A stretch of 36,855 bases of DNA, taken from positions 1 through 36,855 of IMG/VR virus record IMGVR_UViG_3300000053_000003; one strand, 5' to 3'. Position 1 is the stretch's first letter. Each line of letters starts with the position of its first letter. A program made the position numbers and the translations under genes. Of this stretch, positions 1 to 36,855 are shown piece by piece. The notes beneath the pieces were generated by a model. It was not told the DNA's origin. It did no database searches and worked only from the letters and a program-made list of their open reading frames with translations. The stretch is from a virus.

Positions 1-44
1 TTCCCAAGCTCATGACGAGGGTTCGATTCCCTTCGCCCGCTCCA
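1..44 (+). tRNA. 3' portion of tRNA-Gly(CCC), from anticodon loop to CCA; the 5' half lies upstream of the window
   Basis: Reads TTCCCAA (anticodon loop, CCC at positions 34-36), GCTCA, short variable loop, GAGGG-TTCGATT-CCCTT T-arm, CGCCCGC acceptor strand, discriminator T, CCA. Confidence 0.8.
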
Positions 45-45
45 G
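1..45 (+). repeat. attL core (45-bp direct repeat, identical to 36811-36855)
   Basis: Exact match of ttcccaagctcatgacgagggttcgattcccttcgcccgctccag at both ends of the window. Confidence 0.9.
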
Positions 46-52
46 ATTCTAT

Positions 53-79
53 GGGGCCTCTATCGAGGCCCCTTTTTAT
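53..79 (+). terminator. Rho-independent terminator just after the tRNA 3' end, supplied by the phage arm
   Basis: GGGGCCTC-tatc-GAGGCCCC hairpin followed by TTTTTATTT. Confidence 0.75.
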
Positions 80-81
80 TT

Positions 82-135
82 GGTGACAGTAACGGCGACA
101 GTTACCGCCTCGCCGAGCCGCTGAAAACTGTCACC
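82..135. repeat. Candidate arm-type integrase binding sites (P' arm)
   Basis: GGTGACAGT at 82-90, GGCGACAGT at 94-102, inverted ACTGTCACC at 127-135. The same 9-mer recurs beside int at 36660-36681. Confidence 0.5.
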
Positions 136-209
136 AGCAGCACACTTTCCAACCATTTCCAGCGTCTAGGGTCTATGCAGAACATGCATTTTGAGGCCGC
201 AGAACAACC

Positions 210-911
210 ATGTGTGGACGTATCACGCAGTACCGATACCCGATTGAATACCTTGAAGCGCTCGGGCAGATGACGATCGATGGAGTAGATCCGGCTCCAA
301 TCGGGCGGTACAACGTGCCGCCACAATCGCGGGTGCAGTTGCTGCACCAGGACCAAGATGGGTTGCGCATGGACGGGGTGCGCTGGGGATACGCGCCGTT
401 CTGGGCGCAGGGGAAACGGCCGCCGGCGATCAATGCCAGGGTCGAGACAGCCGCGACAAGCAAGTTCTTCCGCGACATATGGAAAACCGGCCGGGCTATC
501 GTGCCAGCAGACGGCTGGTTCGAATGGAAAAAGGACGAGGCCAAGCCGAAGCTCAAGCAGCCCTATCTGATCAAGCTGGCCTCGGGCGAGCCGTGCTTCT
601 TTGCTGCGATCGGGCAATTCCAGCGCGGCAGCATGGGTGAGCTGAGGGATGACGACGGGTTCGTAATCATCACAGCAAGCAGCGGCGCGGGCATGCTCGA
701 CATCCACGACCGCCGCCCGCTTGTGCTGTCCCCGGAATGCGCAGCGCATTGGCTGGACCCGGAGCTATCCCCAGAGGAGGCCGAGGAGCTCGCACTGGAG
801 CACGGCCTTGGCGTCGATGAGTTCACCTGGTACCCGGTGCCGGCGGCCGTAGGCAATGTGCGAAACGAGGGAGCACACCTCATCGAGCGAATCAGCGACC
901 CGGTGCTGTAG
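210..911 (+). CDS. SOS-response-associated peptidase (SRAP/YedK/HMCES family)
   Basis: N-terminus is MCGR with the catalytic Cys at position 2. Typical SRAP blocks are present: RWGYAPFW, INARVETA, IVPADGWFEW, PYLI. Length 233 aa. Confidence 0.85.
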   Translation: MCGRITQYRYPIEYLEALGQMTIDGVDPAPIGRYNVPPQSRVQLLHQDQDGLRMDGVRWGYAPFWAQGKRPPAINARVETAATSKFFRDIWKTGRAIVPADGWFEWKKDEAKPKLKQPYLIKLASGEPCFFAAIGQFQRGSMGELRDDDGFVIITASSGAGMLDIHDRRPLVLSPECAAHWLDPELSPEEAEELALEHGLGVDEFTWYPVPAAVGNVRNEGAHLIERISDPVL

Positions 912-913
912 CC

Positions 914-1228
914 ATGTATGTATATGTCCGGCTGATGCGCGATCATGGCCGACCGATAGAACCGCGCAAGCGCCGAAGCACCCCGCCGATCTACGGGGAT
1001 GTGCGCATCGAGACCAGCCGAAGCGAGGATCTCGGGCGCCAGTCAGAGATCGCTCGGCTTGTGCAGAGCAACCCTCTGGAATCAAGCGTGATACCACAAC
1101 TGCTGGACGTAGCTCTCCATGGCATGAGCACCAACGGGTTCGTGCTGACTGGGTACGAAATCATCGACGGGGTTGCCTACGCGCAGTCCTGGTGGTGCCT
1201 GGCCGAGGATGGATCAGCGGACACCTAG
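914..1228 (+). CDS. Hypothetical protein, closely coupled to the SRAP gene
   Basis: ATG lies 3 nt after the SRAP stop. Third-position GC bias looks coding. No family recognised. Its 3' end converges on Rz with a 15-nt overlap. Confidence 0.4.
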   Translation: MYVYVRLMRDHGRPIEPRKRRSTPPIYGDVRIETSRSEDLGRQSEIARLVQSNPLESSVIPQLLDVALHGMSTNGFVLTGYEIIDGVAYAQSWWCLAEDGSADT

Positions 1229-1747
1229 AATCTGACGGGCCCATTCCTGCAGATAGGACAGCTTCGCCTGGTCATCGATCATTGACCGCCGGATATCCCA
1301 AACAGCGCGTCCAGCTGCTGCACTGAGTTCGAGGCTGGCTGCATCGCCCACGCTGCCGGAGCCGGTGGTGGCGGACACGATGGCGTCATTACGGGCGAGG
1401 GTGACTTCGATCCGCAGGCGGCGACGCTCATCGTCAGCAGAGCTATACAGACGCTCGAGGCGATCGTTTTCGGTAAGTGCATGGTTCAGTTTCTCGGTTG
1501 ATTGCTGGTCCGCCTTGGCCAGGCGCTGCTCGAGCGCGAGGCGGTCGGCCTGCTGCTTGAGGATCACCGCGGCATTGGCCTCGGCCACTTGACGTAGAAA
1601 CACCTGGTGCTCGACATCCTTGGCGGCCAGCTGCCTGCCGTAGGCGTTGCCCTGCCACTGCCACGCCCCTGCAGCAGAAAGCGCCATCAGCGCAAGCACA
1701 GCGGCTCCTGCTGCGATCAGCTTGTACTGCTTGAGCAGGGCAATCAT
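1214..1747 (-). CDS. Rz: Rz-like i-spanin
   Basis: N-terminal TM segment (LIAAGAAVLALMALSAAGAW) followed by a long coiled-coil periplasmic domain. ATGA overlap with the endolysin gene. A lipoprotein ORF is nested in another frame. Confidence 0.8.
   Translation of the reverse strand: MIALLKQYKLIAAGAAVLALMALSAAGAWQWQGNAYGRQLAAKDVEHQVFLRQVAEANAAVILKQQADRLALEQRLAKADQQSTEKLNHALTENDRLERLYSSADDERRRLRIEVTLARNDAIVSATTGSGSVGDAASLELSAAAGRAVWDIRRSMIDDQAKLSYLQEWARQILGVR
1279..1482 (-). CDS. Rz1: Rz1-like o-spanin lipoprotein, fully embedded in Rz
   Basis: Signal peptide with lipobox VAAC (MHLPKTIASSVCIALLTMSVAAC), then a Pro-rich mature part (SCPPPPAPAAW). Lies entirely inside 1214-1747 in a different frame. 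Confidence 0.75.
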   Translation of the reverse strand: MHLPKTIASSVCIALLTMSVAACGSKSPSPVMTPSCPPPPAPAAWAMQPASNSVQQLDALFGISGGQ

Positions 1748-2256
1748 CGCATCACCTCACGAACTGCAGCGGCGTAGTTCCGGCCCCACTTGGCGCGGAG
1801 CTCTGCGCGCTGCTCGGCAGTGCCGCGATCATATGCGCCAGGGCGCCACGTCTTCAGGTACAACCGCCAGCCTCCTTCCACGTCATCCTCGCTCGGCAGG
1901 CGGCCCGGATCGCTCCACAGCAGCAGGCGAGCCAGCCCAGCGGCGAGCACGTCGTCATGCTCAATAGCGTTCCAGATCGATCGATTGTCCGGCGCAACGC
2001 CGCGGGCCCGGTACAGCGCTGCGGCATAGTCTTCGGTCGCCTCATGGGTACGAACTCCGGCCACCATCCCGCCGCCGAGCTCACCCTGCCAGAATGACCG
2101 GGCCGGGCCGTTGCCCATCTGGCGACGGTGGACGAATCGGCTTTCCTGCAGGCCGATAGCCAACAGCATGATCTCAGCCTCTCGGCTCGACATTCGCGCA
2201 GGCAGCAGCGCGAGAGCGGGCGCTATGGCTCGCTCCCGTATTTCAGAGAGGGTCAT
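1744..2256 (-). CDS. Endolysin, lytic transglycosylase (SLT)-like
   Basis: Motif LLAIGLQESRF with the catalytic-type Glu-Ser. 170 aa. Located directly upstream of Rz/Rz1. Confidence 0.7.
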   Translation of the reverse strand: MTLSEIRERAIAPALALLPARMSSREAEIMLLAIGLQESRFVHRRQMGNGPARSFWQGELGGGMVAGVRTHEATEDYAAALYRARGVAPDNRSIWNAIEHDDVLAAGLARLLLWSDPGRLPSEDDVEGGWRLYLKTWRPGAYDRGTAEQRAELRAKWGRNYAAAVREVMR

Positions 2257-2274
2257 GGGAAATCCTTGGGCAAT

Positions 2275-2296
2275 AAAAAACCCCGCATTGGCGGGG
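2275..2296 (-). terminator. Rho-independent terminator after the acyltransferase moron
   Basis: On the minus strand: CCCCGC-caat-GCGGGG followed by TTTTTT. Sits between the acyltransferase stop (2315) and the endolysin start (2256). Confidence 0.75.
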
Positions 2297-2314
2297 CTGG
2301 TTTAGCTCTTCAGG

Positions 2315-3406
2315 TCATGGGCTTGCATGCGCAGCAGGTTCTCGTCTGCCGCCCCATGAGCGGCCCAAGCGGATGCCTGGCAGCTCGACGTATTTGTAGC
2401 TGAGCCAGGAGACTATAAGGGTCACGACAACACTTATAAGCACTACCCCTAAAGGATGCAGCCCAGTGCCGTGCACCAACCAGCTAACTACAGTCCTAAC
2501 AATCGGATGAAGCAGATAAAGGGAATAGGATATTAAGCCTAGGAGCGACAGGATTCTTCCAGGTAGAGAGTTAGATGCCCAATTTATTTGATAAACGCAG
2601 AACACCAGTATAAGAATCGCGCTACTGAGGTAGACGCGGTTCCATCCTTCAACGAGCTCTCCTCGCTCGCCTACCGAAGCGAGCGATAGCATGGCTATAG
2701 CTGCGGCTGCCGCGGCAATAAGCCAAGACCTGCCTAATTGCCGGGGCGCGCTCGTTAGACCGATAACCACACCCACCACAAAGAACAGCAGCTGGTTGGG
2801 ATTGCTGATGTAAAGGTTCCACGCATCCTGGCGTGACGCGCCGGCCATCGGTACATACCAAAAGCCCCACATCGCGAACAGAGTAAGCGAGACGGCGACA
2901 GCTACTAACATCAATCTTTTTGACTTCAAGGCCATCCAGAAAATTGCTGGAAAGCAGAGATAGAAGAAGACTTCGTTTCCGATCGACCACCCCCCTGTTA
3001 CGAGTGATTTGGAGGGGCCGAATAGGGAGAAAGCCAGCGTGTAATTTGCGACTAGATCGAACCAAGAAATTGACCGCGTGATCTCCAGAGACTGTTTGGT
3101 TAGCGCAACTGACGCAATGGTCAGGGTGATCGCCACCCAGTACAGCGGCGCAATTCTGAAGAATCGGCGCTTCAGGAAGTTGCCAATATCTGCCTTTGAG
3201 GCCATACGACCCTTATAGGCAATCGCAAGGCTGATCCCGCTGATCGCAAAAAAGGCCGACACACCATAGTAACCAAGGACACTCAACAGGCTATCAGGGG
3301 CCATCCAGCCGGAGAAAGACCAAGCGGTATAGTGATAGATCATGATGACTACGGCTAATACGCCGCGAAAATGATCTAGTGAATCGACCCTGGTTCCAGG
3401 CTGCAT
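2315..3406 (-). CDS. Acyltransferase family 3 membrane protein (OafA/Oac-like O-acetyltransferase), a lysogenic-conversion moron
   Basis: N-terminal LDHFRGVLAVVIMIYHY motif and about 10 hydrophobic segments across 363 aa. Visibly more AT-rich than the flanking genes. Confidence 0.8.
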   Translation of the reverse strand: MQPGTRVDSLDHFRGVLAVVIMIYHYTAWSFSGWMAPDSLLSVLGYYGVSAFFAISGISLAIAYKGRMASKADIGNFLKRRFFRIAPLYWVAITLTIASVALTKQSLEITRSISWFDLVANYTLAFSLFGPSKSLVTGGWSIGNEVFFYLCFPAIFWMALKSKRLMLVAVAVSLTLFAMWGFWYVPMAGASRQDAWNLYISNPNQLLFFVVGVVIGLTSAPRQLGRSWLIAAAAAAIAMLSLASVGERGELVEGWNRVYLSSAILILVFCVYQINWASNSLPGRILSLLGLISYSLYLLHPIVRTVVSWLVHGTGLHPLGVVLISVVVTLIVSWLSYKYVELPGIRLGRSWGGRREPAAHASP

Positions 3407-3447
3407 CTTAGAACTCCGTTACACCGCGCCTAGAATGGCAAGGCCTG

Positions 3448-3453
3448 ATTATA
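3448..3453 (-). promoter_or_regulatory. Candidate -10 box (TATAAT) for the acyltransferase moron
   Basis: Perfect TATAAT on the minus strand about 42 nt upstream of the ATG at 3406, overlapping the stop codon of the upstream gene. No convincing -35 found. Confidence 0.3.
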
Positions 3454-3853
3454 ACGGAGATGCGCCGCGAGAACCGCTAGCCGGCCAGGGATGCTCAGCC
3501 TGTATAGCCGCGTATCGAATCTTGCCGCGCTCTACAATTTCCTCCCACCCCGATTCACCCATTGACTGCATTCGTAGGGCTTCAGCGAAATATCGATCCG
3601 ACCCATGAAGCGGGTCCGCGTAGGCAAGCAAACGCGCCGCTTCTACCTGCCCTTCTGTTGGCGGCCCGTTCTCTGCTTGATCGACCAGCATCGGAAGACC
3701 GTGCTCGTCATGGACTCTTGTTTTTCCGAAAGATGGTGCGGCAATGACCTCCTCGAATCTCTGTTGCGAAATTTGGACGGCATCGGATGGAATATCGGAA
3801 TGCACCCCGGGAATGTAAGTACATCCTGTGGATTGGCTATAAAGTCGCGTCAT
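3449..3853 (-). CDS. Tail fibre assembly chaperone (Tfa/gpG-like)
   Basis: The pattern IPSDAVQISQQRFEEV...GKTRVHDEHGLPMLVD is typical of Tfa proteins. Located immediately downstream of the tail fibre gene. Confidence 0.7.
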   Translation of the reverse strand: MTRLYSQSTGCTYIPGVHSDIPSDAVQISQQRFEEVIAAPSFGKTRVHDEHGLPMLVDQAENGPPTEGQVEAARLLAYADPLHGSDRYFAEALRMQSMGESGWEEIVERGKIRYAAIQAEHPWPASGSRGASPL

Positions 3854-3867
3854 AATTCCCTCCCCGG

Positions 3868-4503
3868 TTAGTGTCCGATTGCTAGGTAAGCGAACGATCC
3901 GGCAGCGTAAAATGAGCTGCCCTGCGCTGAATAGAGCGTGAATCCTGTGGCTGTCTTCTGCGCGCCTAAAGTGGCTACTGTTGCGCTGGACGATGCGTCA
4001 TCTGTCAGTTGAAGCGTCAAGCAAGCCGTCGGAAAGGCGATTGGAAACGTAAAGGTTTGGCCTGATGTCGAGCCGCTGGCGCTTCCCCACTGTATGACGA
4101 GCCCACCTAGCCAAGACGGGAAAACGATATATCCGTTTGCTGTCAGGCTCGCCGAGAACCCCCACCGCAACTTCCGCGGCGTTACCGCTACGTCATCCAG
4201 CACGCCCGCGTCGACCTCGGCCTGCGTGCCAATGCGCAACGCGCCGCGCACCGACTCGGTAGCCTTCGCGACGACCGAGCGCACCACATTTAGCGCAATG
4301 GTCAGAATAGACGCGCGAATCTGGCCGTTGTCGGCTTCGTCGGGTTCTACGCCCGCTTCGGCCAGCACACCTAGCAGCTCGTCAGTAACGGCATTGCCCC
4401 AGCCGGCCGGAATCAGCGAGCCAGGGGTTCCGGTTACTTGGTCTTCGTCGACGAACTTTCCGTCGACCAGGCCCACGCCTGGCACACTCTTCGGGTAATC
4501 CAT
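3868..4503 (-). CDS. Tail fibre protein (short)
   Basis: Conserved N-terminus ([42 protein letters not shown]) and a Ser/Thr/Gly-rich beta C-terminal domain. Follows the baseplate genes. Confidence 0.75.
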
Positions 4504-5105
4504 TATGGCGCCTCTTCGTACAGGATGTTTTCAAGGGTGTGCGCCGGAGCGGCGCGTCTGATCAGGCATTCGAGCGCGGTCGCCGGGTTGGCGCCGAAGC
4601 GCTCGCCCCAGTAGCTGACGCCGAAGCGGCGGCCACCAGAAAGGCGCTCGCCGGCGTACAGCGTCCACATGTGCTGTGCGGCCCAGGTGCCGAAGTGCGA
4701 ACGGCCGAAGCGCGCACGGCCGAAGCGCGGCGCGCGCCGCTCGATCACTCGGGCGTTGGCATAGCCCCGGCTGACTGCGATCTGCACGTACCGCGCCGAG
4801 GTCTGGCCGCCGAGTTCGGCGAATCGCTGGCGGATGGCGCGCTTGCGGTCCTCCAGCGCAGGGGACGGACCCAAGCACTGATCGGGCAGGTTCATCACCC
4901 GCTCCCAATCGGGCACCAGCTCATGCACGGTAAGCGGGTCGGCTTCGTTCACCAGGTCGTCAGCGCGCGTATGGGCGGATGCCAGGCCGGCGGCGAAGCC
5001 CGCAAGCAGCGCCTCGGGGAAGGCATCCACTTCCGGCTCCCATGCCGGCCCCGGAGGTAGCAATGCCGTCAGTTGCTGCCGGTAGTCGTCACTGCTCATA
5101 GCCAT
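4503..5105 (-). CDS. Mu gp48-like tail protein (DUF2313/YmfQ family)
   Basis: Motifs LLPPGPAW and [13 protein letters not shown]; 200 aa. Downstream of the baseplate J gene. Confidence 0.7.
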
Positions 5106-6163
5106 GTGATCGCCCCCATGACGGCGAACTCGCCGGTACCGAGAACCACGTCGGCGGCGGGTGCGCTCAACACATGGTCGGTTTCGCCGGCCACCTGGCT
5201 GATCGCTTCCTTGATGTGGCTCAGCAGCAGCGTGCCGCCCGGCTCGGACTCACGCCGCAGCAGATCAGCCAGGCTGCTGAGCACGCCCGCGCGGACCGCG
5301 GCCGTATCCGGAACGACGCGCAGGGTAAAGTCGACCGGCACCGCCACCGGCGCCACGACGTACACTTCGGCCGTAACCGGGCGCACCTGCTCGATGTAAG
5401 TGGCCACCGCCTCGAGCACCGCAGTGGTCGGTATCGGATCATCCAGGCGATCGCACACCAGCCGAACGGTGACCGTGCCCGGCCCAAGCTCGTGGCGGTA
5501 AACCCACGCCCGCGTCACGCTGGCATGGGCGGCGAGCGCCCAGCTTTCGTAATCGGCGCGACTGCCACCACGCGGCGGTTGACGCAGACGCATCAGCACC
5601 CGGGCGCGCAGCGACTCGACATCTTCCTGATCGGCACCGCCACTGAGCCCCGCTGCCGTCACCGCTGCCTGAGATTGAATACCGGCAATGGGCGAGATAA
5701 GCGTCAGCACATTCCCCGCTGCAAGGTTGCCCGCCGCACCCGCCTCCGCCGCCGTGACTGCCACCGCCTGGGTGGCGGCGGTGAGCGTTACCGCATCAAC
5801 GGGCCGGTAGATAACACCGGCCGCGGTCTGCCACTGGGCATCGACGTCGATTTGGCTGCCGACCACACCGGTTACCGTGAGCTCGCCGGTCGCGGCGCTG
5901 GCCGGTGCGTACCACAAGCCGAGCAGTCGCGCCCAGCGCTCGAGGCCGCCTTGCGCCGCCAAGTCAGGCAGGTACTGTTCGGCCTGCCATTCCAAGTAGG
6001 CATAGAGCCCATTGAGCCCTTCGGCCTGCACCCGGGCGAATACCTCGGCATCGTCGCGGCGCACATCGGAGAGGTCGAGCCGGCTCAGCAGGTCGGTGCG
6101 CTGTCGCGCGACCAGCGTCGCCATGGTTGGGCGAGAGAAACTGGTTTCAGCCACGGATTGCAC
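5096..6163 (-). CDS. Baseplate J-like protein (Mu gp47 family)
   Basis: Size, position between the gp46-like and gp48-like genes, and a baseplate_J-like sequence. Confidence 0.75.
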   Translation of the reverse strand: MQSVAETSFSRPTMATLVARQRTDLLSRLDLSDVRRDDAEVFARVQAEGLNGLYAYLEWQAEQYLPDLAAQGGLERWARLLGLWYAPASAATGELTVTGVVGSQIDVDAQWQTAAGVIYRPVDAVTLTAATQAVAVTAAEAGAAGNLAAGNVLTLISPIAGIQSQAAVTAAGLSGGADQEDVESLRARVLMRLRQPPRGGSRADYESWALAAHASVTRAWVYRHELGPGTVTVRLVCDRLDDPIPTTAVLEAVATYIEQVRPVTAEVYVVAPVAVPVDFTLRVVPDTAAVRAGVLSSLADLLRRESEPGGTLLLSHIKEAISQVAGETDHVLSAPAADVVLGTGEFAVMGAITWL

Positions 6164-6578
6164 TCCAGATGTCAGCGAAACGGATGTCCAGGCGTTGCCC
6201 GTCCGGCTGGTCGATCAGCACGCGCATGCCCAATGTGTCATTGCCGATGCGTTCTGCCTCTACGGTGACGCGGACGGCCAGGCCATCTTCGGTGAGCCAG
6301 GCAAGCGCCTCGCGCGCCAGATCTCGCGCCTTGGCAACGGTCGCGGCGGTGAGGGTTTCACGGCTCAGCAGCCAGAGGCGCGAGCCGAACCGATCCCCGG
6401 TGACTGGCGAATAGCTGTCGCCCCACCAGCCCATGCGCGGGCTTTCCGGGGTAGGCAGCTCATCGCCGGGGCGCGCCCGAGCCCAAGAAAACAGGCTGTT
6501 GATGACGGCCTTGGCCAGGCGCGTGTCCTGCAGCTTGCGGCCGGCGCCATCAAGGATCAGCGGGAAGTCGAAGCTCAT
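6147..6578 (-). CDS. Mu gp46-like baseplate protein
   Basis: 143 aa. Motifs GWWGD and GSRLWLL are typical of the GP46 family. Synteny supports the call. Confidence 0.7.
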   Translation of the reverse strand: MSFDFPLILDGAGRKLQDTRLAKAVINSLFSWARARPGDELPTPESPRMGWWGDSYSPVTGDRFGSRLWLLSRETLTAATVAKARDLAREALAWLTEDGLAVRVTVEAERIGNDTLGMRVLIDQPDGQRLDIRFADIWSAIRG

Positions 6579-7099
6579 AGCACGGCCCCCGTAGTGCCAC
6601 CGCTGTCACCGGCGTGGCGGTGCGATTCGTCGATGCGCTTGCCGTTCGCGGTCACGGTGCCGGTGAAGGTGGTATTGCCCGTGACCGCCAGATCGCCGGT
6701 CAGCGCGAGCCGGTCGCTCTGGATAGCCACCTCGGTGGCGGCGGTCATCTCGACGCGCCCGCCGTTACGCAGCACCACACAGGTGCCCTCGTGGTTGAAC
6801 AGGGCTACCTCGCCCGGGGCCAGGTCGACGGGGCGATAGCGCCGGTCCGTCTGCACCAAGGCAATGCCGTGGGTGCGGCTGCCATCAATGAAGGCCACCG
6901 CCGCCTCTGCACCTGGCAGCGCGTGCCCGGTGAGCCCGTACGGCTCGAACAGCTCAACGCCATCCTTCACCTCGCCGGCCAGCAGCTGCAGCTGCAGGGA
7001 CTGCAGCCGGTTCTGCTGCACGCCGGCCAGTACCGCGCGCGCGAGCAGGTTGCCGAGGCCACGCTGCATCTTTTCGCTGAGTCGTCGCATGCTGCTCAT
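6575..7099 (-). CDS. Baseplate assembly protein V / spike (Mu gp45-like)
   Basis: Block LQLQLLAGEVKDGVELFEPYG and the C-terminal H.H.G motif (ESHRHAGDSGGTTG). Synteny supports the call. Confidence 0.75.
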   Translation of the reverse strand: MSSMRRLSEKMQRGLGNLLARAVLAGVQQNRLQSLQLQLLAGEVKDGVELFEPYGLTGHALPGAEAAVAFIDGSRTHGIALVQTDRRYRPVDLAPGEVALFNHEGTCVVLRNGGRVEMTAATEVAIQSDRLALTGDLAVTGNTTFTGTVTANGKRIDESHRHAGDSGGTTGAVL

Positions 7100-8199
7100 C
7101 AGTTGAACTCCACCAGGGTTTCACCGGGCTGCAGGGAGAAGCCCCCGCTGCCCTTCTTCTTTTTGCCCTTGGGCTTGGGTACCTCGGGCAGCAGCTCGAA
7201 CGCTGCCACCGGCGCCACGGTCAGCGTGGCGATCGTTCCGGACTCGCTCTGGCTGTACTCGACTTCGGCGATGAGCATCTCCAGATCGAAACCGATCACC
7301 CCGTCGCGCACCTGTACCCGCTGATTCGGCAGCCACAGCGCGCCGTCGGCCTGGCGCCAGCCCTGGACGGTGTAGGTCGTCTGGTAACTCTTGCCGGCGC
7401 GGTAGGCCGCCTCCCAGCGCACGCGATCACGGCAGGCAGCGATATCGCCCTGCCCTTCTGCGCGCAGCTCGATGACGCGCCGGCGGGTGATGCTGGCATC
7501 GGTGACGCTGGCGGCCGACTGCGCGACCGCTGCGCCGAAGTCATGGTCATTCCCGGCGCGCTGCCCTTTGCAGATGTACTCGGAGAAGCGTTCCTTGAAG
7601 TCCAGCGAGGCCGAGCCGGTGAGGATGTTCACCCCGGTTTCCAGTGCGGTACCGGCGCGAAGCCGGCCTGCGCGGGTGAGGAGCTGCCGCCCCTCGCCAT
7701 CATCCGTGGCGAGCAGGGCCTTCTGGGTGATCAGCCGGTCAATGCTCTCGAACACCGTTTCGCCCGGCTCGAGCTGATGCTCGGCGATATTGCCCGGCTC
7801 GACCTCGGCCAGCACCGTGACGCCGTAGGGCGCCGCCAGCTCCTGCGCGATGCGCAGTACGTTCGCGCTGCGCCACTGGCCGGAGCGGTGCTGCGCGGCG
7901 CAGTCCACCAGGTCGGCGGTCTTGCTGCGGCCGTTGACTGATACCGTCACCTGCCCCGCCTCGTAGCTGATCGGCGTGGCGTCGATATAGCCGGTCAGCA
8001 TCTTGTCCGCCCCGAACCAGACTTCGCACAGGTCGCCGGGGCGAACCCGGCGAATCACTTCGTTACCTGGCCAGCGGTCGGTCACGGTGAGCGAAAAGTC
8101 GCGACACTGGCGCTCGATGCCGGCCGAGAGCCGTACCTCCTTCCAGCCCGCATGCTCGTGGCCGTTGACCACCAGCCGCACGCGTTCGGTTGCCTTCAT
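7099..8199 (-). CDS. Baseplate hub / late-control-D-like protein (Mu gp44 family)
   Basis: 366 aa. Sequence resembles gpD/gp44 proteins. Located between the gp43-like and gp45-like genes. Confidence 0.7.
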   Translation of the reverse strand: MKATERVRLVVNGHEHAGWKEVRLSAGIERQCRDFSLTVTDRWPGNEVIRRVRPGDLCEVWFGADKMLTGYIDATPISYEAGQVTVSVNGRSKTADLVDCAAQHRSGQWRSANVLRIAQELAAPYGVTVLAEVEPGNIAEHQLEPGETVFESIDRLITQKALLATDDGEGRQLLTRAGRLRAGTALETGVNILTGSASLDFKERFSEYICKGQRAGNDHDFGAAVAQSAASVTDASITRRRVIELRAEGQGDIAACRDRVRWEAAYRAGKSYQTTYTVQGWRQADGALWLPNQRVQVRDGVIGFDLEMLIAEVEYSQSESGTIATLTVAPVAAFELLPEVPKPKGKKKKGSGGFSLQPGETLVEFN

Positions 8200-9485
8200 G
8201 CGTTGAGTACCTTAAGCGTGGTCGGCGGCACAAAGCCGGGGTGCGCCAAGCCGTTGCGGCGAGTAATCTCCTCGCCCCGGCTGGCGTCGTCGTAGAGGTC
8301 ATAGGCCAGCACCGCCGCCGGCGTGACCTGCCGCGGCGTGAGTTCAACCAGGCGCGAGGCGGTACCGGCCTCGGCGAGCACATAGCGGCTGACGGCGCCG
8401 CGCAGCTCTGCCAGCGCCTCGACCGTGGGCTGGGGTTGGCCGGGCCGCCCGATCTCGGTGTCGATCACGCTGACCAGCTGGCCCTTCCAGCCCTGCAGGT
8501 CGTCGTAAACCGGCTCCTCGACCGCAGCCAGCTCGACCGCCGCCTTGGCGATCGCCGCCTGGGTGAACAGGTCCTGTACGGCCGCCATGTTGCCCCGCGC
8601 CTGAGTGAGCGCAGCGGAGGAAGCACGCGCCGCCGGCAGGCGGGGCTGGGCGCTGTATGCCTGCGCCAGACTCAGCGCCGCCGTCGGGCCGGTGGCGCGG
8701 CGATACGACCGCGCGGATGACCCTCCGCCAAAGCTCGAGACGAAGGCCAGCATGCTGGTCGCCAATGCTCCCGGCGCGCCCAGCAAGGAAGGCCAGGTGC
8801 CGTTGAGGATCTTGCCGACCGCCGTTTGCGCGTAACCGACCACGCCGGCTACTTCATCCAACACGGCACGGTCGACCCAGCCCGGCAGCGGCATGCCGCC
8901 GAGCAGGCCGGCGTAGTCGCCCGAGACGAAATCGCCATAGAGCTGTTGCGCCGTGGTGAAGCCTTCCTGCACCGCCGACAGGCTGTCGGTCGATACCCAG
9001 TCCGGCCAACCATCGATGCCGAACTTATCGGTGAAGCGACTGAAGGCGGACTGCAGCAGGGACTCGCGGAAGGTGGCGATCTCCAGCTGCGGCACCGACC
9101 CGCCCGCCGGATACTGGTTCTCGCCGGCCTCGGTGAACGTCATCGAGACCCGAGCCAGACCGCCTTCCTCGAAGGTGTGCCGCACCCGACAGCCCGACGC
9201 AACGACCTGCAGCCGCCCATAGAACGGGTGCACCAGCTCACCGGGGCCTTCGGCCCGCAGCGCCTTGAGCAGCTCGTCGAGCTGGGTCAGGTAGTCGGGA
9301 CCGATGACGATGGCCTCGAGGCTGATCTCCTCGACGCTGCGCCCCATGTCCTCGACGTAGGGCACGTCGCGCTTGGGGTACTCGTGCACCACGTTGCGCC
9401 GCCCGATGCCACCCAGGTCATCGGACTGGTATTCAAACGCCACGCCCCGAAACGAGGCGGGTTGCAGCCGATCACGCCAGGCCAT
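8196..9485 (-). CDS. DNA circulation protein (Mu gp43 family)
   Basis: N-terminus (WRDRLQPASFRGVAFE...HEYPKRD.PYVEDMGR) is typical of the DNA_circ_N domain. Confidence 0.75.
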   Translation of the reverse strand: MAWRDRLQPASFRGVAFEYQSDDLGGIGRRNVVHEYPKRDVPYVEDMGRSVEEISLEAIVIGPDYLTQLDELLKALRAEGPGELVHPFYGRLQVVASGCRVRHTFEEGGLARVSMTFTEAGENQYPAGGSVPQLEIATFRESLLQSAFSRFTDKFGIDGWPDWVSTDSLSAVQEGFTTAQQLYGDFVSGDYAGLLGGMPLPGWVDRAVLDEVAGVVGYAQTAVGKILNGTWPSLLGAPGALATSMLAFVSSFGGGSSARSYRRATGPTAALSLAQAYSAQPRLPAARASSAALTQARGNMAAVQDLFTQAAIAKAAVELAAVEEPVYDDLQGWKGQLVSVIDTEIGRPGQPQPTVEALAELRGAVSRYVLAEAGTASRLVELTPRQVTPAAVLAYDLYDDASRGEEITRRNGLAHPGFVPPTTLKVLNA

Positions 9486-9502
9486 GGCTTTTCTCCGGGC
9501 AA

Positions 9503-9524
9503 TAAAAAACCCCGCCGGGGCGGG
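9503..9524 (-). terminator. Rho-independent terminator after the secreted-protein moron
   Basis: On the minus strand: CCCCGCC-cc-GGCGGGG followed by TTTTTT. Shares a 19-nt identical string (GGGCAATAAAAAACCCCGC on the plus strand) with the terminator at 2268-2286. Confidence 0.75.
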
Positions 9525-9543
9525 GTTTCGGTTAACGGTGGGA

Positions 9544-9861
9544 TCAGCGGCAGTAGGCCTTGCCCAGCTCGTGGAACTTGTTTTCGTTTACGACCTTAAC
9601 GATGTCGACGATCTTGATCATCGCAGGCGATGCACCGTGGTCCGGAGCGACCATGCATAGATACTCGGCAAAACCGCGACGGTTCGAACCATCGTCGATC
9701 ACACCAACGTAGAGATTGTCATCCGTCATCCAGGTCGCGTCCTTGACCTTTGGCTCCTCGTCGCTCTTGAGATACTCCACGAAGTCGAGCTGCGCCTGGG
9801 TGGGAGCAGCCAAAGCGCCGAGGCTCATCGCCGCCAGTCCGAGCAGTAGTAGATAACGCAT
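9544..9861 (-). CDS. Small secreted protein of unknown function (moron between tape measure and gp43)
   Basis: Start reassigned to the ATG at 9861, preceded by AAGGAGG. Signal peptide MRYLLLLGLAAMSLGALAAPTQAQ. Two Cys residues in the mature part. Has its own terminator. Confidence 0.65.
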   Translation of the reverse strand: MRYLLLLGLAAMSLGALAAPTQAQLDFVEYLKSDEEPKVKDATWMTDDNLYVGVIDDGSNRRGFAEYLCMVAPDHGASPAMIKIVDIVKVVNENKFHELGKAYCR

Positions 9862-9927
9862 CGCAACCTCCTTGATTTGATTGTCCTGCCGCGATTGTCC
9901 ACTGCAACCAGGCAAAGTCAACGAACG

Positions 9928-11604
9928 CTACGGCATCGCCAACGACCGGTACCCCACGTCCGCCTCCATGGCGAGCCCTGGCTGATTGGTTTTCGCTGCC
10001 TGCACCTGCATGCCTGGCGGGGCATTCTCGAACTTGACCACCATCTGCCCATCCAGGCTCTGGCGATTCCCGGAAACCAAAGCACGCTGGCGAGCGATGG
10101 CGTCGGTCACCGCGCCGGGCGGAGCAATCCCACCGCCTCCGGCACCTGATGCTGCCGTTGGCGCCGCTTCTTCGTCACCGCCGAACCAGCCGCCGACCTT
10201 GCTCACTGCGCCGGTAATGGGTTCGATGAACTTCTTCACCCGATCCCAAAGACCTGAGAACCAGCCAACGAGCGGCTCCCAGTTCTTGATCACCAGGCCG
10301 AGCGGGCTAAAGCTGAAGAATGCGTCCTTCAGCCAATCCCAAGTCGCCGAGGCCACATCCTTGATGCCCTGCCACATCGTAGCGAACCACGGGCCGACCG
10401 TTTCCCAGTTGGCATAGATGAGCGCGGCAGCAGTACCGATAGCGGCAAGGATCCAGCCAACGGGCCCCATGGCGAGCAGCACCCCCTTGAACCCGGTGGC
10501 GACTGCCATCAGTGCAGGGCCGGCGGTGACACCCAGCGAGAACAGCCCCATCGTCAATCCGACAACAGAAGACAGCACCTGCAGACCAATGATGGATGCG
10601 ATGATGATGGCGATTCCCTTGAGCCCGCCGAGTGCCTTGGTCACATCGATCACGCCAGTGGTGAAGCCCTTGACGCTGTCCCAAACGCCCTGCCAGTCGA
10701 TGGCCATCACCCAACCCTTGAGTTCGCGGAACACGCTGACCAGGTTGTCGGATACCGCCTGCGCAAACTTCTTCAGCGAACCATCGGCCTCCATCGCCTG
10801 AAGGGAATCGAGCACGCCTTTCAGTTCACCCTTGAGCACATCGAAGATGCCGGCATCGCCGATCATCTTGAAGACGCGGGTAAAGGTGTCCTGCAGGTTG
10901 GACCACATGCCGTCCCAGGTGGTCGACAGCTTGTCCATCGCACCGCCGTAGTTGCCGTTCCAGATACCCTGGATTACCGCCTGAATCTGCTCCCGCGAGT
11001 TGGCCTTGGCGGTGGCCACCATGGCTTTGCCGTTCTGCTGCCAGCGATAGACGATCTTGTCCCCGGCTTTCTCAGTCGTGATACCGAATTCCTTGAGGCG
11101 CTCGTTCTCGCCGGTCATCGCATCGGCCAGCGCCTCCACCGCCTGCTCCAGTGGCTTGCCCATCGCGGCGGCAGCGTCACCCGCCGACTTCAGTGCACCG
11201 GATTGAGGGTCGATGCCATATGCCTTGAGCTTGACGAAGGCATCGGTGACCCCGGCCAGCTCGTAGGGCGTTTGGGCGGCGAACTGGCTGATCCAGTCCA
11301 TCGACGCTTTGGCTTTGTCCGAACTCCCCTCGATGGTCGAGAGGATCGTTTCGAAGCGCTCGAACTGGGCCGACGTGCTGACGACCTTGGTGCCGAGCGC
11401 ACCGATGCTGCCCAGCCCCGCCGCACCGAATACGGCGCCGAGCGGCGCCACCAGTCCGGTGATGGTCGCCTGCAGCCCGGAGGTGGCTCGGCCGATGTCC
11501 TGAAACGCCCGCTTGAACGGGCGCATTTGCCGCTCCATCTTTTTCAGCGGCCGGGTGACCCGGTCGATGACGTCGAGTACGGCAGTGAAACTTGCCTTAG
11601 CCAT
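9928..11604 (-). CDS. Tail tape measure protein
   Basis: Long Ala/Gly-rich helical protein with central hydrophobic segments, downstream of the frameshifted chaperone. Start set at the ATG that overlaps the upstream stop (ATGGCTAA). Confidence 0.85.
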   Translation of the reverse strand: MAKASFTAVLDVIDRVTRPLKKMERQMRPFKRAFQDIGRATSGLQATITGLVAPLGAVFGAAGLGSIGALGTKVVSTSAQFERFETILSTIEGSSDKAKASMDWISQFAAQTPYELAGVTDAFVKLKAYGIDPQSGALKSAGDAAAAMGKPLEQAVEALADAMTGENERLKEFGITTEKAGDKIVYRWQQNGKAMVATAKANSREQIQAVIQGIWNGNYGGAMDKLSTTWDGMWSNLQDTFTRVFKMIGDAGIFDVLKGELKGVLDSLQAMEADGSLKKFAQAVSDNLVSVFRELKGWVMAIDWQGVWDSVKGFTTGVIDVTKALGGLKGIAIIIASIIGLQVLSSVVGLTMGLFSLGVTAGPALMAVATGFKGVLLAMGPVGWILAAIGTAAALIYANWETVGPWFATMWQGIKDVASATWDWLKDAFFSFSPLGLVIKNWEPLVGWFSGLWDRVKKFIEPITGAVSKVGGWFGGDEEAAPTAASGAGGGGIAPPGAVTDAIARQRALVSGNRQSLDGQMVVKFENAPPGMQVQAAKTNQPGLAMEADVGYRSLAMP

Positions 11605-12048
11605 TGGCGGCCTCGTTTTCAAGCTGAGCCAGGCGCAGGGCCTGCCGCTCCCAGAGCTCGCGCTCCGAGTGCGGCAAGTCCAGCACCACTTGAGGGGACA
11701 CGCCGAAGTAACGGGCGATTTCGAAACAGCAGTCGATCAATCCTCCTGATCCGCTGCCTGTTCCTCCACGTCCTCCGGCATCAAAAAAGGGAGCAGCCAC
11801 AAGAACACCTTCTTGCGGTCGCTCGGGGCGAGCGCCTCGGCGGAACTACGGGGAATCTTTGCCAGCTTGACGATGTAGTTGACGGTGATTTCCGGCAGCT
11901 CACGAATGCTCCCGCCACCGCCGCCGCCCATGACGAATGGCTCGCCTAGCTTGATGACGTGCTGCCCGGTCGGCTCGGTCAGGTGAATTTGCTCGACCGT
12001 CTGGCCGTGGGCTTCGATGGGCTTTTTGAGCGTGATGGTCAGATCCAT
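11597..12048 (-). CDS. Tail assembly chaperone, -1 frameshift fusion product (gpE+E' / gpGT analogue)
   Basis: The -1 frame downstream of T TTT TTG stays open to 11597. It encodes FEIARYFGVSPQVVLDLPHSERELWERQA, which resembles the P2 gpE' extension. Confidence 0.7.
11737..12048 (-). CDS. Tail assembly chaperone, short product (P2 gpE / lambda gpG analogue)
   Basis: 103 aa, between the tube and tape measure genes. Contains the slippery heptamer near its 3' end. Confidence 0.8.
   Translation of the reverse strand: MDLTITLKKPIEAHGQTVEQIHLTEPTGQHVIKLGEPFVMGGGGGGSIRELPEITVNYIVKLAKIPRSSAEALAPSDRKKVFLWLLPFLMPEDVEEQAADQED
11782..11788 (-). other. Programmed -1 ribosomal frameshift slippery site T TTT TTG
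   Basis: Zero-frame codons are CCT TTT TTG (P F L). The -1 frame reads CCC TTT TTT GAT, which matches the start of the 11597-11800 ORF (PFFD). Confidence 0.7.
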
Positions 12049-12398
12049 TTGCCTTCCTTCCCTTCGAAGCGCAGCGAGGTGTTGCCCTCGGCGCCGTTGA
12101 TGGCGAGTTCACCGGCCAGCCAGGCTTCGGACAGCACACCAGTCATGCCGTTGGCCAACTCGGCGGTGATCACCAGGCCGTCGCCGTCGCGGATCTTGGC
12201 CAGCGGGAAGCCCTTGGGCACGAAGCATTCCAGTTCGATGAAGGGCACCCGCGGGGTTTCCTTGTAACCGGCAACGCCGGAGAGGCCGGCGAGCCCCTCC
12301 TTTTCCGAGCTGTTCAACGACAGGCTCAGCGAGCCACCAAGCTCCAGCTGGTCGCCGTCGACGCTGACAAAGCAGGTGCCTGCAATGCGGTTTTTCAT
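12039..12398 (-). CDS. Contractile tail tube protein
   Basis: 119 aa, immediately after the sheath gene. Sequence resembles FII/gp40-type tube proteins. Confidence 0.75.
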   Translation of the reverse strand: MKNRIAGTCFVSVDGDQLELGGSLSLSLNSSEKEGLAGLSGVAGYKETPRVPFIELECFVPKGFPLAKIRDGDGLVITAELANGMTGVLSEAWLAGELAINGAEGNTSLRFEGKEGKWI

Positions 12399-12410
12399 GG
12401 ATGGCTCCTA

Positions 12411-13898
12411 TCAGTAATTCAGGCGGAACTGGTTCAGTACCGCGAAGATGCGCAGCTGGTTCACAAGATCCGGCGGATACAGCACGTTCACCCGGTTGGG
12501 GTTGGTTTCGTCGATCTCGACGATGAGGTTTTCAGCGAACAGGTCCGAACGCTCGACGATGCCGGCCCGCTCCATCGCGGCGTAATCCGCCACCAGGCGC
12601 GCCTTGATCATGCTCGGGGTGGCCACGCCTTCCGGCACGCGGATGCCGTCGCTGCGCAGCGCATGCCGGCCGAACTGGGTGGTCACGCCGGTGCGCAGGT
12701 AGCGCATGACGTAGGCCAGTTGGTGCAGGTTTTCGCTGTCCAGATAGCTGGTGTCGTTCGAGCCCCAGGGGTTCTTCTGGTAGGTGGTAATGGAGCGCTC
12801 GATGCGCACCACGCCGTCCTTGCCGCTGTAGTGAGTGGCGATACCGCTGGAAAGCAGCGTCTGCCGCTCGGTCAGGGTGAGGCGCTCATGCGAAGCCGGC
12901 GCCAGCACGCCACTGATCTCGCCGGTCTGGGTGGGCCGGGCTACATGTGCGGACAGCAGCGAGGCCTCCCGGGCAACCCGGGCAGCGATGTACTCGTGGT
13001 CGCACGCACCGACTCGCGGCTCGACGCCGAACAGGGTGCAGTGCTGGTCGTTCCGGGTGGCGCCGTAGGCCTGCAGCTCAGCCAGCGTGCCACGGCGGGC
13101 ACTGTAGACATGACCGTAAACCTGCCGCGCCCAGCTCCAACGCCCGGCGGTGTCATCCATCTCCGCGCGCAGCGCGTCGAGGCTGACAGCATCGCTGAAG
13201 GCGCAACCGATGAAGTCGTATTCCTCATCGCCCAGGTTGGCGATCACGCCGGACAGATCAGGCGCACCCGCGCCGGCCGTCGCGACTGTTACCGGCCCGG
13301 CACTGATACCGGCCGGGAACGACTCGCCCCCCGCAAGGCCGCGGCGATTGAGCGCCAACGGCACGCCGTTGCCCGCTTCACCTTTGAAGCGCGAGGTGAG
13401 CGTCAGCGTGCCATCCAGCGCGGCTGCAGTGACCGGCAGCGACGGCGCTGCATTCACGGCGGCAGCGAATGCAGCCGCGACGTCAGCGGCGGTATCAGCA
13501 GCACGGATTGTGATCGCCACGCGCGCCGCGCCAACGTACAGCGCCGCAACGGTGCTGGCAGTCGCGGCTCCGGTGAAGGTGATGGTGCGCACCGCCGCAA
13601 CACCGGCTGCCGGCTCAGCTACGGGAGCCACCCACAACTCGGTGAACAGGTTGCCCGCACGAAACGCCTCGACCATGGCGGCGGCCATGGAGCCGCTACC
13701 GAACAGGCTGCGCGCCTGCTCGGCGCTGGGGCAGATGACCGGCACATTGGCCTCGGCAGTCGCATCGGCGGCCATCAGGCCGATCAGCAGCACCCGCATG
13801 GTCTGGCTGAAGCTGTTGGCCTTGCTGCTGTCCAGTTCGATGTAGAAGAACGGCACCCGCAGCCCCGCAGGGATTTGGCTGAAACTCATCGACGACAT
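12411..13898 (-). CDS. Contractile tail sheath protein
   Basis: 495 aa. N-terminus IPAGLRVPFFYIELD is typical of Mu gp39-like sheath proteins. Confidence 0.8.
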   Translation of the reverse strand: MSSMSFSQIPAGLRVPFFYIELDSSKANSFSQTMRVLLIGLMAADATAEANVPVICPSAEQARSLFGSGSMAAAMVEAFRAGNLFTELWVAPVAEPAAGVAAVRTITFTGAATASTVAALYVGAARVAITIRAADTAADVAAAFAAAVNAAPSLPVTAAALDGTLTLTSRFKGEAGNGVPLALNRRGLAGGESFPAGISAGPVTVATAGAGAPDLSGVIANLGDEEYDFIGCAFSDAVSLDALRAEMDDTAGRWSWARQVYGHVYSARRGTLAELQAYGATRNDQHCTLFGVEPRVGACDHEYIAARVAREASLLSAHVARPTQTGEISGVLAPASHERLTLTERQTLLSSGIATHYSGKDGVVRIERSITTYQKNPWGSNDTSYLDSENLHQLAYVMRYLRTGVTTQFGRHALRSDGIRVPEGVATPSMIKARLVADYAAMERAGIVERSDLFAENLIVEIDETNPNRVNVLYPPDLVNQLRIFAVLNQFRLNY

Positions 13899-14056
13899 TA
13901 CTTTTTCTCCTTCGAGGGCTTGGCTTCAGTCACGTCGCCATCAGCGATACGGCGTAACCAGTACTGGGTCGGCTCAACCTTGGCGCCGTTTTCGGGCAAA
14001 GGCTGGCCGGTAGCCGGGTCGATAACGACGCGGCTACGGGCGGGTTTGAGGTGCAT
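13898..14056 (-). CDS. DUF2635-like small protein (Mu gp38 position), missing from the ORF track
   Basis: Hand translation gives MHLKPARSRVVIDPATGQPLPENGAKVEPTQYWLRRIADGDVTEAKPSKEKK (52 aa). Its TAATG overlaps the sheath start. The motif YWLRR..DGDV is typical of the family. Confidence 0.65.
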   Translation of the reverse strand: MHLKPARSRVVIDPATGQPLPENGAKVEPTQYWLRRIADGDVTEAKPSKEKK

Positions 14057-14059
14057 GGG

Positions 14060-14635
14060 TTACTCCAGGGTGATGTCAGCGCCGGCTTCGATGCGGCCGT
14101 CTGGCCCGCGTGATGCCAGGTTGGGGTCGTACATGGGGTCGATCACATCGGCACGGACATCGATGCCAGCAAGCCGTGGCATTTGCTCGACCATGCCGGG
14201 CTGCGCGGTGTCCTCGATGCCGATTTCCGCCTCGGCCGAGAACTCGAACTGGTAGTAGAGCCGGGCGGCATCCATGTCGACGCCCTGCCCGCCTTCGTAC
14301 ACCAGCCCGTCATATTCCGGGCCCGGCGGCCATAGCAACAACGCGCGCCATAGCTCGGCACGGATGTCGTGAATCTCCGTCACCGCCGCCTGGCCGCGCC
14401 GGTCGGCGCTGTTATCCAGCACGACGACGATGGCGATTCGATCGGTAATGGTCTGCCGGTAGCGGTTCTGGCTTTGCTGCTGGCCAGCCTGGTCGGCATT
14501 CGGGATGACGAAGGCCGCCGGCAGAGCGACTTTCGAGTTCGGCGGCAGGCCCGCAAACTCGGCAGCACCCGCCACCCGCCCGGCGAAGCTGGGGCACGCT
14601 ACGCGCAGCCGCGTAATCACATTGTCGAGGTTCAT
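14060..14635 (-). CDS. Mu gp37-like tail completion / terminator protein
   Basis: 191 aa. Located upstream of the DUF2635 and sheath genes. Sequence resembles the Gp37 family. Confidence 0.6.
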   Translation of the reverse strand: MNLDNVITRLRVACPSFAGRVAGAAEFAGLPPNSKVALPAAFVIPNADQAGQQQSQNRYRQTITDRIAIVVVLDNSADRRGQAAVTEIHDIRAELWRALLLWPPGPEYDGLVYEGGQGVDMDAARLYYQFEFSAEAEIGIEDTAQPGMVEQMPRLAGIDVRADVIDPMYDPNLASRGPDGRIEAGADITLE

Positions 14636-15105
14636 TTCGCGGCCTCAGGCTTGATGCCTTTTTCCATCGCTTTCTTCAGTTCACGCGAGAACCGCGCCAG
14701 ATGCTTGCGGCCGGCCACGCTGGTGGCGCTAAGACGGCGCTCAATCTGGTCCCGGCCAGAGATGAGAAACTCGGGGTAGAACTCGCCCTTTTTGTACGAA
14801 CCGCGACTGGGCCCGATCCAGGCCTTCAGCCCGTCGCGCTTACTGACGCGCGCTAGGATGCTCTGCGCCAGATGACCCGTACGGCGCGCCGGCAGCGCAC
14901 CAGGCGCCGAGGCCCGGTACTGGCCGCCACCCGGGCGGTACCACAACCGCCCGGCACCAGTGCTGCCTTCCAGCAGCGCGGTGGAGTCGCGTTGAATGTT
15001 GCCGGCTGTTTCGCGGACCAGTTTGCGGATGTACCGCGTGTCCAGCTTCCAGCCGAGATAACCCTTGGTCGCAACGCGAACCAGAGGCGAGCGGTAAACG
15101 GTCAT
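14632..15105 (-). CDS. HK97 gp10-family head-tail completion protein
   Basis: Start set at the ATG at 15105 (GGAG RBS, ATGA overlap with the upstream stop). The motif ALPARRTGHLAQSI matches the gp10 family pattern. Confidence 0.65.
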   Translation of the reverse strand: MTVYRSPLVRVATKGYLGWKLDTRYIRKLVRETAGNIQRDSTALLEGSTGAGRLWYRPGGGQYRASAPGALPARRTGHLAQSILARVSKRDGLKAWIGPSRGSYKKGEFYPEFLISGRDQIERRLSATSVAGRKHLARFSRELKKAMEKGIKPEAAK

Positions 15106-15437
15106 CGCTGCAACTCCTCGCAATCGAGCACCGTCCAGCGCCCACGCTCCTCCCAATCGCTTACGCGACGGATGCGGAAGACGCGACTGCCGTAGGTGAC
15201 CTCATGGTCAGCTGTGAGCAAGGGGCGATGCCTGACGACGATGCGGTGGGTAATCTGGCTGCCAACCTGCTGCGACCCGATCCACGTCGCGCCGGAGACT
15301 GGCAGCAGCGCCGCCCATACGGTTACCGGCGCCAGGTGTTGCGCATCGAGGCCGGTGAAGGCGTCGGGCACGTCCTGTCGACGAGTGATGACTACTCGCT
15401 GGCGGAGCAGACCCGCCCGGAAACCAGCCTGTGCCAT
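15102..15437 (-). CDS. Head closure / head-tail adaptor protein (SPP1 gp16-like)
   Basis: 111 aa. The pattern LRQRVVI....D.FG......W.....G.......RI..R is typical of head-tail joining proteins. Confidence 0.65.
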   Translation of the reverse strand: MAQAGFRAGLLRQRVVITRRQDVPDAFTGLDAQHLAPVTVWAALLPVSGATWIGSQQVGSQITHRIVVRHRPLLTADHEVTYGSRVFRIRRVSDWEERGRWTVLDCEELQR

Positions 15438-15438
15438 A

Positions 15439-15990
15439 TCAGAACCTCGGCGGAACGGTTACTTCAGCCAGCAAGGAATCCATGTAGCTGGTCGGAAGTT
15501 CTGCAACGATGGTCCCGACAATCAGGGTTTCCCGATTCTCAAAGGCCGTCGCCGCATGCATCAGCATCCAGCTTTTCACACCCGGGTAAGCATCCAGATC
15601 GAGACCGGCGCTGTAGCGGATCACCAAGCGCCCGGGAGGCCGCCCGGCAGGAAAGATGAGGAAGCTTTCGCGGGCGCTGTGCTGTAGCACATGCGGCACC
15701 TGCAGGGCGGTCAGTGAGCCGTCGCTTTCGCGCACGCTCACCGACTGCACTTCCTTGACCTGCCCCACGTCGAGGGCGTGGCCGGAGCCGTAGGCCGGCG
15801 GCCACTCCTCTTCATAGGTGGCTTCACGAATCGCCGCACCGGTCCGCGCCTCGCACTGGGCCGTTACGCCGGGGATGATGATCAGCTCGATCAGCTCCGG
15901 CTGGAGGTCTTCGACTTCGACCCGGCATTGCCGGGCCACTTCTTCGAGCGTCAGAACCGGCGGACCGGTGTAGGCGATTCGCTTGGCCAT
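15439..15990 (-). CDS. Head-tail connector protein (gp6-like)
   Basis: 183 aa. N-terminus has LTLEEVARQCRVE; sequence resembles Phage_connect_1. Located after the capsid gene. Confidence 0.6.
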   Translation of the reverse strand: MAKRIAYTGPPVLTLEEVARQCRVEVEDLQPELIELIIIPGVTAQCEARTGAAIREATYEEEWPPAYGSGHALDVGQVKEVQSVSVRESDGSLTALQVPHVLQHSARESFLIFPAGRPPGRLVIRYSAGLDLDAYPGVKSWMLMHAATAFENRETLIVGTIVAELPTSYMDSLLAEVTVPPRF

Positions 15991-15993
15991 GGC

Positions 15994-16254
15994 TTAGGGC
16001 TTCTTGTCTTCGTCGACGGTGTCGTTATCGCCGGTTTTGTTCTCGGCGGTGTTGTCACCAGTGTTTGTAGCTCCGGTGGCGCCGCCCTTGGGTGCGGCAG
16101 GCTGCGTGGCCGTGGCGCCCTTACCCTTGGCGTAGGCTTCCGCCACGCCCGCTTCGATCAGTTGATCGGCCTTTTCCTTGGCGAACCCGGCTACTTCGTT
16201 CGGGCCGTAGCCCTGCCAGGGTTTCTTGAACTTGATGATGGTCGGCTTGCTCAT
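15994..16254 (-). CDS. Hypothetical small head-module protein with a low-complexity Gly/Thr/Asp-rich tail
   Basis: 86-aa ORF in series between the capsid and connector genes. No family recognised. Confidence 0.45.
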   Translation of the reverse strand: MSKPTIIKFKKPWQGYGPNEVAGFAKEKADQLIEAGVAEAYAKGKGATATQPAAPKGGATGATNTGDNTAENKTGDNDTVDEDKKP

Positions 16255-16282
16255 GTTGGAGTCTCGCTTGGTTCAAGGGACG

Positions 16283-16300
16283 CCCCGCCGGCTGGCGGGG
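16283..16300 (-). other. GC-rich stem-loop immediately after the major capsid gene
   Basis: CCCCGCC-ggct-GGCGGGG. No U-tract on the minus strand, so not a canonical terminator. Confidence 0.4.
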
Positions 16301-16307
16301 CAGTCAG

Positions 16308-17624
16308 TTACATGCCGGCACCCCAGGTGACGCTGGTACCGATGGCGATCGACTCGATATGGCGCGGGCCGAAGTCGTGCTTGCTGATCACGCGGATCAG
16401 TGTCTGGTCGCGCTGGAAGGCGCTAACCACGTTGCCTTCGCCGTCCTTGTAGGAGGCCTCGGTGCTGATGGCGATGGCCAGCTGCTCGACCTCGCCGATG
16501 TAGCAGTCGGCGAAGTTGACGAAGTAGATTTCGGACTCGTTGCCGCCCGCGCCCAGGTTGGTCGGGATCTGGGTAGTGAGTGCCCACTTGTAGCCCTTGA
16601 GCAGGCCGGCATCGATCTCCGGATAGGCCTTGTTGCCGTTGCCATCTCGCAGGCTCTGCAGCCAGCGAATGGTGCGCGGGTGCATCAGCCAGCCACAGGC
16701 AGCCAGGTCGACGTTTGCCACCTCCAGGCGCAGCATCAGGCCGCCGAGGAAGGTATCGACGTCAGCCAGGGTGACACCGGCCGGCGCAGCGATGATGTGC
16801 CCAGCCGGCGCCCAGTTGCGCAGGCCCTTGGGTAGCGGGTCGACGCCCGAGCCACGGATGAAGTGCAGGTCCTCGGAGAGGCCCATGCTGGTGGCCAGGT
16901 CACTGCTGACCAGCGCATCGACGCGCGGGTTGACGCCGGAGAAGGCCAGCAGGTCGTTGGAGATCGGCACGATGGCAGCCGCCTTCTTGGCCGACAGCTT
17001 GAGGTCGGCGAAGGTCATCTCGGTCAGCGGGATATCCTGCTCGGTACCGATGTAGCTGACCGAGGTATTGCCGTTGATACGCGGCAGGGTCATGTTGCCG
17101 TTGTTCAGCGGCAGGCTGACCGCCCCCATGCGACGAACCACCGACTTCGGACGCAGCGACTCGATGACGCCGGAGCTGAAATTCTCCGGCACCAGCACAC
17201 CGCCGGCACCAGCGGTCACGGTGGACAGCGCCATGTGCACGTCGGCGCCGAAACCGTTCACCTTGGCCAGCTCGGCGGCCTGCTGCTGATTGCCCTGCGC
17301 TTGCACGAGCAGGCGCACCATCTGCGCCATTGCCACATCGGGCTTGGTCGGCTGGTTGTACGGGCCTTCTACACGGCTGCCCGGCGGGCTGTTAATGCCC
17401 TGAGCGCTTTCGTTCACCGGTACGGCGGCGGAAGCGGCAGCACGCTCCGCGCTTTCGGCACGGCTGATCTTGTCGGACAGGGTGTTGATCTGTGCTTCGA
17501 GCTCGCCGAACTTGGCCAGCTGCTCGGCATTGAGGCTGGTACCGTCAGCCTCGAGTTTGGCCAACGCTTGCAGCTCGGTGTTGAGCTGGGCGCGTTCGCT
17601 TCGCAGTTGAAGTACTTTGGACAT
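16308..17624 (-). CDS. Major capsid protein, HK97 family, with an N-terminal coiled-coil delta domain
   Basis: Start set at the ATG at 17624 (AGGAGA RBS). A coiled-coil N-terminal region of about 100 aa is followed by a typical HK97-fold sequence. Located after the protease gene. Confidence 0.85.
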   Translation of the reverse strand: MSKVLQLRSERAQLNTELQALAKLEADGTSLNAEQLAKFGELEAQINTLSDKISRAESAERAAASAAVPVNESAQGINSPPGSRVEGPYNQPTKPDVAMAQMVRLLVQAQGNQQQAAELAKVNGFGADVHMALSTVTAGAGGVLVPENFSSGVIESLRPKSVVRRMGAVSLPLNNGNMTLPRINGNTSVSYIGTEQDIPLTEMTFADLKLSAKKAAAIVPISNDLLAFSGVNPRVDALVSSDLATSMGLSEDLHFIRGSGVDPLPKGLRNWAPAGHIIAAPAGVTLADVDTFLGGLMLRLEVANVDLAACGWLMHPRTIRWLQSLRDGNGNKAYPEIDAGLLKGYKWALTTQIPTNLGAGGNESEIYFVNFADCYIGEVEQLAIAISTEASYKDGEGNVVSAFQRDQTLIRVISKHDFGPRHIESIAIGTSVTWGAGM

Positions 17625-17643
17625 CGGGTGTCTCCTGGGCATG

Positions 17644-17666
17644 AAAAAGCCCGCACTGGGCGGGCT
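17644..17666 (-). terminator. Terminator-like hairpin between the protease and capsid genes
   Basis: On the minus strand: AGCCCGC-ccagt-GCGGGCT followed by TTTTT, then an RBS and the capsid ATG. Confidence 0.55.
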
Positions 17667-17689
17667 CGGGTTAGCTGCCGCGAACGCGG

Positions 17690-18637
17690 TCAGAATCGGG
17701 TTTGCAAGTCGGCTGCGGCGGCGCGCATGCCAATCCGCGTCGGGCTGCGCTGGGCTCGCGCCTGGGCGATGGCCTGGGATATCTCATCCACGGCCTGCTG
17801 CGGGCTTTGCAGCCGATCGGCTAGCCCCGCCGCGATGCCAGCCTTGCCACGGTAGAGGCCTGCCTGGGTGTCGATGACTTGCTGCACGGACAGCCCCCGG
17901 TACTCAGCCACGGCGTTGACGAACAGCTGATAGCTCTCCTGCACCAGGTCGTTCAGCACCTTCAGCGACTGGTCGCTGATCGGCTCATGCGGCGTCAGGT
18001 CGTTCTTGTGCGAGCCGGCGTAGACGGTGGTCACCTTCACGCCGAGCTTTTCGTTCATCTGGCTGCGGTCGTAGTGGCTGGCGATGACGCCAATTGAGCC
18101 GACCCCACTGGTCTGGCTGACGACGATCTCGCTGCAGGCCGCCGCGATGATGTAGCCGCCGCTGTAGCCGCTGAAGTTGATCACCCCGGTGATCGGCTTT
18201 TGCTGGGCCATGGCACGAATGTCCGCAGCCAGCTCGAAGGCACCGGTAGCGGCGCCACCCGGGCTGTCGATGTCCAGCACGATGTGCTCGACCATCGGAT
18301 CAGCGACCGCGGCGCGAAGCTGCTGGCGAAGCCCTTCGTAGCTGGTCATGGTTTCGCAGGGCTGCAGGTGCGCTCCGCGGCTGACCAGCACACCGTGCAC
18401 GTCGATGACCTGAATGCCGGTGCGCGCGATGGTCTGCCGCCGGCTTTCCTCGGCCACCGCCAGGCGGTCGCTGTGGCCTTCGTCCTCGATCATCCGGGCG
18501 CCGTCACTGGCACCGATGTTGACGATGTTCAGGCTCATCGCCTGGTTGGCCCAGCGCACGCCCAGTTCGAGCATGTCCGGGGTAATCAGCAGCGGCTGGT
18601 TGAAGAGCAGGCTGGCTGCTCTGAGATAGGCTTTCAT
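17690..18637 (-). CDS. Head maturation protease, S49 (SppA/ClpP-like) family
   Basis: Blocks VLDIDSPGGAATGA and YSGGYIIAAACSEI are typical of S49 peptidases. Located between the portal and capsid genes. Confidence 0.85.
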   Translation of the reverse strand: MKAYLRAASLLFNQPLLITPDMLELGVRWANQAMSLNIVNIGASDGARMIEDEGHSDRLAVAEESRRQTIARTGIQVIDVHGVLVSRGAHLQPCETMTSYEGLRQQLRAAVADPMVEHIVLDIDSPGGAATGAFELAADIRAMAQQKPITGVINFSGYSGGYIIAAACSEIVVSQTSGVGSIGVIASHYDRSQMNEKLGVKVTTVYAGSHKNDLTPHEPISDQSLKVLNDLVQESYQLFVNAVAEYRGLSVQQVIDTQAGLYRGKAGIAAGLADRLQSPQQAVDEISQAIAQARAQRSPTRIGMRAAAADLQTRF

Positions 18638-19905
18638 TGCGCCAGGATCCTCTCGATTTCAGCGTGCTGCAGTTCGAGCTGCGCGCGGACGTTGGGGTTG
18701 TTCAGGTCGGGCATGCCCTTGCCGGCATCGACCATGTTCAGCGGCTGCAGGTACACATCGCCGCCGGCAACCGGGGGCATGTTCTCCAGTCGCCGAATGT
18801 CATTGACGCTCAGCCAGCCCCATTGACGGCCAATGGCGTACGACTCGTAGCGGCTCTTCTGGTCGCCGCGCAGCAGGCCGGACAGGTTGAACTCAATGAA
18901 GTGGTCGCGCCGGTCCTTGGGCAGCAGGAAGTCACGCATCATCGATTGCTCGTGACGCTTGACCCACGGAAGCAACGCGAAAACTACGAACTGGATCAGC
19001 AGCTGTTCCAGCGTGTTGTAGTTCGACTTCTCCAGATCGTTGACCATCGGCAGCGGGATCTTGTAGATCCGCGCTACGTCGGTGCCGCTGAGCTTGAGGA
19101 TATTGACGATGTCGGCATCGACGTGGCTCATGCTGATCGGCTTGAAGGCCATGCCTTCCTGCAGCAGCGCGACCTTCTTGGCGTTGTCCATGCCGCCGTA
19201 CTTGTCACCCCACTGATCCAGAATGCGATCGATGCTCGCCTGATCCTTGATCGGCGGCGCTTCGCGGGGCCGCTCGATGACGCCGGAAACCGCCGCACCA
19301 TTGGCGAAGCTCTTGCCGGTGTACTGGCGTACCGCCTGCGCCAGCCCCACCGCTTCGGCGTGCAGCTCGATGGGCGACAGCCCGGTGTAGTGGTTGACCG
19401 TGTGCCAGCGCACATGGTGAACCATGCGCATCGGCAGCCGCTCCGGATGGTTGCCCACCTGGTAGCAGGGCAGCATGTCGCCGCCCTTGTAGGTGATCAC
19501 CTTACTGGTATCCAGGGGCCAGAGCGCAGCCACGTTGCCGTCGTCGCGCCGTTCGATCAGCTGGAAGCCGTTGCCGCGCAGGCCAGCGGAGAGCTGGGTG
19601 CACTCGCGCAGTTCGTACGGCGTTTGAAAGCCGTTGGGCTGGTAGCGCAGCACGTCGTACAGCGGATGGTTGATGGCCGCGTCGCGTTGGCCCTGCCCTT
19701 GCCGACGGTACAGCTCGAGCGGCAACTGGCCGATGGATTCGGCCAGCAGCGTGACGCAGTTCTGCAGCACCGGGATGCCCAGCGCCGTTTCCGGCGTGAC
19801 GACCATCCCGCTGCTGTTCTTGCCGCGGCCAATGAGCCCGCGCCACCAGTCGTTGCTTTCGGTGACGCTGCCGCGCGTGTCGCCGAGAAGGCTGGAAAAG
19901 AACAT
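18634..19905 (-). CDS. Portal protein (HK97-type)
   Basis: Start set at the ATG at 19905 (AAGGGGG RBS). 423 aa. Located after TerL. Sequence resembles portal proteins. Confidence 0.85.
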   Translation of the reverse strand: MFFSSLLGDTRGSVTESNDWWRGLIGRGKNSSGMVVTPETALGIPVLQNCVTLLAESIGQLPLELYRRQGQGQRDAAINHPLYDVLRYQPNGFQTPYELRECTQLSAGLRGNGFQLIERRDDGNVAALWPLDTSKVITYKGGDMLPCYQVGNHPERLPMRMVHHVRWHTVNHYTGLSPIELHAEAVGLAQAVRQYTGKSFANGAAVSGVIERPREAPPIKDQASIDRILDQWGDKYGGMDNAKKVALLQEGMAFKPISMSHVDADIVNILKLSGTDVARIYKIPLPMVNDLEKSNYNTLEQLLIQFVVFALLPWVKRHEQSMMRDFLLPKDRRDHFIEFNLSGLLRGDQKSRYESYAIGRQWGWLSVNDIRRLENMPPVAGGDVYLQPLNMVDAGKGMPDLNNPNVRAQLELQHAEIERILAQ

Positions 19906-19906
19906 G

Positions 19907-20080
19907 TCAGCCCCCTTTTGCGTTGAGTTTGGCGGCAGCGCGGTCGGCCAGATAGGACCAGCCGAGCAGCCCACCACCGGCCACCATCAGCGCGGCGGGA
20001 ATGTTGAGCAGGGCGACACCCGCCACCAGCAGGCCGAACCCAGCCAGCCCGGCCAGCCAGGAAAGCACCATCAGTTTCAT
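19907..20080 (-). CDS. Small two-TM membrane protein between TerL and portal, missing from the ORF track
   Basis: Hand translation gives MKLMVLSWLAGLAGFGLLVAGVALLNIPAALMVAGGGLLGWSYLADRAAAKLNAKGG (57 aa). ATGA overlap with the TerL stop; its own stop lies 1 nt before the portal ATG. Confidence 0.55.
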   Translation of the reverse strand: MKLMVLSWLAGLAGFGLLVAGVALLNIPAALMVAGGGLLGWSYLADRAAAKLNAKGG

Positions 20081-21915
20081 ATGCCCGTGCCTTCTTCGTA
20101 GATTGAGGTGCCGCTGCTCACGCTGCCGGCGCCGCTGATGCCGGTCGCCATGATCGCGGCGACGATGCCATCGATACGGCCGATCGCCTTTTGCTTGTCC
20201 ACTTTGCGGTTGCCGGCCGGGTCCGACACGGTGATGGCGTTGCCCGCGTTCCAGGTCAGCACCGGGTTGCCGTCATGCCGCAGCGTTTCGACTTCCGCCG
20301 CCTCGCGCGGTACCAGTTGGTAGTCGCCGGGGTCGAGGTCGAGCACGTCAGGTTCCGCAACGGTACCCAGCAGGCGCCGCTCGAACTCATCCACCGCAGG
20401 CCCCATGTCCTTGAAGCCCTGGCCGAACGGGGTCAGCTCGGGGAGCGTGATGCCGTGTTCGTTCATCAGCTCGCGCAGGTCTTCGATGCGCCAGCGGTCG
20501 TAAGCGATCTGGTGCACCTCGAAGTAGTCGCAAATCGTCTGCAGCCGGCGCAGCACATGCAGCTTGCTGATGGCCTTGCCCGGCGTGGTTTCGAGATGGC
20601 CTTCCTTGATCCAGACGCTGTAGGGCACCTTGTCGCGGCGCTCCCGCTCCTCGAGCTGATGGTCCGGAATCCAGAAGTACGGCAGCAGCCGCCAGTGCGG
20701 GTCGGCTTCGGTCGGGTAGAACAGCAACGCGAACGCCGTAAGGTCGGTGGTACTCGACAGGTCGAGCCCAGCCACCGCAGGGCGGTTGCGCAGCAGGCGC
20801 ATGGGCACGCGCTCTTCAGCGGCGCTCCAAACGTCCCAGCCGATCCAGGGGTTGTCCGCCTGGGTCCACTGGCAGAAGTTCAGACGGCGCACGACCGCCT
20901 CTTTCGCCGGAAGGCCTCGCGCTTCGGCCACCTGTTCGCGCAGGTACTTGCGGCCGGGAATGCCCTCGGTTTGCCGCTCCGGATCCGCCACGAAGTCCAG
21001 CGAGGGGTTCACCTTCGCCCAGCAGCTCTCATCGGTGAACGGGTCGTCGCCTTCGTCCAGGGAGCAGATGAAGGCGAACAGGCTGTCGTTGTCCTCGATG
21101 CCGGCGCAGATGCGCTTGCCCAGCTCGTGGTACTGACCGCAGACGCTGTTCTTGTCGCTGCCGCTGTTGGTGATCATGACGATCATGGCGCGGCGGCGGT
21201 TCTTCGTGCCGGCGCGCATCATGTTTACGGCGGTGGCGCTCTTGTGCTCGTGCAGCTCGTCCAGCAGGCCGATGTGCGGACGCGGGCCGGACTGACCATC
21301 GTCCGAGCTGATCGGCCGGAAGAAGCTATTGGTGCTCGGGTAGAACAGGTTCCAGACCTTCTCGTCCCGGCCCGATTGCACCAGCCTGCGCACCAGCGCG
21401 GGCGACATGTTGACCATGCTCACCGCATCGCGGAACAGGATCATCGCCTGGTCGCGCTTGGTGGCGGCTGCGTAGATCTCGGCGCGCTGCTCATCGTCGG
21501 CAACCAGGCCGTAAAGGCCGATGCCACCCACCAGCGGCGACTTGCCGGAGCCCTTGCCCGTCTCGATGTAGGCCATCCGGAAGCGGCGGTAGCCGTCGAC
21601 GGTGTACCAGCCGAACAGGCTGCCGACCACGAAGGCCTGCCAGGGCGCCAGCACGAAGGGCTCGCCCTCGTACTCGCCGCCGTTCAGGCAGAGCACTTCC
21701 TCGAAGAAGCCGAGCGCCTTGTCAGCCGCGGCCTGATCCCAGACCAGCCCGCGCAGTTCGGCGGTATCGCGGTCGCGCAGGTGGCGCTTGCAGGCGTTAC
21801 GCACGTCAGGGCCTGCGACCAGCTCACCGGCCAGCACCGCCTGGGCGAATGCGGTTACGCGGTCAACTGAAGTACTTGGCGGCAGCGTCTCGTTGTTCAT
21901 TGGGGAATAGCTCAC
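20077..21915 (-). CDS. terL: Terminase large subunit
   Basis: 612 aa. Walker A-like GKGSGKS. Sequence resembles the Terminase_1 family. The start could instead be the internal ATG at 21900. Confidence 0.9.
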   Translation of the reverse strand: MSYSPMNNETLPPSTSVDRVTAFAQAVLAGELVAGPDVRNACKRHLRDRDTAELRGLVWDQAAADKALGFFEEVLCLNGGEYEGEPFVLAPWQAFVVGSLFGWYTVDGYRRFRMAYIETGKGSGKSPLVGGIGLYGLVADDEQRAEIYAAATKRDQAMILFRDAVSMVNMSPALVRRLVQSGRDEKVWNLFYPSTNSFFRPISSDDGQSGPRPHIGLLDELHEHKSATAVNMMRAGTKNRRRAMIVMITNSGSDKNSVCGQYHELGKRICAGIEDNDSLFAFICSLDEGDDPFTDESCWAKVNPSLDFVADPERQTEGIPGRKYLREQVAEARGLPAKEAVVRRLNFCQWTQADNPWIGWDVWSAAEERVPMRLLRNRPAVAGLDLSSTTDLTAFALLFYPTEADPHWRLLPYFWIPDHQLEERERRDKVPYSVWIKEGHLETTPGKAISKLHVLRRLQTICDYFEVHQIAYDRWRIEDLRELMNEHGITLPELTPFGQGFKDMGPAVDEFERRLLGTVAEPDVLDLDPGDYQLVPREAAEVETLRHDGNPVLTWNAGNAITVSDPAGNRKVDKQKAIGRIDGIVAAIMATGISGAGSVSSGTSIYEEGTGI

Positions 21916-22387
21916 CTTGCGGGGCCGCCGCCTTCATGTTGCGGCGGGCCATCGGCGAGAAACCAAACAGGGCACCGGCTGCGTTCGCTCGCTTTTCGGC
22001 GTCGTTGGCCAGCTGCCGCCACACGCTGATCTGCTTGGCGCCAGTGGCGAATGTCTGGATGTCGCCACTGCATTCGGCCTTGGCGTTGTGCTCGGCGATC
22101 AGCCGGCGGAAGCGCTGCCAGTCCGCTACCGCTTCGCAGTAGGTGGCCAGCGCCATCATGTCCAACTTGCTGATCCAGCCGAGGGTAAGCAGGTCCGCAA
22201 CCACGCGATCCCACTCGGCCGCAGCCTCGGCGCTCAGCCAGTCAGGCTTCGGCGGTGCGTCGACCGGCACAGCCGGTTCCAGCACCTCGGCCAGCAACTG
22301 GTCGGCGTTCTTTTTGCTCGGGTTACCCTGCAGCAGGTGCAGGTGCGCCGGCTTGCCCGGGCGTCCCGAGTTACTGTTTCCGGCCAT
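21863..22387 (-). CDS. terS: Terminase small subunit, P27 family
   Basis: N-terminus GRPGKP...L.GNPSK, later GFSPMARRNM. Located upstream of TerL. Confidence 0.8.
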   Translation of the reverse strand: MAGNSNSGRPGKPAHLHLLQGNPSKKNADQLLAEVLEPAVPVDAPPKPDWLSAEAAAEWDRVVADLLTLGWISKLDMMALATYCEAVADWQRFRRLIAEHNAKAECSGDIQTFATGAKQISVWRQLANDAEKRANAAGALFGFSPMARRNMKAAAPQGELFPNEQRDAAAKYFS

Positions 22388-22504
22388 AAATAACCTCTGA
22401 TGCGCTTAGTTTTCCGGATACCCCCCCTCTCCATTTTTCCCGCCGTTGCACACGGTGATGGGGGACTGGTCTAGAGCGGGTCGCCGGCTGAATTTTTCAC
22501 CCCC
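22388..22504. other. Probable cos / packaging-recognition region
   Basis: 117-bp noncoding gap between the HNH and terS genes. It contains two C-run plus T-run elements: CCCCCCCTCTCCATTTTTCC at 22421-22440 and AATTTTTCACCCCCCTACCC at 22491-22510. Confidence 0.4.
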
Positions 22505-22879
22505 CTACCCTGTGCGGTGCCAGTGGTGGCGCGGGTCGAGCGGGCGGCCATCGGTGCCGCACCCTGGCTGACGCCCCGACTTCTCGAAGCGCTGCTTGTC
22601 CGAGCTGTGGCAGTTGGTGCACAGCGACTGCCAGTTATCCCGCGACCAGAACAACTTCCAGGCAGCCGCAATGCGCTCGGGGTCACCGCTCGCCTTCGCT
22701 TCCTTCAGCCGGGGCGGCGTCTTGTGGTCGACCACCTGCGCCAGCACCGGGCGGGCTGCGCTACTGCACCCCCCGCAAAACGGGTTGCGCCTCAGGTGAT
22801 CTTCACGGGCAAGCTGCCACCGGTAGCCATACCCGCGTGATGCAGCCGTGCCTCGCCGGTCATCCCTGCCGCTCGACAT
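22505..22879 (-). CDS. HNH endonuclease (terminase-associated)
   Basis: Start set at the ATG at 22879 (GGGAG RBS). Motifs RGYGYRWQ, C..C, VDH, N.Q.LC..CH..K. Confidence 0.8.
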   Translation of the reverse strand: MSSGRDDRRGTAASRGYGYRWQLAREDHLRRNPFCGGCSSAARPVLAQVVDHKTPPRLKEAKASGDPERIAAAWKLFWSRDNWQSLCTNCHSSDKQRFEKSGRQPGCGTDGRPLDPRHHWHRTG

Positions 22880-23198
22880 TGCAGACTCCCGCCTTTTTGG
22901 CCAGGTAGCGCGCATAGATGCCACCGGCGATGTCTGCACCGATCAGGCCCACGGCGATGCCCATCGCGCCGGCCAGCAGATAGTCCTGCTTGAGCCAGTA
23001 GACGAACATCAGCATCGATACACCGAACAGCGCCGAGCTGCCGAAGCGCAGCAGCACCCGCTTGACCAGCACCCCGACAGCCACACCAGCAGCCTCGGCG
23101 CGCCACATCTCGCCGGTCAGCCCAGCAAGCGCGACAAGGATCAGCATCCACGCCGGCAGGTCTGCCAGCGACTGCTGCATCTGCTGTTCGGTCGACAT
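22860..23198 (-). CDS. Putative holin (three TM segments, charged C-terminus)
   Basis: Start set at the ATG at 23198 (AGGAG RBS). 112 aa with three hydrophobic helices and the tail YLAKKAG..ERQG. It is the first gene after the late terminators. Confidence 0.5.
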   Translation of the reverse strand: MSTEQQMQQSLADLPAWMLILVALAGLTGEMWRAEAAGVAVGVLVKRVLLRFGSSALFGVSMLMFVYWLKQDYLLAGAMGIAVGLIGADIAGGIYARYLAKKAGVCNVERQG

Positions 23199-23222
23199 GC
23201 ACCGCACTCCTGAACTGCGAAT

Positions 23223-23246
23223 AAAAAAGCCCGCATGGCGACGGGC
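23223..23246 (-). terminator. Late-leader terminator 2
   Basis: On the minus strand: GCCCG-tcgccatg-CGGGC followed by TTTTTT. Confidence 0.65.
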
Positions 23247-23270
23247 AAGGGCGATGGCGGCGCCATCAGC

Positions 23271-23304
23271 CAGAAAAGACAAAGCCCCGCACGATGGCGG
23301 GGCT
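23271..23304 (-). terminator. Late-leader terminator 1
   Basis: On the minus strand: AGCCCCGC-catcgt-GCGGGGCT followed by TTGTCTTTTCT. Confidence 0.65.
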
Positions 23305-23446
23305 TTGAGAGGTGACCGGCAGGGGAACCGGCCTTTGCCTGACACAGCAAGTTAGGCTCGTTTCGGTCATCGCCTTGGCGCTGCTCTGACCTGTTATGCG
23401 CTTTGTACCCCCCGACTGCGGCGGCGTAAACGGTGAGTTAACGCCA

Positions 23447-23501
23447 CCCGGCAATGTTCCGGTTATCTACTGCTTATCTGCCGGTTATCTCCCGCCAATG
23501 T
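23447..23501. promoter_or_regulatory. Repeat cluster in the late regulatory region downstream of the Q-like gene
   Basis: TTATCT occurs three times with an exact 11-bp period (23463, 23474, 23485). These are flanked by CCCG(G/C)CAATGT at 23447-23457 and 23491-23501. Confidence 0.45.
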
Positions 23502-23512
23502 GGCGGAAGGAA

Positions 23513-24004
23513 TTAAGCCACGTAACGCCCACCATGCACGCGCTGCATCCTGCGGCGGTATTCCAGCTCTGCCCTCACCCGCTCGTGCAGCTGCTGCACC
23601 CGGTCGTGATAGGTCCGCTCCGAACCGATCTTCACCCGCCGCATTTGCTGTTTAACCGTCGGGATCGGGTCAGGCAGGTAGCGCACCATCGCCAGCTTCA
23701 CCAGCTGTGTCTCCAGGCAGAACGGCGGGCGAGTCGTGTTCCCAGCCTGCCGCCAAGCCTTCGCGAGCTTGCGGTCCTGCACCAGCCCCGCCTGCTTGAG
23801 CGTCCCGATGGCAGCATCCACCTCCTCGGCAACCTGATCGACCGCGCCCGCCAGCCCCATCGAGCCGCGACCAGAAGAGGGGATCATCCCGCCGTACTGC
23901 ATCGCCGCCGCCAGCGGTGACGAACCCGACGCACCAGGCGAACCCAGCCCGCCACGGCACCGCTCTCCCCAGTGCTGCAACAACGCCTCGACTGCCTCAA
24001 TCAC
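23513..24004 (-). CDS. Antitermination protein Q-like late regulator
   Basis: Start set at the GTG at 24004 (GGGGAGG RBS). The N-terminal LLQHWGERCRGG pattern resembles Phage_antitermQ proteins. Located directly upstream of the two terminators and the late genes. Confidence 0.55.
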   Translation of the reverse strand: MIEAVEALLQHWGERCRGGLGSPGASGSSPLAAAMQYGGMIPSSGRGSMGLAGAVDQVAEEVDAAIGTLKQAGLVQDRKLAKAWRQAGNTTRPPFCLETQLVKLAMVRYLPDPIPTVKQQMRRVKIGSERTYHDRVQQLHERVRAELEYRRRMQRVHGGRYVA

Positions 24005-24043
24005 GGCCCACCTCCCCTGCAAAACCAACCAGACACACAAACG

Positions 24044-24321
24044 CCCAACCCAACACAAACCCGACACACTCAAAACCCTTACAAATCAACGCTTTCAAAG
24101 CATCTGTGTCGGGTGTGTTGGGTTTGTTGGGTTTTTCAGCCCTCGCATAAGAAAAAAACAGCGCCGCCTTTGAAACAGCCAAACGACCCGGCGCATGCAC
24201 GCCTGCGCGCGCGTCAAACCCAACACACCCCGCACACACACCGCAAAGCCCCGCCGTTGCTAGCTCCGCGCTGTGTTGGGTCGCAAAACCAAACCCGACA
24301 CAACCCAACACACCCGACACA
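24044..24321. repeat. Iteron-like array of CCC(A/G)ACACA 9-mers (candidate replication origin)
   Basis: Direct copies at 24049, 24060, 24219, 24228 (variant), 24294, 24304 and 24313. Inverted copies at 24106, 24114, 24123 (variant) and 24272. An A-rich tract lies at 24152-24158. The region is noncoding, between the primase-helicase stop and the Q start. Confidence 0.55.
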
Positions 24322-24334
24322 CCATCGCGCGCAC

Positions 24335-27055
24335 TCATGCTGCCTTCCCCTTCACATGATCCCAGCCATCCACGTCCCAGCCCGCTTCCCGCGCCTTCGC
24401 ACGCCAATCCTTCACCATCTGGCCGAGCGCAGCGCTCGTCAGAGATGGGGGCAGGGAAGAGTTCGGATCGTCAGGGATGAAGAACGCGCCAAAGCGCCGT
24501 GAGTTGCCATCCGTCCAGGGGATCGGTCGTGCCGTCTTCTCCACCTCGGAACTGATGAACAGGCTGAACTTCGTCTGGCTCATCGCGTGTTCACGGTTGC
24601 GCTGGCACCACTCGAGGAACAGCGAATAGAGGTCGCTCGACAGGCAGCCACCCCACAGCCCGCGCCCCAGCTCCTGCGTACGCCACTGGTGCAGAAAGGT
24701 CTGCCAGCCGGCCCGGCTCAACGCCACCAGGCGCTGCCGTGCATCGGTATGCGGCGGCCGCGTCCGCTCGTTGAAGTCGCCCAAGTCGACCGCCAGCAGC
24801 CACGCATACAGCGCCGCCACACCACCATTGGCCAGCTCGCGCCCGATCGCCTGCTGCCGCTCCGGCGGCAACGTCTCCTGTGGCCACATCACCAGCAGCC
24901 GGCGGTCACTGTCACTGATCGGCCACGGCAGGATCTCGTTAGAGAGGAACACCGCATTCATATGGTTGGCTTCCTCCCAACCATTGATGAACTTCGACTC
25001 CATCCGCACCGTCTTGCCGGTGATCAGATGCTTGATCTTGCCCACCTGGTTGTAACGCTGGTCGCGGCTGACCACTTCCTCGAACACCGCCCACAGCTTC
25101 CGGCTCTGCCACGCGTTGAAGTTCGATTCCAGCTGCGTCTGCCCCACCGTCGCCGCGTACTGCCCATACAGAGCCCCCATCGTGTCCGCGAAGAACAGGC
25201 TCTTACCCGAACCCTCCATCACCGAATGCATCAGCACAGCGGTGTCCAGCTTCGCGCCCGGGTGCTGCAGCGGAAAGGCCAGCCACTTCGTCAGCCAGTC
25301 CAGCGCCTTGCCGTCGTGGTTACAGAGAAACGAGATCAGCCAGCGCAGGTTCTCGCACGCCGCATCATCACGCACCGGCTCCAGCGGCAGCCCCTCGAAC
25401 GTGTTGATGTACGTCGCCGGGTCCTTCGTCATCGTCGGGTCGAACACGATGTGGTCCACGTCCACCGTGCGGCGCTCGGCACTGTTGAGCCACAGCGCAT
25501 AGGCATCGCCCAGCGCCATCTTCACCGCGCCTTCCGGGATGCGCCGCTTCTTCTCGCGGTCCCACACATCCTTTGTCCCGTCGATGTACACATAGCGCTC
25601 GGTCGGCGGCATGCCCAGCGCACCGGCCTTCTTGCCCGCCATGCGCCGCGCCTGCTCGATCTCGCGCACCGCATCGGCGCCGATCAGCTTCTTGTTCGTG
25701 TCATCCAGCCAGGTCTTCGCCAGCGGCTTGCCCACCAGCGCCTCGAAGGCGGTCTTCTTCATCGCCACCTTCTTATCCTGGTCCCATACCTGCGTCGTTC
25801 CTTCAACCAGCGCAAACCGCCGCAGTACCTGTTCGGGCGTGAAGCCCGCCCCCTGCCCCCCGGTGTCGGAGGAGCCGGCCGGCGCAGCGGCTTCGGCAGC
25901 GGATGGGGCCGGGGAAGGCTTGCCAGCAGCAACAGCCGCATCGAGCTGCTGCTCGACCACCTCCAGCCCCCACGCCACATGCACATCGTTCCAGTCCTGC
26001 CCCGCCTCGCCTTCGGCCGGCAGCATCGGGAAGGCAGCAATGCCACCCACCTCACCCGCCGCCGCTTCCGCCTTCTTCCGGCCAGGGTTGCCCGGCTTCG
26101 TCGGGTCATCGTCACCGGCCACTACCAGCAGGGCATCCGGGCATTGCGCCGCCAGGTCACGCGCCACCGCCGGCATGTTGCCGGAGTCCAGCGCCATCGC
26201 CACCGGCCAGCCCTTCGCCATGTGCACACTGGCAGCCGTCGCATAGCCTTCGGCCTCGCCGATTACCGCCGCCCCGTCCAGGTCACCCAGCACATGCCGG
26301 CAACCCGCCTTGCGCCCGTACTTCGGGAACAGCTTCGTGCCCTGCTCATTGATCGCCTGCAGGCTCCACAGCTTCCCCGCCGCATCGCGCAGCGGAATGG
26401 CAATGCTGCCCTTCTTGAACATCAGAAAGCTGATCGAATCCGGCCGCGGCTTCGGCAGGTTGGCGAAGAACTCGCGCGTCTCACTGCCCACCCACACATC
26501 GCAGCGCTGCCGCTCGTCATCGATGGAAAGCACCACGGTGTAATGGAAGTAGCCAACGCCAAAAGCCCCAACCTGCTTGCGTTCCAGGTAGGGGCTTTCG
26601 CCTTGCGGCTTGCAGTGCTTCGTCCAGATCAGCTCACACGCGCTGGCCACCGCCTCACGCATAACCGAGGCCCTGGCTTCGTCCGCTTCGATCTCAGCCT
26701 GCCGCACCGCCCGCCGGGCTTCCGCCTCGGCATTCAGCCGTCGTTTCTCCTCGGCAGTGATCGGCTCCCGGCGCGGCCGCCAGCCGTTGTCTTTGGCCAG
26801 CTTGATCACCGTGCCCATGCCCGTGCCGGCCTTGCGGAAGCTCCGCCAAACCGTCTTCGCATCGCCCGCCTTATACCCAGCGCCCGTCGCGCTCCAAGTA
26901 TCCCAGGCGTCGAAGCCGGCACTGGCGAACTCCGCCTTGATGCCCATGCCCACCTGCAACCAGGTGTCGCGGTCATCGGCGGGGATGTACTGCAGCAGCT
27001 CGGTCAGGTCGGCCAACGTCAGCGGTACGCGCTCAACCACGCCGCACCCCCGCAT
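24335..27055 (-). CDS. Bifunctional primase-helicase (PriCT-2 N-domain, Toprim, D5/P4-alpha-type SF3 helicase)
   Basis: N-terminal WLQVGMGIKAEF..FDAWDTWS..YKAGDAKTVWRSF resembles PriCT-2. VVAGDDDP..GNPGRKKA is Toprim-like. GSGKS is a Walker A motif, with a D5-like context. 906 aa. Confidence 0.8.
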   Translation of the reverse strand: MRGCGVVERVPLTLADLTELLQYIPADDRDTWLQVGMGIKAEFASAGFDAWDTWSATGAGYKAGDAKTVWRSFRKAGTGMGTVIKLAKDNGWRPRREPITAEEKRRLNAEAEARRAVRQAEIEADEARASVMREAVASACELIWTKHCKPQGESPYLERKQVGAFGVGYFHYTVVLSIDDERQRCDVWVGSETREFFANLPKPRPDSISFLMFKKGSIAIPLRDAAGKLWSLQAINEQGTKLFPKYGRKAGCRHVLGDLDGAAVIGEAEGYATAASVHMAKGWPVAMALDSGNMPAVARDLAAQCPDALLVVAGDDDPTKPGNPGRKKAEAAAGEVGGIAAFPMLPAEGEAGQDWNDVHVAWGLEVVEQQLDAAVAAGKPSPAPSAAEAAAPAGSSDTGGQGAGFTPEQVLRRFALVEGTTQVWDQDKKVAMKKTAFEALVGKPLAKTWLDDTNKKLIGADAVREIEQARRMAGKKAGALGMPPTERYVYIDGTKDVWDREKKRRIPEGAVKMALGDAYALWLNSAERRTVDVDHIVFDPTMTKDPATYINTFEGLPLEPVRDDAACENLRWLISFLCNHDGKALDWLTKWLAFPLQHPGAKLDTAVLMHSVMEGSGKSLFFADTMGALYGQYAATVGQTQLESNFNAWQSRKLWAVFEEVVSRDQRYNQVGKIKHLITGKTVRMESKFINGWEEANHMNAVFLSNEILPWPISDSDRRLLVMWPQETLPPERQQAIGRELANGGVAALYAWLLAVDLGDFNERTRPPHTDARQRLVALSRAGWQTFLHQWRTQELGRGLWGGCLSSDLYSLFLEWCQRNREHAMSQTKFSLFISSEVEKTARPIPWTDGNSRRFGAFFIPDDPNSSLPPSLTSAALGQMVKDWRAKAREAGWDVDGWDHVKGKAA

Positions 27056-27254
27056 TCCGCTTGTCCTCGATGCCCTGGCACTCGGTGCACATCCGGCACC
27101 CCTTCACCGCATCGCGCCGGGCCTGCGGAATCTCGCCGCCGCACCCTTCGCACTCGGTCAGGCTCTCACCCTGGTACTGCACGCGGCTTGCGATAAGGCG
27201 CTGCAGCTCCTCGTCCTGCTCCCGCTGGGCACGTTCGATCAGATGCTCATCCAT
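27033..27254 (-). CDS. TraR/DksA-family C4 zinc-finger protein
   Basis: Start set at the ATG at 27254 (ATGGATGA overlap with the upstream stop). Motif CEGCGGEIPQARRDAVKGCRMCTECQ. Confidence 0.75.
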   Translation of the reverse strand: MDEHLIERAQREQDEELQRLIASRVQYQGESLTECEGCGGEIPQARRDAVKGCRMCTECQGIEDKRNAGVRRG

Positions 27255-27738
27255 GGCACGCCACCTCCGCTTCCACCGCCTGCTCGGCACCCGCCACAAT
27301 CCCCAGGATCTCGCCGATCATCTTGTTCGCGTGGTAGCGCAGCGCTTCCACCTCGTGCCGCTCCCAGCAATTGTCCTCGGCGCCATCGTGCAGGCTGCCG
27401 ACGAATTCGCCTTCGGCCTGTAGCAGTGCACCCAACGCCTTCAGCGCATCGCGCGTAGCCGGTACCGGCTGTGGCACGAAAGCCACCGCACCGGCCGGGC
27501 GCACCAAAGCCGCCAGCAGACGCGGGTCGCGCGTGGTCGCCACGATCTCTTCAAGGAACTCAGGGTGCAGCGGACGATTGCCCGTAGGGTTGACGCGCTT
27601 GCTCAGCTCGTCCGGGTCGATGCCGATGGTCAGCGCCACCGCGTTCTGCCCACCCACCGCATCGCGCGTGGCGCGGTACAGCGCCTGGCGGGTGGTCAGC
27701 ACCGGGCCGGCGCCCGGCAAAAGGTCTTTACGGCTCAT
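27247..27738 (-). CDS. Phage regulatory CII-family (CP76-like) protein
   Basis: The pattern ELSKRVNPTGNRPLHPEFLEEIVATTRDPRLL resembles the Phage_CP76 family. It is the second gene of the early-right operon. Confidence 0.5.
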   Translation of the reverse strand: MSRKDLLPGAGPVLTTRQALYRATRDAVGGQNAVALTIGIDPDELSKRVNPTGNRPLHPEFLEEIVATTRDPRLLAALVRPAGAVAFVPQPVPATRDALKALGALLQAEGEFVGSLHDGAEDNCWERHEVEALRYHANKMIGEILGIVAGAEQAVEAEVACHG

Positions 27739-28075
27739 AGCGTTAATGCCCCTGTAACGCTGTAGCCAACCGCCGGGCCGTTGCCCTACAGTTCACCTAC
27801 AGCACGCGACCCTCATGACTGCTGTGTCCACGGGTCGCGGGTTGAGGTAGCCGGCTGGTAACCGGTTACCGGACCGTCGAGGCTGGGGTTCTTGCTGTGG
27901 TAAGTGGGTCCCCAGTTCTCGACCTCTATACAAGCCTGCCGCCGTAGCGACAGGCTTTTGTGTTTCTGGGCTGCTTGCCCGGCGCCGGCCCGATGGCGTT
28001 GGTAAGACTCTCGGGCCGGCTCCCGCCTGATACGTGTGCTGCTGTGCTGTGTCCTGAAGGCGGGCTGTGGTTCGG
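27739..28075 (-). other. Highly structured noncoding leader between the Cro-like and CII-like genes
   Basis: No credible ORF. Contains successive inverted repeats, including a 10-bp perfect stem GCCGGCCCGA/TCGGGCCGGC (27984-28020), CGCGACCC/GGGTCGCG (27806-27839), the palindrome GGTAACCGGTTACC (27857-27870), and AGCCTG/CAGGCT followed by a T-rich run (TTTTGTGTTT) on the plus strand (27933-27965). Confidence 0.5.
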
Positions 28076-28333
28076 TTATGCGCGGCGCTCGGCTTGGCGC
28101 CGCTCTCCGCGCCTGCGCTCCGTCTGGCGGCGGTCAGCTTCAAAGCGAGCGCCGCCACTCTTCTCGGCATAGAGCTTTTCCAGTTCCTTGCCGATGCAGT
28201 AACGGAGTTCAGCGCCATTCAGCGCCCGAAAGACGGTTGGCTGAGTAACGCCAATAGCATCAGCGATGCCCTGCTGGGTCATCCCGGCTTCGATAAGCGT
28301 TTTCAGCATTTCAGTGATCGAGGGAGTAGTCAT
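28076..28333 (-). CDS. Cro-like HTH protein with an arginine-rich C-terminal tail
   Basis: Start set at the ATG at 28333. HTH segment MTQQGIADAIGVTQPTVFRALNG. C-terminus RFEADRRQTERRRGERRQAERRA. Divergent from the repressor gene. Confidence 0.7.
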   Translation of the reverse strand: MTTPSITEMLKTLIEAGMTQQGIADAIGVTQPTVFRALNGAELRYCIGKELEKLYAEKSGGARFEADRRQTERRRGERRQAERRA

Positions 28334-28433
28334 GACAAAGGAATGTATCCGGCTACGCATTGAGCAAGATAATACGCATCGGAATTGTCAGCCGCAATAC
28401 GCTTTGCATAATTCGCAAAGGAATAATTTCGGC
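28334..28433. promoter_or_regulatory. Divergent immunity switch (back-to-back promoters plus repeated operator-like motif)
   Basis: Minus strand: TTGCGG (28392-28397), 17-nt spacer, TATTAT (28369-28374). Plus strand: TTGTCA (28385-28390), 15-nt spacer, CATAAT (28406-28411). TACGCAT occurs at 28354 and 28373, and TACGCT at 28398. Confidence 0.5.
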
Positions 28434-29096
28434 ATGGCTATTTCGATCGGTCACATCGCCGCGATGCTGGCGGCAAGGCGCGAAAAGCTGGGCTGGAGCG
28501 AGACAGAGCTGGCCAAGAGAGCCGGCCTTAACCAATCCACCGTGCACCGCATCCTCAAGGGTGAGTTCCAGAACCCGCAGATCAATTACATCGAGCGCCT
28601 CACTCGCGCCCTTGGGTTGGACATGGCCGAAGTACTCGGCCTCCGCCAGCCCGATCCGCAAACCCTAGACTCGACCTTGGGACCTGGGCCCGCCTTGCAT
28701 CAACGCGTACCTCTGATTTCATGGGTGCGCGCCGGAGATTTATGCGAGGCGATAGATTTGTTTGAACCTGGCTTTGCCGATGACTGGCTGGACTGCCCTT
28801 TCCCCCATAGCTCGTCTGCCTTCTGCCTAGAAGTGAGAGGGCTAAGCATGTCGCCAGAGTACCGGGCAGGGGAAATCATACTAGTCGAGCCAGACATTCA
28901 GGCGATGCACAACGATGACGTGGTGGTGAGAACACCTGAAGGGCAGGTCACCTTCAAACGGCTGCAGAAAACGGAAGACGGCGTCTTTCTGCTGGCCCTG
29001 AATCCAGAGTTTCCGAACCGTATCATTCACATGCCCGCCGATACAGCGGTCTGTGGCGTAGTGACTGGCTCGTGGATTAAACGAAAAAGGCGGTGA
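28434..29096 (+). CDS. CI/LexA-like repressor (XRE HTH plus S24 self-cleaving peptidase domain)
   Basis: Start set at the ATG at 28434. HTH segment WSETELAKRAGLNQSTVHRILKG. Ala-Gly site in WVRAGD. Ser motif GLSMSPEY. Lys motif TFKRL. Confidence 0.85.
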   Translation: MAISIGHIAAMLAARREKLGWSETELAKRAGLNQSTVHRILKGEFQNPQINYIERLTRALGLDMAEVLGLRQPDPQTLDSTLGPGPALHQRVPLISWVRAGDLCEAIDLFEPGFADDWLDCPFPHSSSAFCLEVRGLSMSPEYRAGEIILVEPDIQAMHNDDVVVRTPEGQVTFKRLQKTEDGVFLLALNPEFPNRIIHMPADTAVCGVVTGSWIKRKRR

Positions 29097-29132
29097 ACGC
29101 CGAGTTACACCTATTTAAGCGCAGGAGCGCAC

Positions 29133-29447
29133 ATGGCTGAGCAAACAGAAGACCTAGACGACACTGTTACCTTTGATGAACTGGTCCGCTTCTTCAAAAC
29201 GGTATCGCCCGAGGTAAAGTGCATGTCCTGTGGTGATAGTCGCTGGACGGTCATGCTGGAAGATGACGAGGTTAAAGTTTCAGAGGCATCACTTGGAAAA
29301 GAAGGATCTTTTTTGAAGTATTTCCCTGTCTTTCTCACGGTTTGCCACACCTGTGGCTATGTCAAAGCCCACCACGCAACTGTAATCAGGGCATGGCTGT
29401 TGGAGAATCCAAAACCCGATCTGAAGCAGGATGGCGAGAGTGAGTAG
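29133..29447 (+). CDS. Small zinc-ribbon-like protein of unknown function (repressor-linked cassette, gene 1)
   Basis: AGGAG RBS. 104 aa with CMSCGD and CHTCGY pairs. AT-richer than its surroundings. No terminator between cI and this gene. Confidence 0.6.
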   Translation: MAEQTEDLDDTVTFDELVRFFKTVSPEVKCMSCGDSRWTVMLEDDEVKVSEASLGKEGSFLKYFPVFLTVCHTCGYVKAHHATVIRAWLLENPKPDLKQDGESE

Positions 29448-29979
29448 CTATACCCCCGAGACCATGCGGGAACGGCTTAGCAGCTGCACCCCAATCTATG
29501 AACGCAGTCTTCGCGCGCCTGTCGAACGTGACAATCATGAACATATCAGCGACCCTAGACAGATGAATGACATCACTCGATACGAGCTGGACGCGAAGTT
29601 AGAAACCATCGAAGCAAGGATGGACGGCCGCGTCGCGTCTATTGAGGCGAAGATCGACTCGTTTCTCTCAGCCCAGGCTGAGCGTGACAAACGAGTTGAC
29701 CTCGATATTGCCAGAATGGCTGAGTCGCAGGCCGGAATCCGGGCGGACATCAAGTCGATGAAGACGACCACGATTGTCACGGCGATCACAGCAGTCCTTG
29801 CGATTGTATTCGGCATAGCGACGTTTAACGCTACCTTAACCTCCAACATGATCTCCGCCTTCCAAATGGGCAAGGGCGAACGAGTTGAAGCGCCGGTCCA
29901 GCAAAGCGTGCCCTCAGTCTCTCCGCCGCCACCCGTGCCCGCTACAACCACACAAGAACAAGCCAAACCCCGCAATTAG
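29431..29979 (+). CDS. Coiled-coil protein with a single C-proximal TM helix and a Pro-rich tail (cassette gene 2)
   Basis: ELDAKLETIEARMDGRVASIEAKIDSF..., then TM helix TTIVTAITAVLAIVFGIATF, then SPPPPVPA. The true start is uncertain (29431, 29464 or 29563). Confidence 0.55.
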   Translation: MARVSSYTPETMRERLSSCTPIYERSLRAPVERDNHEHISDPRQMNDITRYELDAKLETIEARMDGRVASIEAKIDSFLSAQAERDKRVDLDIARMAESQAGIRADIKSMKTTTIVTAITAVLAIVFGIATFNATLTSNMISAFQMGKGERVEAPVQQSVPSVSPPPPVPATTTQEQAKPRN

Positions 29980-29990
29980 CGGGGTTTTTT
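29965..29990 (+). terminator. Rho-independent terminator closing the cI-cassette transcription unit
   Basis: CCCCGC-aatta-GCGGGG followed by TTTTTT. The stop codon lies in the loop. Confidence 0.8.
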
Positions 29991-30055
29991 CCACGTGCAT
30001 CAGTCGGCGCGACCCAGTAATTAGCCAGCCACGCATTAAATTATCCCGATACGTA

Positions 30056-30084
30056 TTGACTGTATAAATTCGTTCGCGGATTAT
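30056..30084 (+). promoter_or_regulatory. Candidate early-left (PL-like) sigma70 promoter
   Basis: TTGACT, 17-nt spacer, GATTAT, about 34 nt before the ATG at 30118. The operator-like ACGCATT (30031) and palindrome ATACGTAT (30050) lie next to the -35. Confidence 0.45.
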
Positions 30085-30117
30085 TGTCGTGTACCCACTT
30101 ACCACGGGATCGCGACA

Positions 30118-30312
30118 ATGGACACAGCACAGCACTGCAGCACCCGCTGCCCGGTCTTTCTGCACCCGGCAGCGGCATCCAACCCCTTCACCGTACGCCG
30201 CATCGAACGTGAAACCGGCCTGACCGCTCACGTCACCCTGCGCGCCGCACAACTCAAGCGCCACACCCTCCCCGCCTTCGAGGACTTCGGTCCGTTCGGT
30301 GGCGCAGCATGA
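30118..30312 (+). CDS. Hypothetical protein
   Basis: First ORF after the candidate promoter. ATGA coupling to the next ORF. Confidence 0.4.
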   Translation: MDTAQHCSTRCPVFLHPAAASNPFTVRRIERETGLTAHVTLRAAQLKRHTLPAFEDFGPFGGAA

Positions 30313-30644
30313 ATAGCCGAATTGAGGTTCTGGCCCTCCAGATCATGGCGCTCTGCATGCGCATCAGCGCCGCCGGCAACTACACAGCGCACTGCGAATA
30401 CGATGCCGACAACCATTGCATTGCCTGCCGCGTTCGCAAGCCAATGGCTAAGGCAGCGCGCATTACTGCAACACCGGAAGAACAAAGCGCACGGCACCTG
30501 TTCTCGGAATACATCTACATCGACGCGTTCACGGAATCGCTAGATCTGGATGAAGCACAGGCGCAACCGGTATGCACCGAACTGGAAGCATTGATTGAAA
30601 AGCTGATTGCTTACGCCCGCGTTGAGAGCGAGGTGCCAGCATGA
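30309..30644 (+). CDS. Hypothetical protein
   Basis: 111-aa ORF, translationally coupled at both ends (ATGA overlaps). Confidence 0.5.
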   Translation: MNSRIEVLALQIMALCMRISAAGNYTAHCEYDADNHCIACRVRKPMAKAARITATPEEQSARHLFSEYIYIDAFTESLDLDEAQAQPVCTELEALIEKLIAYARVESEVPA

Positions 30645-31405
30645 GCATCTACTCCCTCACCAGAGGCAGCGAATCCGCGCTGCAGCTGCTTGCCAGCACG
30701 GGAGGCAGCGACACGCTGCTCCTGATTCAACCCGAGCGCGAGCTGCGCCCATCAATCAGCATCGAGCGCCTGCCGGCAGTGGACTCAGCGTCGGGCTTCA
30801 AGCTTGAAGCCGTGCTGCACCTTCGCGAACAACGCCACAGCATGACACTCCAGGCCGGCGACGGCGCCAACGCCCAGCACCTGGCTGATTGGGTCGAAGC
30901 AATTGCCAACGGCACATTGGACACGGCAGAGGCCATCCCACATAGCGCCGACCCGCTTGGGCTCGCCGCTGTTACCGCCGCATTCAATGCTGCCGCAAGG
31001 GAAATGCTGCACCCGGCCGACATGGTCAACCACCCGCCGCACTACACCGGCCACCCGAGCGGCGTGGAGTGCATCGAGGTAGCCGAGCACCTGCCGTTCT
31101 GCCTGGGCAACGCCTTCAAGTACCTGTTCCGCCGCGATGCCAAGGGCAACCCGCTGGAGAACATCGAGAAGGCCATCTGGTACGTCAACCGCCACAACGA
31201 GACGTACCCGGAAAAGCCCGAGCTACCCGAGGATGCCCGCGAAGCGCTCGGCATGGTCGTCGTGCACGAGCCGCACCCCTTCAGCACCGCCATGCTGCTG
31301 ATCGCCAGCCCGAGCCAATGCGGCGGCTATGACGCCTGCATCACCATGCTCGAGCAAGAGGCGGCACGCCTGCGCAGCGGCGCCGAACCGCTGCGCGCAG
31401 CCTGA
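30641..31405 (+). CDS. DUF3310 (SaV-like) domain protein with an unknown N-terminal extension
   Basis: The C-terminal half has NHPPHYTGHPSGVECIEVAEHLPFCLGNAFKYLFRRDAKGNPLENIEKAIWY, the DUF3310 signature. The first 130 aa or so are unassigned. Confidence 0.65.
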   Translation: MSIYSLTRGSESALQLLASTGGSDTLLLIQPERELRPSISIERLPAVDSASGFKLEAVLHLREQRHSMTLQAGDGANAQHLADWVEAIANGTLDTAEAIPHSADPLGLAAVTAAFNAAAREMLHPADMVNHPPHYTGHPSGVECIEVAEHLPFCLGNAFKYLFRRDAKGNPLENIEKAIWYVNRHNETYPEKPELPEDAREALGMVVVHEPHPFSTAMLLIASPSQCGGYDACITMLEQEAARLRSGAEPLRAA

Positions 31406-31416
31406 GGCCCGCCACC

Positions 31417-31692
31417 ATGAACCGCACTCTCGACCAGGCTGCCGCCGTGCTCGGCATTGGCCCGCGCAAGCTGCGCGCCCGTATGCGGGAGCTTGGCCTG
31501 CTCAACCACGCCGGCGAGCTCATCAGCACCGAGCGCAGCCGCGGCCGGCTGTTCGTCGACACCCGCAGCCGCTGGAACCCGGCCATCAGCACCTACAGCC
31601 ATTACGGCGTGGTCATGGCCACCGAAAAGGGGATCGGCTGGCTGGCCGAGCAGCTGGGCATCACCGTCACCAAGAAGGACGCCGCCGCATGA
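31417..31692 (+). CDS. KilAC/ANT C-terminal-like DNA-binding protein
   Basis: The pattern AAAVLGIGPRKLRARMRELGLL....L......RGRLFV resembles KilA-C domains. Confidence 0.5.
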   Translation: MNRTLDQAAAVLGIGPRKLRARMRELGLLNHAGELISTERSRGRLFVDTRSRWNPAISTYSHYGVVMATEKGIGWLAEQLGITVTKKDAAA

Positions 31693-32087
31693 CAATCTCT
31701 GCCAACCAACACGCAATCGGCGCGCTCAAGCTCACCAGCCTGTATCTGGACCACCCCAGCGTGGTATCTGCCGACACCCTGCGCGGCGCCTGCGCCGAAG
31801 CCATCATCCACCTGCGCGCCAACCAACCGCACGCAGACGACCTTGGCCGGCTCTGGTGCGCCCTGTTCGCCGTGCTGCCGCGCAGCTTTCTGCCCTACGT
31901 CACGCTGACCACCGACCCGGCCACGCCTTACGCCTGCGTCATCACCGATGCCGCCGGCAACATCGTTGACCGCCAACTGGGCAAGACCATCGAAGGCGTC
32001 ACCGAACTCATCCGCCTGCGCCACACCGCGCCCAGCCCGGCACGCACCTCAGAGGGGCGCGGGGAGATCGGAGGGGCCAAACCGTGA
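31689..32087 (+). CDS. Hypothetical protein
   Basis: Start set at the ATG at 31689 (ATGA overlap with the previous stop). 132 aa. The longer ORF-track version has an implausible Arg/Pro/His-rich N-terminal extension. Confidence 0.5.
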   Translation: MTISANQHAIGALKLTSLYLDHPSVVSADTLRGACAEAIIHLRANQPHADDLGRLWCALFAVLPRSFLPYVTLTTDPATPYACVITDAAGNIVDRQLGKTIEGVTELIRLRHTAPSPARTSEGRGEIGGAKP

Positions 32088-32347
32088 CCAGCACCTACCA
32101 GCAACTGCTGCGCCGCTACGACCGGCCCTGCCTGCCGCTGGACGAAGTGCGCGCCGAGTACCTGCCGCACATCGGCGACGTCGAGTCGCTGATCAAGCTG
32201 ATTCACCAGGGCCGCGTCCGCCTGCGGTACACCCGCACGGACGTCACCCGCAAGGCGCCACCCGTTGTTTACCTGCGCGATCTGGCCGCCTGGCTGGACG
32301 CCCACGACCCGAGCAACACCCAACCCGCCACTGACCAGGTGGCGTAA
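32084..32347 (+). CDS. PrtN-family (pyocin activator-like) protein
   Basis: LLRRYDRPCLPLDEVRAEYLPHI...LI..I..GRV.L...R.....PPVVYLRDLAAWLD resembles the PrtN family. GTGA start overlap. Confidence 0.55.
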   Translation: MTSTYQQLLRRYDRPCLPLDEVRAEYLPHIGDVESLIKLIHQGRVRLRYTRTDVTRKAPPVVYLRDLAAWLDAHDPSNTQPATDQVA

Positions 32348-32371
32348 CCAACCGCAACAAGGACACAGCAA

Positions 32372-32719
32372 ATGAAAGCAACCGAAACCAGCGAGTTCAT
32401 CAACAGCCTCAACGCCGGCGTGTTCGCCGACCAGGTAGGCCGCGCGCTGTCCGACGTCGCCGCGGGCGTCATCGAGCACAGCAAGCAAGGCCAGATCACC
32501 CTGACCTTCAAGCTCAAGCAGATCGGCCAGAGCAACCAGGTGGCCGTGTCGCACACGCTCGACTACGTGCAGCCCACCAAGCGCGGCAAGAAGCGTGAAG
32601 ACACCACGCTCGACACGCCGCTGTACGTCACCGCCAACGGCCTCGAACTGTTCCAGACCGACCCGACCGCGCAGCTGTTCAGCCGCGAAGACGCGCCGGT
32701 TAAAGCGCGCGAAGTCTGA
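32372..32719 (+). CDS. Hypothetical protein
   Basis: 115-aa ORF in series, upstream of the DUF2303 gene. Confidence 0.5.
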   Translation: MKATETSEFINSLNAGVFADQVGRALSDVAAGVIEHSKQGQITLTFKLKQIGQSNQVAVSHTLDYVQPTKRGKKREDTTLDTPLYVTANGLELFQTDPTAQLFSREDAPVKAREV

Positions 32720-32757
32720 CCCAGCAAAACCCACTTACCACACAAGGAAGCAACACC

Positions 32758-33588
32758 ATGCCACTGAGCAAAGAAGCCATTCAGCACATCGAGTCCCAGG
32801 CCGTCATCGCCGCCGCCAAGCCTATCGTCATCGACGGCGGCACGTCCGTGGCCGTGCTGCCGGAAACTGTCGGCCTGCGCAGCCTCGAGCAGTACCAGCC
32901 CCTTCGCGATCGCTTCCGCGGAACACTGCGCACTCATTCGCTGCGCGACTTCACCAAGTACGTCGCCGCCCATGACAACGCCAACCAACCCCGCCCGGGT
33001 GGTTTCATCGATCAGGACGCCATGTCCGCCACCGTCATCTTCAACCTGGGCGAGCCCGACCACGCCGGCCATGGTGACGACACCGCCACCCTGACGCTCA
33101 AGCCCACCGCCGCCTATGCCGCACTGCAGGGCATCGTCGGCAAACCGCATAGCCAGCAGGCACTCGCCGAATGGCTGGAGGACTGGCTGCCCAACCTGAC
33201 GGCACTCGACGGTAATGCCGACCTGAACATGCTGAAGGCCATCAACGCCGTGCGGCGCATGACTATCAAGGCGACCAGCCAGCGCGACAGCAACGTCGGC
33301 GACTTCTCCACCAGCCGTTCAGCCATGGACGAGATCGAGGCCAAGAGCCAGGAAACCCTGCCGTCGGCGTTCATCTTCACCACCGTGCCGTTCGAAGGCC
33401 TGCAGGTCACCACGATCACCCTGCGCCTGTCCGTCATCACCGGCCGCGACGAGCCGCAGCTCAAGCTCCGCTGGGTCGGTGAAGAAGCCCAGCGCGAAGA
33501 GTTCGCACGCGAATTCAAGGCGGTGCTCGAGCAGGAAGTGGGCGGCATCGTGCCGCTGAGCATCGGCACCTTCAGCCTCGGCAAGTAA
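32758..33588 (+). CDS. DUF2303 (YfdQ-like) family protein
   Basis: 276 aa. Overall YfdQ-like pattern (F.G.LRTHSLRDFTKYV ... ATLTLKPT ... FSTSRSAMDEIEAKS). Confidence 0.65.
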   Translation: MPLSKEAIQHIESQAVIAAAKPIVIDGGTSVAVLPETVGLRSLEQYQPLRDRFRGTLRTHSLRDFTKYVAAHDNANQPRPGGFIDQDAMSATVIFNLGEPDHAGHGDDTATLTLKPTAAYAALQGIVGKPHSQQALAEWLEDWLPNLTALDGNADLNMLKAINAVRRMTIKATSQRDSNVGDFSTSRSAMDEIEAKSQETLPSAFIFTTVPFEGLQVTTITLRLSVITGRDEPQLKLRWVGEEAQREEFAREFKAVLEQEVGGIVPLSIGTFSLGK

Positions 33589-33647
33589 GCGCAGCACCTA
33601 CCCGCCGGCCTTACCAGCCGGCGGTTCTACATCAGAGGGACACAGCA

Positions 33648-34151
33648 ATGAACTTCACAACCATCCAGATTCTGGCCTTCGTCGGCGCTGTCGCCGCCAT
33701 GGCCATCGTCTTCGGCCTTGGCTACCTCGAAGGCCGCCGCGCGGCGCGGCAGGACCTTGAACACCTGGCCACCGCCAACCGTAAGCTGGTCGACAACCTG
33801 CGCCACCGCGCCGAACGCGCCCAGCACGAACATACCATCAGCCGCCTCAACGCTGCCCAGGCACTGGAGCACCTGACCGAGGAGCTGGACGCCCTGCGCA
33901 CCGAACTTGGCGACGCCCAGCGCCGCGCACTCACCGCAGAGGACGCCGAAACCCTCGCCGAGATCGCCGCCAAGCTCAACCTGGCCGCCACGGTGTTCAC
34001 CAAGATGGGCTCCGAACAAGGCGCCCACGCCAGCAAACTGGCCTTCGCCGCCATCGCCATCGCTGACCGCTACTGGAACACCACCCCGCTTTCAACCTGG
34101 GAGCGCGTAGACGCCACCCTCGGCACGCAGCCTGCTGCGATGTGTATGTGA
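33648..34151 (+). CDS. N-terminally membrane-anchored coiled-coil protein, unknown function
   Basis: TM helix IQILAFVGAVAAMAIVFGLGYL followed by helical heptad-like sequence. Confidence 0.5.
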   Translation: MNFTTIQILAFVGAVAAMAIVFGLGYLEGRRAARQDLEHLATANRKLVDNLRHRAERAQHEHTISRLNAAQALEHLTEELDALRTELGDAQRRALTAEDAETLAEIAAKLNLAATVFTKMGSEQGAHASKLAFAAIAIADRYWNTTPLSTWERVDATLGTQPAAMCM

Positions 34152-34187
34152 GGGAACAGCATGTCTATCGAACTTGCGAGAGTAGTC

Positions 34188-34496
34188 TCAAATCTTCGGA
34201 AGCTTGCCCGGCGCAGCACTTTGGCTGTGGGGAGCAGGCTCCAAATCATCTTCCAGCCCCAGGCGCCCATTGATGTAGCGGTAAGCCCAATTCAGCGCCT
34301 CGTTATATGCCTCCAGATCATCCCCGTACCACTGCAAGCAACAGAAGTCCTCGGGGTGGTTATCGCTCGCACCAGGAGGGAAGCGAAGACTGTAAGACCA
34401 GCTTTCCCCGCTACCATCCTGCATTTGCAGGCGAAACATGATCTCGAAACTGATGCCTTTGTAGCTGCACGTTATTGGAATCGAAGCTTGGCTCAT
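34188..34496 (-). CDS. Reverse-oriented small protein of unknown function (AT-richer insertion in the early-left operon)
   Basis: Start set at the ATG at 34496. Trp/Tyr/Asp-rich, globular-looking sequence, unlike the Arg/Leu/Val/Ala-rich overlapping plus-strand ORF. Local drop in GC. Confidence 0.45.
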   Translation of the reverse strand: MSQASIPITCSYKGISFEIMFRLQMQDGSGESWSYSLRFPPGASDNHPEDFCCLQWYGDDLEAYNEALNWAYRYINGRLGLEDDLEPAPHSQSAAPGKLPKI

Positions 34497-34581
34497 CTCC
34501 GTAGCCTTGAATCGGTGAGTGTAGGCGTTAGTCCCCGTAGAGCCGGCATTGTTCTCCCGTACCTGCCTGCAGGTGCAAGTC

Positions 34582-34959
34582 ATGGATAACCTCTATCGCA
34601 TCCACCCGCAGCCGGGGTTCAACTTCAACGGCATAAGCCAACTAAATCTGTTCGCGCCGCCCCTCTCAGCTGTATCCGCCAACCGGTCGCCCTACTTGCC
34701 TTTCGATCCCGCCGCAGCTCGCAAAATCATCCTTGAGCAGCTGCATCGCGCTGGCGGTGAGTGGGTGCGCCGCATGGCTATTCGACGCGCCACCGGAATG
34801 CGCCCAAGCGAAGTGGCGAGCCTTCTGGACGACCTGGCACGCACAGGCCTGATCGAGTTCACGGAAACGATGGACATCATCCACCCATCGCACGGCCACA
34901 TGGGCCAGACACGCGGATATCGCATGCCAAGCACCGGCGCTTCGGAGGTCACGGCATGA
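34582..34959 (+). CDS. Putative winged-helix DNA-binding protein
   Basis: Start set at the ATG at 34582. The segment RRMAIRRATGMRPSEVASLLDDLARTGLIEF resembles a MarR-like wHTH. Confidence 0.45.
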   Translation: MDNLYRIHPQPGFNFNGISQLNLFAPPLSAVSANRSPYLPFDPAAARKIILEQLHRAGGEWVRRMAIRRATGMRPSEVASLLDDLARTGLIEFTETMDIIHPSHGHMGQTRGYRMPSTGASEVTA

Positions 34960-35267
34960 CCTACTCCATCTTCTACAGCACCGAAATGCCCAACGACATC
35001 GCCCAGGTCAGCGGGCGGCTTCCTCGCAAGCCGCAGCGCTGGCTGATGGAGTGGCTGGTCAAGACACCGGACGGCAAGACCCACGTCGACAACTCCCGCA
35101 CCATCCAGCGCGCCACCTATGAGGAGGTGAACGCGATCATGGGCGCCATCATCGACGACATCAAAGCCGAGATCGGCGAGCTGGCCACCTTCATCAGCTA
35201 CCGCCTGACCTGCCACGGCGGCACCAAGAAGCATCGCAAGGGAGGGAAACGCCGTGGTCGCGCTTGA
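34956..35267 (+). CDS. Hypothetical protein with a basic C-terminal tail
   Basis: ATGA overlap with the previous stop. 103 aa ending KKHRKGGKRRGRA. Confidence 0.5.
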   Translation: MTYSIFYSTEMPNDIAQVSGRLPRKPQRWLMEWLVKTPDGKTHVDNSRTIQRATYEEVNAIMGAIIDDIKAEIGELATFISYRLTCHGGTKKHRKGGKRRGRA

Positions 35268-35454
35268 AGGATACCTGCGCGAGGAGCAGGTGCTGGAGGT
35301 CACCACCCTTTCCCACGCCACGCTCTGGCGCGAGATCAAGGCCGGGCGCTTCCCGAAACAGGTCCGGCTTTCGCCGGGCCGCGTCGGTTGGCGGGCATCC
35401 GATCTGCGCCTTTGGCTGGAGGACCCAGAAGCGTGGAGCAATCAGGCGGCGTGA
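35254..35454 (+). CDS. AlpA-family excisionase / transcriptional regulator
   Basis: L..EQVLEVTTLSHATLWREIKAGRFPKQVRLSPGRVGWRASDLRLWL is the AlpA/Xis signature. Adjacent to int. Confidence 0.8.
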   Translation: MVALEGYLREEQVLEVTTLSHATLWREIKAGRFPKQVRLSPGRVGWRASDLRLWLEDPEAWSNQAA

Positions 35455-35457
35455 CGG

Positions 35458-36657
35458 CTACGGCTTCACGCCAGCCACATCTACAAGCCAGGTAGCCCAA
35501 TCCTCGAGGCCCTGGCTTTTTTCTTTCAGGTAGTCGTAGCGGTCATAGTGCTTCGACGAAACATCGCTGAACGCATGCCCCTGGATGCGATCGCGCAATT
35601 CCTTGCTGATGCCCGCCACACCCATCAGCGTCTTGCAGGTGCGCCGCAGGTCGCGCAGCGTGAAAGGCGTCTTGAACGTGTCCGGGTGCCGCGCACATAG
35701 CTTCGTCACCGCCCGCGACACGGACTGAACGTTGATCGAGTTGTTCTTGTACCGGCCCATGAACGGAAAGGCCTCATCGCCGGAGATCGGCTTCAGCCGC
35801 TCCAGGCAGGCGCGGCTCAGGCCGTTGAACGGCACCACATGAATCTCGCGCTCGCCTTCTACGCCCTTCTTGCTGCGGATCATGTAGTAGTCGTCGCGGT
35901 ACATCGTGCGGTCTGACGCCACCACCTGCTCCGGCCGCTGCCCACCGCTGGCGATCAGGAACTTGATCAGCTCCGCCGTGACCAGGCTCAGCTCCTCGGG
36001 CAGCAGGTTCCACAGCGCCGCCAGCTCTTCCTTGCTCAGCACGCGCTGGCCGGGGCGCTCCCAATCGCCCTGCACGGGGATGCTCGCCACCGGGTTATAG
36101 GTCAACCCGAAGCGCACCTTCGACTTGAGGTAGTCCCGCGGGTTGTATTCCTGGTTGAGCCCGTGCTGGAACGCCGCATGCAGCTGCGACCGCACCCGGT
36201 TGCAATAGGTGGTCACCTTCGCCTTGATCATCGCGGAGATAATGTCGCGGATATCCCCGGGCTCGATTGCGCTGGCCAGCTTCTTCACCAGATGCGGGAA
36301 CGGCTCAGAGACATAGTGCTTGAGCGACCATTCCACGTTGCCGGCCGACGCGGCGCCTTCGGCTTTGAGCTTGGCCACATACGAATCGAGCAGGTTCTGC
36401 AGCGTGCCCTCCGCTTCACTCTGCGGCGACGCACCCTTGCACTTGTCTCGTGCAACGGTGAGCGACATCGTTGGCCACACACCGAGCTTGCGTTGCTTCT
36501 TCTTGCCGGCCACGAACCACTGGTAGTAGAACTCCTTCGTGCCATTGGCGCGAACCTTCAGCAGCAACACCCCTTCCCCGCGCGCACCGCGCCCATCGGA
36601 CATAACGTAGTCGCGGTCTTCTGGCTTGAGCGAACGGATCTGCTTTTCGGTTAGCAT
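35458..36657 (-). CDS. int: Tyrosine integrase (P4-type, tRNA-targeting)
   Basis: Start set at the ATG at 36657 (MLTEKQIRSLKP). Catalytic-region motifs RDLRRT, GH.FSDVSSKHYDRYDY. About 150 bp from attR. Confidence 0.9.
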   Translation of the reverse strand: MLTEKQIRSLKPEDRDYVMSDGRGARGEGVLLLKVRANGTKEFYYQWFVAGKKKQRKLGVWPTMSLTVARDKCKGASPQSEAEGTLQNLLDSYVAKLKAEGAASAGNVEWSLKHYVSEPFPHLVKKLASAIEPGDIRDIISAMIKAKVTTYCNRVRSQLHAAFQHGLNQEYNPRDYLKSKVRFGLTYNPVASIPVQGDWERPGQRVLSKEELAALWNLLPEELSLVTAELIKFLIASGGQRPEQVVASDRTMYRDDYYMIRSKKGVEGEREIHVVPFNGLSRACLERLKPISGDEAFPFMGRYKNNSINVQSVSRAVTKLCARHPDTFKTPFTLRDLRRTCKTLMGVAGISKELRDRIQGHAFSDVSSKHYDRYDYLKEKSQGLEDWATWLVDVAGVKP

Positions 36658-36659
36658 GC

Positions 36660-36681
36660 GTGACAGTTTCCGGTGACAGTT
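36660..36681. repeat. Candidate arm-type integrase binding sites (P arm)
   Basis: GTGACAGTT at 36660-36668 and GGTGACAGTT at 36672-36681. The motif matches the sites at 82-135. Confidence 0.5.
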
Positions 36682-36810
36682 GTCCCGAACTAACACGAAA
36701 TTCGGCGGGACAGATTGAGACTGAGCCGGAAGTCCCAGCCCATACAGGACGGGGATTGTAGCGCCTTTACGATACCTCGAGTTATACCCTGATATTTGGC
36801 CCGTTATAGA

Positions 36811-36855
36811 TTCCCAAGCTCATGACGAGGGTTCGATTCCCTTCGCCCGCTCCAG
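36811..36855 (+). repeat. attR core: displaced partial tRNA-Gly 3' copy
   Basis: Identical to 1-45. The preceding bases (ccgttataga) cannot form the anticodon stem or D-arm, so this is not a complete tRNA. Confidence 0.9.

Follow-up and report, generated by a model that had tools for sequence, protein, structure and literature searches.

A zinc-ribbon and coiled-coil membrane protein gene pair downstream of the repressor in a Pseudomonas-type prophage: a candidate exclusion module

The immunity region and its repressor-linked gene pair

The window analyzed in this study is the whole 36,855-nucleotide stretch of the IMG/VR virus record IMGVR_UViG_3300000053_000003, and the cassette of interest lies directly 3' of the repressor gene of this Pseudomonas-type prophage. 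The repressor gene (28434-29096, + strand), whose likely start codon is the ATG at 28434, encodes a CI-like protein with an HTH domain and an S24 autopeptidase domain (Pfam Peptidase_S24, 3.1e-22; HTH_31, 9e-12). It matched phrog_4 (1.6e-38) and was 27% identical to lambda cI (E 5e-19). A gene for a cro-like HTH regulator is transcribed divergently from cI (28076-28333, - strand). Its product matched the transcriptional regulators of phrog_6831 (E 2.9e-17) and scored 21.4 bits against HTH_3, under the 23-bit cutoff; P22_Cro/YdaS genes occupy the equivalent place in homologous loci. Between cro and cI lies an OR-like divergent control region (28334-28433, GC 0.44) containing an operator-like repeat of family D1, TATCCGGCTACGCATT (28346-28361), and a PRM-like promoter on the + strand, TTGTCA-16-CATAAT (28385-28412), which scored 10/12 in the promoter scan. 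Two further copies of the repeat, assigned to family D1 and to inverted repeat I1, are located at 30022-30037 and 30042-30057. They overlap a promoter-like site found in the promoter scan, TTGACT-17-GATTAT (30056-30084), and together with it constitute an OL/PL-like region (30022-30084, + strand).

Within this region, cI is followed by gene 1 (29133-29447, + strand), here termed ZnR, and gene 2 (29431-29979, + strand), here termed G2, which overlap by 17 nt. The 36 nt spacer between cI and gene 1 (29097-29132, + strand) contains a Shine-Dalgarno sequence, AGGAG (29123-29127). Neither a terminator nor a promoter was found on the + strand when this spacer was scanned, and its sole hairpin is weak, takes in the Shine-Dalgarno sequence, and has no T-run. 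The three genes thus form a single unit without an internal terminator. The unit is closed on the + strand by an intrinsic terminator (29965-29990) with a 9-bp stem and a T-run, AAACCCCGC-aatta-GCGGGGTTT, followed by further T residues (dG -15.6 kcal/mol). The stop codon of gene 2 falls within the terminator hairpin, and the stem was also detected on the - strand by the scan. Because no terminator or promoter separates cI from gene 1 and genes 1 and 2 overlap by 17 nt, the cassette is probably co-expressed with cI. An earlier note on this DNA had described two overlapping same-strand open reading frames downstream of a CI-like repressor, uninterrupted by a terminator, closed by a strong terminator, and placed as rexAB is in lambda. 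The coordinates were exactly as claimed, the terminator is real on the + strand, and the operon does lie on the cI strand of the immunity region between the OR-like and OL-like operator repeats.

The same note had read the AT-richness of the cassette as a sign of separate acquisition. The GC content was 0.486 for gene 1 and 0.556 for gene 2, compared with 0.635 for the whole window, confirming that the cassette is AT-rich. However, the values for cI (0.576), cro (0.597), and the whole immunity region (28076-30085; 0.546) were also low. Because cI, cro, and the operators are themselves AT-richer than the backbone, the argument for separate acquisition of the cassette is weakened and only partly supported, and the mosaic unit appears to be the whole immunity module. 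A second low-GC island is present at 2-4 kb of the window, and an acyltransferase conversion gene is carried by the same prophage.

The ZnR and G2 proteins and their families

ZnR is an acidic protein of 104 aa (pI 4.7) with two cysteine pairs, CMSC (C30/C33) and CHTC (C71/C74). A word-indexed homologue search with gene 1 returned one match, or three when a profile was used; the family surfaced in an exhaustive HMMER search, which retrieved 596 representative clusters at E<=1e-3. Family members are stand-alone proteins of 90-120 aa. In the family alignments (A2 and A4), C30, C33, C71, and C74 were invariant in 77 sequences, and F20, W38, and W88 were almost invariant. The AlphaFold model (pLDDT 85.6, pTM 0.73) showed a beta zinc ribbon, with strands in residues 38-81, between helices 14-24 and 82-91. 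When this model was compared with the PDB by Foldseek, none of the 217 matches reached E<=0.001, and the top matches were weak, generic zinc ribbons, all with E>=0.47 and TM-scores <=0.30. The only good structural match, found in BFVD, was an unnamed 87-aa viral member of the family, A0A0H5ARH7 (TM 0.62/0.73), and gene 1 also matched phrog_4293, a group of unknown function (7.6e-9). ZnR resembles the N-terminal domains of NrdR and of the MqsA antitoxin, the C-terminal domain of TFIIS/Rpb9, and RNase P Rpp21 in placing two CxxC knuckles on a beta-hairpin sheet, but it differs from them in its own flanking helices and the near-invariant Trp38. Judged from the alignments and the model, ZnR represents a large family without a name that has a zinc-ribbon fold and comprises putative zinc proteins.

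G2 is predicted to be a 182-aa tail-anchored coiled-coil protein of the inner membrane, on the basis of an alignment of its homologues (A1) and an AlphaFold model. A homologue search yielded 218 homologues, none of them named. Residues 1-44 (29431-29562, + strand) form a variable N-terminal extension, in which the motif ETMRERLSSCT is common to a subset of ZnR-linked homologues. The conserved coiled coil, predicted to be cytoplasmic, follows (29563-29766, + strand) and begins at the invariant Met45 (MNDITRYELDAKLETIEARMD...). Its opening MNDITR and the coiled coil behind it are the signature kept in all subfamilies. In alignment A1, the invariant columns of this part are M45, R50, E52, E61, M64, F78, and Q82. 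The heptad spacing L53-L57-I60-M64-V68-I71-I75-F78 can be read directly from the sequence, and in the model residues 50-149 form one unbroken helix, with block-mean pLDDT values of 92-97 over residues 51-100. A transmembrane helix rich in small residues, TTIVTAITAVLAIVFGIATF, spans about residues 113-133 (29767-29829, + strand). This is the sole hydrophobic segment of the protein (Kyte-Doolittle maximum 2.32, residues 114-132), and T117, I125, V126, G128, and F132 are its conserved columns. The remainder (29830-29976, + strand), predicted to be periplasmic, consists of a juxtamembrane motif, NATLTSNMISAFQMGK, in which N133, L136, N139, M140, F144, Q145, and G147 are invariant, and a low-complexity tail. 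Eight prolines occur among the last 49 residues, and confidence in the model was low here (block-mean pLDDT 46-60 over residues 151-182, and <50 at 150-158).

These features agree with what the earlier note had read from the letters, namely a 104-aa gene 1 product with the pairs CMSCGD and CHTCGY and a gene 2 product with a heptad-like helix, one transmembrane helix, and a Pro-rich tail. Its statement that no named defence family could be recognized was borne out by a PADLOC search of both proteins (PADLOC-DB v2.0.0), in which gene 2 had no match and gene 1 returned only Cas10 noise (E 0.026, 11 bits). Searches of Pfam, NCBIfam, and PDB sequences with both proteins and the family profiles gave only coiled-coil and zinc-finger noise.

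The outline of G2 recalls XhlA (PF10779), a small protein in which a short coiled coil precedes a C-terminal transmembrane helix, and a minority of G2 homologues matched phrog_689, annotated as holin (best E 3e-6), and phrog_937, annotated as hemolysin. XhlA and the proteins of these two groups belong to the lysis cassettes of Bacillus prophages. Such matches, and the position of the cassette next to cI, would fit a regulator of the prophage's own cycle, such as a lysis accessory or anti-holin of the XhlA kind, or a factor tethered to the membrane that modulates repressor cleavage or induction. We regard this as very unlikely. G2 itself scored 12.5 bits (E 0.17) against PF10779, far under the 34.7-bit gathering cutoff, and only one of 32 family members matched that profile at E<=0.1. 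Moreover, G2 is encoded in the lysogeny module, with no holin or endolysin gene adjoining it and no lysis cassette around the module, and it differs from the lysis proteins in having an additional N-extension and a coupled partner gene.

Pairing of ZnR with G2 and exchange at the cI-downstream slot

An overlapping gene 2 homologue was present in all 21 viral loci anchored on ZnR, and five loci from four further ZnR cluster representatives had an overlapping gene for a coiled coil plus transmembrane protein downstream. From the other side, 103 G2-anchored loci were collected from Pseudomonas, Stutzerimonas, and Burkholderiales-type genomes and from IMG/VR. ZnR lay immediately upstream of G2 in 53 of them, and in 72 (about 70%) G2 was preceded on its own strand by an S24 repressor gene no farther than 3.5 kb away. 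Both genes belong to conserved families, found side by side in more than 70 independent loci, and the pairing exceeds what chance would give. The two domains were also found as single chains, one fusing ZnR to a transmembrane segment with an xAFxxG-like motif (P0215) and the other fusing ZnR to a coiled coil (P0188).

The earlier note had allowed that the real start of gene 2 might make the two genes unrelated. Between the ZnR stop codon and the core Met, the G2 frame was uninterrupted in all 45 unique loci, where 6.3 would be expected, while the other two frames were open over the same interval in 12 and 0 of the 45. Met45 was therefore rejected as the true start of gene 2, a start that would leave the two genes uncoupled, and no Shine-Dalgarno sequence was found upstream of the ATG at 29563. 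By analogy with SieB/Esc or holin/antiholin pairs, the invariant internal Met45 might additionally give rise to a shorter isoform. Taken across loci, gene order and reading frames argue that ZnR and G2 are a true functional pair.

The partnership is flexible on both sides. Conserved G2 pairs with at least seven alternative classes of small partner, and the motifs of its N-extension follow the partner class. In one locus (L048), ZnR was 44% identical to that of the window and the N-terminal 78 residues of G2 were 51% identical, whereas the C-terminal (membrane) half of G2 was unrelated, that is, swapped. Stand-alone G2 homologues, beginning at the equivalent of Met45, were found in non-prophage chromosomal settings in about 10 of 40 genome loci (L014, L015, L017, L020, L025, L044, and L045 are in ordinary chromosome), so the G2 core may have a housekeeping role. 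These cores raise the alternative that G2 is a phage version of a cellular tail-anchored protein acting in stress, at the ribosome, or in the envelope, and that the cassette serves host physiology or lysogen fitness. The acyltransferase conversion gene in the same prophage and the lack of a defence-family match in PADLOC are in keeping with this explanation. In prophages, however, G2 always has the variable extension at its N terminus and is encoded with a coupled partner gene, the turnover of partners and shuffling of domains resemble an arms race rather than housekeeping, and most G2 loci are repressor-linked; we consider a host-physiology role quite unlikely.

The slot downstream of cI varies among relatives, a point that the earlier note had suggested checking. 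In the close relative vB_PstS-pAN the slot contains nothing, and in PG1 it is filled by other, unrelated genes; homology of the window to both phages starts at about 30086, just past the OL/PL-like region. Being absent from the fully sequenced vB_PstS-pAN and replaced in PG1, the module is dispensable for the phage cycle, which speaks against a role in regulating that cycle. In the deposited phage collection, no copy of the window cassette was found: gene 1 had no match, and gene 2 had only one, a distant homologue in vB_PaeS-D14O. When the D14O pair was used as the query, only D14O and D14P were found, and in vB_PaeS-D14P the pair is flanked by the tail genes I and J. As far as these comparisons of gene content go, the ZnR-G2 pair is mobile and the cI-downstream slot is a hot spot of variable cargo.

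A possible exclusion function and its relation to known systems

The gene order in the window, cro and OR followed by cI, ZnR, G2, the terminator, and OL/PL, mirrors that of lambda (cro, OR, cI, rexA, rexB, and OL-PL). As with RexAB, the immunity region between OR and OL/PL contains two genes that follow CI in the same orientation, one encoding a soluble protein and the other an inner-membrane protein (here predicted), and the same logic can be proposed, with a membrane effector under the control of a cytoplasmic partner. The proteins themselves are different. Direct comparison revealed no similarity of lambda RexA, RexB, or SieB to either protein. RexA is a 279-aa DNA clamp with the RexA fold, in contrast to the 104-aa zinc ribbon of gene 1; the BLASTP comparison of the two gave an E value of 1.9, the ZnR profile had no match in RexA, and the RexA structure (8TWQ) was absent among the 50 Foldseek PDB matches listed for gene 1. 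RexB, published as a bundle of four transmembrane helices, had five 19-residue windows in a Kyte-Doolittle scan, compared with the one hydrophobic segment of G2, which combines a single C-terminal transmembrane helix with a long coiled coil, and neither BLASTP nor HMM comparison detected similarity between them.

On this basis, we tentatively propose that the cassette is an accessory ("moron") two-gene exclusion or abortive-infection module expressed in the lysogen and acting through a Rex-like membrane mechanism, a proposal whose probability we place a little short of even and which takes up the earlier note's idea of a sensor-like zinc protein paired with a membrane effector. In this model, cI, ZnR, and G2 would be co-transcribed in the lysogen from the PRM-like promoter, yielding small acidic cytoplasmic ZnR and a G2 whose cytoplasmic coiled coil is held at the membrane by its one C-terminal transmembrane helix. 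ZnR would bind the variable N-terminal part of G2, and in the resting lysogen the complex would keep G2 inactive in an antitoxin-like or sensor-like manner. The small acidic upstream gene, the 17-nt overlap, and the co-occurrence seen from the ZnR side (21/21) are features that also recall type II toxin-antitoxin systems. Upon infection by a heterologous phage, ZnR would be displaced, titrated, or lost, and the freed G2 could oligomerize by way of the coiled coil and the transmembrane helix with its small residues, compromising the inner membrane and aborting the infection, so that unrelated proteins would follow a Rex-like logic. Lysogen expression, physical interaction between ZnR and G2, membrane damage, and the anti-phage effect are all inferred here. 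Counting against a defensive role, most of the conserved mass of G2 is plain coiled coil, which fits many functions.

Characterized prophages provide parallels for parts of this model. In P. putida prophage P1, a validated RexAB-type membrane-damaging system, PP_5643/PP_5644, is encoded downstream of a CI-like repressor (PMC12894663). Counting against our model, the two genes located right after the repressor in that prophage, PP_3897 and PP_3898, which correspond to our pair in position, were not needed for defence against two phage genera (PMC12894663). Mycobacteriophage Sbash encodes a lysogenically expressed pair, gp30/gp31, that is both required and sufficient for specific defence against phage Crossroads, and loss of membrane potential was proposed as its mechanism (PMC6426596). 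It is an analogous prophage gene-pair "collusion" module, but it comes from another host phylum, a sequence relationship to it is not expected, and its defence was demonstrated, whereas that of the window pair is proposed. The "overlapping exclusion genes" of Fc02 (PMC9936078) belong to an unrelated B3-like system and serve as an analogy only.

A different form of superinfection exclusion would act at the entry step. In that case, the post-membrane motif and Pro-rich tail of G2 would act from the periplasm and obstruct either the injection of DNA or a receptor or conduit that incoming phages use, as with SieA, HK97 gp15, T4 Imm, or Sie2009, and ZnR would only aid the insertion or stability of G2. 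P22 SieA, HK97 gp15, and lactococcal Sie2009 are small inner-membrane entry blockers of prophages, encoded in lysogeny or tail moron slots, and a slot among tail genes is a classic site of exclusion genes. The window cassette likewise lies in the lysogeny module, the D14P pair occupies a tail moron slot (I-J), and the transmembrane helix together with the motif FNxxLTSNMxxAFQxG holds 12 of the 20 invariant columns of the subfamily and is the stretch densest in such columns. What all subfamilies share, however, is the MNDITR coiled coil on the cytoplasmic side, while the membrane and periplasmic half is swapped between them, and the predicted periplasmic part is short and disordered. A simple blocker would also not be expected to have an obligate, translationally coupled cytoplasmic partner and a co-varying N-extension. 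SieA, gp15, and Sie2009 are single genes whose products mostly have an N-terminal anchor, whereas G2 has a C-terminal anchor, is predicted to be mostly cytoplasmic, and has a coupled partner that is near-constant in prophage contexts. An entry block therefore seems unlikely to us.

The abortive-infection model can be extended from this locus to the family. ZnR and G2 may represent an undescribed, widespread two-component anti-phage system of Pseudomonas/Burkholderiales-type prophages, in which G2 would be the effector and its N-extension would dock swappable partners (ZnR and at least six other classes) that set the trigger specificity, with the whole used in plug-and-play fashion in immunity regions and sometimes in tail moron slots. 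We hold this extension to be possible but on the doubtful side. Prophage defences linked to a repressor are few and comprise RexAB, SieB, BstA, and Sbash gp30/31. If the exclusion function is true, the cassette would add a new architecture to these, in which a coiled-coil effector with a tail anchor works with exchangeable small partners, and would give a function to two large "hypothetical" families, of 596 clusters for the zinc ribbon and more than 200 for G2. As the pair also occurs in the P. aeruginosa phage records vB_PaeS-D14O and D14P, it would be relevant to host range in phage therapy, and the natural partner swaps and domain shuffling of G2 offer ready material for dissecting specificity from effector function. 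Even if the pair is not defensive, the slot downstream of cI is a variable cargo locus that is worth mining.

The immunity region of the prophage

The window contains a lambdoid prophage (GC 63.5%) of a Pseudomonas/Stutzerimonas-type host, whose early-left region (from ~30086) shares 90-96% identity with two P. stutzeri phages, vB_PstS-pAN and PG1. The prophage also encodes an integrase, a CII-like protein, and a DUF3310 protein, and has a 906-aa ORF (24335-27055, minus strand) where pAN and PG1 have their annotated primase genes. Antisense to this ORF lies one of 869 aa (24587-27196, plus strand), with a low-complexity translation rich in Arg, Pro, Ala, His, and Gln. The 869-aa frame most likely reflects the high GC content, an artefact of listing ORFs in all six frames. 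The antisense ORF at 29535-29975 and others on that list were rejected as by-products of GC-rich DNA; ORF length by itself is no evidence for a gene in this window.

A cro-like gene (28076-28333, minus strand) diverges from the gene for a CI-like repressor (plus strand) with HTH and Peptidase_S24 domains and 27% identity to lambda cI. The two flank a 100 bp AT-rich control region with a PRM-like promoter. The likely repressor start is 28434; the longest-ORF start, 28266, is less likely. All of the features described in the earlier note were present where it had placed them. It had reported two overlapping ORFs 3' of the repressor with no intervening terminator, and gene 1 (29133-29447, plus strand), encoding the zinc-ribbon protein ZnR, indeed follows a 36-nt spacer that holds an AGGAG Shine-Dalgarno sequence and no terminator, while gene 2 (29431-29979, plus strand), encoding the coiled-coil membrane protein G2, overlaps gene 1 by 17 nt. 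The strong terminator said to close the unit lies at the end of gene 2, with the stop codon within the hairpin (dG -15.6 kcal/mol, followed by a T-run).

The cI-gene 1-gene 2 unit is bracketed by a 16-nt repeat, TAtCCnGnnACGyATT, present in three copies: one in the cro/cI control region on the OR-like side (28346-28361), and two just past the terminator on the OL-like side (30022-30037 and 30042-30057). Their positions suggest that they are putative operators. The downstream copies overlap a second promoter-like site (TTGACT-17-GATTAT, 30056-30084), just 3' of which the pAN/PG1 homology begins abruptly. The repeat and promoter positions point to a layout in which OR separates leftward cro from rightward cI, gene 1, gene 2, and the terminator, followed by OL/PL and the early-left operon. 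This mirrors the cro/OR/cI-rexA-rexB/OL-PL/N order of the lambda record and bears out the RexAB-type position proposed previously. The near-identity to pAN and PG1 sets in exactly at an inverted repeat just 3' of the PL-like promoter (30083-30119; ATTGTCGTGTACCC / GGGATCGCGACAAT). In the early-left transcript this repeat could form a conserved hairpin in the 5' leader, as a nut-like site, a terminator, or a regulatory element.

Gene 1 had the lowest GC content of the features measured (0.486), in line with the AT-richness noted earlier. The case for separate acquisition read from it is weakened: GC is also lower than in the backbone (0.635) for cI (0.576), for cro (0.597), and for the operators, so that composition marks the immunity module as a whole.

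Two uncharacterised protein families

ZnR is a 104-aa acidic protein (pI 4.7), and its two reported CxxC pairs are at residues 30/33 and 71/74. It matched nothing in Pfam, NCBIfam, or PADLOC, and its sole profile match was phrog_4293, whose function is unannotated. An exhaustive HMMER search over 1.84 billion representatives recovered 596 clusters at E<=1e-3, nearly all of 85-125 aa. C30, C33, C71, and C74 were invariant in a 77-sequence alignment, and F20, W38, and W88 nearly so. From this alignment AlphaFold2 gave a confident model (pLDDT 85.6, pTM 0.73) with a helix (14-24), a beta-sheet zinc ribbon (38-81), and a second helix (82-91). Foldseek found nothing significant in the PDB, where the top matches were the NrdR, TFIIS/Rpb9, Rpp21, and MqsA zinc ribbons (E>=0.47, TM<=0.30); the single good BFVD match was an unnamed 87-aa viral protein.

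All 218 homologues of G2 are "hypothetical", mostly from Pseudomonas, and one 32-kb viral contig from IMG/VR (L053) carries an identical copy of gene 2. The heptad-like helix, single TM helix, and Pro-rich tail described earlier were all seen in the alignment and the AlphaFold model, which divide the protein into four: an N-extension that is variable and disordered (residues 1-44); a highly conserved helix with canonical 3-4 hydrophobic spacing from invariant Met45 (MNDITRxELxAKLExIEARMD...); a small-residue-rich TM helix (~113-133) followed by the near-invariant motif FNxxLTSNMxxAFQxG; and the disordered Pro-rich C-terminal tail. Residues 50-149 were predicted to form one unbroken helix. The large charged N-terminal part and C-terminal TM helix suggest a tail-anchored topology, N terminus inside. 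Family-level Pfam scans returned coiled-coil noise only; phrog_689 ("holin") was touched by 5 of 32 members (best E 3e-6) and phrog_937 ("hemolysin") likewise by a minority. XhlA membership was ruled out by the score of the window protein, 12.5 bits against a cutoff of 34.7 bits, so the likeness to XhlA is architectural. As anticipated, neither gene belongs to a named defence family in PADLOC.

Met45 (ATG 29563) is invariant in 32/32 aligned homologues, and no Shine-Dalgarno sequence precedes it in the window. Stand-alone chromosomal, non-prophage homologues (L014, L015, L017, L020, L025, L044, and L045) begin exactly at its equivalent; in L014 and L015 they adjoin a radical-SAM-like ORF (QueE-like by reading of the sequence). 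Such stand-alone cores suggest a host-physiology factor, a reading we regard as improbable for the module.

Pairing of ZnR and G2

A G2-anchored survey covered 103 loci, not fully de-duplicated (5 loci via exact-protein look-ups, 40 in GTDB genomes, and 58 in IMG/VR), from hosts including Pseudomonas, Stutzerimonas, Duganella, Cupriavidus, Chromobacterium, and Paenalcaligenes. An S24 repressor lay within 3.5 kb upstream on the same strand in 72 of these, and a ZnR gene immediately upstream in 53. Anchored on ZnR, all 21 IMG/VR loci had an overlapping downstream G2-family ORF, as did 5/5 loci returned for four further ZnR cluster representatives. The G2 frame was open from the ZnR stop to the conserved Met (25-104 codons) in 45/45 unique ZnR-linked loci, against 6.3 expected from base composition; the other two frames were open in 12 and 0. 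This indicates that the N-extension is translated and that ZnR and G2 are, as judged from the frames, translationally coupled. The start near 29431 therefore stands, a point on which the earlier note had made the relatedness of the two genes depend.

Two single-chain fusions join ZnR to a TM segment with an xAFxxG motif (P0215) and to a coiled coil (P0188). The pair most closely related to that of the window is in L048, where ZnR is 44% identical and G2 ~51% identical over residues 1-78, with an unrelated G2 membrane half. The N-extension motifs track partner class: xxhKxR[LF]xxCT was confined to proteins paired with ZnR, and GLPDxWAKNLxRL to those paired with a 75-aa class. The fusions, the L048 sharing, and these motifs are evidence that the two proteins probably work together. 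Besides ZnR, at least seven classes of small protein occupy the slot upstream of G2.

The pair was also found in two P. aeruginosa phage records: 3' of cI in the D3-like phage vB_PaeS-D14O, and between tail genes I and J in vB_PaeS-D14P (BK061589.1, L047), so that it exists also as a tail-region moron. The public annotation of D14P misses one gene, the ZnR ORF (CPHC...CVKC, L047 2295-2702), which shares 8 nt with the annotated G2-like gene (2695-3387). At the genomic level, ZnR-G2 is a conserved, coupled, mobile module.

The cargo slot and possible function

The earlier note had proposed looking for exchange at this position, and relatives do differ there. In pAN, with the same backbone, the repressor runs straight into the shared early-left region with no cargo, and PG1 carries two unrelated genes. 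These genomes mark the slot as a cargo hot spot. As the module is dispensable in both phages, a regulator of lysis or induction is very improbable. The PG1 cargo (L112, OQ504958.1, 2931-3954) encodes proteins of 149 aa and 181 aa, the latter annotated "NAD-dependent DNA ligase". Neither has a Pfam match at E<=1e-3, and the two genes may form a further accessory or defence pair. Additional cargo surrounds ZnR-G2 in related prophages: an SNase-domain gene directly after G2 (L001 8637-9146), a DUF5334 gene between cI and ZnR (L048 1940-2420), a putAbiC gene (L005 8176-8806), and a bAvd/RVT_1 pair (L003 11235-12546), a kind found in diversity-generating retroelements.

A second AT-rich island (2001-4000; GC 0.54-0.56 vs 0.635) encodes a 363-aa Acyl_transf_3 protein (2315-3406, minus strand; Pfam 2.3e-29); the neighbouring 134-aa ORF (3449-3853) had no Pfam match. 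Acyltransferases of this type modify O-antigen in seroconverting prophages, so this is likely a second lysogenic-conversion or exclusion gene.

The likeness of the module to RexAB lies in its position and two-part logic. In contrast, protein-level comparison did not place it in RexAB: the window proteins showed no similarity to lambda RexA, RexB, or SieB, the RexA fold is absent from the 104-aa zinc ribbon, and G2 has one TM helix where RexB has four. Downstream of its CI-like repressor, P. putida prophage P1 carries a membrane-damaging system of RexAB type that has been validated experimentally (PMC12894663). Our literature search found no description of the ZnR-G2 pair.

The genomic data establish operon-like organisation with cI, a predicted soluble zinc-ribbon protein with a predicted tail-anchored coiled-coil membrane protein, and, among the surveyed loci, obligate ZnR-G2 pairing and accessory status. 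Some form of phage exclusion, all such readings combined, is somewhat probable. We tentatively favour Rex-like or toxin-antitoxin-like abortive infection, in which ZnR would dock on the N-terminal part of G2 and restrain it or act as a sensor; its release would let G2 oligomerise and damage the inner membrane. That the module instead encodes an entry-blocking superinfection-exclusion protein seems unlikely. We class ZnR-G2 among the accessory or exclusion cassettes that prophages carry next to their repressor, here built from two protein families that are both uncharacterised. In principle such a cassette comes as no surprise. As a candidate it is well delimited, widespread, and open to experiment, and its modularity is unusual.
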